The translations under genes and the position numbers were made by a program. The notes below the pieces were generated by a model. The model was not told the origin of the DNA. It was given only the letters and a program-made list of their open reading frames with translations, and searched no databases. From Acholeplasma sp. (GTDB lineage: Bacteria; Bacillota_I; Bacilli_A; Acholeplasmatales; UBA5453): a stretch of 64,000 nucleotides of DNA. Where the stretch lies: positions 32,001-96,000 of the forward strand of contig JAVBWN010000012.1 of NCBI GenBank assembly GCA_036677365.1, written 5' to 3'. This document shows positions 1 through 64,000 of the stretch, piece by piece (within the stretch, counting starts at the first letter, position 1; every line of letters starts with the position of its first letter).

Positions 1-1
1 A

Positions 2-970
2 AAACCAAATGAGATGAACTATGTTATCATCGATGAGGTTCAAAATGCTACTAATTTTCAGAAAGCAATCGATAGTCTTTATATCAAAGATAATGTAGAT
101 ATTTATATTACGGGTTCAAATGCATTTATGTTGTCAGGTGAATTAGCTACCTTACTATCCGGGCGATATGTCACGATTGAAGTTCTACCTTTATCTTTTA
201 GTGAATATTTATCATCTTTAGATGCTACATATAATATCGATGTGGCTTATCGTGACTATATCAAATGGGGTGGTTTTCCATACGTCACCCAACTGAATAA
301 AAATGAGGCTTCAATTCGACAGTATCTCGAGGGTATTTATAACACCATTTTGAAAAAAGATATCATCATTCGCAACAGAGTATCAGATATTTTTGTACTA
401 GAAGATGTGATTAGATATGTATTTGATAATATTGGTAATATTCTCTCATCCAAAAAAATTAGTGATACACTGACATCAAGCGGTAAAAAAATCTCAAGAC
501 CAACCATTGACACATATTTGGGTTATTTGATTAATGGGTATGCTGTCTACAAAGTACAAAGATATGACATTAAAGGTAAAGAGTATTTGAAATCACTTGA
601 GAAGTATTATGTGACAGATATTGGACTAAGACATTATTTGCTTGGGTTTAGAAACATAGATCATGGACATCTTCTTGAAAATATCGTCTTTCTTGAACTT
701 AAAAGAAGAGGTTTTGAAATTTATATCGGTAAATATGATAACAAAGAAATTGATTTCGTTGCTAAAGACAGCAAGAGGATTATATATATTCAAGTGGTTG
801 AATCCATGAAATCGATCGAGGCTATGGAACGAGAACTTTCACCCCTTAAAATGATTAGAGACTATAATCCAAGGGTTGTTTTGACAAGAGATTATGATTT
901 AAATGCCTCCTATGATGGAATTCAAGTATTGAATGTTCTAGAATGGCTAACAAACGAAATAGATTTTTAA
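2..970 (+). CDS. AAA-family ATPase with C-terminal DUF4143-type domain, 5'-truncated by the window edge
   Basis: Walker B IIDEVQ, ITGSNA, LSGR, GGFP, KYYVTDIGLR, LENIVFLEL, EIDFV. The frame is open to the window start and Walker A lies upstream. Confidence 0.85.
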   Translation, partial: KPNEMNYVIIDEVQNATNFQKAIDSLYIKDNVDIYITGSNAFMLSGELATLLSGRYVTIEVLPLSFSEYLSSLDATYNIDVAYRDYIKWGGFPYVTQLNKNEASIRQYLEGIYNTILKKDIIIRNRVSDIFVLEDVIRYVFDNIGNILSSKKISDTLTSSGKKISRPTIDTYLGYLINGYAVYKVQRYDIKGKEYLKSLEKYYVTDIGLRHYLLGFRNIDHGHLLENIVFLELKRRGFEIYIGKYDNKEIDFVAKDSKRIIYIQVVESMKSIEAMERELSPLKMIRDYNPRVVLTRDYDLNASYDGIQVLNVLEWLTNEIDF

Positions 971-990
971 TGATTCGTTCATGAAATAGT

Positions 991-1031
991 AACCCTTTTG
1001 ACATACTGAGCTGTCAAAAGGGTTTTTGTTT
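991..1031 (+). terminator. Intrinsic terminator
   Basis: AACCCTTTTGACA / TGTCAAAAGGGTT 13-bp stem followed by TTTGTTT. Confidence 0.85.
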
Positions 1032-1208
1032 ATAAAAAAATGATTAATCACAAGCAACATAACATCGCTAGGATTGAATATACAAAATTAATCGATAACA
1101 ACATGTAAAGTTAATTTAGACCTGTTTTATTTGTATTATAGGTGTTATAATTATAAATATAATAATACGATGTAGTTGTAAAAACTAAAGTATGGAAAGG
1201 TTATATTT

Positions 1209-2822
1209 ATGAAGAAAATCTTTGTAGTATTCATGTTCTTCTTATTCACCATGAGTGGATGTCAAGCAGCAACCATGTATCACGCCAATGAACTTCAAAA
1301 GAAATTGGATGCTTTTCAAGAAAACCACAATCAGTTTTCGTTTGAACTGAACACCCATATGCAAGTCACATACGACAAAATGACAACAACAGATAAACAA
1401 ACATTTCAAGGTAGATTCCAACCAGATATCGAATACTTTGAAATGACGAGTGGTGATATAACCACAGTAGAACAAGTCAAAGGGAACGAGCTATATCGAT
1501 ATAGTATCCATAAAAATGATATGGTGAATGGCGTACAATTCTATACATTAGAAAAAGTCTTTTACAACGAAGATGAAGCATATGTCTCACCCATGGTTGA
1601 AACCAAAATAGACATCCGTGGTATTCAGATTACCAATGAGGATGGTATTTATGTTATTAAAGGCAAAGTATCTGATTTTTTACCGAAAGAAACCTATGAA
1701 GAAATTAAAACTTTATATGAAGAGGCAGATTTAGATATTCGCGTATTGGAAAAATCACCGATTACCATCGAAATTGAGTTTCAGGATGAATCCATGAATC
1801 AAAAGATGACCATGGAGCTAGATATGGATGACATCAGTTTGACTATTAGTGTGGATCTCCATATCGTTTACGCTACATTTTCAATCATCGATTTTAGCAA
1901 TACCAATAAATATATTCAAAGTAATTCTAGAGAACCACTAGAAATATCACTCAATAAACCCATCTATTATAAGTCTCAAAACCCAGGAAAAGGGGTATAT
2001 ACCGCTTATTTTGAGGTAGGCAAATACGCAGTTCAATCCAATGTGTTTGGTGTTTCTAATATGATTGAATATGACATATATGATGGCAACAATCTCAACA
2101 GTTTACGTGTTTTAAACAACAGCGACAATCATCTTAGACGTTTATTTGAGGTAAAGAAAGCGGGTTACTATACATTTGAAATGAATTATGAAATAGCAAA
2201 TTTTACCTATGAAACGAGAATCCGCAAATTATACTATGAAACCGATGGTTTCGAAGAAATCTCTTACAGTATTTCTGAATCCACTTCAATAAACTATGCT
2301 ATAGAGCATGAATATGACATTATTTCAATAGAGTTGAAAACATCGGAAAGAACGATGATTCTCTTTGATAACAATCAATTGGTCGACTATAGATTTGCTT
2401 CTCAAGGTAGTTTTGAAAAGTATTTTTATCTTCATAACGCGACTAGAACAGTTTATATGTATAGACCTCTTGGCGCAGTTCAAGGGTTACTCAACATTAA
2501 ATACGTCGCCCTCGATGCCCATGGTAGAACTTACAATGACCCACAAATGAAAACCATGAATGATCAATTCTCATTGCCTATAGTGCCTGAAGAAGCACAC
2601 ATGATGAAAATCGTAGTCAATGAAACACAAACATTTAAAGTTGAATTTGATATTTGGCTAGGATATAAAGATTGGATTGTGTATGACATTGTCTATGGGA
2701 CTACAAACGCCAAAGTTTCCATTTACAATGATCAAGTGACATTAACGCCGGGCACTTATTATTTTAAACCAAATTTAGATGATCAATTGGTTTATAGGGT
2801 TCGCATGGTTCCAATCAACTAA
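1209..2822 (+). CDS. Hypothetical lipoprotein
   Basis: MKK, hydrophobic stretch and MSGC lipobox; 537 aa; resembles 10990..12678. Confidence 0.75.
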   Translation: MKKIFVVFMFFLFTMSGCQAATMYHANELQKKLDAFQENHNQFSFELNTHMQVTYDKMTTTDKQTFQGRFQPDIEYFEMTSGDITTVEQVKGNELYRYSIHKNDMVNGVQFYTLEKVFYNEDEAYVSPMVETKIDIRGIQITNEDGIYVIKGKVSDFLPKETYEEIKTLYEEADLDIRVLEKSPITIEIEFQDESMNQKMTMELDMDDISLTISVDLHIVYATFSIIDFSNTNKYIQSNSREPLEISLNKPIYYKSQNPGKGVYTAYFEVGKYAVQSNVFGVSNMIEYDIYDGNNLNSLRVLNNSDNHLRRLFEVKKAGYYTFEMNYEIANFTYETRIRKLYYETDGFEEISYSISESTSINYAIEHEYDIISIELKTSERTMILFDNNQLVDYRFASQGSFEKYFYLHNATRTVYMYRPLGAVQGLLNIKYVALDAHGRTYNDPQMKTMNDQFSLPIVPEEAHMMKIVVNETQTFKVEFDIWLGYKDWIVYDIVYGTTNAKVSIYNDQVTLTPGTYYFKPNLDDQLVYRVRMVPIN

Positions 2823-2826
2823 AACA

Positions 2827-2855
2827 AAGCCCACATTCTCGTTGAATGTGGGCTT
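2827..2855. terminator. Probable bidirectional terminator
   Basis: AAGCCCACATTC / GAATGTGGGCTT 12-bp stem between convergent genes. Confidence 0.8.
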
Positions 2856-2860
2856 ATATA

Positions 2861-3046
2861 TTAACTGAATAGGATGAGAACAACAATCACTGCAAAAACA
2901 AACAATAAACCGAGTATCGTACCAGTCCAAGAACTGCGTTTCATTTTTTCAGAACCTTCGATGCCATCTTTTTGATCGGCGTCGCTATTATCCCAAAGCT
3001 GACGCATTTGTACATTGTCTTGACGGTTGATTTTCAATGAAATCAT
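2861..3046 (-). CDS. Small membrane protein
   Basis: Single C-terminal hydrophobic helix. AAGGAG spacing favours a TTG start at 3037. Confidence 0.6.
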   Translation of the reverse strand: MISLKINRQDNVQMRQLWDNSDADQKDGIEGSEKMKRSSWTGTILGLLFVFAVIVVLILFS

Positions 3047-3089
3047 CTCCTTAGTTTTCTAAGGTTATTATATCATGAATATATAAAAA

Positions 3090-3662
3090 TTACAAAGAAT
3101 TATTTTGAATCATTCTGATAAAGCATTCATGAACCGTTGTATCATGTGTGAGTTCAGGGTGGAATGCAGTGACGAGCATGTTGTTTTGTCTTCCCGCAAT
3201 CACCTTCCCTTGATAAGATGCTAAAACTTCAAAATCCTTACCATATTGATCGATATAGGGTGCTCGAATGAATACCATTGGAATGACTTTACCATCAAAG
3301 GTATGGTCAATTTGAAAACTCCCCAGTTGACGACCATAAGCATTTCGTTTGGTATGGACATTAAGTAATCCAAAATGAGATGTAGAATGATCATCAATCG
3401 ATTTTGACAACAATATTAATCCAGCACAGGTACCAAATACCGGTAACCCTAGCTGGATTTTTTCTTTGATAGGTTCATATAGCTTTAAGTCTTTTAATAA
3501 TTTACCCATGGCGGTGGATTCTCCCCCCGGCAGAATCAAACCGTCCATGGGGCCTTGCAAGTCAGTTAAGTTTCGGATTTGAAAGGATGAAACTCCCAAT
3601 TTATCCAACATCTGTTGGTGCTCAATGAAAGCCCCTTGTAAAGCCAGTACACCAATCCTCAT
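3090..3662 (-). CDS. pdxT: Pyridoxal 5'-phosphate synthase glutaminase subunit
   Basis: GVLALQGAFIEH, PGGEST, GTCAG, FIRAP, FHPE; overlaps the pdxS stop. Confidence 0.97.
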   Translation of the reverse strand: MRIGVLALQGAFIEHQQMLDKLGVSSFQIRNLTDLQGPMDGLILPGGESTAMGKLLKDLKLYEPIKEKIQLGLPVFGTCAGLILLSKSIDDHSTSHFGLLNVHTKRNAYGRQLGSFQIDHTFDGKVIPMVFIRAPYIDQYGKDFEVLASYQGKVIAGRQNNMLVTAFHPELTHDTTVHECFIRMIQNNSL

Positions 3663-4537
3663 TACTTGCCTCGTTCAGCCATCAATAAAGCAATCTCAGA
3701 TTCATTGATGCCAACCATGGCTTCGCCTAAATCTGTGGAGATTTCGGCCAATATTTTCGGATTGTTATAGTTTGTCACCGCTTTGACAATCGCTTGAGCA
3801 CGTTTTTCTGGGTTACCAGATTTAAATATACCAGAACCCACGAACACACCTTCCGCACCCAGCTGCATCATCAGTGCAGCGTCCGCTGGGGTTGCGACGC
3901 CACCCGCTGCGAACTGAACGACTGGGAGCTTGCCATGTTCGTGAACATATTCGATTAAGTCTAAAGAGACCCCTAAGTCTTTTTGTAACACATAGAGTTC
4001 ATCTTTTTTTAAAGATTGGATGCGTCTGATTTCTTTTTGAATTTCACGCATGTGTCTCACCGCTTGAATGACATCCCCTGTCCCAGGTTCGCCTTTGGTA
4101 CGAATCATTGAAGCCCCTTCACTGATGCGTCTTAAGGCTTCACCTAAGTTCTTAGCCCCACAGACAAAGGGTACTTGAAATGCTTTTTTATCGATATGGT
4201 GAACATCATCTGCTGGAGACAATACTTCAGATTCATCGATGTAGTCGATTTCTAAAGCTTCTAAGATTTGCGCTTCAACGAAGTGTCCAATGCGAACTTT
4301 CGCCATCACTGGAATTGTCACAGCATCTTGGATTTCTTTAATCAATTTAGGGTCACTCATTCTAGAAACCCCACCCACAGCACGAATATCGGCTGGGATC
4401 CTTTCTAACGCCATCACAGCGACAGCCCCTGCTTTTTCAGCTATTTTGGCTTGTTCAGCATTCATGACATCCATGATGACGCCACCTTTTAACATTTGTG
4501 CGAGTGCTTTATTGAGTACATAACGATCATTTGACAT
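3662..4537 (-). CDS. pdxS: Pyridoxal 5'-phosphate synthase lyase subunit
   Basis: [48 protein letters not shown]. Confidence 0.98.
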
Positions 4538-4558
4538 AATGATACCTCCATAGGTTGT

Positions 4559-4627
4559 ATACCAAATATTTTAAATGGAAAACTGGTATAATAAAATAAC
4601 CAGTAATGAGGATAATTACCATACCAG
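4559..4627. promoter_or_regulatory. Putative MocR/PdxR operator repeats in the divergent promoter
   Basis: ATACCA at 4559 and 4621, TGGTAT at 4584, ACTGGT/ACCAGT inverted pair 4582-4604 around TATAAT. Confidence 0.55.
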
Positions 4628-4638
4628 ATGGAGGATAT

Positions 4639-6000
4639 ATGAAAACAAAATCACAATCCATATATGAAGAATTGAAACGATTGATCTTAGAAGGCAAATA
4701 CAAGCCAAATGAAAAACTACCTTCAAAAAGAAAACTGTCATACGCTTCTCAAGTCTCAATATTTACAATTCAAAATGCTTATGACCAACTTTTAATGGAA
4801 GGGTACATCTACACCAAAGAAAAGGTGGGTTATTTTGTGAGTGAGGGCATCACACCGATTCAAATGAAAACAACCCAACCCATCTATAAACCAGAGATTC
4901 TACCACAATCCAAATATGATATATCCTTTAAGACGAATGTGGTCGATAATGTTTTATTCCCACTAAACACCTGGACCAAACTGTCTAGAGAAGTCCTTTC
5001 ATCGAGCATTTATCCTTTGATGAATATCACACCACCTGAAGGTGTGTTAGAACTGAGAATGGAAATCGTGAAGTATTTAGAAATCTATCGTCACATCAAA
5101 GTTAAACCAGAACAAATCATTTTGGGTTCTGGGTCACAACCCCTCCTCAATTTATTGGTAGAACTATTAGGCAGACACCATACGTATGCTTTAGAAAACC
5201 CAGGGTACCCAAGAATTTATCAAACATTGAAGGGTTTAGGTGTTTCTATTAAACCCATTCAGATGGATGAGGCTGGTGTGAAGATAGAGGATTTACAATC
5301 ATCATCAGCTTCAGTCCTCCACATCACCCCAGCCCATCAGTTCCCCACAGGCATTGTGATGCCAATCCAAAGACGTTTAGCTTTATTACAGTGGGTGATG
5401 ATGGGGGATAGATATATCATTGAAGATGACTACGACAGTGAATTTAGATTTGGTGGGTCTCCAGTATCGACCATTTTTGGATTAACCAAAGAACCCAAGG
5501 TGATTTACATGAATTCCTTTACCAAGAGTTTAGGACCTGCTTTTAAGATGGGTTATATCGTTTTACCGTTAGAATTATTACCCAAATATCAAGAAATCAA
5601 AAGCCATCACAGTTGTACTGTACCAAACTTTGAGCAGTATATTTTATATAAATTCATGAATGAAGGCCATTTTGACCGACATTTGAATCGAACCAGACTC
5701 ATCTATCAGAAAAAACTCCAAATCATTCAGTCTGTGATTAAAGCGTATCCAATGCTTGAAATGAAAGGGAATGAAGCAGGACTTCATTTCATTTTGAAGG
5801 TCCATACGAAGATGTCTGAATCTGATTTGGTTCAAGCCTTAAGAACACACAAAATCGATATTAAAGGACTTCATGAGTTTGATATTGAATCCACAGAAGC
5901 TAAAACACCCTGCTTGGTTATTGGGTATTCAGGCATCCCATTAGATGATATTGAATCTACCTTTCAAACCCTATTCAAGTGGATTATTAGTATCCAATAA
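4639..6000 (+). CDS. pdxR: MocR/GabR-family GntR regulator with PLP-dependent aminotransferase-like domain (PdxR-like)
   Basis: wHTH LPSKRKLS...AYDQLLMEGYI; TPAHQFPTG, IIEDDYDSEF, SFTK; divergent from pdxST; GGAGG precedes ATG 4639. Confidence 0.85.
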   Translation: MKTKSQSIYEELKRLILEGKYKPNEKLPSKRKLSYASQVSIFTIQNAYDQLLMEGYIYTKEKVGYFVSEGITPIQMKTTQPIYKPEILPQSKYDISFKTNVVDNVLFPLNTWTKLSREVLSSSIYPLMNITPPEGVLELRMEIVKYLEIYRHIKVKPEQIILGSGSQPLLNLLVELLGRHHTYALENPGYPRIYQTLKGLGVSIKPIQMDEAGVKIEDLQSSSASVLHITPAHQFPTGIVMPIQRRLALLQWVMMGDRYIIEDDYDSEFRFGGSPVSTIFGLTKEPKVIYMNSFTKSLGPAFKMGYIVLPLELLPKYQEIKSHHSCTVPNFEQYILYKFMNEGHFDRHLNRTRLIYQKKLQIIQSVIKAYPMLEMKGNEAGLHFILKVHTKMSESDLVQALRTHKIDIKGLHEFDIESTEAKTPCLVIGYSGIPLDDIESTFQTLFKWIISIQ

Positions 6001-6099
6001 AGTCCAAAGCCTCTATTTATAAATCTTTTGGAAGGAAACAAAACGGCAACAACTTTCCTATGATATACTGAAGTATGCAGTAAAATATGGAGGTTTTTC

Positions 6100-8814
6100 A
6101 TGTTTAAAAAGAGATGGCTCATGGTTTTAATCCTTACATTGCTTTTACTTTCAGGGTGTAAACCCAAATCCAACATACCAGAGGATGAGGATGAAGTCTT
6201 ACCAAAGTCAATCGAATCGATTAACGGCTTAGAAGACATCACCATCACTCAAAATCAATACTTTCACCCACTACAAGGGGTAGAAGTGCTCAATGAACAA
6301 GACGAAAACATTTCGTATTTGTTTGAAGTGACTGGCCATGTGAACTATGGTAAACTCGGTGAACAAACCTTGTCTTATAAGCTTAATTATGGCGATGAAT
6401 CGATCGATAAAACCCGTAAAGTCACTGTGGTTGCGGGAACGATCACAAGACCAAGTGTCAGTAGAAATCAGTTATCACAACCTCAAGTGAATTTAGAAGC
6501 GGGTTCATATAGAGTGGGTACCGCTGCTGAACTCACCCACCCAGTCAATCCTCAATTCATTAACCCAGAACTGTTAAACCAAGCTGTACCTTCTAATGGT
6601 TGGTGGACATCTTTACTCGTTCAAAACTATGGCGGCAGTAATGGGATTTATACGAATCCTCTCAGAAGTTCTTTTTCGAATTTAGGGGCAGAAATCACGA
6701 ACCCGGGTGCTGGTTTTGTTCAATACTGGAACCCAGGTGGATTCAACACCATGGCGAATTTCTCCTTGGTATTACCAGACATGTATTTAAAGACATCCTC
6801 ACTCAATGAAGGGTATCAAACCTATGTGGTGGATTACTCACAATCCTCTGTCAGTGTCGCGATGCGCAATGTCTCACAACCACAAGACCATATGGTACTG
6901 ACCTATAATCAAGGTTCTCCTTATGTATTCGCGGAAGTGATGAATAACAGTAACCCTTATATCAATGTCGTTCCAGCAGGGGCGTCAGGGATTGAATTCT
7001 ATAACCTCGATGGACAAGCAGTGACTGGCACACACCATGGGGATGCATTGATTGTAAAATATGCTCAAAAGCACATTGGCTATCAAACCAGTCGTCCAGC
7101 CCAAGTGGGACAACCCATCTTTGGTGATCGTTTCTTCTTAATCTCCACCACCGAAGGCAGTAGTTTTTCAATCACCAACAACCGAATCAATTTAAGCTTA
7201 AGTGATAACTATTTCACAGTCGCTGCGATACAAAGTCTATCCGAAGCACAGTTTTATCATGACCACGCCTTTGTTAAATCGATTAAAGGTGAAGTCACGT
7301 ATGAAGTGAATCATAAGACTTCCGTGGTTGAAACGACGTATCATAACGCGGTTCAGTATATTCAAGACGATTCAGACAAGTCCGTTCAATTCTTATTACC
7401 ACACCACTATTTAAACAGCGATGTGGAAATACTCGATTATGAGTTTGAAACGGTTCGTGGTAAACTCAAACTCATTGAAGGCAATACCTTTAAAACACAG
7501 TTATCCTTTTATGGTTTATTACCAGCGATGACCAAACCAACCAATGGTGAATTCAGTAAAGATACCATGAACGATTATTTGGCTGATTTAAGCCAAAGAA
7601 CACTGGTCTCTGATAAAGATAACTTCTTAAATGATGAAGGCCCGTATTGGAACAGTAAAGCCATTTATCCACTGGCTCAAGGGATCATCATTGCCGACCA
7701 AATCGGCAATGATTCGATGAAAGACGATTTAATCTTAAGATTACGATATGTCTTATCCGATTGGTATACCTACTCAGGGTCTACAGATAAACGTTATTTA
7801 AACTACAACGAGCGTTGGGGCAGTGTGTATTATTCTAATAATGACTTTAATACCGCGAGTGAATTATCAGACCACGCGTTCACGCATGGCTATCTGATTT
7901 ACGCGTCTGCGGTATTAGCGATGTATGATCAATCCTTCGTTACCGACTTTGGTGGTGTGGTGGACACACTGCTTGCTGATTATATGACACCGACCAAAGG
8001 CGATTATCATTATGCCTATTTAAGATCCTTTGACACTTGGGCAGGTCATACATGGGCTCATGGGTTCGGGACCTTCGCAGAAGGGAACAACATCGAATCC
8101 TCGAGTGAAGCGATTCAATCTTGGGTCGGTGGTTATTTATGGGCTTTACAAAAAGGCGATAAAGAACTTAGAGACGCTGCAATCTACGGTTTTGTGCATG
8201 AGTTATCGAGTGCGAAAACCTATATGTTTGATTATGAAGGCGTCGTCTTTAAAGACAACTATAAACAATACGCCGCAGTCGCTGGTATGATCTGGGGCGG
8301 TAAGTACGATTACGCTACTTGGTTTGGTGCGAACCCAACCTTTATATACGGGATTCAGTGGTTGCCAAACGGTGAGTATATTTCAAACTATGCTGTAACA
8401 CCAGAAGAAAAGACCAAACTCAATACGATTTATCAAACGTATATGTCCGCTAAAAATAATACTTTAGATACTTGGTTCGCCAACATGTGGAGCATTCAAG
8501 CGTTGATCAATCCATCACTCGCCATTTCACAATTTGACGCCAATAAGATACTCAATGACGATTATCCAAGTGATCTATCTCAAACCTATTATTTAATCCA
8601 TGGGCTACAAACCTATGGTACGAGAAGTAGTGATTACATCATGGAAATCCATAAGCGTGTATCCTCATCCATCTATACCAAGGATGGCAGTGTATATGCC
8701 TTAGTATGGAACCCATCGGATAGTACTCAAACCATTGTATTCCATGGACCGAATGATTCGAGTATCACCAAAACGGTTAAAGCCAATACATTTGTTTCCA
8801 TTAAGCTAAAATAG
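6100..8814 (+). CDS. GH81 endo-1,3-beta-glucanase lipoprotein with N-terminal Ig-like domain
   Basis: Lipobox LSGC; PSNGWW, SDHAFTHGY, GHTWAHG, NIESSSEA, YGIQWLP match GH81 motifs. Confidence 0.85.
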   Translation: MFKKRWLMVLILTLLLLSGCKPKSNIPEDEDEVLPKSIESINGLEDITITQNQYFHPLQGVEVLNEQDENISYLFEVTGHVNYGKLGEQTLSYKLNYGDESIDKTRKVTVVAGTITRPSVSRNQLSQPQVNLEAGSYRVGTAAELTHPVNPQFINPELLNQAVPSNGWWTSLLVQNYGGSNGIYTNPLRSSFSNLGAEITNPGAGFVQYWNPGGFNTMANFSLVLPDMYLKTSSLNEGYQTYVVDYSQSSVSVAMRNVSQPQDHMVLTYNQGSPYVFAEVMNNSNPYINVVPAGASGIEFYNLDGQAVTGTHHGDALIVKYAQKHIGYQTSRPAQVGQPIFGDRFFLISTTEGSSFSITNNRINLSLSDNYFTVAAIQSLSEAQFYHDHAFVKSIKGEVTYEVNHKTSVVETTYHNAVQYIQDDSDKSVQFLLPHHYLNSDVEILDYEFETVRGKLKLIEGNTFKTQLSFYGLLPAMTKPTNGEFSKDTMNDYLADLSQRTLVSDKDNFLNDEGPYWNSKAIYPLAQGIIIADQIGNDSMKDDLILRLRYVLSDWYTYSGSTDKRYLNYNERWGSVYYSNNDFNTASELSDHAFTHGYLIYASAVLAMYDQSFVTDFGGVVDTLLADYMTPTKGDYHYAYLRSFDTWAGHTWAHGFGTFAEGNNIESSSEAIQSWVGGYLWALQKGDKELRDAAIYGFVHELSSAKTYMFDYEGVVFKDNYKQYAAVAGMIWGGKYDYATWFGANPTFIYGIQWLPNGEYISNYAVTPEEKTKLNTIYQTYMSAKNNTLDTWFANMWSIQALINPSLAISQFDANKILNDDYPSDLSQTYYLIHGLQTYGTRSSDYIMEIHKRVSSSIYTKDGSVYALVWNPSDSTQTIVFHGPNDSSITKTVKANTFVSIKLK

Positions 8815-8847
8815 TATTACAATAGCATTAAAGAGGTAACCATTCAA

Positions 8848-9474
8848 ATGACATCGAACAAATTCAAAAGCATCGCGCTTTATGCTGGTATTTTAGGTTT
8901 TATGGCTTATGTGCTACACGATATCTTAGGAAGTATACTATACGATGGCTATAACCCTTTATCTCAAGCGGTGAGTGATTTAAGTGCTCTGGATTCTCCT
9001 GTGAGATTCATCACCATCCCCTTATCCATGTTGTATGGGTTATGTAGCGTCATAGTGATGCTCACGGTGGTTTATATATTACACAAACACCCATCTAAAA
9101 CATTGAAACAAGCGATATTTAGTTTCTTAGGGATGCACCTCATATCGTTTGTTGGGTATGGTTTGTTTCCGTTATCCGAATCAGGACAACCAACTACCTT
9201 CACAGACATCATGCACATCTACGTAGTTACGATACCTGTTGTATTGTTGTCCATCTATGCTTTGGTTTGTTTCATCCTTTTTGGACATAAAAACAAAACA
9301 CATACTGAGTTGAAGTATGTATCTGCATTTTTCCTATGGATGATGTTTCTTGGTGCGATGTTATCGAATCTAGTACACCCGAGTATATTTGGTGTATTTG
9401 AACGATTCAGTACTTACAGTGCTGTGCTATTCACAGCGTATTTAGGCATCTACGTGAAACACAAAATGATATAA
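8848..9474 (+). CDS. DUF998-like membrane protein
   Basis: GYNPLSQAVSDLSA, several TM helices, MH, GVFERF. Confidence 0.75.
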   Translation: MTSNKFKSIALYAGILGFMAYVLHDILGSILYDGYNPLSQAVSDLSALDSPVRFITIPLSMLYGLCSVIVMLTVVYILHKHPSKTLKQAIFSFLGMHLISFVGYGLFPLSESGQPTTFTDIMHIYVVTIPVVLLSIYALVCFILFGHKNKTHTELKYVSAFFLWMMFLGAMLSNLVHPSIFGVFERFSTYSAVLFTAYLGIYVKHKMI

Positions 9475-9490
9475 ACAACTTAATCCTTTT

Positions 9491-9526
9491 GACACCTACA
9501 AGTGGACCCTTGCAGGTGTTTTATTT
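9491..9526 (+). terminator. Intrinsic terminator
   Basis: GACACCTACAAG / CTTGCAGGTGTT stem with one mismatch, then TTATTT. Confidence 0.7.
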
Positions 9527-9714
9527 CGTCCTAAAGCCATTTCGAGTTTTGATTAACTTAGTCTCATAAGTATTTGTAAACATTATCAAACCATTCAACC
9601 AAAGTACTGGTAAAAAAAATCTAAAAATTAATCTATTGTTTTTTTCTAATGGTGTTATAATGATTGTGTAACTTATCGCATGGTTTGAATCATTTTTTTA
9701 GGAGGATTCAACAG

Positions 9715-10410
9715 ATGAAGAAATGGATGATGTTGATAATACTATTCGGTATGATGACGCTTTCTGGTTGTATCCGAAGTGATTTTTCAAAATCAAAAAA
9801 ATACTTCGTTCATGTCTACTATTATGAAGACGTGATGTCTAGACCTTACACAGTGTATGAGAACGAAACGCTAGAAGAAGCGTTAAGAATCCCTAACAAA
9901 CCATTTCATCGATTCTTATATTGGGAAACACCAGCAGGAGAAAAATATTACCCAGAAGATACCATCCATCAAAATCTATTCTTGACACCAATTTATGAAG
10001 AAATTCTTCATTTAGTGACATTTGAAACCAATGGTGGTACACCCATAGAACAAGTATGGGCCAGGGAAGGTACTTTTTATGAACCCCCTACACCTACCAA
10101 AGAAGACTACGTGTTTTACCGCTGGTGTACAGATATACACTTAAACCATGCATATCAGCCTTATGAACCATTAAAGTCATCTGTGACTCTATATGCTCAT
10201 TGGGTTAGACGTAATTACATCATCACTTTCTATTTTTCTGAAATAGTGTATTATGTATATTCAGCAAATTCAACTCAACCTTTTCCAATCATAGATACAA
10301 GCCGTTATAATAATTTCTCTTATTGGTATGAAAAAGATCCAAATGTACCATTTGTCATCCCAGAAACCATGATTAAAAGAGACATTGTTTTGTATGCGAA
10401 ATATAATTAA
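9715..10410 (+). CDS. InlB B-repeat (Listeria-Bacteroides repeat) lipoprotein
   Basis: Lipobox LSGC; VTFETNGG...PTKEDYVFYRW...TLYAHW; GGAGG precedes ATG 9715. Confidence 0.85.
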   Translation: MKKWMMLIILFGMMTLSGCIRSDFSKSKKYFVHVYYYEDVMSRPYTVYENETLEEALRIPNKPFHRFLYWETPAGEKYYPEDTIHQNLFLTPIYEEILHLVTFETNGGTPIEQVWAREGTFYEPPTPTKEDYVFYRWCTDIHLNHAYQPYEPLKSSVTLYAHWVRRNYIITFYFSEIVYYVYSANSTQPFPIIDTSRYNNFSYWYEKDPNVPFVIPETMIKRDIVLYAKYN

Positions 10411-10433
10411 TAACAAAGAAAGAAGGTAATAAA

Positions 10434-10961
10434 ATGAAAAAAGTGTTTGTTCTATTTGTTTTACTCAATTTGGGATTTCTATTGATGGGTTGTCAAACCA
10501 ATGTAGACAATGAACCAGATCCTTCTGAAATGGTCAAAATATCAATTTTTTTACCAAACGATCAATATAAGGCTTCATTATCTTATCAAGTACCTAAAGA
10601 TGTTCGTTTCCTACCACTGATACCAACCACTGAAATCGAAGGCTACACTTTTGTTGGCTATGAAGATTACCGAGGTTATCCAATCACAGAATACACTACC
10701 TCAAGTGATACGATGGCCATTTACGCGATTTATACGGTCAATGAACATACCTTATACTTTCATGTGAATGGTGGTGTAGAGATATCACCAATGACTTTTA
10801 AATACAGTGAAACCATTGAAACCAATGATTTTATTCCAACCAAAGAAAACCACACGTTTCTAGGGTGGTTTAAAGATGAGACACTGACTCAACCAATCGG
10901 TATATTCTTCGCAGAAGACAAGGATGTCCACATCTATGCGAAGTGGACATTAAACGAGTAA
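10434..10961 (+). CDS. InlB B-repeat lipoprotein
   Basis: Lipobox LMGC; FHVNGG...PTKENHTFLGWF...IYAKW. Confidence 0.85.
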   Translation: MKKVFVLFVLLNLGFLLMGCQTNVDNEPDPSEMVKISIFLPNDQYKASLSYQVPKDVRFLPLIPTTEIEGYTFVGYEDYRGYPITEYTTSSDTMAIYAIYTVNEHTLYFHVNGGVEISPMTFKYSETIETNDFIPTKENHTFLGWFKDETLTQPIGIFFAEDKDVHIYAKWTLNE

Positions 10962-10989
10962 AAATCAGACATCGAAAGAAGGCAAGATA

Positions 10990-12678
10990 ATGAAGCAGTT
11001 TACTTGGATTATATTTCTCTTATTAAGCATCACTTTGGGCGGTTGTGTTGAAACAAACATCACGAATGGCCCTACCCAAGACCCTTACAAATACACCTAT
11101 GATTTGACAATAAACAATTTTACCGACCACATGGATTTTAGTCATCGTCAAGTGGCTATTGAAGGTGGTAATAAAAAACAAGAAGTATTGTTTGAAATGA
11201 AATACCCAGATGGTATCCTCATGGATGTTCAAGTAAAAGTACTTTTACAAACCCAAGTGCTCACCTTAGGCAATACGATTTATAGTGATGAATTCTCTTA
11301 TAATTTCACCAAAAAAACATCATCTACAGGGTATTTAACCTACCCAGCGATGAGGGATTTGTTCTTAATCACGATCACAGAAATATCTGGTAAAGTCTTG
11401 ACGAATGATGAAACCATTGAGAATGCGAAACAAGCCGCTATACATGCGAAACAAGGGTTAGATCAAATGCTTGAAAAATTCCTTCAACCATTTAACACCC
11501 TATCCACAGAAAGTTATATCCACATGACTGTAAATGGCGAAACCACGACCAGTTTTGTCAAACAAGCTTTCCGTAATGACCCCTATTATAACGAGACGAT
11601 ATATTCCGATAACCGTGGTGTTTTAATGAAAGAAAACAGTGATGGTAACATAGATGTGTTTTCAATCCAAGAATATCAGCTCAAAACTTATATTGAAAAA
11701 GAATTAATCATTCTTAGTGAAGACATCGATAAAGTGAGCAACGATGAGATGTTTGAATTAAAGGATTCATGGACTTATCGTGTTGAAAATGGGGATTACT
11801 TGGTCAGTGGATCGAGTAAAGAGCTATTTAATGTCCTATTTACCGATGATGAAACCATAAGACAATGGAATAACACCATCCGTAATAAAACAATCGAAAT
11901 CGTGTTTGCTGATCTAGGTACGAGGTTGCTTGTATCGGTAGAGTTGATGGTAGGGTTAAGTCAAGTCAAGATTGAAACGTATTATACCTTTAATTCATTG
12001 AATGCGTTGGATTTATCTCAAGTGATTGAACTACCTCCAAAACACCCCGATTTGGCTTATCAAGTCACGGATTTGAGTCAAACAAAAGAAGGCTTTATGT
12101 TACCCAATGTAAGTTATTTTTATCAAATAGAAGTGACAGGAGGGACGTATGTCTTTGATGTATCATACCCAGTCAATGTAGAACTCTTAGATGAGTTTAG
12201 AAATCCAATTGAACCAGAAGCATGGGTAACATTCGATCACCTGTTAGGTTCGTTAGACCGTAAGTATTCATTAGAAGCTGGGATTTATTACGTTAAGATG
12301 AATCACAATCGTGACTCGATGATTAATTTTTCCATTACCATGCATCATCTTGAGGATTTATATGATACCATCGGCTCACCAAATGATGACATTTTACTCG
12401 TCGATTGGTTTGAACTGAGTATTGAAGGTGAATACGATGAGGTATATGTATACTATGAATCATTTGAAGAAGGTTATATCGTATTGACTCATACAAACCA
12501 AACACCATTAAACCTCATGTATGTGTACAATGATTCGCTATTAAATAACCAGTTTGCATATACAACCAATGGTGAATTACGTATTCAAGTGGTTGTAGGC
12601 ATTAATTTATTAAGATTCAACGCACCAGAGGCTTTAAATGCCGCCCTCAGTGTGACATTCGTAAAATTGATTGACTAA
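10990..12678 (+). CDS. Hypothetical lipoprotein
   Basis: Lipobox LGGC; 562 aa; C-terminal part resembles 1209..2822. Confidence 0.75.
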   Translation: MKQFTWIIFLLLSITLGGCVETNITNGPTQDPYKYTYDLTINNFTDHMDFSHRQVAIEGGNKKQEVLFEMKYPDGILMDVQVKVLLQTQVLTLGNTIYSDEFSYNFTKKTSSTGYLTYPAMRDLFLITITEISGKVLTNDETIENAKQAAIHAKQGLDQMLEKFLQPFNTLSTESYIHMTVNGETTTSFVKQAFRNDPYYNETIYSDNRGVLMKENSDGNIDVFSIQEYQLKTYIEKELIILSEDIDKVSNDEMFELKDSWTYRVENGDYLVSGSSKELFNVLFTDDETIRQWNNTIRNKTIEIVFADLGTRLLVSVELMVGLSQVKIETYYTFNSLNALDLSQVIELPPKHPDLAYQVTDLSQTKEGFMLPNVSYFYQIEVTGGTYVFDVSYPVNVELLDEFRNPIEPEAWVTFDHLLGSLDRKYSLEAGIYYVKMNHNRDSMINFSITMHHLEDLYDTIGSPNDDILLVDWFELSIEGEYDEVYVYYESFEEGYIVLTHTNQTPLNLMYVYNDSLLNNQFAYTTNGELRIQVVVGINLLRFNAPEALNAALSVTFVKLID

Positions 12679-12702
12679 TAATGAGAGATAAGAGGTATAG
12701 CA

Positions 12703-13386
12703 ATGAAGAAACTAGCAATATTAATACTGGTATTTGTGCTGATGGGTTGTCAATCGAAACCTAAAGAAGAAAACATTCAAGTACATTTCATAAATGAGAT
12801 TGTACCTTTTTCAACAACATCGATTGACATCATTAAAGGAAAATCCATAGGTGATCAATGGTTTGAACCTGAAATGCCTGGATATACATTCATCGAATGG
12901 AAAACACTTGAAAATGAATCTGTGACTGAACAAACTATATTCAGTAAAAATACATGGTTGTATCCAGTTTATAATGAAAATATGTATCTTGTAACATTCA
13001 ATACCAATGGTGGTGAACCCATTGAACCCGCCATGTTGAGTTTTTCAAATTTTGATCAGGCACAGTTTGTTACAAGTCAACCGTGGCATGCTTTTGTGGG
13101 TTGGTATTACGATGCTGCCTTTACCAGAAGTGTAGATCCATCAACTAAGTTGGTAGAAGACATCACTGTGTATGGGAAATGGGAACCTAAATCCTACAAG
13201 TTAACCTACCATTTGACAGGTACAACCGTGATTGAAGTGTATTTTAATGCAGGTGATAAAGTTGTCCCATATGTCCTAACTTATCCAGAAAACTTTATAG
13301 GATGGTCAGAACTTTCTAAGAATACACTATTTAATTTTAACAGTATGCCCAGTAGGCACGTTGATGTTTATATCAAGACATCCTAA
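12703..13386 (+). CDS. InlB B-repeat lipoprotein
   Basis: Lipobox LMGC; VTFNTNGG...FVGWYYD...TVYGKW. Confidence 0.85.
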   Translation: MKKLAILILVFVLMGCQSKPKEENIQVHFINEIVPFSTTSIDIIKGKSIGDQWFEPEMPGYTFIEWKTLENESVTEQTIFSKNTWLYPVYNENMYLVTFNTNGGEPIEPAMLSFSNFDQAQFVTSQPWHAFVGWYYDAAFTRSVDPSTKLVEDITVYGKWEPKSYKLTYHLTGTTVIEVYFNAGDKVVPYVLTYPENFIGWSELSKNTLFNFNSMPSRHVDVYIKTS

Positions 13387-13406
13387 GTACAATCAATGAC
13401 GTTTAA

Positions 13407-13433
13407 AAGGTCAGTCGTTTTTCGACTGACCTT
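13407..13433. terminator. Stem-loop, possible terminator
   Basis: AAGGTCAGTCG / CGACTGACCTT perfect 11-bp stem; no strong U-tract on the plus strand. Confidence 0.6.
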
Positions 13434-13651
13434 ACCATGTAATGATTAAAATATTATTCTTTCGGTAGTATAATTATTTTTTTCTAATGGACAAAAGATG
13501 CAAATTATTCGTTTTATTATATGTATGGGATTATTAATGAAAAAGCTTATTACATGGATGAGGATACAGAATAATCATAACTCAATTGTTTGTGATAATG
13601 ATTTGGATGATTAATAGTTAACAATTAACTCAATCACAATGGAGGAATACC

Positions 13652-16084
13652 ATGTTAATTTTAAAAAACATTTCAAAAACATATGAGTCAAGAAAGGGCG
13701 TTTTCGTCAATGCACTTAAAGAAACAACCCTTCATTTTTCCAATAAAGGGATGGTTTTTATTCTTGGAAAAAGCGGATCAGGAAAAACGACCCTTTTAAA
13801 TCTCATTGGAGGATTAGATAAGCCAAGTCATGGTGATATTCTTATTCATGGACATTCCATTGGTAACATACCACTCACTTTTGATGTGTATCGAAATGAA
13901 TATATCGGATTCATTTTTCAAGAGTTCAATTTACTTGAAACTGAAACTGTTTATAAAAACATGGAGTTTCCCTTATTGTTACAAAAACAAAATAATAATT
14001 CACAAAAAATAAAAGAGGTTTTAAAGTACGTTGATTTGGAAGGTCATGAAAATAGATTTCCAAGTGAGTTATCTGGTGGACAAAAACAAAGAATTGCGAT
14101 TGGTAGAGCATTGATTAAACAATCATCCATTCTTTTAGCTGATGAGCCTACAGGTAACTTAGATAGCGAAACAGCTGAATCTATCATGAATCTACTCAAA
14201 GATATATCTAAGAAACAATTAGTCATTGTGGTTACGCATGACCGTGAATATGCGAATACGTATGCCGATAGAATCATCGAAATAAAAGATGGCATTGTTA
14301 TTTTAGACTCCAAACCTGAAAAAAACAACATTTCAGAAACCATTTTGACATTTAAATCGTTAACTTTTCCTACAGTATATGCGTTCAAAATGGGATTTCA
14401 CAATTTGCTAAAGAAAAAAGCAAAGACGTTTATCAATCTCATCATTTCCACACTCAGTATATTTTTAATTGCTTTTTCCCAAATCTTGTTGATGTATTCC
14501 CCTGAGGATGCATTAGCTCAAACATTGAGTGATAACAATGTTGAACGCATCCAATTGTTTCAAAACAGGTTTGATTCTTATGTTGTACCTTCATCTATGG
14601 AACTACCTTTGAACCCGTCTATTTATAATGGAAGCTTAGAAGATTATAATTACATTCAAGTCGTTAATGGGTATTACATCATTACCAGTGCAGAAGATGT
14701 TCTTAGTTTAGGTTTTATGTTTCATGATTATCAAGAAATTACTGACGAATCCAGATATGTTACAGACTATTTTATTGACATGATGATAGGCAACTTAGAA
14801 ATATCTAATGATGGTATCAACTTTGATACCTATTCAACAAGTCAAGTTGATTACAGTGATTTTGTAGGTAAATACATTAGGAATTCTTTTAGTCCACAAA
14901 CTGTGTATTTGATTGCAGGCATCATTAAAACAGACTATCTAACCTATATGAACGTTGATTTCACATTTAAAAGTGTTGCACCGATAGACTACTTTGAACC
15001 TAAAGTTTTCTTTGCTTACCAACGCTATAATCAATCTTTTTACGAGGCCATTTACATAACGGAAAATCAATTGCGGAAGATAGATCATTCGATACGACTT
15101 CAAGCTGAAAGAAATCAAACAACTATTATAAGCGATAAAACGTTCATCATTCAAGGCTTTGATGTGGTGGATATTGTACAATTAAATGCTCAAGTGATTG
15201 CTTTAGCTGGTGATAACTTGACAGTTGGTCAAGTCAATGTATTAGCCAATGAAATTTACATAACTTCAGATTTATATAATAAGCTATTTGCAGAACAGAT
15301 AAGTTTTTCAGAGTATCTTCAATATAACATGATGACAGATACCTATACAGTATTAAAATATCCAAACAACATAGGAAAACCAATACAATTAAATGTATTT
15401 GATTTGGAGTCCAAAAACTTAGTCGATAAAACATTTACGCTTAAAGGTGTAATCATGGATCCATTTGCATTTGGTTCTAGTAACTTCAGAATTTACGCCA
15501 ATGATACAGATATCGAATCCATGGTTCATGTAGATTTTGTCAATAATCTAACGATTTTGAAGTTAACTGGTTCTTTATCAAAAGATAAAGTGTTGCTAAA
15601 TGAGCTGCGAAAAAATAATAATATTGCAGTTAATCACTTCTATTCAATACCGATTTATGATAACGAGCAGTTTCAACGAAACCTGGGAACAACATTTTTA
15701 ATATTTGGAATCATATCAGGCGTTGTTACAGTGTTAGTAACTATGAATTTCATTCACTACTCTATTGTGGATCAAAAACATGAAATTGGCATTTTAAGAT
15801 CACTAGGATCTCGAGTTATTGATGTAATGAAAATATATATATTTGAAACTTTCATAGTATCTTTGATGATTTTTATGAGTACGACTTTGATTATGTACCT
15901 ACTTGTTTATTACAACAATTTGTCAATGTCGAAAATATCATATCCTAACATGACATATTTACTTGTAGAACCTATTACAATCGGTGTTGCTTTTCTAGCA
16001 TCTATTGTATTGGTTAATGTATTCACTATTTTACCAATTTCCAAAATTGGACGTTTGAAACCAATAGAGGCTATCAGAAAGTAA
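13652..16084 (+). CDS. Fused ABC ATPase/FtsX-type permease (MacB-like)
   Basis: GKSGSGKT, LSGGQKQR, LADEPTGNLD, VTHD; C-terminal EIGILRSLG FtsX motif and TM helices. Confidence 0.9.
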   Translation: MLILKNISKTYESRKGVFVNALKETTLHFSNKGMVFILGKSGSGKTTLLNLIGGLDKPSHGDILIHGHSIGNIPLTFDVYRNEYIGFIFQEFNLLETETVYKNMEFPLLLQKQNNNSQKIKEVLKYVDLEGHENRFPSELSGGQKQRIAIGRALIKQSSILLADEPTGNLDSETAESIMNLLKDISKKQLVIVVTHDREYANTYADRIIEIKDGIVILDSKPEKNNISETILTFKSLTFPTVYAFKMGFHNLLKKKAKTFINLIISTLSIFLIAFSQILLMYSPEDALAQTLSDNNVERIQLFQNRFDSYVVPSSMELPLNPSIYNGSLEDYNYIQVVNGYYIITSAEDVLSLGFMFHDYQEITDESRYVTDYFIDMMIGNLEISNDGINFDTYSTSQVDYSDFVGKYIRNSFSPQTVYLIAGIIKTDYLTYMNVDFTFKSVAPIDYFEPKVFFAYQRYNQSFYEAIYITENQLRKIDHSIRLQAERNQTTIISDKTFIIQGFDVVDIVQLNAQVIALAGDNLTVGQVNVLANEIYITSDLYNKLFAEQISFSEYLQYNMMTDTYTVLKYPNNIGKPIQLNVFDLESKNLVDKTFTLKGVIMDPFAFGSSNFRIYANDTDIESMVHVDFVNNLTILKLTGSLSKDKVLLNELRKNNNIAVNHFYSIPIYDNEQFQRNLGTTFLIFGIISGVVTVLVTMNFIHYSIVDQKHEIGILRSLGSRVIDVMKIYIFETFIVSLMIFMSTTLIMYLLVYYNNLSMSKISYPNMTYLLVEPITIGVAFLASIVLVNVFTILPISKIGRLKPIEAIRK

Positions 16085-16098
16085 TTATGAGGTCATAA

Positions 16099-16800
16099 AT
16101 GAGAAAAATAATTGTATTACTCATTGTTTTACTCCTAAGTGGTTGTAATAACAACACAAGTGGAAGTAAGGAAAAAATAACCATTCATTTCAGTAATGAG
16201 TCATTAAACTTTGTTCCAAAAGATATTGAAATTTATCGTGGAGATGCCTTGGGAGAATTTTTATACAGACCCACTCTACCTGGTTATGATTTTACAGAAT
16301 GGAAAACAAATCAAGAATTATCCGTTAACGAAAATACTATTTTTACGGAAGAAACCTGGTTATTTCCTGTATTTGAAGAAAAGTCTTTTGAGATTCAGTT
16401 TGTTACAAATGGCGACACTACCATTGAACCAGTAAGTATTTTGCACACACAATCACTTATTTTGCCAGATTATACACCTGAAAAGGAAGGTTATGATTTT
16501 GTAGGTTGGTATTTTGATGTAGAGTTTACTCAAAGAGCTGATCAAGTTACGCTGTTAACTAGGGATATTACTTTATATGGGGATTGGACACCTAAAATAT
16601 ACAAACTAACATTCTATATATCAGAATCCACTCAAATCATGGTCAATTTCAAGGCAGGAGATACAGTCATTCCATATGAACCGCTTTATCCTCAAGACTT
16701 CATTGGATGGGTCGAAGCGGATTCAGATATTTTATTCGATTTTAGCAGTATGCCACAAAGAGATGTTACAGTTTATATGAAAACTGGAACAAACGAATAA
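16099..16800 (+). CDS. InlB B-repeat lipoprotein, paralog of 12703..13386
   Basis: Lipobox LSGC; PEKEGYDFVGWY...TLYGDW; colinear with 12703..13386. Confidence 0.85.
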   Translation: MRKIIVLLIVLLLSGCNNNTSGSKEKITIHFSNESLNFVPKDIEIYRGDALGEFLYRPTLPGYDFTEWKTNQELSVNENTIFTEETWLFPVFEEKSFEIQFVTNGDTTIEPVSILHTQSLILPDYTPEKEGYDFVGWYFDVEFTQRADQVTLLTRDITLYGDWTPKIYKLTFYISESTQIMVNFKAGDTVIPYEPLYPQDFIGWVEADSDILFDFSSMPQRDVTVYMKTGTNE

Positions 16801-16828
16801 GTTCAATTTTGTAAAAAAGAAAAGACCA

Positions 16829-17800
16829 TCACTGGTCTTTTTTCGTACTATTTTGATGGATAAATCGTTGGTATTCATCATTATTTGGTATAGATGACAT
16901 ACCACCAAATTTGGTTGTTGTCAAAGCTGCTTTTGCATTAGCGACTATAAGCGCGTCCTCAACATGACTGGTTGAAAAGTCTAGGTTTCTTTTAATCATC
17001 TCTGCTAAAAATGTGCCAATGAATGCATCACCAGCCCCTGTGGTATCTACCACTTGAACTTTAAATGCAGGCACATCGACATGATTTCCCGATTTAAAGA
17101 AAAATGTAGAACCTTGGCTTCCTCGAGTGATGATGACATATTTTACATGACCAATAAACAAGGATTTTATAGCTGATGTTTCATCTGATATGCCTGTGAT
17201 AAATGACATTTCATCATTCGATATTTTGAGGAGATCTGCTTTAGGTATGAAAGATTGTATGACATCTCTATACGCATTGTGGTCTTTCCATAGTGATAAT
17301 CGTAGGTTAGGGTCAAAACTGATGAACCCACCCTGAAGTCTGGCACTGTCGATGGCTTTTATGTGAGCATCTCTAATTGGATAATCACATAAACTTACAG
17401 AACAAAAATGAAATACACAATCTTTTAGAATGCTTTCTTCAACTTGATCAGCATGAAGTAACTGATCTGCTGAAGGGTCTCGATAGAAGATGAAATCCCG
17501 TTCACCAGCATCCGATAGTGTCACGTAAGCCAAAGCCGTGTTGGCTAAACTAGATTGATACAAGTAATCACACGATACCCCTTCATCTTTTAGACAATCG
17601 ACTAGGTAATCACCGAAAGCGTCTTTACCTACCTGTCCGATGAAGTAACTCGAGATACCCGATTTTACACCTGCAACAGCCACATTGGCTGGTGCGCCAC
17701 CTGGGTATTTTGTAAACCCGGTGACCTCTTTCAATTTACGTCCTTTTTCTAAAGGGATAAAGTCAATCAATAATTCACCCATGGTGACTAAGTGTTTCAT
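16829..17800 (-). CDS. PfkB-family carbohydrate kinase, probably fructokinase
   Basis: GGAPANVA, FDPNLR, DTTGAGDAF; last gene of a GH32 operon. Confidence 0.9.
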   Translation of the reverse strand: MKHLVTMGELLIDFIPLEKGRKLKEVTGFTKYPGGAPANVAVAGVKSGISSYFIGQVGKDAFGDYLVDCLKDEGVSCDYLYQSSLANTALAYVTLSDAGERDFIFYRDPSADQLLHADQVEESILKDCVFHFCSVSLCDYPIRDAHIKAIDSARLQGGFISFDPNLRLSLWKDHNAYRDVIQSFIPKADLLKISNDEMSFITGISDETSAIKSLFIGHVKYVIITRGSQGSTFFFKSGNHVDVPAFKVQVVDTTGAGDAFIGTFLAEMIKRNLDFSTSHVEDALIVANAKAALTTTKFGGMSSIPNNDEYQRFIHQNSTKKDQ

Positions 17801-17808
17801 AAAGACCT

Positions 17809-19320
17809 CTACTTATATTTCTTTAAATTGCTGATGGTCACGTTGCTATTGAGACCATAAAAACCAAAATTGGTTTGTTCTACTCTAAACATCCGTGCTG
17901 TGAGTGCCGTTTGTCCTTCCATGTATAAAGTAACAATGGACCCATCAGCGTCTAAAGCTTCTTCAAATAACAATGTAAACTTGAGTTGGTTGCTGGTATT
18001 GTAAAATGTATTGACGGTATACAAACGATCTGTCGTTCGTTGCGTAAAGTGTCCTCGATAGAAGGATATTCGCTGTAAATCAGCATTGAAATCATAATGA
18101 TAGGAAGCTTCACCTTCGCGATAGTCAAAGAATAATCCAAAGTAGCCATCAATTGAATCTATGTCTAAATAGCCCTCAATTTTAGTGATTCCTTCCAAAT
18201 CATTGAAGGTCACGTATTGATACTGACTGATGCTTGAAAAGGTGATTTTTTTGGTTGTAGCATTGGAGATGTTTGAATCGGTAATCTCCAACAATTGTGG
18301 GTGACTGATGGTTTCATCTATGGTGGATATGATATCTACATATAAGGTACCATTGGCGTTTTGTTTCAATTCATGGGCGATAAAATTACCACCCCAACCA
18401 AATTCATTGGTACGGTTGAAATCATGGGAAACCCAACCCCCTAAAATCATCTGTGAATCGCTCGCTGCGACTTTTCCGGCATATAAACCTTTACCATCAA
18501 AGCGATTCATCGATGGTTTAATCCATTCGTCAGAGAAATTCTTTTTGTATAGGTAATGGGTTTGTCTGCTTGGCCACTGGTCTGAAAATGTTAAGTACCA
18601 ATACCCATTGAAGTACCATAAGGTTGGACATTCTAAATTAGAATCGATTTGTCCAGTGCCTGTGGTTGCGTTATTTAAAAAGTAGATACCATTGGATTCT
18701 TTAGTCCAAGTAAGTAAATCATCGGATACCAAGTAACCAATAGCACCACGACCTAAGTATCGTGTTGTAAATAACATATAATACTGATTTAATTCTGGGA
18801 TGAACACGACATGAGGGTCTCTGAAATCATAGACATCAAAGCCGTAATCTCTGGGGTCTATGACCAAAGCCTGTTTTGTCCAGGTTTGCATGTTGTTTGT
18901 GGAAATCGACAACATGAACATTTCTTTTGGAACTAGACGGCCATTGTGTGCCGTATAGAATGCATAGAATGTGCCATCCTTCTCTATCACAGACCCAGTC
19001 CCTAGAGCGAGCTCTTGAGATTGGGTATCATGAATGACAGGAATGACTTCACCATGGTCTTCGAATTCAGTAAAGTTTGTGGTAGATAATCGATACCAAG
19101 GGTGAAAACCAGGTTTTGGTGCCGAATCATGTAAGTAGAAGAAGTGCCAAACCCCATCATGATAAAATGGCATGACATCTCCAATATTCCCGGATTGTTG
19201 TTTCGTAAATAGTGTCATATGGTCTTGGTTGACTATTTCATATTCAATTGGTGGGTTGGTTGTGCAGGCAGACAACGTGACGCCTAAGATTCCAACCAGG
19301 GCGAGTATGAATTTCTTCAC
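17809..19320 (-). CDS. GH32 lipoprotein, endo-levanase-like
   Basis: GTG start; lipobox LSAC; nucleophile motif GDVMPF instead of WMNDPN; RDP; EC. Confidence 0.75.
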   Translation of the reverse strand: MKKFILALVGILGVTLSACTTNPPIEYEIVNQDHMTLFTKQQSGNIGDVMPFYHDGVWHFFYLHDSAPKPGFHPWYRLSTTNFTEFEDHGEVIPVIHDTQSQELALGTGSVIEKDGTFYAFYTAHNGRLVPKEMFMLSISTNNMQTWTKQALVIDPRDYGFDVYDFRDPHVVFIPELNQYYMLFTTRYLGRGAIGYLVSDDLLTWTKESNGIYFLNNATTGTGQIDSNLECPTLWYFNGYWYLTFSDQWPSRQTHYLYKKNFSDEWIKPSMNRFDGKGLYAGKVAASDSQMILGGWVSHDFNRTNEFGWGGNFIAHELKQNANGTLYVDIISTIDETISHPQLLEITDSNISNATTKKITFSSISQYQYVTFNDLEGITKIEGYLDIDSIDGYFGLFFDYREGEASYHYDFNADLQRISFYRGHFTQRTTDRLYTVNTFYNTSNQLKFTLLFEEALDADGSIVTLYMEGQTALTARMFRVEQTNFGFYGLNSNVTISNLKKYK

Positions 19321-20703
19321 CTATTTGCTCAACTCCTTTAAAGTAAGATTATGCATGGTTTGTGAGTCGATTTCGATATCCAATAATGCCTCATCAAAAT
19401 AGACCCTTGTTGTGATGGTTTTGTCTAATCCATGAATGAACAATTCTAAAGATGAATTATCCATAACAAGCGTAAATTGAACTTCTTTTTGTTGATGGCT
19501 GAGAGATCTTGCTTCCAATGGAAATAGTGTGGTACCACTGGTATCTAAAGTGATACAACCCTCATCAAAGGATAAAATGAAATGATTATAATGATGACCA
19601 AATCGAAGGTTTGTTTTTGAATGGGTATTTAAACGGCCAGTCAACACGAAATATTTGCTGGTTTGTGCGTTACTTATATGTGTTAAATCTCGAATTTCTT
19701 TTACATATTGATCTAAACATACCGGGGTTTGAATCAAACGACTGTTGACGATAGACAATGTACGCGGTAGTGTCATCGCCCCAGCCCAGGCATGATTGGA
19801 AAGCGCTGTATAGTAAGGTTTTCCCCACATCTCCATCCATGCGACAGATACTCTGGTATTATCTTTTAACAAGGTTTGCGGGGCGTAATAATGGTGACCC
19901 GCATCGATTTCATCGACGTGTTCAAAATGAAACATTCCTGTTTCGATATCGAATTGTCCAATAGCATAGAGTGAACTATTCACATTCTTAAAACGGTGAT
20001 CATTGGCTTTTAGATTGGTTGCTGAAAATAATAATACATGTTTCCCATCTAATTCGAATAAATCTGGGCATTCAGCAATCTCTCCAAACAGTGGGTGTAA
20101 AATGGCATTTTTATAATGGAATGTTTTAAAATCATCGGTTTGATAGACGAGGATTTGACCATGTTTGTCCTTCGTAGAAGAACCGATCAAGATGAAGTGT
20201 ATCCCACCAATCGTGACTGGGTTTGGGTCTCTAAAATCTATCTTTGAAGCATCCTCTGGCAAGTCTTCGATGGTGATCACTGGGACAGGTCCTTTTTTAA
20301 AGTGAATACCATCATTGGATATAGCCAAACTTTGTTCTTGTCTTTGAAATGCTTGATGGTAATGCGAGGTATACATCAAATACAGTTTACCATTAAATTC
20401 GGTGGCACCACCAGAGAAACAACCATCTTCATGTGCTAAATCTGGTGCAAGCGCAACAGGTAAATGTTCCCAATCGATTAAGTTTTTCGATCTGGCGTGG
20501 CCCCAATGCATTGGACCCCATTTGGCTTCATAAGGATAAAACTGGTAAAACAGGTGATAATAGCCTTGATAATAGATAAACCCATTGGGGTCATTCATCC
20601 AGCCCACTTCGGGCATCAAGTGGAATCGATGACGGTGTTTGGAATTCACCTTTTCAAGGTTTTGTTTGATATATTCATTGGCTTTGATGACTGTATAGTT
20701 CAT
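19321..20703 (-). CDS. GH32 beta-fructofuranosidase / sucrose-6-phosphate hydrolase, cytoplasmic
   Basis: WMNDPNG, WGPMHWGH, FSGG, RDP, ECPD; no signal peptide; ATG 20703 is the likely start. Confidence 0.9.
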   Translation of the reverse strand: MNYTVIKANEYIKQNLEKVNSKHRHRFHLMPEVGWMNDPNGFIYYQGYYHLFYQFYPYEAKWGPMHWGHARSKNLIDWEHLPVALAPDLAHEDGCFSGGATEFNGKLYLMYTSHYHQAFQRQEQSLAISNDGIHFKKGPVPVITIEDLPEDASKIDFRDPNPVTIGGIHFILIGSSTKDKHGQILVYQTDDFKTFHYKNAILHPLFGEIAECPDLFELDGKHVLLFSATNLKANDHRFKNVNSSLYAIGQFDIETGMFHFEHVDEIDAGHHYYAPQTLLKDNTRVSVAWMEMWGKPYYTALSNHAWAGAMTLPRTLSIVNSRLIQTPVCLDQYVKEIRDLTHISNAQTSKYFVLTGRLNTHSKTNLRFGHHYNHFILSFDEGCITLDTSGTTLFPLEARSLSHQQKEVQFTLVMDNSSLELFIHGLDKTITTRVYFDEALLDIEIDSQTMHNLTLKELSK

Positions 20704-20716
20704 ATCGATCCCATCC

Positions 20717-22783
20717 TTAATTGACAATGATGTCATATTTATTGAGTGTGGTTATGGTTGCGTTACCACCCGTAGCGTAAAAAGCAATCCCAATGTCATC
20801 GCTGTTTGGAAATACCACCGATGTCATGGTTTTTAAACCATCCTGAATGAAAATTTCAACTGAAGATACATCCAAGAAAATACGTAGTTTTAGTGTGTTA
20901 TTCTTTAAATCGATTTGAGTGGTTCGCGTGGAGGTGTTGAGTTCTTGACCGCGAATGGGTCTACCTGATTGACTGCGGTCAAACACCAACGTCTGACTGG
21001 CTTTATCATAGGTTATGAGCGTTCGATTTTCAGTGCCCTTGAACAACTCAATGCCCACGGAATTGGCCGTACCCATATCGATTTCAACTTCAAGTTCCAA
21101 TGTCTTACCGGAAACACCTGCGATTTGTAAAGGTACATCATTGACTAAAGCGACATTTTCAAGTTGGATTGGATTTTGTCGATAGTTTTCGATTTCACGC
21201 ACCGGTACTTGATAGAGTGAACCATCTTTAAATGATAACTCTCTTGGTAATGTGAACGCCCCTGCCCAACCATCGACTGCCGTAGGCATGGTGCGGTCCC
21301 ACATTTGCATCCAAGCGATCATAATCGTTCTGCCATCTGGGTGTTTGGCTGTTTGTGCTGCGTAGAAGTCAAATCCCCCATCGAGTTCATAAAAGCCTTC
21401 ATGATGGAATCTACCTGTACTGTAATCGAGGTTACCTTCCATGTAAACGACGGAATGTAGGTTCTCATAGTCATGGTTCTCTTTAGGTAATCTCATCGGA
21501 GATGAAATGAGGATTTGTTTTCCATCTACGATGAAGAAATCTGGACATTCATAGATGCCACCGGTTAAACGGTGGTAACCCGGTTGGTTGGGGTCATTGT
21601 TATTGAGCAATTCACCCACATATTCGAAGTAAACCAAGTCCATACTTTTATACAATAACAATTGACCCACACCATTGGTTTTTCCCCCAATGATGACATA
21701 ATACGTATCGTTGTGTTTGAATACTTTAGGGTCTCTGAAGTCGGAACTGTTCGCGTTACTTGGTAAATCCAATACACCGATGACAGGGTTGTTTCGATCT
21801 TTTTGGAAAGTGATCCCCCCATCTTCTGAATAAGCGATGGCCTGTTGTTGTAAACCATTGGAAACCGATGTATACATCAAATAGAGTTTGCCATCTTTTT
21901 CAATGGCTGACCCAGAAAATGCACCTAAATCTTTATCATAGGTTTTGTCTGGGGCGAGCGCCACTGGTAGGTGTTCCCATCGGATGAAATCGGTCGTTAC
22001 TTGGTGACCCCAATGCATGGGTCCCCAGTTCGATGCGTAGGGGTTATGTTGATAAAATAGATGAAATTGGCCATTGTACCAAATGACACCATTGGGATCG
22101 TTGGCCCAATTGTAACGACTCATGGCGTGGTAAGTTAATCGGTACCTTGGATTGATTTTTGATTCATTATCCGCTATGTATTTGTTCGCTTTAATGACAG
22201 CGGGGCTTTCATCGTATGGGCCTTGGAAGTTCACGATAAAGTCATCGACATTGATGTAGTTATACCCATCATTAAAGGTATCCAAATCCACCACTTTAAC
22301 GCGGATTTTTTCATCTAGATAATCACTTAAATCGACACTCATACGAAACATTTGGTCGGTATCGTTAAAGTTTTCATTACCAACACGAATGAGTTCTTCC
22401 CCGTGTTCGTTTATAAAGCTCACATACGTTAATGTGGGGTCTTCACCGGCCCCGACGAGAAAACCGATGATCCCATTGCCTTTAAGCACAAAAGATTCAG
22501 AAATCATTTGACCTGTGAGTTGTCCTAAACCACCTTTACCCCCATGGTAAAAGTAGATGCCTTGTTGACGGTATTCAAGTTGATTGGCATCTCTTTTTTG
22601 AAATGAGATGAAGGATGGATTGAACGCTTCGCCTGTGGTGGTCCAACCCTCGAGATTCCCGGATTCAAAATCGCCATTGGTGAAACTGTATGGCGTTTGG
22701 ACATCGAGGTTATCTTTAGATTTTGTACAAGCAGATAGCGTGAATAATACGCTTAGGACAAATAACAAATACATTTTTTTCAT
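20717..22783 (-). CDS. GH32 exo-fructanase lipoprotein with N-terminal beta-sandwich module
   Basis: Lipobox LSAC; NGDFESG...INVDDF accessory module; WANDPNG, FSGS, RDP, ECPD. Confidence 0.88.
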   Translation of the reverse strand: MKKMYLLFVLSVLFTLSACTKSKDNLDVQTPYSFTNGDFESGNLEGWTTTGEAFNPSFISFQKRDANQLEYRQQGIYFYHGGKGGLGQLTGQMISESFVLKGNGIIGFLVGAGEDPTLTYVSFINEHGEELIRVGNENFNDTDQMFRMSVDLSDYLDEKIRVKVVDLDTFNDGYNYINVDDFIVNFQGPYDESPAVIKANKYIADNESKINPRYRLTYHAMSRYNWANDPNGVIWYNGQFHLFYQHNPYASNWGPMHWGHQVTTDFIRWEHLPVALAPDKTYDKDLGAFSGSAIEKDGKLYLMYTSVSNGLQQQAIAYSEDGGITFQKDRNNPVIGVLDLPSNANSSDFRDPKVFKHNDTYYVIIGGKTNGVGQLLLYKSMDLVYFEYVGELLNNNDPNQPGYHRLTGGIYECPDFFIVDGKQILISSPMRLPKENHDYENLHSVVYMEGNLDYSTGRFHHEGFYELDGGFDFYAAQTAKHPDGRTIMIAWMQMWDRTMPTAVDGWAGAFTLPRELSFKDGSLYQVPVREIENYRQNPIQLENVALVNDVPLQIAGVSGKTLELEVEIDMGTANSVGIELFKGTENRTLITYDKASQTLVFDRSQSGRPIRGQELNTSTRTTQIDLKNNTLKLRIFLDVSSVEIFIQDGLKTMTSVVFPNSDDIGIAFYATGGNATITTLNKYDIIVN

Positions 22784-22803
22784 AAATGATGACTCCTTGT
22801 GTA

Positions 22804-22847
22804 GTCATGAAGGGAAGCCAAATAGTGGACTTGACTTCCCTTATGAC
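22804..22847. other. Intra-operon stem-loop
   Basis: GTCAT(G)AAGGGAAGCCAA / TTGACTTCCCTTATGAC imperfect stem between the CBM and GH32 genes. Confidence 0.65.
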
Positions 22848-22854
22848 AAATGGG

Positions 22855-24582
22855 TTAGGCTAATTCAATGATGGTAATTGAATCGATATAAATGATGGCT
22901 TCGCCTGTATTGAATGATCCAAATTGGAACAATAATTCGATGTTTTCACTGAAGGATTGTAGGTTTGGTGTTTCGTAACTGAATGTTTGAGGGGTTGTTG
23001 TCAATTCAAACATCGTGGTGACTTTTGGATTCCATTGACCCATTGGGTTCACTGCGAAGAATCCACTGATTGTCTTCGATGCGTGTGCAACAAATTCAAT
23101 TCTATATTTTGAACCGTCGTTGAATACGACATTTTCTAGATAAACTTTGTTGTACCAGTCGGTATCACCAAATACGGATACATCATAAACCAATTTACCC
23201 GATTCAACATCGACATATAGGTTGGCTGCTGCAGGTGCATTTTCGAAGCTTGCGAAACCTTCAGGTAGACCAGAGAAGCGTGTGACTGTTTCTGAAAAAC
23301 CGTCGTATTGGGTTAAAACAACATTGGAAATGGTAATGACAACAGCAGTCGCTTGTCCACCAAATTGGAAGAACATATCAAAATCATTGATATCTACTGC
23401 GTTGGTTGTGAATGTATGATTGACCACTCTGGTTTCATCTTTGCCTAAGTTTGGTCCGGACCAAATATAGTTTTCATCACGACCACCCGATTGTTGTGAA
23501 CGGGTTCTTGCGATGTATTCATAACGAATCGCTTCGGTAGCGTGAATGGTATAGGTAAGCTTATATACTTTGTTCGCTTGAAGTTGTAGTGGTTCATGGT
23601 ATAGTTTTTGTTCCCAAATACCAGCCACAGGGTCAGTGATATCAATCACAACTTTGCCATCGACAGCACTTGCGGAAGATGTGCCTTTATCATTGACATA
23701 AACCCAACCATCGCCACCAGCGGTGATGTCCGTAAAGCCAATCGATGTGCTTTGTGGATTGCTGTTAGCAACCACGGTTAAACGGCTGATGTGAACAGAA
23801 TAATCGGCTGCGCCTTGACCACCGACATTGAACATCAATTCAGCGGCTTCGTTGGTAACATCCACAGCGAATGTGTGAGAATAAGTACGGTATTCAGTAC
23901 CGACTTCTTGTCCCCACATGCCCGCATATGGGTCCCATGAACCTGGGGTTTTACCATTGATGACAAATGCGACACCAGTAAGTGTTCTGGAGGCTTTAGC
24001 TTCTAAGCTGATGGTATATGTTGTACCCGCTTGAAGGTTTAATAATTTGAATATTTGGTTATCGCCATCCCCATTACCTGAGGTAATCGGGGTATAAACC
24101 AATGCGCCATTAGATACGCTTAAAGCATTGACTTCTTGACCAGCTTCCTTAGAAACAAATCCCTTTAAAGCAGAAGCAGCGATAGAATTGAATTCATATA
24201 CCACACGGCTCTTTTCTGTAACAACTAAGTTTTCTAATACATCCAAGAATAAAGTAGCGGTTGCTTTTAAAGTGGCGTCTTTAGGATCGGTTGCGGTGAG
24301 GGTAACCAAGTAAGAACCGGGTTCTTGTGGGGTAACCACACCATTAACGATGGTTGCTGTCGATGGGTCTGTGGTAACCACGATTTGATTGGTGATATCC
24401 ACATTACCATGAGCAATCGCTGTGACACCTTCTAAAACGTTGATCGATTCACCTTCGGTAATTTCTGCCGTAGGTGGTAAGCCAGTGATGACTGGTTTTG
24501 TTCTCTCTTCGGATGTGCCATTACATGCGATGAGGACCAGTGCAATCACCAATACAAGCATTGTACTGAGTAATTTCTTCAT
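22855..24582 (-). CDS. Carbohydrate-binding lipoprotein (Ig-like domain plus about three CBM4/9-like modules)
   Basis: Lipobox LIAC; three repeats of the pattern L..G..Y.I...A.A...Y...F...F.FG; no catalytic motif seen. Confidence 0.7.
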   Translation of the reverse strand: MKKLLSTMLVLVIALVLIACNGTSEERTKPVITGLPPTAEITEGESINVLEGVTAIAHGNVDITNQIVVTTDPSTATIVNGVVTPQEPGSYLVTLTATDPKDATLKATATLFLDVLENLVVTEKSRVVYEFNSIAASALKGFVSKEAGQEVNALSVSNGALVYTPITSGNGDGDNQIFKLLNLQAGTTYTISLEAKASRTLTGVAFVINGKTPGSWDPYAGMWGQEVGTEYRTYSHTFAVDVTNEAAELMFNVGGQGAADYSVHISRLTVVANSNPQSTSIGFTDITAGGDGWVYVNDKGTSSASAVDGKVVIDITDPVAGIWEQKLYHEPLQLQANKVYKLTYTIHATEAIRYEYIARTRSQQSGGRDENYIWSGPNLGKDETRVVNHTFTTNAVDINDFDMFFQFGGQATAVVITISNVVLTQYDGFSETVTRFSGLPEGFASFENAPAAANLYVDVESGKLVYDVSVFGDTDWYNKVYLENVVFNDGSKYRIEFVAHASKTISGFFAVNPMGQWNPKVTTMFELTTTPQTFSYETPNLQSFSENIELLFQFGSFNTGEAIIYIDSITIIELA

Positions 24583-25151
24583 ATTTTTTCTCCTTTTTCT
24601 CTCTTATCTTTTTCAATCTGTAGAGCCTTACTTGAAATGAAACTGATCGATTGAAGCCACGGTACCACGAGAATTAGTGCCCATATGGCGTAAATCGATA
24701 GGTAAACCATGAGGATGCTCAACAACAACATCAAAGCCGTTGACTTGTATTGTACGAGCATCAAGTATAGGGTGTTTCGAATGAGTTCTTTGAATGTGAC
24801 ACGCATTTTTATCAAGATCATCGGTGGATACATCACCAAACTGAGGATGGATAAACCTAGGATGACTAAGACAAATCGGTTGAACCAAAATAGAATGCCA
24901 GTCTCACGAATTTGAAGTAACAACAAAATCATCAAACCGAAAAACAAAACCATCACGGATAAGAGAACGATGTGTTTGAGATTCTCTTTAATCACTTTAA
25001 CCATCGATTTGAATTGTTCATTCTCATAAAAAGCAATCACAGAAACGACCATAGCGTAGAGCGGTATCACCAAGATACCTGCGATAAATAATAGTAAGCT
25101 TAGAAACAAGTAATCGAACAAATAGTTCCCAATCTTAATGTAGAGTTTCAA
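24579..25151 (-). CDS. YesL/DUF624-like membrane protein
   Basis: Multi-TM protein between the SBP and CBM genes of a sugar ABC operon; TTG start. Confidence 0.6.
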   Translation of the reverse strand: MKLYIKIGNYLFDYLFLSLLLFIAGILVIPLYAMVVSVIAFYENEQFKSMVKVIKENLKHIVLLSVMVLFFGLMILLLLQIRETGILFWFNRFVLVILGLSILSLVMYPPMILIKMRVTFKELIRNTLYLMLVQYKSTALMLLLSILMVYLSIYAIWALILVVPWLQSISFISSKALQIEKDKREKGEKI

Positions 25152-25153
25152 GG

Positions 25154-26875
25154 TTATTCGTACCTGTCATATGCACTTTGATAAGCACGGATCATGTCAT
25201 TTAATTTCATTTGGTTTAACTTACTAACGTAAGCATTCCATTCACTATCGGTCACACCACCATTGAGTAACCAACCGGTTGTAGACTGATATACATAAGA
25301 ATAAATGTCAGTACCATACCGATTGATGGTGTTCATTTCCGATAAATTAAAACTCACATTTGGGTATTGCCTTACACCTTCCATGATGTAGGGTTTGATA
25401 TAAACATCGAGTAAAGCCAAACGTAATCTGGCACGGTATTCCATCACCAACGTATTTTCCCATTGTTCGTAGGATAAGTAGATGACACCCATCGGTGCGT
25501 TTTTAAGTCTGAGTTCATCGGCAGTCATGCCATCCGGGATTGGTTTTTGAATGAGTAAGCCATCTGGGTTTAATTCTTCTTCATAAGCAATACCAATTGG
25601 GCCATAATTGATTTGAGCTGAGATGACAGGGTCGTAGAATCGGTCAATCCAAGTCAGAAGGATTTCAGGGTTTTGTGCTTTAGAGAATACAACGAAGTTA
25701 CCCTTAGAGATTTCTTGGTTATTTGAAACCCCAATATTTTGTTTACCATCCGGTCCAATGAGCGGTGGTAAAGCGACATATTGAGATTGCCATTCAGGTT
25801 TGATGACAGTTTCCTTTTCCCACCAGTAGAAGGAACCTAAACGTGGGTTGGAGCCTTTACCTTTGGCTAACAAATCAAATTCGCCTTGGGTTAATACATC
25901 TTTTTCGATTAAGCCTTCTTCAATCCAACCTGCAAAGAAGTTGGTTGCTTGTTTGTATTTATCGAGTGCTGCAGTGAAAGTGACTTGGTCATTGACGACG
26001 GTTAAATGGTCAATATTTTCAGGTACCCCAAAAGCACCATATAAATCGGATTGGTTCCCTTGCCAGCCACCAAATCTGAAGGTGAGTGGGATGAGGTTTG
26101 CAGACGTGAGTAAGGAAGCGTTATTCTTCATAGCACGTAGGATTGCTTCATATTGTGCGAGTGTGAATCCATTGACCACTTGATCATTGACGGTAATGAC
26201 CAATGGTTTTAATTGGATATTTGATTCAGTTGAAGTATCTTCTAAGTTTCCACCTTCAATGGAAACACGTAAAGCTTGTCCATTGAGTGAAATGAGGTTT
26301 TGACTGGAGAGTAGATTCACCCAATCTTTATTGATGAATAGAATGTTAGGGTGTTGTAATAGACCCATTTCTTCCACACGTGGTAAGGCATAGATATGAC
26401 CATCTGGGGCTGTGATGACTTTTTGTATGTCTGGTCTTTCTTCTAAGATCTTTTTGAAGTTAGGCATATTATCGAGATATTGATCTAACGCGATGATCGT
26501 ACCTGCAGCCGAATATTGAATGATATCTCTGTCTGAGAAGCCTGCATGATACATCGCATCGGGTAGATTTCTCGTATCTTGAATGATCATTTGTTTGGTG
26601 GTCGAAAAGGTCTCTTCTGACAAGTTGTTCCACTTGATTTTTACATTCGTATCTTCAAACATCTTTTTGAAGATATCCATATCGTTATAATTGATTGCTA
26701 GAGCATTCTTAGGCGATATGATGGTATACTCAACCACTTCTTGAACAATCGGTAAACCATTGGGATTATACCCGAGTTCATCTAATGTTTTTGTTGGACC
26801 ACTTGGCTTTTGTCCACACGCGACCAAGGCGAGTGAGACCAAAGCGATGGTTAATAATCCAAACCATTTTTTCAT
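25154..26875 (-). CDS. Carbohydrate ABC transporter solute-binding lipoprotein
   Basis: Lipobox LVAC; TNVKIKW, LPD, MPNFKK, DGHIYALP, C-terminal YQSAYDRY. Confidence 0.9.
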   Translation of the reverse strand: MKKWFGLLTIALVSLALVACGQKPSGPTKTLDELGYNPNGLPIVQEVVEYTIISPKNALAINYNDMDIFKKMFEDTNVKIKWNNLSEETFSTTKQMIIQDTRNLPDAMYHAGFSDRDIIQYSAAGTIIALDQYLDNMPNFKKILEERPDIQKVITAPDGHIYALPRVEEMGLLQHPNILFINKDWVNLLSSQNLISLNGQALRVSIEGGNLEDTSTESNIQLKPLVITVNDQVVNGFTLAQYEAILRAMKNNASLLTSANLIPLTFRFGGWQGNQSDLYGAFGVPENIDHLTVVNDQVTFTAALDKYKQATNFFAGWIEEGLIEKDVLTQGEFDLLAKGKGSNPRLGSFYWWEKETVIKPEWQSQYVALPPLIGPDGKQNIGVSNNQEISKGNFVVFSKAQNPEILLTWIDRFYDPVISAQINYGPIGIAYEEELNPDGLLIQKPIPDGMTADELRLKNAPMGVIYLSYEQWENTLVMEYRARLRLALLDVYIKPYIMEGVRQYPNVSFNLSEMNTINRYGTDIYSYVYQSTTGWLLNGGVTDSEWNAYVSKLNQMKLNDMIRAYQSAYDRYE

Positions 26876-26890
26876 GTAATGTATTTCCTC

Positions 26891-27793
26891 CTATTTAAAG
26901 CTTCCAACTAGGAAACCTTCTTTGAAAAATCGTTGTACTAATGGGTAAATCAAGATGATTGGTAAGCTTGAAACAATGATGACACCATATTTGATTTGGT
27001 TGGCTAAACGTAAACGTTCATAGATGTCTTCGCCGGTAATACCGCCAGAGGCATTGTCGTTCACAATCAAGATATTTCTTAACACGATTTGAAGTGGGTA
27101 TAACTCTTCACTTCGAATGAATACCATCGCGTCAAAGTATGAGTTCCATCGACCCACCGCGTAGAATAGAATCATGACGGCGATGATGGGTTTAGATATC
27201 GGTAGAATCACAGACCAGAAGGTTCTAAATTGACTCGCCCCATCGACTTGTGCGGCTTCAATCAATTCGATTGATATGTTGGATTCATAATAAGCTTTGA
27301 CCATGAACATATTCCAAACGCTCAAACCTTGTGGGATGATCAATACCCAAAAGGAATCAATCATGCCTAAATTAGATATCAAGAAGTAGAATGGGATGAG
27401 TCCACCACCGAAGAACATCGTGATGATGAAGAACCACATGATGTACTTACGATATGGTAAGTTGGGTCTCGATAACGCATACCCTGCTGGGATGGTTAAG
27501 ATGATGTTTAAAGTGGTACCAACCAGCGTGTATAAGATGGTATTCTTATAACCAGTCCATATTTGAGGGTCAGCGAATATCTTCGCATACCCACTGAAAT
27601 CAATCGTATCTGGCCATAACCAGACTTCGCCATTGAGTACGGCATCGGGATTCGATACCGAAGCAATCACCATAAACCACAGTGGGTATAAGATGAGGAT
27701 GGCAAACAGCGTCATGAGTGCAATCACGCCATAGTGAAACAGTTGATCGCCTTTAGATTCCATCGAGTGTCGCTTTTTGATTTGTTTTACCAT
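26891..27793 (-). CDS. Carbohydrate ABC transporter permease
   Basis: ELIEAAQVDGASQF EAA motif, MFFGGGLIP, WNSYF. Confidence 0.93.
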   Translation of the reverse strand: MVKQIKKRHSMESKGDQLFHYGVIALMTLFAILILYPLWFMVIASVSNPDAVLNGEVWLWPDTIDFSGYAKIFADPQIWTGYKNTILYTLVGTTLNIILTIPAGYALSRPNLPYRKYIMWFFIITMFFGGGLIPFYFLISNLGMIDSFWVLIIPQGLSVWNMFMVKAYYESNISIELIEAAQVDGASQFRTFWSVILPISKPIIAVMILFYAVGRWNSYFDAMVFIRSEELYPLQIVLRNILIVNDNASGGITGEDIYERLRLANQIKYGVIIVSSLPIILIYPLVQRFFKEGFLVGSFK

Positions 27794-28728
27794 AAGCTAT
27801 TCTCCGAGAAGCGTTTTGCGCTATAGTTTGCGATGATGAGCAAGACAACATTGATTAATGCGTTGAATAATCCAATGGCTGCTGCATATCCTGGTTCACT
27901 GAATCCAGTTAAACCGATTTTATACACATACGTAGAGATGATTTCTGAGGTTTGTAAGTTTGTCCCCGTCTGCATCAACAAGACTTTTTCATAACCCACG
28001 GATAGTAAACTACCAATCGATAGGATGAGAATGATTGAAATGGTTGGGAATATGGCAGGGAAGTCAATGTGGATGATCCTTTTGAAACGACTCGCACCAT
28101 CGATCTTCGCGGCTTCATGTAGCTGTGGGTCTACCCCAGCCAGTGCAGCCAAATAGATGATCGATGACCATCCGGTTTCTTGCCAGTTCCCTGATCCGAT
28201 GAAGAGCGGTCTAAACCAGGAGGATTCCAAGAAGAAGGATATGCGCTCTCCACCGAAAGCAAGTACTAAGCTATTGATGATGCCATATTCACCAAAGAAT
28301 AGGAATAACATCCCAACGAGAACAACCACGGAGATGAAATGTGGTGCGTTGAATATGGTTTGAAATATGCCTTTGAGTTTGGTGCTTCGTAACGTATTTA
28401 ATAATAACGCGACGATGATGGGTAATGGAAAACCAATAATGAATCCTAAGAAGCTAACCAAGAAGGTATTGACCATTAGATTTTGAAATTGATAGCTTTC
28501 AAAGAATCGGAAGAAGTTATCCAAACCAATGTATGGCGACCCACCAATACCCAACGCTGGATTATATTCTTGGAAGGCAATCAATATGCCATACATCGGT
28601 ATATACGCAAAAATCGCTGTGAACACCACGGCACCTGATAGCATCGCTAATAGTTGCCAGTTCCGTTTCACACCGTATTGTGTATAACTCTTCGTTTGTT
28701 TTTTCTGCTTGTTTACTGAGTCTGTCAT
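27787..28728 (-). CDS. Carbohydrate ABC transporter permease (LplB-like)
   Basis: YIPMYG, PHFISVVV, LHEAAKIDGASRF; GGAGG precedes ATG 28728. Confidence 0.93.
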   Translation of the reverse strand: MTDSVNKQKKQTKSYTQYGVKRNWQLLAMLSGAVVFTAIFAYIPMYGILIAFQEYNPALGIGGSPYIGLDNFFRFFESYQFQNLMVNTFLVSFLGFIIGFPLPIIVALLLNTLRSTKLKGIFQTIFNAPHFISVVVLVGMLFLFFGEYGIINSLVLAFGGERISFFLESSWFRPLFIGSGNWQETGWSSIIYLAALAGVDPQLHEAAKIDGASRFKRIIHIDFPAIFPTISIILILSIGSLLSVGYEKVLLMQTGTNLQTSEIISTYVYKIGLTGFSEPGYAAAIGLFNALINVVLLIIANYSAKRFSENSLW

Positions 28729-28796
28729 GGTCATCCTCCGTTTTCACTCTCATTTTATAAGCAACCCTATTTGATGTCAACATTTAAACAAAAATT

Positions 28797-28835
28797 GTGC
28801 AAACGTAAATGTAACCGCTTTACAAATGTGCATTT
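28797..28835. promoter_or_regulatory. LacI-type operator-like palindromes in the divergent promoter
   Basis: TGTAACCGCTTTACA (28810-28824) with central CG, plus adjacent TGCAAACGTAAA and AAATGTGCATTT. Confidence 0.55.
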
Positions 28836-28863
28836 GCGTATTATAATATCGTTGGTGATACAA

Positions 28864-29889
28864 ATGAACGATAAAGCTTCTATACAACAAATTGCAGATG
28901 CACTGGGTTTATCCCGAAATACGGTCTCTAAGGTAATCAACAATAAACCCGTTCCTGATAATACCAGAGAACGGGTCATTAACAAAGCCATAGAACTAGG
29001 GTATAAAGGATTCAATCAAGTCAAACATGTCGAAGTTAGAAAACTTAAGCTATTGTTACTCGCAGGTAAACCACTGAGTAACCTGGATTTCTTTATTTCC
29101 TTGGTCAGAGGGGTTGAAAACCTCGTGACCAATTTAAACATCGACTTTTTTCAGTATACCATTAATTCGAATACATCCTTTGAACAATTGCACAACTACA
29201 TGACCAATTTGAATATTGATGGCGTCATCGGGATTGAATTGTATGACGATGATTTCTTGAAGAAAATCTTGAGTTTGAAAATCCCAGTCACATTCATCGA
29301 CGCGGCTTATGGCTTAAAAGACTATGAAGGTAATTTTGATGCGATACTCATGGAAAGTAGAGACCCCATCTATAAAATATCCAAAGCATTCATTCAAAGT
29401 GGTATAAATCGAATCATTTATTGTGGAGACCACAAACACTGTCAAGGTTTCTATGAACGTTTTCTAGGTTTAAGAGACGCCATCGCTGATATCCCCCATC
29501 GCATGGATTTGAGTCAACAACTTATACTACCGGATGATTCACCGTTTGGTGATTCATCGTGGTTAGCCAAGAAAATCAATGCGTTACAAATGGTGCCACA
29601 AGCGATTGTTTGTGCGAATGATTTTATTGCTATCAATGTGTGTCAAGCCATTAAAAAGATTGGTTTACGCATTCCAGAAGACATTCAAGTGGTTGGTTTT
29701 GATAACGTAGTTGATTCGAACTTCTACATTCCTTCGATAACCACAGTCAATGTAGATAAAGAGTTATTGGGACAAGAAGCACTGTATATGCTTTTAGATC
29801 GAATCAATCGTCCGAAAACACCGACGAGGATGATCTACTTTAAAACTCAACTCATCGTACGTAACTCAACACGCGTACGCATACATTAG
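28864..29889 (+). CDS. LacI-family transcriptional regulator
   Basis: SIQQIADALGLSRNTVSKVIN HTH; CANDFIA, IPEDIQVVGFD, ITTV. Confidence 0.93.
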   Translation: MNDKASIQQIADALGLSRNTVSKVINNKPVPDNTRERVINKAIELGYKGFNQVKHVEVRKLKLLLLAGKPLSNLDFFISLVRGVENLVTNLNIDFFQYTINSNTSFEQLHNYMTNLNIDGVIGIELYDDDFLKKILSLKIPVTFIDAAYGLKDYEGNFDAILMESRDPIYKISKAFIQSGINRIIYCGDHKHCQGFYERFLGLRDAIADIPHRMDLSQQLILPDDSPFGDSSWLAKKINALQMVPQAIVCANDFIAINVCQAIKKIGLRIPEDIQVVGFDNVVDSNFYIPSITTVNVDKELLGQEALYMLLDRINRPKTPTRMIYFKTQLIVRNSTRVRIH

Positions 29890-29896
29890 TATAAAT

Positions 29897-29927
29897 AAAG
29901 GTCAACTAGAAAACAGTTGATCTTTTT
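29897..29927 (+). terminator. Intrinsic terminator
   Basis: AAAGGTCAACT / AGTTGATCTTT stem ending in a T-run. Confidence 0.75.
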
Positions 29928-30058
29928 AAACAAATTTATAAAAGAAGACAAAATTTGTTAAAATATAGATAATACGTACGGTTCATTAATTTAAACAAAT
30001 AAGACTATATGCCATCCATTGATTTTCAAACGTTTATCTGAAAGGGTAGGATCCATGA

Positions 30059-32332
30059 ATGAATGACATTCAACCATCAGTACTTAATGAAGCTGAAGTT
30101 CATCGTTTTTTTAAGTTTGGAATCAGGAAACTAAATGAGATATTGACAGATGATACACATCATGAAGACATTAACTTAATTCAAATAGAACTGGTTCGAG
30201 ATTGTTTTTATGACACAGATTATGTTTTGGAACTGTTTCTCAATGATCCAAAAACACTTGAGGAAAATGCACTCAAAAAATCAAAAGTCATTAAGCGTGA
30301 AATACAATCAGTGGTCGATTTTTTATATGCCGTATTGAATCATGACATGGATATAAAGTCGGATGACCTTTTACATCATTTGATCAATGACAATCATCCT
30401 TACTTTCAACAGGCATTAAACATCATTAGGAATCATCCACTATTTTCAGTGAATGATGATAAACAAGTAGAGATTAATCAAAATATGTTAATGGTTATCC
30501 ATCAAGAACATCCGATTCATAAAGTCATGGAATCTAATCCAGTGCTTAAGGAAATCAACAGCCGAAGAACACGAAACTTCGTTATTTTTGATAATCCAAA
30601 TCATCAAGTCATTTTTGATGTGTATGGATCTGAAATCAAACTAAATACAAAGATACCATTTTCTGATTTTGAACACGACACGAATCGAACATTCGCTGAA
30701 AAAGTGATTGCTGAGCTGCTATTTGACTTTGATAACAGAAAAAAACATTACATTAAACTGCTCTCAAAAAACAAAAAAGTGTATCAAAGAGAAATCGACA
30801 TTTTATCGGGTTTTTACACACCTACTAAGGATGAAGTGTTGGTATTGTTATCGGTATTAGGTAGATTACAACAACAAAATGACATGGGACCGATCATGAC
30901 ATTTAGAGATGAAAAACTCTTACCATCCAAAGTATTTAACCATCAAACGACACTCACATATATGGAAAGTACCGTCTATACATGGGTAGAGTTTAATCGT
31001 GATTTGTTATGTAATAAAACCACACTCGAATTACCATTTGGTAAGTTTGAATCCATAAAGAAATCTATAGAGGACACGAATACAACTCAACCTAAGTTTT
31101 TATTAGAGATGAAGGATGGGTTATTGCCAGAAGGTAAGTCTACTGTATCCACAAATTACATTAAAGGAAATGTGGAAAGTCCAAATTATCTTGAAGCCTT
31201 TTTCCGAAAAATCGTCAATTTGCCTAAATATAAAAATGTTATACCTTATTTTGATTATGAAACGATTAAAGATTTGACTAAGTTCTCTAAACGACATAAA
31301 GGACCGGTCGATCAAAAAGATTTCGTTATTGCTGCTAAGATTCGAGGCATTATGATGGAAAATAGTCCTATTGAAATTGAAACATCCATCCATCAAGTGT
31401 TTGAAGCATCCAGGTTTAACACATACAGTAAAATCGTATCCGAACATTTGATTACATTTGGCGGTGATATCATAAGAGAGTTTTATCGATTATTCTTCCT
31501 ATTTAATCGCCATATTGAAACTGAAAAAGCCAATTTCGTGAATGAAAAACACGAAGTTGAACCAAGTAGTTATAGCGATTCCTATTTATCTATTGCGTCT
31601 GACATGCATTTTAACGATTTTAATCACTATGAAAAGTCCAATTTTTCTAATCAGTTCAATATCATAGCAGGTGACTTTGTTGACAACTTATTCCATCGTG
31701 CAAATGTCGCTTTAACTGGTCATATGGGAATCTCAGGTGTGGGTGTATTAGGAAATCACGATGTCTTTCTTGAAAACACCCCGACTCGTGATTTAAGAAA
31801 AGAGATCAAAAGCAATTATATAAGGTCAATACAAAACACTAATCGTCATTTTCCTAATATTAAGGTCTTAAATGATGAAATCTATTATAAAGATGGTTAT
31901 GCCATCATTGGCATGACACTTGTCTATGACGAGCATGATGGCATCAGAACCTTTTTCGCAAATGCGGATTGGGATAAAATGTTCAGTCAGGATAACTATA
32001 TTGAACGCGCAAAATCACTACTGAACAAAGTAGAAAAAAGTGTCCCAATCCTCTTTATTACACATACGCCATTTAAGGAGTACTCTGTTTCTAACAATAA
32101 AGACATTGGGGTTCCATCCAACTGGATTTTCAATGATTATCCAAATGTTAAAGTATACATACATGGGCATGGGCATTCAAAATCCATGAAGAAAAAAATT
32201 AGAAACATATGGTGTATTACTAATCCAGTCATTTTTCCAGAATCTATGATTGAAATGTCATTTTCAAAAGAAGAAGTCTCAAGTATGCTAGGATTAGAAC
32301 AAAAATCAATCCATTTAGATTTAAAGAAGTAA
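30059..32332 (+). CDS. Large protein with C-terminal calcineurin-like metallophosphoesterase domain
   Basis: SDMH, AGDF, GNHD, THTP, HGHGH; the N-terminal ~500 aa is unassigned. Confidence 0.85.
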   Translation: MNDIQPSVLNEAEVHRFFKFGIRKLNEILTDDTHHEDINLIQIELVRDCFYDTDYVLELFLNDPKTLEENALKKSKVIKREIQSVVDFLYAVLNHDMDIKSDDLLHHLINDNHPYFQQALNIIRNHPLFSVNDDKQVEINQNMLMVIHQEHPIHKVMESNPVLKEINSRRTRNFVIFDNPNHQVIFDVYGSEIKLNTKIPFSDFEHDTNRTFAEKVIAELLFDFDNRKKHYIKLLSKNKKVYQREIDILSGFYTPTKDEVLVLLSVLGRLQQQNDMGPIMTFRDEKLLPSKVFNHQTTLTYMESTVYTWVEFNRDLLCNKTTLELPFGKFESIKKSIEDTNTTQPKFLLEMKDGLLPEGKSTVSTNYIKGNVESPNYLEAFFRKIVNLPKYKNVIPYFDYETIKDLTKFSKRHKGPVDQKDFVIAAKIRGIMMENSPIEIETSIHQVFEASRFNTYSKIVSEHLITFGGDIIREFYRLFFLFNRHIETEKANFVNEKHEVEPSSYSDSYLSIASDMHFNDFNHYEKSNFSNQFNIIAGDFVDNLFHRANVALTGHMGISGVGVLGNHDVFLENTPTRDLRKEIKSNYIRSIQNTNRHFPNIKVLNDEIYYKDGYAIIGMTLVYDEHDGIRTFFANADWDKMFSQDNYIERAKSLLNKVEKSVPILFITHTPFKEYSVSNNKDIGVPSNWIFNDYPNVKVYIHGHGHSKSMKKKIRNIWCITNPVIFPESMIEMSFSKEEVSSMLGLEQKSIHLDLKK

Positions 32333-32371
32333 AATTCATATGGTTTACAAATTAAGGAGATGAGGTAGATT

Positions 32372-32857
32372 ATGTTATCCACAAAAAATGTTATCGAAAT
32401 GATTCATGAAAAGTATCAAAATGATACTATTTTATTGATTGCTACAGCGAAGGAGAATGTTCCTACGGTTAGATCTGTCGATAGTTTTTACTATCAGGGT
32501 TCATTTTGGATTGTTACCGATTTGAATTGTAACTATGTTAAAGAAATCCAAAGCAATCCTTATGTGATGATATCCGATGGTGGACACAACCGCTTTTGGT
32601 GTAAGGCGGTAGTTACTGGACACCCATTAGATGATATCAATCTACCGATTAGAGAAGAATTCTTATAGGTGTTCCACCATTGGTATAAAGAAGTCAATAA
32701 TGAAGCATTAACCTCTGTTTGTTATGTAAAAGCAACCCCATATAAAGGTTATATTCATAAAGATAAAAAGGGTTATACATTCAATATGGAAGAAAACACA
32801 GTAACTGTTTCAGACATTACTCATCACATCGATGTCAAACTCGAACCATTTTGGTAA
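32372..32857 (+). pseudogene. Pyridoxamine 5'-phosphate oxidase-like (split-barrel) gene interrupted by an in-frame TAG
   Basis: IATAKENVPTVRSVD, FWIVT...VKEIQSNPYV; ORFs 32372-32668 and 32669-32857 are in one frame separated only by TAG 32666-32668. Confidence 0.8.
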
Positions 32858-32880
32858 TCTATACGCTTAAGGAGAACAAC

Positions 32881-33729
32881 ATGAAACGTATTTTAAATAT
32901 ATTACTGATCATCATATTATCCCCAGTTATTTTAGTTGTCGCTGTGATTGGCTTTTTCAGTTATTTTTTTGTCATGCCATTTGAAAGGTATAGATATAAA
33001 AACAGTCATTTCTTTAAAACCACCCAAATCAAATACAAGTTTCTCACGATGGCTAATGAAGTACTGAGAACTTACCATACAACCACCCAATTGGGTTTAC
33101 CGATAGAAGTCATAAAAACAACGGAAGACTTTGTGTATCTAAAAGATGACAAAGGTATGAACTACATTTTTCCAGATACGACTCAACTCATCTTTATTAA
33201 AGATCAACTATTCATTAAAAAGAATAATAAAGAACGCATCCCTTTTGAAACAGGGATTCAAGCTGAAATAGAGTCTTATGGTATAGAGGATTTAAACACA
33301 GTTACGTTATTCATTGTTAAAGATAGCATTTCAGATGTAGAAGCATTCAATGCTGCTTATGAATCCAAGTTCAACTATAAAATCTATCAATCCACCAAAG
33401 ATATCGTTGAATACTTGTCTATGGACTCAACGATAGATCCAATCAAACTTCGTATGGCATTGCCCAATCGGTTGTATCTATTATATATGGCTTTGATTGA
33501 AGCTTTAATCGCAGGTGTTGCCTTTTACCTCTTTTATAATCCAGTCCCTAGAATCAGCAACGAAGATATCTTCATTATATTATTCGTCAGTATCCCCGCC
33601 ATTCTCATTCACATATTGACATCTGGTATATTCAAATCTATTAAAAAGAAGTTTCCTAAGTTTATGGATATAAGGTGGGAGTTCTTGGCTGGATTTGTGA
33701 TTGCGCTAGCGATGTTTGGGTGGTTATAA
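32881..33729 (+). CDS. Hypothetical membrane protein
   Basis: N-terminal TM segment and three C-terminal TM helices; AAGGAG precedes ATG 32881. Confidence 0.75.
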   Translation: MKRILNILLIIILSPVILVVAVIGFFSYFFVMPFERYRYKNSHFFKTTQIKYKFLTMANEVLRTYHTTTQLGLPIEVIKTTEDFVYLKDDKGMNYIFPDTTQLIFIKDQLFIKKNNKERIPFETGIQAEIESYGIEDLNTVTLFIVKDSISDVEAFNAAYESKFNYKIYQSTKDIVEYLSMDSTIDPIKLRMALPNRLYLLYMALIEALIAGVAFYLFYNPVPRISNEDIFIILFVSIPAILIHILTSGIFKSIKKKFPKFMDIRWEFLAGFVIALAMFGWL

Positions 33730-33760
33730 AAAGATTTGATGTATTAAATAGGAGATAATC

Positions 33761-35134
33761 ATGAATATACTTGAAAGTATCAAGATTGCTTCATATAGAA
33801 TAAGCCTTCAAAGATTGAATCTCAAGCTTAACAACAAACACGTCATTATTTCAGATAAAGTACTCAATAAGACCCAACAAAGGGTTAAGTATATTACACT
33901 GAATGTCGATAAAGGTGAGAAGAATGCTAGCTATATCGAACATATTCAAGGATTACAAACCAATATCCTCAAAAACAACCCATATGTTTCATCCTTAATC
34001 GAGAAAACAAAAAAGTACTTAGATGATGTTAACACGCATAAACTGAATCCAAAAGACTTGAGTTTTCCAGATCAAATAAAAGTATATGAAGATTTGATTT
34101 TCTCAATTCAAGAAAAGTCTACCAAGATAACGAGTTTAAGGATTGCTACTAATCAGTATGCATCTGATAATTACATATACAGTGAATGGAAAACCGACTA
34201 TGATTTATTTGAACAACTCAAAATAGCGGATGCTTTAAGAATCTCATTCATAAACCATTATGTAGGATTCAAAACCAAACAAAAATTGAATCAATATAAA
34301 GCGATTGCTATTAGAATCAAACAAAGACAAAAAGGTTTCAATTTTGATCTATCCAATTACAGCAGCGCACTTAGGTTTTATATATCCATAGAGAGTCAAA
34401 TTCAAACACATAATCGTAAATTCTTAGATGATAATATAAAAGGGTATTATGAAACCCATAAGCAAAAGAAGTATTCAATAACGGATTATTTTACGATGTT
34501 AACCAGTATTGAAGATTTAACCATGTCAGAGATAGAAGATTATTTTGATACCCTTCAAACACAATCATCGAATGATTTTGAAATGGTTGTAGAAATGAAT
34601 TTAAGGAAAATATTTCCATCATCCAAAATCATCAGGAGTTTATATCTAAAAACCAACAATATCCAATTACCAACTACCGAAATTGATATGATTTTGTTCT
34701 TAAAGGGGTATATTTTTGTGCTTGAATGTAAGGATTATCAAGGCACCATCTTTGGGTCTTATAATAAAGATCCTTGGTTACAAGTCATTAAAACCGACTA
34801 TAGATATAAACCTGGTGGTAAAGTGTATACCCGTTCCAATTCTTATGAGATAATTAATCCAATCAAACAAAATGAGATGCACATCAGTGTATTGAAAAAA
34901 TATGAACCATTTGATTATAAAAATGTAGTTTTATTCTCTAGTAGTTCTGAACTTAAAGTATCTTCAAAGGAGGTCTATCATCATAGAGACTTTTATGAGT
35001 CTTTAAAACAATTGGAAGAGAAATCAGCCAACACCGATGATATCTACTACAAATTATTATTAGAAAACAAAGGTCGTAGCAAACAAGTTAAGTCTGATCA
35101 CATAGAAGCAATCCAAAGGAAGTATGTGAGCTAA
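33761..35134 (+). CDS. NERD-domain nuclease-like protein
   Basis: C-terminal TEIDMILF, VLECKDYQGTIFG, NPIKQNEMH. Confidence 0.85.
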   Translation: MNILESIKIASYRISLQRLNLKLNNKHVIISDKVLNKTQQRVKYITLNVDKGEKNASYIEHIQGLQTNILKNNPYVSSLIEKTKKYLDDVNTHKLNPKDLSFPDQIKVYEDLIFSIQEKSTKITSLRIATNQYASDNYIYSEWKTDYDLFEQLKIADALRISFINHYVGFKTKQKLNQYKAIAIRIKQRQKGFNFDLSNYSSALRFYISIESQIQTHNRKFLDDNIKGYYETHKQKKYSITDYFTMLTSIEDLTMSEIEDYFDTLQTQSSNDFEMVVEMNLRKIFPSSKIIRSLYLKTNNIQLPTTEIDMILFLKGYIFVLECKDYQGTIFGSYNKDPWLQVIKTDYRYKPGGKVYTRSNSYEIINPIKQNEMHISVLKKYEPFDYKNVVLFSSSSELKVSSKEVYHHRDFYESLKQLEEKSANTDDIYYKLLLENKGRSKQVKSDHIEAIQRKYVS

Positions 35135-35206
35135 CGATTTTCTATAGAACTATTAACTAATCAAACCCGATTTAGAATCTTATATGAAATAGTTTCGAAT
35201 AAAATG

Positions 35207-35248
35207 AAAGATTCGTGTTGTTTAGACATGAATCTTTTTATTATTTTA
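35207..35248 (+). terminator. Intrinsic terminator
   Basis: AAAGATTCGTGT / ACATGAATCTTT stem (one G-U pair) followed by TTATTATTTT. Confidence 0.75.
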
Positions 35249-35287
35249 GGAAATAATTAAGAAAACAATATATTTCTTAAATAAAAG

Positions 35288-35296
35288 TGATATAAT
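35288..35296 (+). promoter_or_regulatory. Extended -10 promoter element
   Basis: TGATATAAT matches TGnTATAAT. Confidence 0.6.
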
Positions 35297-35302
35297 CAAG
35301 CC

Positions 35303-35443
35303 ATAATGTGTCAAATTTATTAAGTTCTTTGTGGGAGAAGGTATTTAATAATGATGTTTTGACAAATCATTATCTAACCAATGTTCAGGGGAAAACATAG
35401 TGGCATAAACAAACCGACAGTTTTTATTTAAATCGGTTTTTTT
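35303..35443 (+). ncRNA. Putative structured small RNA or leader ending in a terminator
   Basis: Nested stem ATAATG/CATTAT, TGTCAAA/TTTGACA, TTATTAA/TTAATAA, TTCT/AGAA; second hairpin CCA-ATGTT/AACAT-TGG; terminator AAACCGA/TCGGTTT plus T-run. Confidence 0.4.
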
Positions 35444-35476
35444 AGTTATAACTCAATTCGGAAAGGTAACTTAGGA

Positions 35477-36166
35477 ATGAATATAATCGATCACTCGGAT
35501 AAGTTTTTAAAAGACGGAATTAAAATACAGGTTCTCGAAATAATTGTAGATAATATTGAAAGCCATGCATCAAATTTAATTGAAATATTAAAGTCTACAC
35601 TTTGGATAGATAAGTTAGATATTTTTATGCAAAAGGCATATAGAGCTACATCAAAGAAAACCATTGAAAAACTAGTTCAAATATTTAGCGATGCTAAAAA
35701 TAGTGAGATTAGTTCTTCATTTGGTGAGTATCTAGTTAGTATTGTGTCTGGGTTAGCATTAGAAAGAGAGTTTGGCCACGAAAGGATACCTATTTCTGAA
35801 TTATTAAAAGAAAAAGTTACAGGTAATGCAAGTTTTGACTATCACACTATCGATGATAATGTATTTGTGTTTGGAGAATCTAAATATTCCTCAGTTGATA
35901 ATCCTTATAATGATGCAATTCAACAAGTTAAGGAATTTATTGCGGATGGAAAAGATGATATGGACTTGATTCATCTTAAGAATTTCAGTACGAAAGCAAG
36001 TGAAAACTATATACTAGAAAAAAAACATTATTCAATTTCATTTTCAATAGTATCTAGAAATAGATTATTGGTTTTAAAACATGCTGTAGATAATTATGAT
36101 TATTTTAAGAAGTTTGATAAATGGTATGTTATAGGGGTGATAATTGATGATAATATCGAAGGATAA
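35477..36166 (+). CDS. PD-(D/E)XK nuclease-like protein, HamA/DUF1837-like
   Basis: FGEY...FDYH...FGESKY pattern; overlaps the downstream Ski2-like helicase. Confidence 0.65.
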   Translation: MNIIDHSDKFLKDGIKIQVLEIIVDNIESHASNLIEILKSTLWIDKLDIFMQKAYRATSKKTIEKLVQIFSDAKNSEISSSFGEYLVSIVSGLALEREFGHERIPISELLKEKVTGNASFDYHTIDDNVFVFGESKYSSVDNPYNDAIQQVKEFIADGKDDMDLIHLKNFSTKASENYILEKKHYSISFSIVSRNRLLVLKHAVDNYDYFKKFDKWYVIGVIIDDNIEG

Positions 36167-38369
36167 TTTGGATGCGGAAAACATACTAATTGAGACACTT
36201 GAAAAAATTAGAACTAGTGGTCCTAACGACTATGATGAAATGGAAACGTTATCGCATATAAAACTTAACCACAACGAGATTTTCATTAAGTACGAATCAC
36301 ATCTTTTGTTTTTGTTAGGGTTATTTTATAAAACAAGTGAGCCTAGAAACATAGTAGATCTTTATCTTAATGAGCTATCTTTGGTTATTAAAGCAGAGAC
36401 AAACATGACATTGTCAATTTTACAAGCAGATATTTATAACAAAATTAAGGAAAGTTTGGTTTTTTCTTTTTCTGCACCAGCAAGTGTAGGGAAATCTCAT
36501 CTTCTAAAAGAACTAATTTATTTAGGTGAAAGAGATGTAGTAATTGTAGTACCATCAAGAGCACTTATTGCTGAATATATTATTGATATTAAAAGTAGAG
36601 TTGACAATAACGTACTAGTTTTACCGTTTATAGATATTATAAATGCTAAGAACACAACTAGAAAAATATATGTAATTACTCCAGAACGAGGAATAGAATT
36701 ATTCAAGTATAAAGGTAAGTTAGACATCGAAATATTCTTTTTTGATGAGGCACAAATATCGGAAGATACAATCAGGGGAATGATATTTGACTCATTTGTC
36801 AGAAGAGTTAAGACTGAATTTCCCGATGCAAAAAAGATTTTTGCTCATCCATATGTGGATAATCCAAATGCTCAACTATTAAAACATAGTTTTGTAACCC
36901 ATTCTACGGCCACAAGATATAATCAAAATACTGTAGGAAAAATATTCGTATCGTGGAATGAAATTGATTTTGAATATTTCTCACCAAACAATAAGAAGAT
37001 TATTGAAAAGATTGATTTTGATATGTTTGATCAACTGTTTGAATCTGGAAAAACACTATTAATATATGCTTCAAAAAATCAAATTAATGATTCAACTAGA
37101 GTGTATCCATTTATTAAAAAATATATTAAGCATTTCCCATCAATTCAGGATAAACGAGCACTAGAGTTAATTCAACAAATGAAAGACTATATTGGTGCTG
37201 ATGATAAAAATAAAAAATCACAGATGATTAGTTATATGAAAAGAGGAATAGTGATGCATCACGGTTCCATGCCTCTTAGAATGAGATTTATTATCGAAGA
37301 GTTTATCAGATTTAATTATGCGAAGATTTGTTTAGCAACATCTACTTTACAACAAGGTATTAATATGCCGTTTGATGCTATTTTTATTGACAATTTTAAT
37401 AGACTACAAACACTATACTTGAAAAATTTGATTGGTCGTGCTGGGAGATCAACAAAACAACCATATTTTGATTATGGATATATTATAGTGAAAAAAAAGA
37501 ATATGAATACATTTATTAATAGAATGAATCAACAATTTGAAATACAAGCGACTTCAAGACTGGATACTCAAGAAGATTTTACTGATATCGATCTACAAGA
37601 TATTGTGGAAGCATCTAGAAATAACACATTCGATGATAAACTGGAAATAACGAAAACACAAGTCGATAGACTAAAAGATTCTAATTTGGATACTAGGATT
37701 GAATCATTATTGGATAACATAGCAGATAATGGTGAAATAAATCTAACTAGTATGAATAGTGTTATTAGGGATGAACTTAAAACGTGTTTAAAAGATATTT
37801 TCATTTCTCATCTAAAAAGAAAGGTATTAACCAAGTATGAAAATAGTATTTTACGTATAGCATTAACAATATATTTATGGAAAATTCAGAAGAAATCATT
37901 TAAAGAAATAATAGCAATACGTTACAATTATTTTCTTAATAATTTTAAGGATAATGCTCCTATTTTTAGTCAAAGTCCCCATAATTTACCAAACAAAAAT
38001 GCTAGATATCAAAACGCTTTTGAAAAACAATCTATCGAAAAATTTAATTACGATACGCTAATATACGACACTTATGATTATTTAGATAAAGTCATTGGAT
38101 TTTCATTAAAAGATCCCATTTCAGCTTATTTTTATATCTTTTACGAAAAATACAAAGATAAAAGGGCTTTGATTATGTACAAATTGCTTAAGTATGGAAC
38201 TTCAGATGAAGATGAAATATTGATGTTAAGATATGGATTTGAGTTTGAAGACTTTGATTGGCTCAAACCAGTCATAAGCAAAATATCAGAGGACAATATT
38301 GAGTTTAACGACAAAACTAGTGATTTGAGTGAACAACAATTAGCAATTATTAACAAGTATGCTTTTTAA
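36147..38369 (+). CDS. Ski2-like SF2 helicase, HamB-like
   Basis: APASVGKS, VPSRALI, TPER, DEAQ, HHGSMP, ATSTLQQGINMP, NLIGRAGR; start ATG 36147 or TTG 36144. Confidence 0.85.
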   Translation: MIISKDNLDAENILIETLEKIRTSGPNDYDEMETLSHIKLNHNEIFIKYESHLLFLLGLFYKTSEPRNIVDLYLNELSLVIKAETNMTLSILQADIYNKIKESLVFSFSAPASVGKSHLLKELIYLGERDVVIVVPSRALIAEYIIDIKSRVDNNVLVLPFIDIINAKNTTRKIYVITPERGIELFKYKGKLDIEIFFFDEAQISEDTIRGMIFDSFVRRVKTEFPDAKKIFAHPYVDNPNAQLLKHSFVTHSTATRYNQNTVGKIFVSWNEIDFEYFSPNNKKIIEKIDFDMFDQLFESGKTLLIYASKNQINDSTRVYPFIKKYIKHFPSIQDKRALELIQQMKDYIGADDKNKKSQMISYMKRGIVMHHGSMPLRMRFIIEEFIRFNYAKICLATSTLQQGINMPFDAIFIDNFNRLQTLYLKNLIGRAGRSTKQPYFDYGYIIVKKKNMNTFINRMNQQFEIQATSRLDTQEDFTDIDLQDIVEASRNNTFDDKLEITKTQVDRLKDSNLDTRIESLLDNIADNGEINLTSMNSVIRDELKTCLKDIFISHLKRKVLTKYENSILRIALTIYLWKIQKKSFKEIIAIRYNYFLNNFKDNAPIFSQSPHNLPNKNARYQNAFEKQSIEKFNYDTLIYDTYDYLDKVIGFSLKDPISAYFYIFYEKYKDKRALIMYKLLKYGTSDEDEILMLRYGFEFEDFDWLKPVISKISEDNIEFNDKTSDLSEQQLAIINKYAF

Positions 38370-38423
38370 TAGTAGTATTGATTATCATAGAATTATTGTC
38401 TTTATATATATGGAAGGAAAACA

Positions 38424-38963
38424 ATGAACATCAATGATAAGAATTCAGAACCAATAAAATCTCTTTCAGATTTTGTAAATCAATATAGAAAAAACCTTGG
38501 AATCATTTTCAAGGACCCAAGTAAAAGTCTATATTACAGAGGAGAAAGCATGGATTATGGTGATTATAGACTTACTCCCAAAGTTTATAGAAAGAACATT
38601 ATTCCAAAATCATCGATTTAATGTTTCTAATCTATATAAGATGTCATATGTTAAACCTATACTTATTAATGAAAAATAAAAAAACAATCGGGTTTATTTG
38701 GTGTTTTTGGATTGAATGATAATGGTCTAAGCTTCATTAGCTATGCTAATTCGAAAAAGACAATTCTAGCAGAATTATCATTTATGACAGGAATAGACCA
38801 CTTTTCGCTTTTTGGTGGAATTGAAGGTTTATCACGAGATTATAAAATTGAATTGTACTACATATTCGTAAACTCGTCGAAAAAAACAAATGTAATACGG
38901 GAGGAAAAATGCAAAATTACGTTGATTATCAAAAATCTATTTCACTTGAGTTATCGGGGCTAA
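38424..38963 (+). pseudogene. Degraded FRG-domain gene
   Basis: YYRGE...LTPKVYR start; VKPILINE-frameshift-IKKQSGLF; ILAELSFMTGIDHFSLF end; the QHYG/PTRLLD core is absent. Confidence 0.75.
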
Positions 38964-39661
38964 AAAATAGAGTTCGCAATTTTATCGGTTCTGCAAACTG
39001 GAATGAGGAAGGTAGATATAAAGAATCGATACTAATTGACATACTCAAAAGAGCTTTACCAGCACACGTTGGTATTGGAACTGGTTTTGTCATTAATAAC
39101 GATGGAGAAATAACTAAACAAATTGATATCCTAGTGTATGATACTAGGATACCTTTGCTTTTTAAAAAAAATGAGTTTATTTTAACAACAAAAGAATGCG
39201 TATATGGGATTATTGAGGTTAAAACTAAATTGAATAACACCAGTTTCATGACTACTATTGATAATTCATTTCACAATGGAACAATTATTAATAAAAATCA
39301 TAAAAAGAAAATTTTCAATGGAATCTTTTGTTATGATAATGAAGTCACATATTCTGGAATGGTAAAGATGAGATTATTGTCTACTAATGGTGTTGTAAAT
39401 CACATTTCATTGGGTGAACACCAGTTTATCCGATTTTGGCAGAAAGGATTTCCCACACAATCATACCAAAATAATCATTTTGGAGTTTATGAAATGGATA
39501 CACTATCATTTGGTTATTTCATATCAAATTTGGTGGCACATGTTTATGAGAAAGATGACAAAAATTCTACTAGAAATGATCAACTTTATAAATATCTCTT
39601 TCCTATTGACGGAACAAAAGAATCCCGTAGGTTACATACATGGAATATCAGTGAGGATTAA
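38909..39661 (+). CDS. DUF6602/NucC-like restriction-endonuclease-fold protein
   Basis: GRYKE...LP, GTGFVI, KQIDILVYD, ECVYGIIEVKT (ID...EVK catalytic pattern). Confidence 0.75.
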   Translation: MQNYVDYQKSISLELSGLKNRVRNFIGSANWNEEGRYKESILIDILKRALPAHVGIGTGFVINNDGEITKQIDILVYDTRIPLLFKKNEFILTTKECVYGIIEVKTKLNNTSFMTTIDNSFHNGTIINKNHKKKIFNGIFCYDNEVTYSGMVKMRLLSTNGVVNHISLGEHQFIRFWQKGFPTQSYQNNHFGVYEMDTLSFGYFISNLVAHVYEKDDKNSTRNDQLYKYLFPIDGTKESRRLHTWNISED

Positions 39662-39733
39662 TATTTATAGTAATAACGATTGTTTTAGGTAAACGGGAAA
39701 ATATAAATAATTAGTTAGATAGGAGATGAAAAT

Positions 39734-40363
39734 ATGGAGGCAAAAATAGTAACTCATAATGAGAGTAAAGAAGCTCGACAAAGAGCTAATAAAATAGTAC
39801 ATGAGATTAGAAAACACTATAAAATAAAAGGACAATACAAGTTTAACATTAGATTGATTGGTTCTGGAAAAAGAAGATGTATTGTTAAAGATACCTATGG
39901 TAAGTATGATTTAGACTATCAAATATTACTCACTAAGAATTCGAAGTTGGGTGATTCAAACCCTACAAAAATAAAAACTGACTTTCTACAAGCTTTTTCA
40001 GATTGCAAGAATGAAAATGAAAAAGTAGAAAACTCAACAACTGTTGTTACAGTAAGAGTCTCTAAAAACAAAGGAATTTTTGACGCAAATAATGAAAAGT
40101 TCTCTTTCGATTTTGTGATAATCAGTATTGATGAGTCTAAGAGAATTAGACGTAATGGACTAAACTTATTTACTTGGGTCGAACTCCCAAGTAAAAACTC
40201 ATACATTTATAAGAAATTTAACGCACTGTCAGGAGATGAACAAAGAACACTGTTAGAAAATAATATTATACCGCGAGTTATTGAAGAAAAAGAAAAACCA
40301 GAAGAAGATAGGATATCTTCAGTTCATATATTTTTCGAGGAAGTTAACAATCACGTGGAGTAA
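39734..40363 (+). CDS. Minimal Pol-beta superfamily nucleotidyltransferase (SMODS/CD-NTase-like core)
   Basis: LIGSG...YDLDY and a third acidic residue in FSFDFVI; 209 aa. Confidence 0.75.
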   Translation: MEAKIVTHNESKEARQRANKIVHEIRKHYKIKGQYKFNIRLIGSGKRRCIVKDTYGKYDLDYQILLTKNSKLGDSNPTKIKTDFLQAFSDCKNENEKVENSTTVVTVRVSKNKGIFDANNEKFSFDFVIISIDESKRIRRNGLNLFTWVELPSKNSYIYKKFNALSGDEQRTLLENNIIPRVIEEKEKPEEDRISSVHIFFEEVNNHVE

Positions 40364-40366
40364 ACT

Positions 40367-41122
40367 ATGGAAAAAGAAAAAATAATAAAGAAACTAATAT
40401 TCAATCAAAACATTGATACAGAAATCAATGATGTTGAGTTTTATTTGAGAGTTAAAGGTGTTGCATTTCATCAAAGAGTAATGACGCATTTAGGTGTTGA
40501 TTTTAATGATTCCAATTCGTATATTGAATGGGTAAAAGTATCAGCATTATTGAGATACGATAAAAAACTGCGAGATAAAATATACATATATCTTGCAACC
40601 CTTGAGGAATACATAAGAGCTTATTTAAGTAACAAGTATGAAAATGAACCAGTTCAACCATTTTGGAAAAACGGGGCAAAGTCTCGCCACAATGTTAAAA
40701 CTAGGATACTAAATGGTGAGAACATTTTTGATGTTCTTCAATCAATTGAGTTTGGTCACTTATTATCACAAGTAGAGAATGTCTCAAAAGATGATATAAA
40801 TGAAATGTTTGATTATCCATACGCAATTCATGATAACTTAGGGGCTGTTAAAGAATTAAGGAATGCGGTTAGTCATCATGTTTTTTTAATGGATTATAAG
40901 TTTATGAATTGTGTTGTTAATGGAATTAATAATAATACATTAGAACATAACATAAAAAACCTAAGACAATTATTACCAAAAGAGTATAGATTTGGGAAAA
41001 ACGGAAATGGTGGGATTACTGCTGATATAGACAACTGTAAATACGAAAAAGCAAATAGTAGTAGAATAACAGAAAAGCTTCTGATGAAACTGGATAGTAG
41101 AGACATCGTAAACATGAATTAA
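40367..41122 (+). CDS. Abi-family (AbiD/AbiF-like) HEPN protein
   Basis: LLRYDKKLR...LEEYIR, EFG, and the Rx4H motif LRNAVSHH. Confidence 0.8.
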   Translation: MEKEKIIKKLIFNQNIDTEINDVEFYLRVKGVAFHQRVMTHLGVDFNDSNSYIEWVKVSALLRYDKKLRDKIYIYLATLEEYIRAYLSNKYENEPVQPFWKNGAKSRHNVKTRILNGENIFDVLQSIEFGHLLSQVENVSKDDINEMFDYPYAIHDNLGAVKELRNAVSHHVFLMDYKFMNCVVNGINNNTLEHNIKNLRQLLPKEYRFGKNGNGGITADIDNCKYEKANSSRITEKLLMKLDSRDIVNMN

Positions 41123-41126
41123 ATAG

Positions 41127-41181
41127 TTTATAAGAGAAGTCTTATCTAGTACCTTATGTGCACTAAATCTTCTCTTATAAA
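41127..41181. other. Long stem-loop after the Abi gene
   Basis: TTTATAAGAGAAG (41127-41139) / CTTCTCTTATAAA (41169-41181) 13-bp stem with inner TAGT/ACTA. Confidence 0.7.
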
Positions 41182-41218
41182 TTTCAATTCATTAGTGTCA
41201 TCGATGTAGAAAAGGTAA

Positions 41219-42718
41219 ATGAACAAGATAAAAGGAGTAGAACAGCGAATGACAATATATGAAACAGCCTTTAATAGTATTACAAGTTTTAGCACCTTTG
41301 GAAAAACACTTAATACCATTGCAATCTTTTCTGACCTACATTTTGACTATTCTAATCGTAAATATAAACCTACTAAAGCTAATGAAAATGAGTCGGACTT
41401 CATTAGAATTTTAAATGAAGAGTATAAGGAATCTCTAGTTTTATTGGCAGGTGATTTCTATGATGATTATCGCAAGACTTTTGCATTTGTAGATCGATTG
41501 GAGCGAGAACAAATATATGGTTTTTTCGTGTTAGGAAATCATGATTATTGGAACAAAGGTAAGTTCTCATATCATGAAATGATTGACCTATATAAATCAC
41601 ATACTGAAAACAATTGCTACTTTAAATTACTTGTCAGTGGAGTTCCTTATAAAATTAACGATATTCTGTTTATTGGTGATACAGGATGGACAAGTTTTGA
41701 TAATGGCAAAGGATTAATTGATTTGAGCAAAAAGTTCATTGATTTACCAGAAGAAAATCAGATAAAAGATTTTACCTATTCGCAGGTTCTTGATAATCAT
41801 TGTAAATGGATTGATTATGCAAATTCCATATTAGAATCAAGTAGCAGAGTTATAGTTTTGACGCATTTTCCAATGTTTGGTATATCCTTAAAAAAGAAAT
41901 CGGATTTGTGGTGGAGTTCAAAAACAAGAATTCTAGAAACAAAAAATTGTTGGAAAATTCATGGTCATACACATAAAAATTATCAAGAATACAATTGTTT
42001 ATCTTATCAAAGAGGATATGAGGATCAATTGGATAAACTATATTTTTTTAATGAAATGACGAGTTATGATTACTTTCAGTGTTCAATTGGAAAACTTATT
42101 AAACTGTCTGATAGTAAAGAGCTAGTGGATTCAAAAAAATACTTGATGGGTAAGTATTATAATAGTCAACAATTATCATCTACGAATGAGGTAGAGATTA
42201 TCAATGTTAAGAAAAGAGGGTATATTAGAAGTGCAGCAAATAAGAATGTTTTTGTCGAATTATCAGCAAACCCTAAACGATTTATAAACAAAGTAGAATC
42301 AGTGCTCAAAGGTTATCTTAATAATGTTTATATTGGTTATACACCTTACAAAGGATTAACTAGTGATGAGATTACATCTATTGAAAATTCCCTATTTATA
42401 CTTAAAAAGAGTGATTTTTCTGATATAAGAGAATACATGACAGCAGCTGTAATTGCTGGTTATGTATGGAACGGTATGCCTGACGGTATATCTTATATGC
42501 GTCCCCTAGACGATTATGACATCATTAGGTTTTATTTAATGTTTCTTACCATTAAAAAATTTGGTCTAACAATGAGTGATGTTAATAGTGTAAGGAAAAA
42601 CCCAAAACATTCAATTAAAGTAGGTAATGTAGATGTTTATATACCAATGGTAAATAACTATACATTAGATCCAGAAGAAGTACAAATCGAGTTACGAAGA
42701 ACAATGTTGTTGAGCTGA
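41219..42718 (+). CDS. N-terminal calcineurin-like metallophosphoesterase with unassigned C-terminal domain
   Basis: SDLH, AGDF, GNHDY, THFP, HGHTH; alternative start at 41249. Confidence 0.85.
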   Translation: MNKIKGVEQRMTIYETAFNSITSFSTFGKTLNTIAIFSDLHFDYSNRKYKPTKANENESDFIRILNEEYKESLVLLAGDFYDDYRKTFAFVDRLEREQIYGFFVLGNHDYWNKGKFSYHEMIDLYKSHTENNCYFKLLVSGVPYKINDILFIGDTGWTSFDNGKGLIDLSKKFIDLPEENQIKDFTYSQVLDNHCKWIDYANSILESSSRVIVLTHFPMFGISLKKKSDLWWSSKTRILETKNCWKIHGHTHKNYQEYNCLSYQRGYEDQLDKLYFFNEMTSYDYFQCSIGKLIKLSDSKELVDSKKYLMGKYYNSQQLSSTNEVEIINVKKRGYIRSAANKNVFVELSANPKRFINKVESVLKGYLNNVYIGYTPYKGLTSDEITSIENSLFILKKSDFSDIREYMTAAVIAGYVWNGMPDGISYMRPLDDYDIIRFYLMFLTIKKFGLTMSDVNSVRKNPKHSIKVGNVDVYIPMVNNYTLDPEEVQIELRRTMLLS

Positions 42719-42982
42719 TATACTTAGGATTCACTTCTTGTAACTGAATAATTAGTTGCTGGATGGATATTGTTTTAGTTCAATAAAGCAGGCATGATAT
42801 GTGAGAAATTTCTGTTTTGAGTAATACATTTTTTATGTCTTTTGTTAATTAATTAAATTAGGGTTCTATCCATTCATTAAATTATAACAATTTATGAAAT
42901 GGTTGTTAATAGCATTTTGAAAATGTATTAAAAAAGTTGGTTATGAAGTGCTATTGACGCCCTCATCTTGTAGGTGCTTTGA

Positions 42983-43348
42983 TTATTTATCCCACCAATC
43001 ATCTATACGAAGACCAGTTAAGTTTTGATACTGTTTTGTTAATTCAAAACCCAATAGGTCAAAAAACTTTAGTTCGGTAAGAGAAAAAAGTGATCCAATT
43101 CTTTCAATTTGTAAACTGCACAGGTGAATGACGATGATATTAGGGCTGTGATTTTCGATATACTGAATTGTCAAAGTACATCCATCAAGTGCAAAAACTA
43201 GACTATTTTTTTCAAGTTTTTGATGGTTTCCTTGAATATCTCTTTTCTCATCCTCTTCATTTCCTTTATTAGGTAATATCTCAGTGTAAACATTTGGAAT
43301 ATAGAACGACACAATCGTTCCTACTAATTCTTTTAGGTTATTTTGCAT
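42983..43348 (-). CDS. Hypothetical protein
   Basis: 121-aa ORF with AAGGAG upstream; the only credible minus-strand gene in the island. Confidence 0.55.
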   Translation of the reverse strand: MQNNLKELVGTIVSFYIPNVYTEILPNKGNEEDEKRDIQGNHQKLEKNSLVFALDGCTLTIQYIENHSPNIIVIHLCSLQIERIGSLFSLTELKFFDLLGFELTKQYQNLTGLRIDDWWDK

Positions 43349-43437
43349 GGTAAATTCATCTCCTTATATGTATTGTAACAGAAGATTTATCACTTTGTTT
43401 AAATATTTGATAGAATATACTTAATGAGGTATGAGAC

Positions 43438-43938
43438 ATGCAATTAGAAAAATTTAAACATTATCTATCAAAAACTAATTTGAAGATTGTAAAACAAGAA
43501 CATTCTAATACTAAAATGAAGCTAGAGCATGAGAATGAATTGTTGGGCTTTATAACTATTGAAACCATGGATAAATATTTAAGAAAAAACTCGAAACAGT
43601 TTGAAGACTTTCAGACTATATTTCTTAGATTAGTTGGTCCTGAAAGAACGAATGCAGATATTTGGAAGAACATTAATGTCGACGCGAACTATCATAACAA
43701 GTTAATAAGTAAAAATGAACGCCCGTCAAGAGACAAGGTGTTACAGATCATTATTGGCTTAAGATGTAATTTACAAGAAGCTGAGAAATTACTCGCCTCT
43801 GTTGGATATTCATTTAACAATTCCTTTAAGGATTTAATCATAAAAGCACACATAGAAAGTAACGATTATGATATTTTTAGCATCAATGAGCTATTGAAAT
43901 ACTACAAAGAAAAACCACTATTTTCAGATGAAGCATAA
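43438..43938 (+). CDS. XRE-like HTH transcriptional regulator
   Basis: NADIWK...YHNKLIS...PSRDKVLQIIIGL...EAEKLLASVGY...DLII pattern. Confidence 0.65.
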   Translation: MQLEKFKHYLSKTNLKIVKQEHSNTKMKLEHENELLGFITIETMDKYLRKNSKQFEDFQTIFLRLVGPERTNADIWKNINVDANYHNKLISKNERPSRDKVLQIIIGLRCNLQEAEKLLASVGYSFNNSFKDLIIKAHIESNDYDIFSINELLKYYKEKPLFSDEA

Positions 43939-43956
43939 TAGACAAAAAAGTCAAGT

Positions 43957-43987
43957 AGACGCGAGGATGTATCTTGCGTTTTTTTTT
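43957..43987 (+). terminator. Intrinsic terminator
   Basis: GACGCGAG / CTTGCGTT stem followed by a long T-run. Confidence 0.75.
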
Positions 43988-44094
43988 GGTTTATAATAAC
44001 TATGTGTCAAACTTAAAACATTAAAATGACATAGGGTATTTAACGATTGAAACACATCTATAGATTTTTCAGGTCACTAATCATTGGAGGGAAT

Positions 44095-44427
44095 ATGATG
44101 TACAAGCATTTTATTATTAGAGAGTATTTATATCCTGAAGAGGTCTATAACCCTCAAATTTTGAATCAACAAATCTGTGTCAATTTTGATTATGAAGAAG
44201 AAATGGAGGAATCATTTGAACTAATTAAACAAAATTCTATATACATTCAAGGTGAAAAAATGAACAATAAAAGTTGTATAAGATCATCAACTATTAAAGT
44301 GATATTCTATGTTACAACCGATGCACTTGCGTTAGAGCTTGCCACACGTTGGATAAACGAGTCAAAACAAAAAAATAAAGGTTACAAAATCATCGGTATT
44401 GACCGATACTATTCTGCCTTAGAATAA
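44095..44427 (+). CDS. Hypothetical protein
   Basis: GGAGG precedes ATG 44095/44098. Confidence 0.65.
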   Translation: MMYKHFIIREYLYPEEVYNPQILNQQICVNFDYEEEMEESFELIKQNSIYIQGEKMNNKSCIRSSTIKVIFYVTTDALALELATRWINESKQKNKGYKIIGIDRYYSALE

Positions 44428-44437
44428 AGGAGAAAAA

Positions 44438-44755
44438 ATGATAAGAATTAAAAAACTGGATGAACTAAGTATTGATTTAGTGGCAGATATTTATCCAAAA
44501 CTAAGAGAATTCTTTGATCAAATAACCTTTGATAACTATGATCAATACATCATGGGGTATGAGTATGGCCCTTATCTTTTATATGAATCTTTCAATTTTA
44601 TGCCGAGTTCAGATGAACAGGATGATCAAATCATTGAATTTGAACAACGTAAACTATTCTTATTCTTGAATGGTGTCTTACTGTATCATATTCAATCCAT
44701 GGATCGAATAATTTTAATATGCGATGCTTATGACATCGAACATAAATTCAAATAA
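44438..44755 (+). CDS. Hypothetical protein
   Basis: AAGGAG RBS; acidic 105-aa ORF. Confidence 0.65.
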   Translation: MIRIKKLDELSIDLVADIYPKLREFFDQITFDNYDQYIMGYEYGPYLLYESFNFMPSSDEQDDQIIEFEQRKLFLFLNGVLLYHIQSMDRIILICDAYDIEHKFK

Positions 44756-44803
44756 TTAGTGAAATCATAAACAGAAGTATATAGACATTTTGGAGGAAAA
44801 ATA

Positions 44804-46714
44804 ATGAAGTTCATCGATTTAAAATTTGAAGAAAATGAGACTAAAAATGCATTTATTGTTACGCGGTGTTTATCAGAAAACAAGTGCATCTATATCCCTG
44901 ATGAAATTGCTGGAAAGCCTGTTATTGGTTTTTCAAGCACCTTTAAACTAAATGATTACAACAAGGTTATAGTACTTGGGAAACATATGGATAGTATCTC
45001 TGATGACATTCTAAATGAAGGTAATGAACTCACGGTTTATTCATATAATGATTTAAAGGATAATAGCCACACTGAAGACATCACAATTAGAGCTAATCTA
45101 GAATCTATATATGAAGATATGGATGTGATTTTTGGACTTTTTGGTGATAAAACAGCATATGTGATAGACAATCAAATAGTGGATTCGATGAAGATTGGTT
45201 TTGGTACTTGGGGTAGATTAATTGTTATACCAACCATGATTAATGATGAGTATAAAGTTGTTGGTATCGGAAATCATGCATTCTCAAATGCCATAAATTT
45301 AAAGAAGATTCTCTTGCCAGAAACCATAAAATGGATAGGAAAATTTGCATTCGAAAACTGTTATAAATTAGAAGATATCGCCTTGAATAGCGATATTCTA
45401 TGTATAGATGATTTCTCATTTAGCAGGTGTCATCATTTAGGTCGAGTTGAAATTAATGGTAACGTCGAGTATATGGGCAAAAACATTCTAAATGATTCAT
45501 TCAGATCATATTTACTATTTAATCAACTCGATACTGGCAACTTCAACAATAATTGGAATTTACAAAATAGACCAGTATATTATGGTTTTGTGGAGTTACT
45601 TTCAAGAAATGAACTGATTTATGCACTATTTAATGATTTTACTGCTGTTATAATAAGTAACCAATTAAGCAAACACACATTTCTAGAACTTCCTGAAAGA
45701 GTGGTATACATGAATCAAGAATATTTAGTCAAAGAAATAGCCCCATATGCATTTTACAAGTGTGTTAATCTGTTTCAAATTGAAATCCCATTCTCAATAA
45801 GCAAAATACATGCATATGCATTTTCAGGGACTTTATTGAGGGAAGTCACACTCCCACACCACATGGAATACATTGGAGAAGGCATTTTTGCCAATTCTAT
45901 ATTATTGGAATCTATTGTCATGCCTATAAATATAGAATTTATCCCTAAAAATTTCTCGAATAACTGTCAAAGTCTACATTCAGTAACCTTACCAGATAAT
46001 GTGAAAGTCATCTGTGAATCAGCATTTCAAGGGTGTTCGAAATTGACAAACATGAGTTTACCCAGTTCATTAGAAGTATTAGAATCCATGTGTCTATATG
46101 ATACAGATCTACCACTAATTATTTTAGGTCAAAATGTAAAAAAAGTAGAAGATCTCGCATTAGCTTGTAATAATACATTGGAGTCGATAGTATTTATGAA
46201 TTCGAATTGTATTATCGGTGAAAATTCATTATCATCAGACCGGTTAATCAAAATATATATCGCGGGTCCTGAAGAGAATCATTTAGCTTTGGTTTTACAT
46301 AGAACTTATGGCAAAAAAATCAATATTTTTACTGAAGTTGAAAAAACCATTGTTGATCATGGAATTATATATCTATTAAATGAATTTGGTGCTGCGATAG
46401 TTATTGGTCATCAGGATGAATCGCTAAATGAAAACGCCGTTATAAAAGCTCAGATTGAAGGTAATAATACTATTAAAGTGGATAGAAAAGCATTCTATAA
46501 TTCTAGACGTCTGAAAAATCTCTATATTCCTGATGGTGTAACTGAACTCAATCCTTATTTCATTCAAAATTGTTATAATCTCCAAAAGGTCTCCATTCCA
46601 GACAGTTTTAAGCATACATTAGCAAGTTGGTATCCGGGATCTCATCAAGTAAAAATTGAGATTAGATCTAAAAAAGTAACAAACGACAATAAAGAAATTG
46701 AGGTAGTATCATGA
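44804..46714 (+). CDS. BspA-like (LRR_5) leucine-rich repeat protein without signal peptide
   Basis: Repeats such as IGNHAFSNAINLKKILLPETIKWIGKFAFENCYKL. Confidence 0.9.
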   Translation: MKFIDLKFEENETKNAFIVTRCLSENKCIYIPDEIAGKPVIGFSSTFKLNDYNKVIVLGKHMDSISDDILNEGNELTVYSYNDLKDNSHTEDITIRANLESIYEDMDVIFGLFGDKTAYVIDNQIVDSMKIGFGTWGRLIVIPTMINDEYKVVGIGNHAFSNAINLKKILLPETIKWIGKFAFENCYKLEDIALNSDILCIDDFSFSRCHHLGRVEINGNVEYMGKNILNDSFRSYLLFNQLDTGNFNNNWNLQNRPVYYGFVELLSRNELIYALFNDFTAVIISNQLSKHTFLELPERVVYMNQEYLVKEIAPYAFYKCVNLFQIEIPFSISKIHAYAFSGTLLREVTLPHHMEYIGEGIFANSILLESIVMPINIEFIPKNFSNNCQSLHSVTLPDNVKVICESAFQGCSKLTNMSLPSSLEVLESMCLYDTDLPLIILGQNVKKVEDLALACNNTLESIVFMNSNCIIGENSLSSDRLIKIYIAGPEENHLALVLHRTYGKKINIFTEVEKTIVDHGIIYLLNEFGAAIVIGHQDESLNENAVIKAQIEGNNTIKVDRKAFYNSRRLKNLYIPDGVTELNPYFIQNCYNLQKVSIPDSFKHTLASWYPGSHQVKIEIRSKKVTNDNKEIEVVS

Positions 46715-47187
46715 AAAAATCGATTTATACAAAAAATGCCTTAGCTTATGAAATAGTGATTGAAGAGTTAAAGACAATATTTAAAAAATATGATGATGAC
46801 TTGATTAAAAAAATTATCGAAAATTCGATTATTCAGACATTAAGGAAGAAATCTGAATATGAAGTACCAAAATATATATCAGTTTTAGCACATGATAGTT
46901 TAGCAGCCTCTAAATATCAAATTTCACGTCATGGTCATGTTCATGAAATCAACAATCTTATCGAACCTATAATATTGGATCATTGTAATCCAATTACTGA
47001 TTTAGTTAGAAAATACCTTAATAATACCTTGGATTCAAAACAGTTGATTGAGCAGAATTTTACAGCCGTTCTGTTAAGAACCGAAGATAAAAAACTATCC
47101 AAAAATAAGTACAAAAGCAAACGATCTATGGGGTGGGAAAAAGCTTATGAGGATTGTGGAATTAAGATTAAACCATACAATCATTAA
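46711..47187 (+). CDS. Hypothetical protein, possible HNH-like nuclease
   Basis: ILDHCNP...LLRTEDKKL...YEDCGI; ATGA overlap with the LRR gene. Confidence 0.55.
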   Translation: MKKSIYTKNALAYEIVIEELKTIFKKYDDDLIKKIIENSIIQTLRKKSEYEVPKYISVLAHDSLAASKYQISRHGHVHEINNLIEPIILDHCNPITDLVRKYLNNTLDSKQLIEQNFTAVLLRTEDKKLSKNKYKSKRSMGWEKAYEDCGIKIKPYNH

Positions 47188-47255
47188 ATATATACATTGA
47201 AAAGAAAACCCAAGTCGAGAATTAGAAATTAAGAATAATCGAAAGAATCAAATAC

Positions 47256-47288
47256 AGCCTTTAATCTACAAGATAAAGGCTTATTTTG
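47256..47288 (+). terminator. Probable intrinsic terminator
   Basis: AGCCTTT..ATCT / AGAT.AAAGGCT followed by TATTTT. Confidence 0.6.
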
Positions 47289-47443
47289 TGTTACATAGTA
47301 CCATTTATTTAGAAAATGACGTACGTTATTTAAAACTTTAAATCGAAAGACTCTTTTTCAATCATAAAAGGTTATTTTAAATACTATTACATATGGGAAC
47401 CTGTAGGTTTCTAAAATTTCTTGGAAAATGGAGGGTTACATTT

Positions 47444-47983
47444 ATGTACAGTTTGAAAGAGATTCTCGAGTGGTTAAACACTAGAAAAATGAAGGTAAAT
47501 CATTTATTTGGAGAAGAGATTTCGAATCATTCAAATCTCACAGATTTATCATTAATTATGATGCCTAGCGTCAGCAAATCACCTAAAGTTCATGACTTTA
47601 AAGGCATCATATTTCCACCTGATTTGATTGATAAAGAAGAATCGATGCTCAATGCTTTGATAACCATGGATGAAGAAGCATTGTGTTTTGTAGTCTTGAT
47701 AGGTAAAGATGCGTTCAATGCTTTCAATTCAATTGAAAACATGTTAGAAGGGTATTTATATTTTAATCAGGCGTTTCCAATCATCAAAAAAGACAATCAT
47801 GTGCATTTCTTTGTGAGAGATATGTACCACACAAGAAAAGCAATTCAAACTATATCGAATATGGAGATAAAAGTTGTGGTTTTTCGTAATTTCAATGTGG
47901 ATTATTACTCGATGGGTCAAGTAACAAAAATCATTCATCCATCGCTATTCGTTGAATACTATCCATTGGTTTATTCAAAATGA
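47444..47983 (+). CDS. Hypothetical protein
   Basis: GGAGG precedes ATG 47444. Confidence 0.65.
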   Translation: MYSLKEILEWLNTRKMKVNHLFGEEISNHSNLTDLSLIMMPSVSKSPKVHDFKGIIFPPDLIDKEESMLNALITMDEEALCFVVLIGKDAFNAFNSIENMLEGYLYFNQAFPIIKKDNHVHFFVRDMYHTRKAIQTISNMEIKVVVFRNFNVDYYSMGQVTKIIHPSLFVEYYPLVYSK

Positions 47984-48106
47984 CATACTAGAACTCAAAT
48001 AACTCCCAAGTCAATCATGAAATATTAGACTACCTATGAATCTTGATCATAGAAGTCATCAACGAATACTATTATATATACCAGAGAAGCTTTTTTAGGA
48101 GGAGAA

Positions 48107-48910
48107 ATGAAACCCAACATTTTAAAGTTGTATCGATTGTTATGTGATTCAAGAGTGTCTTTAAAGATAGGTAGCCAAGAGATACCAATAAAAGATGCGC
48201 CTCCAGAGTATCAAACATTGTTTCTATCACCACTTATTGATTTATCTCATATTCATTATTTAGAACAATCAAAACCTGACATCAATCGAATGATAAAGAT
48301 ATTTCAGATACTTACCACAATCCAATCAAACGAATTGTTTAGGATATGTATCTTGGGTGATTTTATAGACAATCAAGCATTACAATCATTTCATCCATAT
48401 GAAGATGAACACATCCAAACTATCCGATTGAAAAATGTCACCTACTTTTCACTCAAAAGAATCGAATTAGAAAAGTTCATGGATAAGTATTGGGATAAAA
48501 AGGATGACATCCTAATCTTATCACCAAGAGCATGTGGTGTTATTATCCCTGAAATGTCTTCTCATAATCAATATAAGATATTCTTATCGACAGAATCCTA
48601 TTACACTTTATGCACCCATTTGCCTGATAACCTTGATTATTTAGGTATGAATCTCATGAATTCAACCAGGGGATCACTCCAGTTTACACCGAGTGAATAT
48701 GACATCTTTAGAGCTATAAAAGCTTACAATTTCAAGGACTTAGATTTGAACATTAAGCTACTTGTGAACTTTGAAAAGCCTTTTGTTCAAAATATGGTAA
48801 CCAATATGTTGGCATGTAACAATATGCATAAAGCACAGTATTTAATTATCCAAGTATTAAAACAATTGAAAAATACAACCTTGGAATCATTGATAGGAGA
48901 TGATAAATGA
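48107..48910 (+). CDS. Hypothetical protein
   Basis: AGGAGG RBS; 267 aa. Confidence 0.7.
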   Translation: MKPNILKLYRLLCDSRVSLKIGSQEIPIKDAPPEYQTLFLSPLIDLSHIHYLEQSKPDINRMIKIFQILTTIQSNELFRICILGDFIDNQALQSFHPYEDEHIQTIRLKNVTYFSLKRIELEKFMDKYWDKKDDILILSPRACGVIIPEMSSHNQYKIFLSTESYYTLCTHLPDNLDYLGMNLMNSTRGSLQFTPSEYDIFRAIKAYNFKDLDLNIKLLVNFEKPFVQNMVTNMLACNNMHKAQYLIIQVLKQLKNTTLESLIGDDK

Positions 48911-48985
48911 TTCTTGGATGAGTTAACCACGCTTAGGGTATAACGTAGTAAGAAACGATTGTAAAAAACAAACGGAGGGAACAAC

Positions 48986-49618
48986 ATGACATTCAAAAAG
49001 AACCAAGTATTTGAAAGAACCACCATCGAGGAACTATCACAACTTTGTTATTCGATTAGACTTCAACACGTTCATGTATTTGTTATCAAAGGACAAAACA
49101 AAGAACAATTATACGAATACATTAAAGAAATGGGATATGTGTTTGAGAATAATTTGATTAAAACCCTTCATAATGACAATATCATTTTCTCAACTCAATA
49201 TGACGATATTAGTTCAGTAATTTTTTCATTAGATGTTAAAAACGTCATTATAGAAGAAGTATTAGCGGCTAATGATGAAGATGGCAGCTATTTCATGACA
49301 GTGGTTGAAAGACTAAAACTATTATCTCAACATAATGATGATACAGATGTCCTCTTAGCAGCAATCATCGCAGAGAGCGAATTGGGTAAACTCATGTATG
49401 ACTTTGAATACGAAAGACTTTATGGTCATTTTAATGAGAAATTCATTCAAACCATGATGAATCACATTATAGACATCAGTGAAGTGAATGATATCGATTT
49501 GTTAAATAAAACTATTCTAGAAGCAGTATTAAATCTAGAGTTCTATATTTTTGATGATAGATTTGAATCGATAGTAACCCAAGATTATCTAGTGAAAAAA
49601 CTAGGTTTTATCAAATAA
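48986..49618 (+). CDS. Hypothetical protein
   Basis: GGAGG RBS; 210 aa, acidic. Confidence 0.7.
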   Translation: MTFKKNQVFERTTIEELSQLCYSIRLQHVHVFVIKGQNKEQLYEYIKEMGYVFENNLIKTLHNDNIIFSTQYDDISSVIFSLDVKNVIIEEVLAANDEDGSYFMTVVERLKLLSQHNDDTDVLLAAIIAESELGKLMYDFEYERLYGHFNEKFIQTMMNHIIDISEVNDIDLLNKTILEAVLNLEFYIFDDRFESIVTQDYLVKKLGFIK

Positions 49619-49710
49619 ACGATTTACTTATATAATTAGTATCAAAAATAACACAACTTTAGTAATCAAGTATGATAATATGAACTTAAGTCGTAATTGT
49701 GGAGGAACCA

Positions 49711-51564
49711 ATGAAAATATCGAAAACTCGGTTCATGCATTATATCAAAAATGTACCCTATCCAAAAGAAATTGTTAAACGACTTAGGACCCTTGACTCG
49801 GAGATTGAGTTTAACGACATTACTGAATTATTAAAGCTCGAAAATGAGTCACGAAGAAAAATTATACTTGAAACGATGTCGAATATTCTTGAAGAGGATG
49901 CAGATGACATCAGTATTGATACTGACAAGTTGAACGAAAAAGATGCTAAAAAAGATATACTCTCTCCCTATTTAAAGAAGATAGAAGCCTTGGTTGCGAG
50001 AAAAGTAAAAAACATATTTGGTGGTATGGTTGTTCAAGAACAGGACACCTTTGATCAACCATACTATCAAATTGAACAAGATGGATATGATTTTTTCGCT
50101 TTTCTAGATACTCGTCAAGAAGATGAAACAACAGTTCGAATCATTGAAACCAAAGCAACCACATCCAACAAATTTTTAGAACTCAGCTATAAAATCAATA
50201 AGGAATCCTATCCAATATTTATAAAAAACTCACTGGGTGTATGGCAAACCAAAGCAACATTGGGCAGGATTGAAGACAAACAATACTTAAAGAAGATTGA
50301 AAAACTGATGGATAAGAAGGATAGGGCGGGTCAATACGTGTATGATTTGGCTTATCAAAGGTACATTATTGAAAATTCTAATAATAAGAAAAAACACCAA
50401 TACTATTTGGCTGTACTAAACAGTGACTATGTTTTTGATGGAAGATATGATAATAATGGTGAGCCTATATATTCGGATGACATTATAACAATCATAGATT
50501 TAACGGATATCACTGAGCAACTCATGGAGAGTATGAAAAATGATACTGCTTATGTGATTGATATACTAAATCACATGGACTTAGAAGCCATTAAACTCGA
50601 AGAGACATTGATGAAAGGTGATATTTTAATACAATCGAAATATCGAGAACTGATAGGTATAGAATATCCAATCACAGAATTTAATCAATACCACCACGGC
50701 TTTGGTGAAGACAAAATAAGCGTGCAGGATTTAATCAATCAAGGCATTAGAGGCTTTGATCAAATGCCAGAGAATTTTCTAGTTAAACCCAATCAAATCA
50801 TCCAATACAAAGCTTTTATAACAGAACAGCAGCATATTCAAAAAGATGTGATTAGACAGATGATAAGCCAATTAAAGTATCCATTATATCACTTAGACTT
50901 CGAAACATTTCCTTGTCCACTACCTAGATACATAGGTGAAAAACCATATGAGCAATCGGTATTTCAATTTTCATTACATATTGAAACCGAACCAGGCTTA
51001 TGTGATAAAGAAATCAATCATGTGGCGTTTCTTTCAAAAGACCACGAGGATAGAAGAAAAGAGATTATTGAAACGTTGCTTGAGCATATTAAAAACGATG
51101 GAGGAAATATCATTGCCTATCATGCTTCCTTTGAAAAAAAGGTATTATCACGATTAGCAGACATGTTTCCAATATATGCTCAAGAACTTAATCAACTCAT
51201 AGATAGAGCATATGACTTAAAAGACATTATTAAAAACAACAAAACCATAAGTAAATCGTTAGGATTAGGAGAGGATGTAACATTCAACTTCTATGACAAA
51301 AGACAACATGGATCTTTTTCAATCAAGAAGATATTACCTATTTTCAGCGAATTAAGCTATCAAGGCATGAATGTATCTAATGGAAATGACGCTTTAGTTG
51401 GGTATGCATTGTTACCTAAGTTGAAACGTGAAAATCAAAGAGAATACGATACACTATACCATGACATGTTGCAGTATTGTAAACAAGACACATGGGCAAT
51501 GGTGTTGATATTAAATGAATTAAGACAAGTAATTGAAAACAAAGGAGGATACAAGGATGCATAA
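49711..51564 (+). CDS. DUF2779-domain protein (PD-(D/E)XK-like N-part, RNase H/DEDD-like C-part)
   Basis: FLD...IIETKATT, DLAYQ; LDFETF, PYEQSVFQFSLH, YHASFE, SIKKILP, YCKQDT. Confidence 0.8.
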   Translation: MKISKTRFMHYIKNVPYPKEIVKRLRTLDSEIEFNDITELLKLENESRRKIILETMSNILEEDADDISIDTDKLNEKDAKKDILSPYLKKIEALVARKVKNIFGGMVVQEQDTFDQPYYQIEQDGYDFFAFLDTRQEDETTVRIIETKATTSNKFLELSYKINKESYPIFIKNSLGVWQTKATLGRIEDKQYLKKIEKLMDKKDRAGQYVYDLAYQRYIIENSNNKKKHQYYLAVLNSDYVFDGRYDNNGEPIYSDDIITIIDLTDITEQLMESMKNDTAYVIDILNHMDLEAIKLEETLMKGDILIQSKYRELIGIEYPITEFNQYHHGFGEDKISVQDLINQGIRGFDQMPENFLVKPNQIIQYKAFITEQQHIQKDVIRQMISQLKYPLYHLDFETFPCPLPRYIGEKPYEQSVFQFSLHIETEPGLCDKEINHVAFLSKDHEDRRKEIIETLLEHIKNDGGNIIAYHASFEKKVLSRLADMFPIYAQELNQLIDRAYDLKDIIKNNKTISKSLGLGEDVTFNFYDKRQHGSFSIKKILPIFSELSYQGMNVSNGNDALVGYALLPKLKRENQREYDTLYHDMLQYCKQDTWAMVLILNELRQVIENKGGYKDA

Positions 51565-52384
51565 AAATGAAATAGATTATGGTATTTGGGATACACCAAA
51601 TGAAGAAGACATTCTTCAAATGGCTCATGTAATTACACAGTATACGAGATTTATCCATCCAGATATAGTCAAAATAATAGTAGAAGATAATGAAAAAATG
51701 TTTCCAATCTGGAAACCAATGTTAGAAAATTTTGGTGTTATAACTGATACATACATGTGGGATAAAGGGACATGTTTATTTCCAGGAATTAGAAGGCACG
51801 AAGGTGCTAGTGAGATTGCTAATAAAAGAACAAAATCTTTGGATCTCGATAATGAAAATGCGATATACCTCGATGATAATGATTATCCTAAACATCTATG
51901 GTCTTTTATTTTGTTTGGAAAGCAATTTAGTAAAAAAGGACCTATTGGTTATCAATTGGCACATATTTTAGACCACAAGAAGAATAATAATAGACTTGGT
52001 AGTGAACTTGGACTAGATTCTGATATCATTCTACCCGGTTTATTCACTGCTCCGACAAATACCTGTTATGTTCCAATTGAACTTATGAAGCCAACGGATG
52101 GCAATGAGAAATTAAGAAATCTGCTTTTTCTTAAAGCCAAAGACTTGTATAGAGATGTAAATATCTTGCCTAATCAATACATATCGCGAATTAATAATGA
52201 TTCTCCAAAATGGGACATAAAAAATTTCAAGTGGGCTGAGCCAGTTGGGAATATAAATCATGTCGAAGCTTTTTTAGCATATCGTAGGAAGAAAATGGGA
52301 GATTTGTTTAAAAAAAAGTTTGAGTTACAATCAATTGATTCAAATATCAATAACGGTTTAATAATGGAAAAAGACAGTATATAA
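51557..52384 (+). CDS. Hypothetical protein, possible HNH-like nuclease
   Basis: GYQLAHILDHK...FTAPTNTCYVP...KPTD; overlaps the DUF2779 stop; GGAGG RBS. Confidence 0.55.
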   Translation: MHKNEIDYGIWDTPNEEDILQMAHVITQYTRFIHPDIVKIIVEDNEKMFPIWKPMLENFGVITDTYMWDKGTCLFPGIRRHEGASEIANKRTKSLDLDNENAIYLDDNDYPKHLWSFILFGKQFSKKGPIGYQLAHILDHKKNNNRLGSELGLDSDIILPGLFTAPTNTCYVPIELMKPTDGNEKLRNLLFLKAKDLYRDVNILPNQYISRINNDSPKWDIKNFKWAEPVGNINHVEAFLAYRRKKMGDLFKKKFELQSIDSNINNGLIMEKDSI

Positions 52385-52642
52385 AAGTTTTATTACCCAC
52401 GTTTTTACAACTATCTCTTGCGCTATATGTAGTATCAATTAATGTGTTGAAAAATTTATTTGAATCTACGAAATCAATGAATAAGTAACTCAAATATAAT
52501 CGACAATCGCTATAATTTAGCTACTCACATAATAAGTACAAAAATGAAACAATAATGAAATGTATCTTAAGGTAAAATAATTAATGAATCAAACCATAAA
52601 TTGATATCAAAAATTTATTTTAAATACTGAAAGAGGGCACAT

Positions 52643-55138
52643 ATGGATGCAAAAAGCAGTAGAAAACAGGTTTTAGATCAAGTTAGAAAAAATGGTTCAG
52701 ACATTAGATTAGCAAATCCAATATTTAAAAATGACAAAGAAATCGTGTTAGCTGCTATAAAGCAGTATCCTAATGCATTCTATCATGTGCATAAAGACAT
52801 GAAAGATGATTTTGAGGTTGTAATGAGTGCTGTGAGTGAAAGTGGTAGCATGTTAATGTATGTTTCAGAAAGATTAAGATCAAATATCACCGTTGTTGAA
52901 GCCGCACTGAACAATTTTGGAAGAGCTTTAGAATATGTTTTAGAACCACTAAAATCTAATAAAGAAATTGTCACACTTGCGTTAAAAAAATCTGGTTTAG
53001 CGATTGAATTTGCATCAAACGAATTTAAAAATGATCAAGATTTAGTAACGATTGCACTTGAGAACAACGGATGTGCAATAAAGTTTTTAGATCAAAGTTT
53101 TAAGAAAAATAGAGAATATGTCATTAAGGCAGTCAAGAGTAATGGTCTTGCGTTAGAATTTGTTGATGAGACATTTAAAGATGACGAAGAAATTGTCATG
53201 GCAGCCATCAATAAATCTGGTCATGCGATAAAGTTTTCAAGTGATAGATTTAGAAGAAACCTTGAATTGATAAAAAAAGTATTGGAAAAGGGTACTGAAT
53301 ATCTAGGATCAATCGATGAAGATATGATACTCACAAAACCAGTTCTATTAATGAAAAATGGTGTAACTGATGACACTTATAATTATCTTTCTGATGAATT
53401 GAAAAATGATTCAGAGGTTATAAAAAACCTGGTAAGATATAGGGATTATGCATTTCATTCAATACCAGATAAATTCAAAAAAAATATAGATTTCATTTCT
53501 GAGCTTATAGTTAAAGTTAATGAAAGGGTCATCGAACAAATAGATGATAAAATACTTTACAATAAAAGCCTATTGGCAGTTTTGATTGAGAGCAAATTTG
53601 AAAGATTCAGCTATTATATTGAATACAACAAACTACCTATAATATTTAAGAAAGACCCATACATACTATCCTTGGATTATGCTTCAAAACGGTCAAGAGA
53701 TGTATGGCAAATATTTAAAGATGACGATGAATTAATAAGAAAATACATAGATCATTCGAATTATGCTAGCCTATTTAGAAATAATGCGGGGTATATATTT
53801 GAAAAGTATTCTAATGATTATTCAGTGATGTTAGCTATGGTTGGATTACTAGATGAGTATACTAATTCACATTTGAAAAAGATCGGTAATGAGCTATTGA
53901 ATAATATAGATTTTATCTCTAAAGCTGTATCAAAGAATCCATATATTTTAAACTATACAAAGTATTCGTCTGACGCTCATTTTATGATTAATTTGATTAA
54001 ATTTGATCAACAGATGTTCAATTATGCACATGAAATATTGCTTGATAATGAAGAATTTGTATCACAATGCTTACCGTTTATTGAAGATAAAGGATTACTA
54101 TCTCTTATATCTCCGAGACTCAAACAAATACGGGATTTCATTTTACCACTCGTTAGTGTTCGTGGGTATGAGTTAAGATTTGCAGGAAGTCTATTGCAAG
54201 ATGACTATGATATTGTTTTGGCAGCAATCAAATCATCTTCAAATGCAATAGAGTACGCCAGTGAAAGACATCGAAATAATAGAGATTTAGTCATTGAATC
54301 GATAAAAAGATTTCCAAGCTATACTCGAGTTGATTTGTCTAAGTTCAGTGCTGATAAGTCACTGTTTAAGGAGATATTGTCTTTTAATGGGGAATTCATT
54401 CAGCATGCTTCAGAAGAACTTAGAAATGATTTAGAACTTGCTCAAATTGCAATAGAATCTAATGTCAAATCTTTCATATATTTTGGTCAATCATTAAAAA
54501 GTAACTACGATTTTGTATTAACGAATATTCAAAGAAACGCAGCAATCATTGCACAAATGGATGATGAAATAAAAAACAATTTGAATATGCTTAGTCATAT
54601 TATAGCGAAAAATATAAACGCCATTGACTGGATAGAATCAGAGTATATAACTGATGAGTTGTTGGATAAAGTGACTAACTTAATGATACTTGATGATAAG
54701 TCAGACTCTATTTTTAATGAGTCTCCTTCAAAATTGAGCATACATGAAACATGTAGAATACACTCGATCAAACATAAATTCGAACAGTTTCTAGTTATTA
54801 AAATGAAATTAAGCGAAAATCCCGCTGATGAGGCAGAAATTATGTTGGAAGAATCTGATTATGATTATGAGAAGGATGTAATTTCATATGATGTATTATC
54901 TAATAATATTCCAATTTCAAAAGAATATTTTGTTGTAACTTTGTATGGTTCTACAACCAAAAAAATGATTCCATCCATAGTTACCGTGAAGAATCATAAA
55001 GTTATTGGAAATGACATATATCTATTGATTGAAAATAACAGTAAGTCATACTCTTTTTATAATGAATACATGACAAGATTGCTGGATTTGTATCAATACA
55101 AACTAGAAAAGTATTTCAAAATTAAAAGAAATAAATAG
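52643..55138 (+). CDS. DUF4116 repeat protein
   Basis: Many ~25-aa repeats of type NDKEIVLAAIKQ.G.A+.+AS..LK. Confidence 0.85.
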   Translation: MDAKSSRKQVLDQVRKNGSDIRLANPIFKNDKEIVLAAIKQYPNAFYHVHKDMKDDFEVVMSAVSESGSMLMYVSERLRSNITVVEAALNNFGRALEYVLEPLKSNKEIVTLALKKSGLAIEFASNEFKNDQDLVTIALENNGCAIKFLDQSFKKNREYVIKAVKSNGLALEFVDETFKDDEEIVMAAINKSGHAIKFSSDRFRRNLELIKKVLEKGTEYLGSIDEDMILTKPVLLMKNGVTDDTYNYLSDELKNDSEVIKNLVRYRDYAFHSIPDKFKKNIDFISELIVKVNERVIEQIDDKILYNKSLLAVLIESKFERFSYYIEYNKLPIIFKKDPYILSLDYASKRSRDVWQIFKDDDELIRKYIDHSNYASLFRNNAGYIFEKYSNDYSVMLAMVGLLDEYTNSHLKKIGNELLNNIDFISKAVSKNPYILNYTKYSSDAHFMINLIKFDQQMFNYAHEILLDNEEFVSQCLPFIEDKGLLSLISPRLKQIRDFILPLVSVRGYELRFAGSLLQDDYDIVLAAIKSSSNAIEYASERHRNNRDLVIESIKRFPSYTRVDLSKFSADKSLFKEILSFNGEFIQHASEELRNDLELAQIAIESNVKSFIYFGQSLKSNYDFVLTNIQRNAAIIAQMDDEIKNNLNMLSHIIAKNINAIDWIESEYITDELLDKVTNLMILDDKSDSIFNESPSKLSIHETCRIHSIKHKFEQFLVIKMKLSENPADEAEIMLEESDYDYEKDVISYDVLSNNIPISKEYFVVTLYGSTTKKMIPSIVTVKNHKVIGNDIYLLIENNSKSYSFYNEYMTRLLDLYQYKLEKYFKIKRNK

Positions 55139-55257
55139 AAAAAGAATATCTACAAAATTATCTTTTTTTATTATAGATTAATTAGCATTTTGTTGACTGT
55201 TCTATACTAAGACCATTTAGTCATGATACAATCATATTAGATTTGAAAGGATTATTC

Positions 55258-56304
55258 ATGGAGATAGATAATACAAGTAAACTTCATAATAGTGAAGTAG
55301 AAGAAATAAATGTTTCTAGAGAATACCTAAGGATAAATACTGAATATTTATTTAATAGACTATTTACACAAATTTCATACTACAAAAAATTCGATTATAG
55401 AATTGGAAGTCTTAAAGACCAAATAAAAAAATATGAAATATCCGTTGGATTAATCATTACGTTAATGGTATTTATTCTTTTTATAGGAGTGTTTTGGTGG
55501 ATAAAAGTATTGTTACTTTTGTTACCATTTTTCTACGTTATTAAACTTTTTATTAGTATTCACAAAATAAATACTATAGTTAACAAACTAACAACTTCTA
55601 TGAATCATAAAAAAATGAAATTAGTTTTTGAAAAATCCATTTTTGTCACATATATGAAGAATCAAAGTAATCATTCTTATGATTCTCTATATAATATCTC
55701 ATCTAATCATGGATATTTAATAAGAGATAACCATAATCAAATAATTCTGTTTCCGAATTTTGCTCTTGTTATAGATGATAAAAAAATGGATATGTATTAT
55801 GGGGATGCCTTAATAAGCATGACAGCACATCAGTCTCAAGTTTTATCCGATATTTTATCACGAAAACATAAGTTTAGAACCTTATCTTATCAAAAATGGC
55901 AATATCAGCGAAAAGATGGTGGACCTGATCGAAGATATTCAAATAATCAACTGTACAATTTTTACGAATGTAACTATTTAAAAGTGTTTGATTTTTCATT
56001 TGATATTCCAAATGTCAATACATACAACCAGCTACTTAAAGAATGGAAGTTATCTCTTTCATCAGCAGACAATTACAATATCAATAGTAGTCAAAAGAAG
56101 TCCATGAATTTTGACACAATAGCTAACTTATCTAAAGAAGCAATTATTAGATATTTAGTAGACAAAAAAATCATTCATAATGATTATGGCGATATGATTG
56201 AGATTGAGTATAATCGAGACACATATATGATAGACAACAAAGGATTTATTAAAGACTCAAAACTAAATATCATCGATTTATTGGAGGGTTTACTAAATGA
56301 TTGA
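55258..56304 (+). CDS. Membrane protein with KDGGPDRRY motif
   Basis: Two adjacent TM helices; WQYQRKDGGPDRRYSNN; overlaps the helicase start. Confidence 0.7.
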   Translation: MEIDNTSKLHNSEVEEINVSREYLRINTEYLFNRLFTQISYYKKFDYRIGSLKDQIKKYEISVGLIITLMVFILFIGVFWWIKVLLLLLPFFYVIKLFISIHKINTIVNKLTTSMNHKKMKLVFEKSIFVTYMKNQSNHSYDSLYNISSNHGYLIRDNHNQIILFPNFALVIDDKKMDMYYGDALISMTAHQSQVLSDILSRKHKFRTLSYQKWQYQRKDGGPDRRYSNNQLYNFYECNYLKVFDFSFDIPNVNTYNQLLKEWKLSLSSADNYNINSSQKKSMNFDTIANLSKEAIIRYLVDKKIIHNDYGDMIEIEYNRDTYMIDNKGFIKDSKLNIIDLLEGLLND

Positions 56305-59300
56305 ATTGAATAGTATATATAAGAGTTATAAGCAAAGACTTGTTAGTATTGACTCTAGAAATAGTTCCTTTTTTCTATCTAAACTATTACCAAAAAGACA
56401 TATAGACTTAACAAAACTTGCCACGAACCTTAACCATTTTGACGATTTGGAAAATGGATTGATTGAGTCCAAATCCATAACATTGTCGAAGTTAGAGATT
56501 GACAAAGATGAATTATTGGAAATATTCACTAATTATGAAGAAGATTACAGGGAAACGGTAAGAGAGATAATACCGACTTTCAAAGATTCTGATTTTGAAT
56601 ATTATGAAAAACTTTTAGATAAAAGGGAAAGTGACATAAAAATTGAACTATTCATAAAACAGCTTTTGAGCAATTATGAATCGGACTCTTTAAAACTAAT
56701 ACAACAATTTTCAAGACTCGATAAACAAGCAAAAGCCATAGAACGTGACATTGGGAAAAATGATTTGTATTTAGGGTTTCCCTTCATAGAAGGAAAATTT
56801 CAAAATGGTAAGAACTTTAGAGGTCCTCTTATTTTACAGCGTGTTAGCCTAACCGATTACAGTGACTCGGTAAAAATCGATATTCAATCCGAAGGTAAGA
56901 TTATTAATCCTGTTTTTTTATTGTCATATTTAAATGAGAATGGGAAGGAATACAGAAGATTTGAATTTGAAATTCCTGATCAATCAGAGGATTATATTGA
57001 GTACACAATGGATTTTTTGAACAAGAACAATATCAATATTAGAAAAGTTCAAAAACGTTTTGAAGTGATTGAAAGTCTTACAAAGTCAGAATACGAAAAA
57101 AAATACTTTAATGATATCAACAAGTTTGATATTAAATTCTATGCCGTTTTAGGATTGTTCCCTATTTCGAGTAGAAGTATATATGATGATTTAGATTATC
57201 TCGATAAAAACCCCAAAAAATCATCTGAAACACTTGAGAATTTTTTTAACGGTTATAAAAATTTCGATGATGAATTTGATGATAAGACACCTAAAGAGTC
57301 GATGATTAAGTATATCTCACCTTTAGATTGGAGCCAGAGAATTGTCGTAAAAAATGCATTAGAAAAAGATTTAGTTATTGAAGGGCCCCCTGGCACAGGC
57401 AAATCACAGACTATTGTAAATATAATTGTAAATCTGCTTTTGCAAAATAAGAAGGTTCTCGTTGTATCAGAAAAGTTAGCTGCGATTGAAGTTGTCTATA
57501 ATAGATTAGGAAAATTGCGTGAGAATACTTTGATTATAAAGGACTATATTCGCAATAAAGAAGATTTCTTCAAACAAATTATTGACACTAAATCAACACT
57601 GAATAATTATGACGAAACATATTCCTATAATCATTACTCAGATACCGTAATTGATGAATACTTAGGAGTACTAAAAAAGATTAATAAAAAGGAATACTAT
57701 CAAGGTAAAAGCATTAATGAACTGATTGAGTTCACTAAGAAACACAAAAATTATTCTTTGAGTATTGAACAAAATATTATCCTAAAAAAACTAATCAATT
57801 TTTATGTAAGTAAAAAAAAGTCAATTGATGACCAAGTATTAAGATTAACCTATTTAAGTTCTAGTGTTACATTAGACAAGTTAGAGTTCTTCTTAAGTAT
57901 GAAAAACACAGAAATATTCAAGACCTTAGGCTTCCAAGGTATTCAGTTTTTTTCTACTCAAACAGAAGCGAATCAGCGAAAGGAATTTATACAGTATAAC
58001 TACTATTTGAGCAAGACTAATAAACCGCTAATTGACAGATTTGATGATGTTTGTTTTAATGCTGGTTTAGAACCAAGGATTTTCACGTATACTGCACTAG
58101 AAACCTATGTGAACAATTTGTATGCAAAAATTAATCTACACAAAAAGTCTTTGTTAAAGATTACAGATCCACTTTATGCTGAACTGTCTTTCGATAAAAA
58201 GAAAGTAGATATTGCAATACAATATCCCAATATAAATAGAAATGAGTTAGCGTTAAGGATTAAAAGATTGAAAGAGCCGAATTACAATCAAACATTCATT
58301 CAGAAGCTATTTAGAAAACCAATCGAACTCTCAAATGAAGAAGAAAATTTTAAGGAATACCTTGAAAATTACGGCGATGTAATTGATCGTTTGGCTTTAA
58401 AAGAAATACATGGGGACATGTTAAAAGTAGATATTGTTATTGCTAATGAGTATTTAAATAGAAATTATAATTCTGTCTCAAGTTTGTTCGGAATGCTTCT
58501 AAATTCAGATTTGGTTCAGTTTAAAGATGGAAGTTTTGATCGAGTTTTTGATTTGTACAAATCTTCTTTAACGTCCATAAATATTTCAGTATATAATGAA
58601 ATGAGTTCTTTGATTGAAGAAGAAATTTTATACATAGAAAAGTGTAATAATCTCCCAGTAAATGATGATGATTTTAAGCAATTTATTCAATATTTAAACA
58701 TTGATCACCATACACTAAATGAGTTGATTATGATTGAAAGCTATTTGCAAGCTTTCGATTCAAACTATAAAAATGTCACGAATAGTTTAAATGATAAATA
58801 TAATGACTCCCTGAACATGGTTTATAATCACATGAAGAAAAGTCTAAATCAAGTTTTTAGATATAACAACGATCTTTATCGTGAATATAACGCATTGATT
58901 GGTCAAGCAGAACTTAAGAGACGCAAATCGATTAAGACAATATTTGATAGATATGGTAAACCGATATTATCTATATTTCCAGTAATATTGATGACACCTG
59001 AGGTAGTTTCCACTGCTTTCCCAATGCAAGAGGGACTTTTTGATTATGTAATTTTCGATGAAGCTTCTCAAATGTTTATTGAAAGAGCTGTCCCAGCAAT
59101 TCATAGAGCCAAAAGAGTGATTATCGCAGGTGATTCTAAGCAATTAAAGCCTTCGTCCACATTTCAAGCTAGATTAGCGGAATCTGAAGAACTAGACGAT
59201 GATGAGAATGTAACTAATCTTGAATTAGAAGCATTGGACAAAGAAAGCTTGCTAGAAATGGCAAAAGAAAAATATACAAGCAAAATGATTCAATTTCATT

Positions 59301-60337
59301 ATCGATCAGAACATGAAGAGTTAATCGAATTCTCAAGTGCAGCTTTCTATGAAGGAAAACTCTTTTTCGCTTCCAAAATAAATGGTGGAAAGTGGAAAAA
59401 ACCGATTGAGATAGTTAAGGTCAGCGATGGGCTTTGGACTTCTGAAAACACTAACCCTGTTGAAGCAGAATCTGTTGTAAAAATCGTGTCGCAATTACTT
59501 AATAAACGAAAGTTCAATGAAACGATAGGTATAATCACATTTAATATTAAACAAAAAGAACTTATACAAGACATGCTTCTAGAATCGGATAATAGACTAA
59601 TTAATTTGGAACTTAATCGAGTAAATCCACAGACTGGCGACGATGAAGGTCTTTTTGTTAAGAATATAGAAAATGTTCAAGGGGATGAACGTGATATCAT
59701 CATATTTTCAATTGGGTATGCTAAGAATAAAGATGGTAGAGTTAGAGCTCAATTTGGGCTCCTCAATCAATCTGGTGGAGAAAATCGTCTTAATGTAGCA
59801 ATTACGCGTGCAAAGAAAAAAATCATTGTGGTAAAATCTATTGAATCAGATGAATTACAAGTAAATGAACATATTCCGGGACCAACAAGACTAAAACAGT
59901 ATTTGAAATTTGTCGAACTGGTGCATAGCCAAAAAAGTGAAGATAAAAAGATTTTACTAAACTCGATTTGTGATTCAAGTTCTATATTTCATGAAAAAAT
60001 TCAAACTTTTGATTCACCATTTGAATTGGAAGTATTTCAAGAAATATCTAGGATTAAACCATCGAATATTGAACTTAGAAACCAAGTCAACGTAGGTGGA
60101 TTTCTAATTGATATTGCACTATACGACAAAGATTTAAACAAATTCATTCTAGGCATAGAATGCGATGGTTATCAGTATCATTCCAAACCTGAAGATGTTG
60201 AAAGGGATTTCCATAGACAACAATATTTGGAAAGTAGAGGTTGGCAAATTCACAGAATCATCAGTACAAATTGGTTTAGAGATAAGTTATCTGAAGTAGA
60301 AGTTGTGAAAACTTTAATGGGTTCGACTGTATCCTAG
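56297..60337 (+). CDS. DUF4011 / Upf1-like SF1 helicase / Vsr-like nuclease fusion (Hhe-like)
   Basis: RLVSIDSRN, LYLGFP; GPPGTGKSQTI, FDEASQ, GDSKQLKP, HYRS, ENVQGDERD, RLNVAITRA; FDSPFE, IECDGYQYH, LESRGW. Confidence 0.88.
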   Translation: MIELNSIYKSYKQRLVSIDSRNSSFFLSKLLPKRHIDLTKLATNLNHFDDLENGLIESKSITLSKLEIDKDELLEIFTNYEEDYRETVREIIPTFKDSDFEYYEKLLDKRESDIKIELFIKQLLSNYESDSLKLIQQFSRLDKQAKAIERDIGKNDLYLGFPFIEGKFQNGKNFRGPLILQRVSLTDYSDSVKIDIQSEGKIINPVFLLSYLNENGKEYRRFEFEIPDQSEDYIEYTMDFLNKNNINIRKVQKRFEVIESLTKSEYEKKYFNDINKFDIKFYAVLGLFPISSRSIYDDLDYLDKNPKKSSETLENFFNGYKNFDDEFDDKTPKESMIKYISPLDWSQRIVVKNALEKDLVIEGPPGTGKSQTIVNIIVNLLLQNKKVLVVSEKLAAIEVVYNRLGKLRENTLIIKDYIRNKEDFFKQIIDTKSTLNNYDETYSYNHYSDTVIDEYLGVLKKINKKEYYQGKSINELIEFTKKHKNYSLSIEQNIILKKLINFYVSKKKSIDDQVLRLTYLSSSVTLDKLEFFLSMKNTEIFKTLGFQGIQFFSTQTEANQRKEFIQYNYYLSKTNKPLIDRFDDVCFNAGLEPRIFTYTALETYVNNLYAKINLHKKSLLKITDPLYAELSFDKKKVDIAIQYPNINRNELALRIKRLKEPNYNQTFIQKLFRKPIELSNEEENFKEYLENYGDVIDRLALKEIHGDMLKVDIVIANEYLNRNYNSVSSLFGMLLNSDLVQFKDGSFDRVFDLYKSSLTSINISVYNEMSSLIEEEILYIEKCNNLPVNDDDFKQFIQYLNIDHHTLNELIMIESYLQAFDSNYKNVTNSLNDKYNDSLNMVYNHMKKSLNQVFRYNNDLYREYNALIGQAELKRRKSIKTIFDRYGKPILSIFPVILMTPEVVSTAFPMQEGLFDYVIFDEASQMFIERAVPAIHRAKRVIIAGDSKQLKPSSTFQARLAESEELDDDENVTNLELEALDKESLLEMAKEKYTSKMIQFHYRSEHEELIEFSSAAFYEGKLFFASKINGGKWKKPIEIVKVSDGLWTSENTNPVEAESVVKIVSQLLNKRKFNETIGIITFNIKQKELIQDMLLESDNRLINLELNRVNPQTGDDEGLFVKNIENVQGDERDIIIFSIGYAKNKDGRVRAQFGLLNQSGGENRLNVAITRAKKKIIVVKSIESDELQVNEHIPGPTRLKQYLKFVELVHSQKSEDKKILLNSICDSSSIFHEKIQTFDSPFELEVFQEISRIKPSNIELRNQVNVGGFLIDIALYDKDLNKFILGIECDGYQYHSKPEDVERDFHRQQYLESRGWQIHRIISTNWFRDKLSEVEVVKTLMGSTVS

Positions 60338-60664
60338 TGGCCTAAGCGAAAAAGACTTACGAATGCTTTTCTTATGTACACATAATTGCTAATAGATAAA
60401 TAGAAAACCTAGGTTTGTTAATATGGTTGTTTTTCTATAGACGATATTTTATATGGAATTTTTAATAAATCTTTATAAGTAACATAATAAATCAAAAATA
60501 CATTTGAAAGAGAGTATTTTATGTGAGATGATTTTACCGTATTTTGATGTACTAAAAAATCGTTGTATAGATATCAAGTTAATGATAAAATTTAAGTAGT
60601 ATTCTATAATTTGAAATAGTCATCTGTAACAGTTTTATAAAATATTGGATGGGGAGGTATCGAT

Positions 60665-61570
60665 ATGTCATATGCTTTTTATTATATGTTAACACCGAGA
60701 TGCTTGCTTAACTGTGGGTATTGTTTCAGAGATACTAGTAAAGAATCCCTAGAAAGAGAACTTACACTCGAAGATAAGAAAAAAGTTTTGACCTCTTTAG
60801 TAGAGGTTTTTTATGCTAGAAAAATTACACTATCTGGTGGTGAACCCACCATTACTGGTGGTGTAGTACTTACTCAATTTCTAGATTTAATGAGTCACGT
60901 TAAAGAACTTAAATTGAATCACCCAACACTTAGAATCGAGTTGTTAACGAATGCTATTTTATTAGATAGAGATGTGCTCGAAAAATTGGTGGGCATTGTC
61001 GATAGAATCACAATAACATTGGACACAATTAATGAAGAAATCTTAGAGAAAATTGGCCGAAACACTGGAAAATATAACAACTATTTAAGTCGGTTTAAAC
61101 AAAGAATGATGGATATGAACGACTTAGGATTTGAAACAAAAATTCATTCAGTGATTACACCAGTTAATTACGATTATCTAGAAGAATTAGCACAATATAT
61201 CAAAGATAATAACCACTTATTCAAAATTAATCGTTGGAAGTTTTATCAGTATATGACATACGATGATCCAGTTAAAGATGCCATTTATCAAATAGATGAT
61301 AATAAGTTTGATATTATGTGCAAAAAAATCTCAAGTATCATAGATGGCACTGGCATTGATGTTACATTCAAGGATAATAAACTGATGTTAGATTCTATGC
61401 TGAATTTGACTCACTATGGATGCTTAGAACACGTGACCATATTGGATGGCATTAAAAGAAACTTTGTATCAAAGCCGATTTGGTTATATCCCAATCTAAT
61501 GGAATTATTAAATGATATTCATTTACCAATAGAAAAACTGAACCAGTATCATAGCTATCAAGATGAGTAA
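60665..61570 (+). CDS. Viperin-like radical SAM enzyme
   Basis: CLLNCGYC, KITLSGGEP, TNA, ITLDT, KIGR, KIHSVI, RWKFYQ, N.LMLDS colinear with viperin motifs. Confidence 0.75.
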   Translation: MSYAFYYMLTPRCLLNCGYCFRDTSKESLERELTLEDKKKVLTSLVEVFYARKITLSGGEPTITGGVVLTQFLDLMSHVKELKLNHPTLRIELLTNAILLDRDVLEKLVGIVDRITITLDTINEEILEKIGRNTGKYNNYLSRFKQRMMDMNDLGFETKIHSVITPVNYDYLEELAQYIKDNNHLFKINRWKFYQYMTYDDPVKDAIYQIDDNKFDIMCKKISSIIDGTGIDVTFKDNKLMLDSMLNLTHYGCLEHVTILDGIKRNFVSKPIWLYPNLMELLNDIHLPIEKLNQYHSYQDE

Positions 61571-62279
61571 ACAAGTCTTATTCACTATGGATATAGATTG
61601 GGTCAGCGAACCTGTGATGAAAATCACAATTGATTATATTAAACAATTAAACATACCTTTTCTTATTTTTCAAACTCACATTAGCGAAAGCCTAGTTAAA
61701 GAAACGTCACCATTGATTACATTTGAACTTCATCCAAATTTTTGTGATGGTAGTGATCATGGTAAAACAACTAAAGACGTTATCGAAACCATTTGTAAAT
61801 TTCCTCATAAAGGTCAATCGATTCGCGCACATAAATACTTTATGCCTGATGATGCAATCAAACACATTGATCAGTTTGATTTCAAATATACATTGAATAA
61901 CTTTACAAATTTGAATTATCAAAAACCTGTGAAGATTACTGATAAACTAACAGAGATTCATACATTTTTTGAAGATGGCATTTACTTGAAAAATAAACAA
62001 CCATTAGATGTTGATTTTGTCATTTCAAAAATGAAATCAGATGGATTATATGTGTTCAATATTCACCCGATTCATATCGCTTTTAATGAAAAGGATTATC
62101 AATTAACGCGAAACTTTAAAGACTCGATGACTAAAGATGAGTATCGGTCTATAAGTGCTGAGTTTATTAATAAAAATAAATACAATGGGTATGGAATTGC
62201 TTCGTTTATTAAAGATCTTGTAAAAGAGCTTAAACAAATGGGATATGATTTCATACATATAGGAGAAGTAATCATATGA
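61563..62279 (+). CDS. WbmS-like polysaccharide deacetylase (CE4-like fold)
   Basis: TMDIDW, ELHPNF, IRAH, FFED, FNIHPIH. Confidence 0.75.
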   Translation: MSKQVLFTMDIDWVSEPVMKITIDYIKQLNIPFLIFQTHISESLVKETSPLITFELHPNFCDGSDHGKTTKDVIETICKFPHKGQSIRAHKYFMPDDAIKHIDQFDFKYTLNNFTNLNYQKPVKITDKLTEIHTFFEDGIYLKNKQPLDVDFVISKMKSDGLYVFNIHPIHIAFNEKDYQLTRNFKDSMTKDEYRSISAEFINKNKYNGYGIASFIKDLVKELKQMGYDFIHIGEVII

Positions 62280-64000
62280 TTAAATGTGTTCTCTTAGACA
62301 TAGGTAATACACTGGTATCCAAGAGTGGAAATAATGTCGTAGCACCAGTATTGAAAATGGATATTTTGAGATTAAGAAAACAAGGCATTAAGGTTGGTGT
62401 TGCATCTATGAGAACATATGACCTTGCAAAAAGAATTCTTAATGGAATTGATTTTGATTTCTATATATGTTTAAGCGGTGCGCAAATATTTGTGGATGAT
62501 AAACTTTGTTATGATCAACCAATAGATTATCAAGAATCAGCACATCCTTATGTAATTTATTACAGTAACTCAGAAACCTATGCACTCGATGAAGTATCGG
62601 CGAAACTTGGTAGGGAAAAAGGGTTTGTCGTTGAAACAGTCAAATCGAGTCATACGGAAAACCTATATAATGTTTCGTTACTCGATGTAGAGGGAACAGA
62701 AGTAGATTCGTACAAATCAACATACCATACAGAGTATTGGAGTAGAATTAAAGTTTTGGTGCTCCAAAATCCATTGACATCCAAAGCGAATGCAGTTGAT
62801 TTTATAGCAAATTACTATGGGTTCAAACATGATGAACTATTGGGATTTGGTGATGGCCCCAATGATATCGAGTTTCTATCGAGATGTGGCATATCTGTAG
62901 CCATGGGGAAAAATTATAAGGAACTGATGGATTCAACTACTTTTGCGACTGACAAGGAAGGCAATTTAGGCGTTTCCAAAGCTTTAAGGAAATTAGGATT
63001 AATCCAGGATAAAGTGATTCTATTCATCGAATCAGTTAACGAAATCGGTGGTATGGAAATGCACGGTATGTATTTTATGGATTACTTTAAAGAATACACT
63101 GAACTTATCGTAGTTACTCATCAAAACAACAATAATGTTATTGTCTATAAAAACAATACTTGGATTAATGCAAGGATTGATGACATAGGTGTTTTTATAA
63201 AAGAATATGATGCACCAAACACAATGGTTTTCTTCAATTCGGGTCATTGGATTGAAGAAATGTCATTAATACGATATGCATGCCCAAAATCAACCATATT
63301 TTATAGAACTGGTGGCAATGACATCATATCCTCACCAATGCTTGATTTAACGATGAAAGCTAGCGATCGAAGAGTGTTTTGGAAAAACACAATTAATGAG
63401 GTTGTTAATCACCTCATAACCAATAGCGACTTAACAGAACGAAGACTTGTTGATTTTGGTATTAAAAATCATATTCTATACAAGGTGGTTGGAGGCGTGA
63501 ATGTTGCCATAATTCAACAACTGAATGATCAATATTTTGATATCCGAACGGAACTTTTTACACATGAAGGTAGGATTAATTTAGTATCAGTAACAAGATT
63601 TGAACCTTATAAACGAGTAGAGTTGTTGTTACAGACCATGAGTTTATTGGATAGCCATTTATATCATCTTTATTTGATTGGAAATGGACCTTTATTCAAT
63701 GAACTATATAATAAATACAATCATTTGGAACAGGTGACTTTTTTAGGAAAACAAGCACATGATACTGCTTTAAAATATATTTGTGCAGCAGATTTCTATA
63801 TACAATTTAGCGGAGACACTGTGACCAATCTAGATGGATTAACATATATCCATACGGAGGGAATGGGAAGAACCTTACTAGAAGCAATTACTGCAAGAAC
63901 ACGAGTCATCGTAACAAGATGTGGTGCGTTTGAAGAAATAATTGATGACACCCGTGGTGTGATTATGGATAGTAGTGACCCTAAAGAATTATCTATCATA
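62276..64000 (+). CDS. Cof-type HAD hydrolase fused to a GT4 (GT-B) glycosyltransferase, 3'-truncated by the window edge
   Basis: Translated by hand, open for 575 codons: LDIGNTL, ASMR, SKANA, FGDGPND; then GGMEMH, RFEPYK, IGNGP, EGMGRTLLEA. ATGA overlap with the deacetylase stop. Confidence 0.88.
   Translation, partial: MIKCVLLDIGNTLVSKSGNNVVAPVLKMDILRLRKQGIKVGVASMRTYDLAKRILNGIDFDFYICLSGAQIFVDDKLCYDQPIDYQESAHPYVIYYSNSETYALDEVSAKLGREKGFVVETVKSSHTENLYNVSLLDVEGTEVDSYKSTYHTEYWSRIKVLVLQNPLTSKANAVDFIANYYGFKHDELLGFGDGPNDIEFLSRCGISVAMGKNYKELMDSTTFATDKEGNLGVSKALRKLGLIQDKVILFIESVNEIGGMEMHGMYFMDYFKEYTELIVVTHQNNNNVIVYKNNTWINARIDDIGVFIKEYDAPNTMVFFNSGHWIEEMSLIRYACPKSTIFYRTGGNDIISSPMLDLTMKASDRRVFWKNTINEVVNHLITNSDLTERRLVDFGIKNHILYKVVGGVNVAIIQQLNDQYFDIRTELFTHEGRINLVSVTRFEPYKRVELLLQTMSLLDSHLYHLYLIGNGPLFNELYNKYNHLEQVTFLGKQAHDTALKYICAADFYIQFSGDTVTNLDGLTYIHTEGMGRTLLEAITARTRVIVTRCGAFEEIIDDTRGVIMDSSDPKELSII

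Follow-up and report, generated by a model that had tools for sequence, protein, structure and literature searches.

What do three overlapping genes produce when they combine a relative of the antiviral enzyme viperin with a deacetylase and a glycosyltransferase? Such a trio closes the window, by which we mean the whole 64,000-nt stretch of Acholeplasma sp. DNA analyzed here. The cassette to which it belongs is probably a pathway for making and exporting an unusual amino-sugar compound, and this product could represent a natural product class of its own among amino sugars.

A three-gene locus at the end of the window

Three open reading frames on the + strand (60665-61570, 61563-62279, and 62276-64000) occupied the end of the window. 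They encoded a radical SAM (rSAM) enzyme of a distinct viperin-like clade (60665-61570, 301 aa), a WbmS-like (PF22537) metal-type de-N-acetylase (61563-62279, 238 aa), and a fusion protein of which 575 aa were visible, the stop codon not being reached within the window. The N terminus of the fusion was a HAD-IIB (Cof-like) phosphatase-type domain (62276-63010) with a non-canonical motif I, D-I-G-N-T; it was followed by a GT4 glycosyltransferase domain identified with Pfam (GTa, 63026-64000), which was ended by the window edge. The rSAM and deacetylase genes shared 8 nt at 61563-61570 (ATGAGTAA), and an ATGA junction at 62276-62279 gave a 4-nt overlap between the deacetylase and HAD-GT genes. 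Since the upstream helicase frame ended at 60337, the leader and promoter region of the cassette spanned 327 nt (60338-60664, + strand), with a GGGGAGG ribosome-binding site immediately 5' of the ATG at 60665. The overlapping trio behind a gap of about 330 nt that the initial annotation described was therefore confirmed. The leader had no match in Rfam and folded unremarkably (z = 0.64), and a promoter-like site at 60582-60610 (10/12 matches) was not above chance, as 21 such sites were found in the scan versus 24.7 expected.

The same annotation expected the operon to run past the window. In agreement with this, P0230, which shares 98% identity with the third protein, was 619 aa long, probably the length of the full protein here, and a second GT4 (GTb), an epimerase, and a dehydrogenase came next in related loci. 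The window genes are the 5' part of the cassette: three cassette genes were visible in the 64 kb, and no HAD_2 phosphatase, GTb, epimerase, or dehydrogenase was found within it.

The rSAM enzyme and its relation to viperins

Viperins have been treated as a purely immune family, with trees rooted on the distant MoaA, and prokaryotic viperin genes are typically solitary or paired with a gene for a nucleotide kinase, within defence islands. The rSAM protein of the window belonged to the radical SAM superfamily (PF04055, 77.2 bits versus a gathering threshold of 29.5), and its best family matches were viperin models (NF038283, 99.1 bits; PADLOC pVip, 104 bits). The curated cut-off of NF038283 (viperin_w_prok, NCBIfam) is 180 bits, which places the protein under the threshold for prokaryotic viperins (pVips); six further members of its family scored 73.1 to 103.6 bits against this model and 16 true pVips scored 213 to 305 bits. 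The family was also sharply bounded in sequence searches. In an IQ-TREE run of 61 rows, the rSAM family (17 rows) and the pVips (16 rows) each formed a single clade with 100/100 support, both being recovered in 100% of 200 bootstrap trees, and a quick tree likewise put the family outside the pVip clade. Both trees joined the two into one viperin-like group, with MoaA apart.

The predicted structure told a similar story of kinship. An AF2 model (pLDDT 94.8, pTM 0.91) had the viperin fold with its barrel-closing C-terminal extension, and the best 15 listed Foldseek rows (ranks 1 to 19) were all viperin or viperin-like, with E-values of 5.6e-16 to 2.1e-13 over about 290 to 310 aligned columns. 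TM scores to mouse and fungal viperins were 0.72 to 0.76, and viperins were the closest solved relatives. Among the matches listed, the first non-viperin fold was SuiB at rank 26, and DesII stood at rank 36 (E = 4.4e-10). The rSAM enzyme is thus a cousin of antiviral viperin that lies outside the true viperin family. The description of the enzyme as viperin-like stood in so far as viperins are its nearest known family by sequence and fold, but not as family membership, given 99 versus 180 bits and a separate clade. The tree did not place it among the pVips, the outcome named beforehand as counting against that claim.

Residue comparisons drew the same boundary. The family and the pVips have in common a partial TIM barrel with a C-terminal extension, the CxxxCxxC and GGE motifs (C13/C17/C20 and 58-60 in the rSAM protein, invariant in 23 family and 16 pVip rows), and the GR, K(x)N-position Lys, and RWK Lys positions. 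Residues aligned with mouse viperin K120, R194, K220, and K247 were retained in the rSAM protein, which is consistent with an anionic or phosphorylated substrate. By contrast, positions aligned with mouse N77, H79, N222, Y302, and the C-terminal Arg were substituted: in the family, Y6 stands in place of N, M8 of H, H161 of N, L/M245 of Y, and F/Y295 with H296 of R-G. In all or nearly all 23 family members, other residues took the place of the pVip motifs N-x-H, KxN, and S-Y and of the C-terminal Arg; in mouse viperin, N-x-H, the N of KxN, the Y of S-Y, and the C-terminal Arg have roles in CTP binding and catalysis. A WKFYQY motif at 191-196 was invariant in the rSAM family, and the model predicted an extra hairpin after G252 that pVips lack. 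A further difference from pVips was genomic, as the rSAM gene always lay inside a sugar cassette (47/47 loci).

Gene content and spread of the cassette

We found 47 related loci among 185,579 species genomes, a number that is a lower bound. All 47 encoded the rSAM enzyme, the deacetylase, GTa, and GTb, and 46 encoded HAD-IIB, in two fixed layouts, so the three-gene synteny was very well conserved. Because the genes were syntenic or fused in every locus, the reading of the trio as one functional unit of a sugar-type pathway held as well. HAD-IIB was fused to GTa in the window and to the C-terminal side of GTb in layout B (L037), HAD_2 was fused to the rSAM enzyme in L001 (P0019), and in L004 a single protein of 1294 aa comprised HAD, two GT4 domains, and an epimerase. 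Full-text literature searches turned up no description of an rSAM, deacetylase, and HAD-GT4 cassette, in line with the earlier impression that the combination is undescribed.

The deacetylase matched the WbmS-like family (PF22537, 104.6 bits versus a cut-off of 27), with WbmS itself (3hft, E = 1.5e-8) as its sole PDB match. D10, D12, H57, H66, R88, H90, E137, D138, H168, and H171 were conserved in at least 42 of 44 family members, an Asp/His set that appears to be of the catalytic type. The HAD domain matched Hydrolase_3 (94 bits) and passed the HAD-IIB model (TIGR01484, 50 bits versus 41.8), scored under the cut-off of the Cof subfamily (TIGR00099, 89.4 versus 137), and had BT4131-type sugar-phosphate phosphatases as PDB matches. 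Its motif I read D-x-D-G-T in 33 loci and D-x-G-N-T in the window and all 11 layout-A loci; lacking the Asp+2, the general acid/base of the motif, the domain may not be a phosphatase there. GTa, as far as the window edge, matched Glycos_transf_1 (PF00534, 59.7 bits versus 26.4) and Glyco_trans_1_4 (PF13692, 55.2 versus 27), and had orthologues in all 47 loci. The closest solved structures of GTb were generic GT4 enzymes, TarM, BshA, MshA, sucrose-phosphate synthase 6kih, and TreT among them, whose E-values were so similar (4e-16 to about 1e-10) that they singled out no one acceptor type.

Related loci often also encoded a UDP-GlcNAc 2-epimerase, a protein resembling UDP-ManNAc dehydrogenase, another phosphatase (ComB-like or HAD_2), and an ABC exporter similar to MsbA. 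The epimerases of L037 and L002 passed the WecB cut-off of 210 (392.5 and 250.8 bits), and both dehydrogenases passed the general NDP-sugar-dehydrogenase cut-off. The best match of the L037 dehydrogenase was UDP-ManNAc dehydrogenase (394 bits, under the equivalog cut-off of 459); for that of L002 the general model was best (328.5 bits) and UDP-ManNAc dehydrogenase second (305.7). A ComB-like phosphatase lay directly 3' of the deacetylase in 20/47 loci, the family being confirmed by Pfam in L037, L012, and L046. ABC genes were found at most 6 kb away in 16/47 loci (Pfam-confirmed in L037, L012, and L030), 12 of these being TMD-NBD exporters of 520 to 712 aa, closest to MsbA, a glucan exporter, HepA, and PglK.

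The loci spanned nine bacterial phyla, and 23 of the 47 came from intracellular lineages. Identity between rSAM proteins of different phyla reached 81 to 89%, and judged from these sequences there are clear signs that the cassette has been transferred across phyla. Rare as it is, it has passed between distant phyla. Chlamydiota, Rickettsiales, Holosporales, Cardinium, and Mycoavidus have kept it in their small genomes, which suggests that its product plays a part in living within or next to other cells. Scanning of 75 flanking proteins revealed housekeeping genes, integrases, transposases, an NRPS, and a PKS, the last two adjoining the cassette in Mycoavidus. None of the 75 was a Wzx, Wzy, Wza, priming transferase, or chain-length regulator, ABC-2 permeases were confined to the flanks of L011 and L047, and extra glycosyltransferase genes flanked L010 and L019. 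The scanned flanks therefore did not have the makeup of a Wzx/Wzy- or ABC-2-dependent capsule or O-antigen locus, nor did they place the conserved synteny inside ordinary capsule loci. Class I/II aminotransferases were restricted to the flanks of L015 and L016.

The defence-island setting proposed initially proved to be a feature of the window, where HamB-like, NucC/PD-DExK-like, and Hhe/PDC-S37-like genes lay upstream, but not a general one: as a raw count, 16 of 124 flanking proteins, in 13 loci, had PADLOC matches, mostly to generic PDC, ankyrin, and TPR models. AbiE pairs adjoined the cassette in L019, L023, and L025 and a TIR protein in L027, and the deacetylase and HAD-GT of the window had no PADLOC match.

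A possible pathway and its alternatives

We propose, with a probability of about one half (0.5), that the cassette is a self-contained, horizontally mobile pathway for a small, soluble, exported glycoside of N-acetyl-hexosamine or hexosaminuronic acid units. We infer the order of its steps, their substrates, the radical chemistry, and that what leaves the cell is a small molecule and not a lipid-linked glycan. A WecB-type epimerase would turn UDP-GlcNAc into UDP-ManNAc, from which the UDP-ManNAc-dehydrogenase-like enzyme, where present, would probably make UDP-ManNAcA. Starting from a phosphorylated acceptor, the two retaining GT4 transferases would then assemble a di- or trisaccharide-like molecule, the phosphate being handled by the GT-fused HAD-IIB domain, as in the sucrose-phosphate synthase/phosphatase couple. 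The WbmS-like enzyme would take off an N-acetyl group, and the viperin-like rSAM enzyme would tailor the sugar, probably still phosphorylated or nucleotide-linked, through a 5'-deoxyadenosyl radical; this could be a dehydration, deamination, decarboxylation, or epimerization. The second phosphatase (ComB-like or HAD_2) and the MsbA-like ABC exporter would finish and export the product, whose biological role most likely lies in dealings with hosts or competitors. As counterpoints to a soluble glycoside, capsule, O-antigen, and teichuronic acid synthesis routinely draws on the same enzymes (WecB, WecC, GT4, and deacetylases), and a priming transferase could sit elsewhere in the carrier genomes. 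A counterpoint to an exported product is that most loci are missing the exporter.

It is possible, though we think it rather unlikely, that the genes instead form a surface glycan module, building or modifying a lipid-linked oligosaccharide with ManNAc(A) and a de-N-acetylated sugar (capsule, O-antigen, a teichuronic-acid-like polymer, or a glycolipid head group) that an MsbA/PglK-type ABC protein flips and in which the rSAM enzyme tailors one residue. Polysaccharide loci typically contain WecB, WecC-like dehydrogenases, GT4 enzymes, and WbmS-like deacetylases, the name of 3hft traces WbmS to an O-antigen locus, and the exporter affinities, together with the extra transferases beside L010 and L019 and the ABC-2 permeases beside L011 and L047, point the same way. 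Yet no polymer machinery was found among the 75 flanking proteins, every cassette protein matches soluble-enzyme families, the contexts are varied and often mobile, and two phosphatase-type genes are fixed in the cassette and fused to GT or rSAM, which to our knowledge is not a feature of polymer loci. The pairing of GT4 with HAD-IIB, parallel to sucrose-phosphate synthase/phosphatase, could recall a two-step glycosyl-phosphate route to a compatible solute or storage glycoside retained in the cell, like sucrose, mannosylglycerate, or glucosylglycerate; 6kih and TreT are among the GTb matches, and the second phosphatase (ComB-like or HAD_2) hints at a phospho-hydroxy-acid. We nevertheless consider this highly improbable, as we know of no solute pathway with an rSAM enzyme or a de-N-acetylase, an exporter in 12 to 16 loci argues against a solute kept inside, and the patchy, mobile distribution is unlike that of a stress-core function.

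The remaining alternatives turn on the kinship with viperin. A true antiviral viperin would make 3'-deoxy-3',4'-didehydro nucleotides that end viral RNA chains, its neighbours being unrelated or accessory. The top family matches, solved relatives, and folds are all viperins, and the CxxxCxxC, GGE, GR, K, and RWK positions are common to both, but with 99 bits against a cut-off of 180 (73 to 104 bits for six other members), a clade separate (100/100) from the 16 proteins that pass it, substitution of the four pVip motifs, and a gene that is never solitary or kinase-linked and is accompanied by deacetylase and GT genes in 47/47 loci, there is very little chance of this. Chemical defence, by an exported aminoglycoside-like or nucleoside-sugar-like inhibitor of phages, viruses, or rival or host cells, is a doubtful prospect too. 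It would fit the antiviral role of the closest enzyme family, the island preceding the cassette in the window, the AbiE pairs and TIR protein, the NRPS and PKS of Mycoavidus, the exporter in 12 to 16 loci, and the Ophion defence system, in which a viperin-related but distinct rSAM enzyme is described as acting (bioRxiv 10.1101/2025.09.30.679545). Set against it are the few and mostly generic PADLOC matches in the flanks (raw count), their absence for the deacetylase and HAD-GT, the lack of a 2-deoxy-scyllo-inosose synthase or aminotransferase in the cassettes and of any recognized resistance gene, and the many carriers that are obligate intracellular bacteria.

A more specific idea, and a speculative one that we hold slightly less probable still than chemical defence in general, is that the rSAM clade is a metabolic sister of viperin, applying viperin-type chemistry (H-abstraction, then loss of a neighbouring hydroxyl or amine) to a UDP-sugar or phosphorylated glycoside rather than a free NTP, with a didehydro-deoxy amino-sugar or nucleoside-sugar being exported and used as a weapon or shield. 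If so, its users would be intracellular symbionts, predatory bacteria, and gut bacteria, its targets viruses, hosts, and rivals, and it would reveal the enzyme type from which antiviral viperins arose. In any case, a sister clade that stands well apart and is tied to a sugar pathway offers a handle on what else the viperin scaffold can do and on which metabolic enzyme immunity could have borrowed viperin from.

Likeness to described systems

BtrN, AprD4, DesII, BlsE, and TunB are rSAM enzymes that tailor sugars in the pathways to aminoglycoside and nucleoside antibiotics. Like the cassette, these pathways place an rSAM enzyme beside GT4, deacetylase, and phosphatase and involve amino or uronic sugars. 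Their rSAM enzymes are generally assigned to other clades, and the cassette is without the 2-deoxy-scyllo-inosose synthase, aminotransferase, SDR dehydratase, and acyltransferase of such pathways. As neither 2-deoxy-scyllo-inosose synthase nor an aminotransferase occurred within any of the 47 cassettes, a 2-deoxystreptamine aminoglycoside pathway was rejected. Sucrose-phosphate synthase/phosphatase and the mycothiol route (MshA, phosphatase, MshB) couple a retaining GT4 to a HAD phosphatase, mycothiol adding a de-N-acetylase. The resemblance to both goes no further than what GT4 enzymes have in common generally, and the PDB matches of GTb include MshA, BshA, and sucrose-phosphate synthase; unlike in mycothiol synthesis, the deacetylase is WbmS-like and not LmbE-like, and the cassette adds a second GT4 and the rSAM enzyme.

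Among laterally shared clusters of intracellular bacteria, the Undecim Cluster of phage WO and Wolbachia, eleven genes (WD0611-WD0621) described as shared with Rickettsia and Cardinium, likewise unites sugar-nucleotide and glycosyltransferase genes with rSAM and exporter genes in one conserved island (PMC9203015). Going by that description, its gene content differs and the two are not the same system: it has a GlmU-like gene, a methylation-tied GT::rSAM fusion, methyltransferases, and AprD-type export, and the parts of the account available to us name no deacetylase or HAD protein (PMC9203015). None of the 47 loci was from Wolbachia. The Rickettsia buchneri aminoglycoside-like cluster also resembles the cassette: it is of the sugar-antibiotic type, includes exporters, and was acquired by lateral transfer in a symbiont that lives inside cells (PMC8770908). 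Identity with it was rejected because its genes differ (PIG-L deacetylase, KanB/BtrR aminotransferase, HemL, and GMC oxidoreductase) and the word "radical" is absent from the text as available (PMC8770908). Ophion, described as rSAM, PHP, and PRTase without sugar genes, differs from the cassette in its partners but is alike, by its description, in that a pVip-related yet distinct rSAM enzyme works with other partner enzymes (bioRxiv 10.1101/2025.09.30.679545).

Three overlapping genes and a viperin-like rSAM family

The visible part of the cassette comprised three forward-strand genes: a radical SAM (rSAM) ORF of 301 aa (60665-61570; Pfam Radical_SAM, 77 bits) and a WbmS-like deacetylase ORF of 238 aa (61563-62279; Pfam, 104.6 bits), both in the ORF listing, followed by a HAD-GT4 fusion ORF (62276-64000; Pfam Hydrolase_3, 94 bits, then GT4, 60 bits), which spanned 575 aa and was open at the window end. 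The first two genes overlapped by 8 nt at ATGAGTAA and the second and third by 4 nt (ATGA), and a 327-nt gap (60338-60664) separated the rSAM start from a 1346-aa helicase-nuclease ORF ending at 60337, bearing out the initial annotation of three overlapping genes behind a gap of about 330 nt. Its statement that the operon runs past the window also held, as the third ORF had no stop codon at 64000. A ribosome-binding site (GGGGAGG) lay directly 5' of the first ATG of the rSAM gene. One promoter-like site was found at 60582-60610, in a scan that overall was not above chance (21 sites vs 24.7 expected), and a search of 60338-60664 for a riboswitch or structured leader gave no Rfam match and folding no better than that of shuffled sequence (z = 0.64). 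P0230, a relative of the third protein, was 98% identical and 619 aa long, which is probably also the full length of the window protein; the rSAM protein, too, had a relative at 98% (P0001). A long HAD-GT-GT-epimerase fusion as the third gene was considered and is unlikely because of the length of this close relative; such proteins, of 1294-1300 aa, were only ~40% identical. No HAD_2, second GT4 (GTb), epimerase or dehydrogenase gene was found elsewhere within the 64-kb window, and only the first three cassette genes are visible there.

The best NCBIfam model for the window rSAM protein was viperin_w_prok (99.1 bits), followed by MoaA (66 bits). Together with six other family members it scored 73-104 bits on the viperin model, below the curated cut-off of 180 bits, compared with 213-305 bits for the 16 library proteins used as the prokaryotic viperin (pVip) reference set, and its only PADLOC matches were two pVip models (104 and 99 bits). 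Among solved structures, viperins and viperin-like proteins were the best relatives by sequence (E 7.7e-11 to 3.9e-8; MoaA 3e-4) and with a family profile (E 9e-16 to 6e-12; MoaA 3e-10). An AlphaFold2 model built from 37 family sequences (pLDDT 94.8, pTM 0.91) gave the same picture in Foldseek, where the best 15 matches listed (ranks 1-19) were all viperin or viperin-like (TM 0.68-0.76 over ~290-310 columns); the first non-viperin match was SuiB at rank 26, with DesII, NifB and MoaA after it. An ESM Atlas lookup returned only 'radical SAM protein' clusters. An exhaustive phmmer search against 1.84 billion representatives found 8 proteins at E <= 1e-30 and only 46 at E <= 1e-10, which shows a family of its own with a sharp boundary.

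A tree of 61 rows was built from 17 family members (the window protein and 16 hand-picked from 76 word-search matches), the 16 pVips above the cut-off, 22 sub-cut-off viperin-like proteins, four MoaA and two AhbD-like proteins. The family formed one clade and the pVips another, each with 100/100 support and in 100% of 200 bootstrap trees. A quick tree likewise separated the two clades, and placed both of them, along with the sub-cut-off rows, in one group (SH-aLRT 93) apart from the MoaA and AhbD-like rows. No other known family is as close to the window protein as the viperins are, yet it fails pVip membership. The term 'viperin-like' used initially is apt in that the best matches by sequence and fold were viperins, but the protein scored below the 180-bit cut-off, and placement inside the pVip clade was contradicted by the tree.

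When 23 rows of the family were set against 16 of pVips, column by column, both groups kept CxxxCxxC and GGE, as well as N96, D120, G131-R132, K159, V163, N168, K192 (of an RWK motif), M241 and G252. Differences were found at the Asn and His of the pVip N-x-H motif before the Cys motif (Y6 and M8 in the family), the Asn of K-x-N (H161), a conserved Glu (K236), the Tyr of S-Y (Leu or Met at 245), a conserved Met (N247) and the C-terminal R-G (F/Y295-H296), and the family had a short insertion past G252, a hairpin in the AlphaFold2 model. An offset of 44, applied to a HMMER alignment with the mouse viperin chain, sets the cluster cysteines at 84, 88 and 91 in mouse numbering. On this scale K/R53, R132, K159 and K192, which the family retains, aligned with K120, R194, K220 and K247, and replaced family positions with N77, H79, N222 and Y302, all of which we take to contact CTP or act in catalysis; a 2026 preprint searched for these residue names contained none. 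We infer that the pocket still binds an anionic, phosphate-bearing ligand, and that the part holding and transforming the ribose has been rebuilt.

Cassette content, layouts and enzyme state

Searching one genome per species (185,579 species) with two family peptide patterns found 61 loci, a lower bound since pattern matches alone were detectable; the window's own species was not among them. In tblastn with the window proteins, rSAM, deacetylase and GT4 occurred together in 47/47 loci of one set (L001-L047), so that the three-gene synteny noted in the window was conserved; the other matches (L048-L061) were distant rSAM proteins without partner genes. Pfam annotation of neighbours and subsequent mapping of 31 query proteins onto the loci defined two gene orders (optional genes in square brackets, fusions as double colons). 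Layout A, seen in 11 loci and the window, was [HAD_2]-rSAM-[HAD_2]-deacetylase-HAD-IIB-GTa-GTb-epimerase-[dehydrogenase], and layout B, seen in 36 loci, was [dehydrogenase-epimerase]-GTa-GTb::HAD-IIB-rSAM-deacetylase. HAD-IIB was found in all loci but L029 (46/47). Which genes were fused varied with lineage: the window has HAD-IIB::GTa, layout B has GTb::HAD-IIB, L001 has HAD_2::rSAM (protein P0019) and L004 has a 1294-aa HAD::GT4::GT4::epimerase. Such shuffled, lineage-specific fusions are good evidence that the cassette enzymes share one pathway.

Against NCBIfam models, the epimerases of L037 and L002 (392.5 and 250.8 bits) both passed the non-hydrolysing WecB cut-off of 210. The L037 dehydrogenase best matched UDP-ManNAc dehydrogenase, at 394 bits and below its cut-off of 459, and that of L002 matched the general nucleotide-sugar dehydrogenase model best (328.5 bits) with UDP-ManNAc dehydrogenase second (305.7); both passed the general cut-off. 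When the 345 ORFs flanking the loci within 6 kb were clustered, two recurrent neighbours emerged. A ComB-like protein (2-phosphosulfolactate phosphatase family, PF04029) was encoded convergent to the deacetylase in 20/47 loci, all layout B, and ABC genes were present in 16 loci, in 12 as fused permease-ATPase exporters of 520-712 aa. Pfam searches bore out both assignments, the ComB-like one on L037, L012 and L046 and the ABC one on L037, L012 and L030; the L037 exporter was nearest to MsbA, glucan exporter and HepA in NCBIfam, all below cut-offs. HAD_2 in layout A occupied the place of the ComB-like protein in layout B, and the two may be unrelated phosphatases serving the same step. Frameshifted, decaying cassette copies were seen at L040:7257-11562 and L046:8313-10907; L040 and L013 are contigs of one MAG, which thus held one decayed and one intact copy.

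In the deacetylase family, 42 or more of the 44 rows kept D10, D12, H57, H66, R88, H90, E137, D138, H168 and H171, a conservation that fits an active metal-dependent amidase. The HAD-IIB domain resembled BT4131-type sugar-phosphate phosphatases. Its motif I was the canonical D-x-D-G-T in 33 layout-B rows and D-x-G-N-T, with Asp+2 lost, in the window (62297-62311) and all 11 layout-A loci (L001-L005, L020, L023, L024, L033, L034 and L045). In HAD phosphatases, Asp+2 acts as general acid/base. Because the change is conserved it does not represent decay, and the layout-A domain may bind or transfer phosphate, or hydrolyse it only slowly.

Proposed pathway and alternatives

We propose, with a probability of about one half, that the cassette encodes a self-contained route to an exported glycoside containing an amino sugar or uronic sugar. 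UDP-GlcNAc would be converted to UDP-ManNAc and probably on to UDP-ManNAcA, and the two GT4 enzymes, with the HAD domain coupled to them, would assemble sugars on a phosphorylated acceptor. One N-acetyl group would then be removed, and rSAM tailoring would take place while the molecule still bears a phosphate or nucleotide, with the second phosphatase and the ABC exporter completing the route. By analogy, we suggest that the radical step could be dehydration, for which viperin or AprD4 is a precedent, deamination beside the freed amine (DesII), decarboxylation of a uronic acid (BlsE) or epimerisation (NeoN). That the rSAM and deacetylase genes always occur together and are translationally coupled slightly favours chemistry at or next to this amine.

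Alternatively, the cassette might be a module for a lipid-linked surface glycan, a reading we hold possible at perhaps half the weight of the exported glycoside. The sole solved relative of the deacetylase was WbmS, from an O-antigen locus (3hft), and additional GT genes lay in the flanks of L010 and L019. The 75 flanking proteins (79 scanned, minus four members of the ComB-like and ABC clusters) included no Wzx, Wzy, Wza or priming transferase. A compatible solute is very improbable as the product; the profile of GTb matched only generic retaining GT4 structures, sucrose-phosphate synthase and TreT alongside TarM-like, BshA and MshA among them, which point to no particular acceptor. It is equally improbable that the rSAM protein, viperin-like in sequence and fold but outside the pVip clade, is a true viperin making ddhNTP. 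That the product serves as a chemical defence or antibiotic seems rather unlikely, and would specify its role and not contradict an exported glycoside. PADLOC matches (E <= 1e-15) occurred for 16 of the 124 nearest flanking proteins, in 13 loci, a raw count that speaks neither for nor against enrichment; besides AbiE proteins, the clear ones were a TIR protein in L027 and a CapP/RmrA-like protein in L014, and the remainder were PDC candidate, ankyrin or TPR models.

The initial annotation did not recognise this gene combination as described, and in agreement with this full-text searches found no paper on rSAM, deacetylase, HAD, GT4, WecB and WecC together, though preprint supplements and the rSAM list of the 2021 pVip study may contain the clade as an unnamed outgroup. 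The R. buchneri aminoglycoside-like cluster (PMC8770908) and the phage WO Undecim Cluster (PMC9203015) were considered and rejected as identical to the cassette, because the genes in the available passages of these papers differ. As described there, the Undecim Cluster is the closest analogue in idea, being an island of sugar, rSAM and exporter genes that intracellular bacteria have exchanged. The Ophion preprint (10.1101/2025.09.30.679545), in the part available, shows another viperin-related rSAM protein with other partners, and the available passages of a preprint on viperin evolution (10.1101/2023.09.13.557418) root viperins on MoaA and contain no discussion of a sister clade. We rate the cassette as a sugar-tailoring rSAM gene cluster, a known kind, unusual in that its rSAM enzyme comes from a viperin-like group and in its concentration in intracellular bacteria.

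Spread, flanks and defence context

The 47 loci came from Pseudomonadota (17), Chlamydiota (12), Myxococcota (5), Bacillota (4), Bacteroidota (4), Gemmatimonadota (2), Planctomycetota (1) and one MAG each labelled Mycoplasmatota and Pacearchaeota. The cassette of the Pacearchaeota-labelled MAG (L045) was nearly identical to those of Thiomargarita/Parabeggiatoa (L020, L024), with scores of 770-773 vs 775-782 for self, and is probably bin contamination or else a very recent transfer. Almost half of the loci (23/47) belonged to lineages of symbionts or pathogens that we take to be intracellular: 12 Chlamydiota, three Rickettsiales, two Holosporales, two Mycoavidus, and one each of Caedibacter, Francisellaceae, Legionellaceae and Cardinium. 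Identity of the rSAM proteins was 81% for a Rickettsia endosymbiont and Cardinium, 89% for Mycoavidus and a Rickettsiaceae MAG, and 86% for Thiomargarita and a Chitinophagaceae MAG, and such close identity across phyla points to recent transfer. Carriage on plasmids or phages found no support: with the rSAM protein as tblastn query there was no match among 72,556 plasmid and 50,697 phage records.

Flanks varied between loci. The 75 flanking proteins included housekeeping products (IF-2, RF-1, chorismate synthase, 6-phosphogluconate dehydrogenase and Trk), and integrases or transposases flanked the cassette in six loci. Mycoavidus cassettes adjoined an NRPS module and a PKS (L030:2781-6683, L038:15855-20885), a secondary-metabolite neighbourhood, and in Longimicrobium a VgrG-like protein (Phage_GPD, Gp5 C-terminal domain) was encoded just 3' of the cassette (L006:5937-7766). 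AbiEi/AbiEii defence genes of toxin-antitoxin type directly adjoined the cassette in three unrelated loci (L019:13790-15319, L023:7765-8631 and L025:12387-13920).

The cassette had been placed at the end of a defence island, which is fair for the window but not general for the cassette. Window GC was 0.38-0.42 at 2-30 kb and 0.28-0.33 at 30-64 kb, and the drop at about 30000 is likely an island boundary. The low-GC island encoded a HamB-like helicase, a NucC/PD-DExK-like nuclease, NERD and Abi_2 domains and an Hhe/ProA/PDC-S37-like helicase-nuclease, and also BspA-type LRR, DUF4116-repeat and DUF2779 proteins. The Hachiman HamB-like helicase gene (36144-38366, within 35477-38369; PADLOC, 168 bits) was overlapped from upstream by a 229-aa ORF without family match (35477-36166), which could be a HamA-type partner. 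A DUF6602 protein matching PADLOC PD-DExK and NucC nuclease models was encoded at 38909-39661, near an Abi_2-domain ORF at 40367-41122. The 1346-aa DUF4011-helicase-REase protein (55243-60337) matched PDC-S37 at 529 bits, and ProA (506) and Hhe (370 bits) far below their cut-offs. The start of its gene overlapped a 353-aa ORF without family match, with which it may form a two-gene defence unit.
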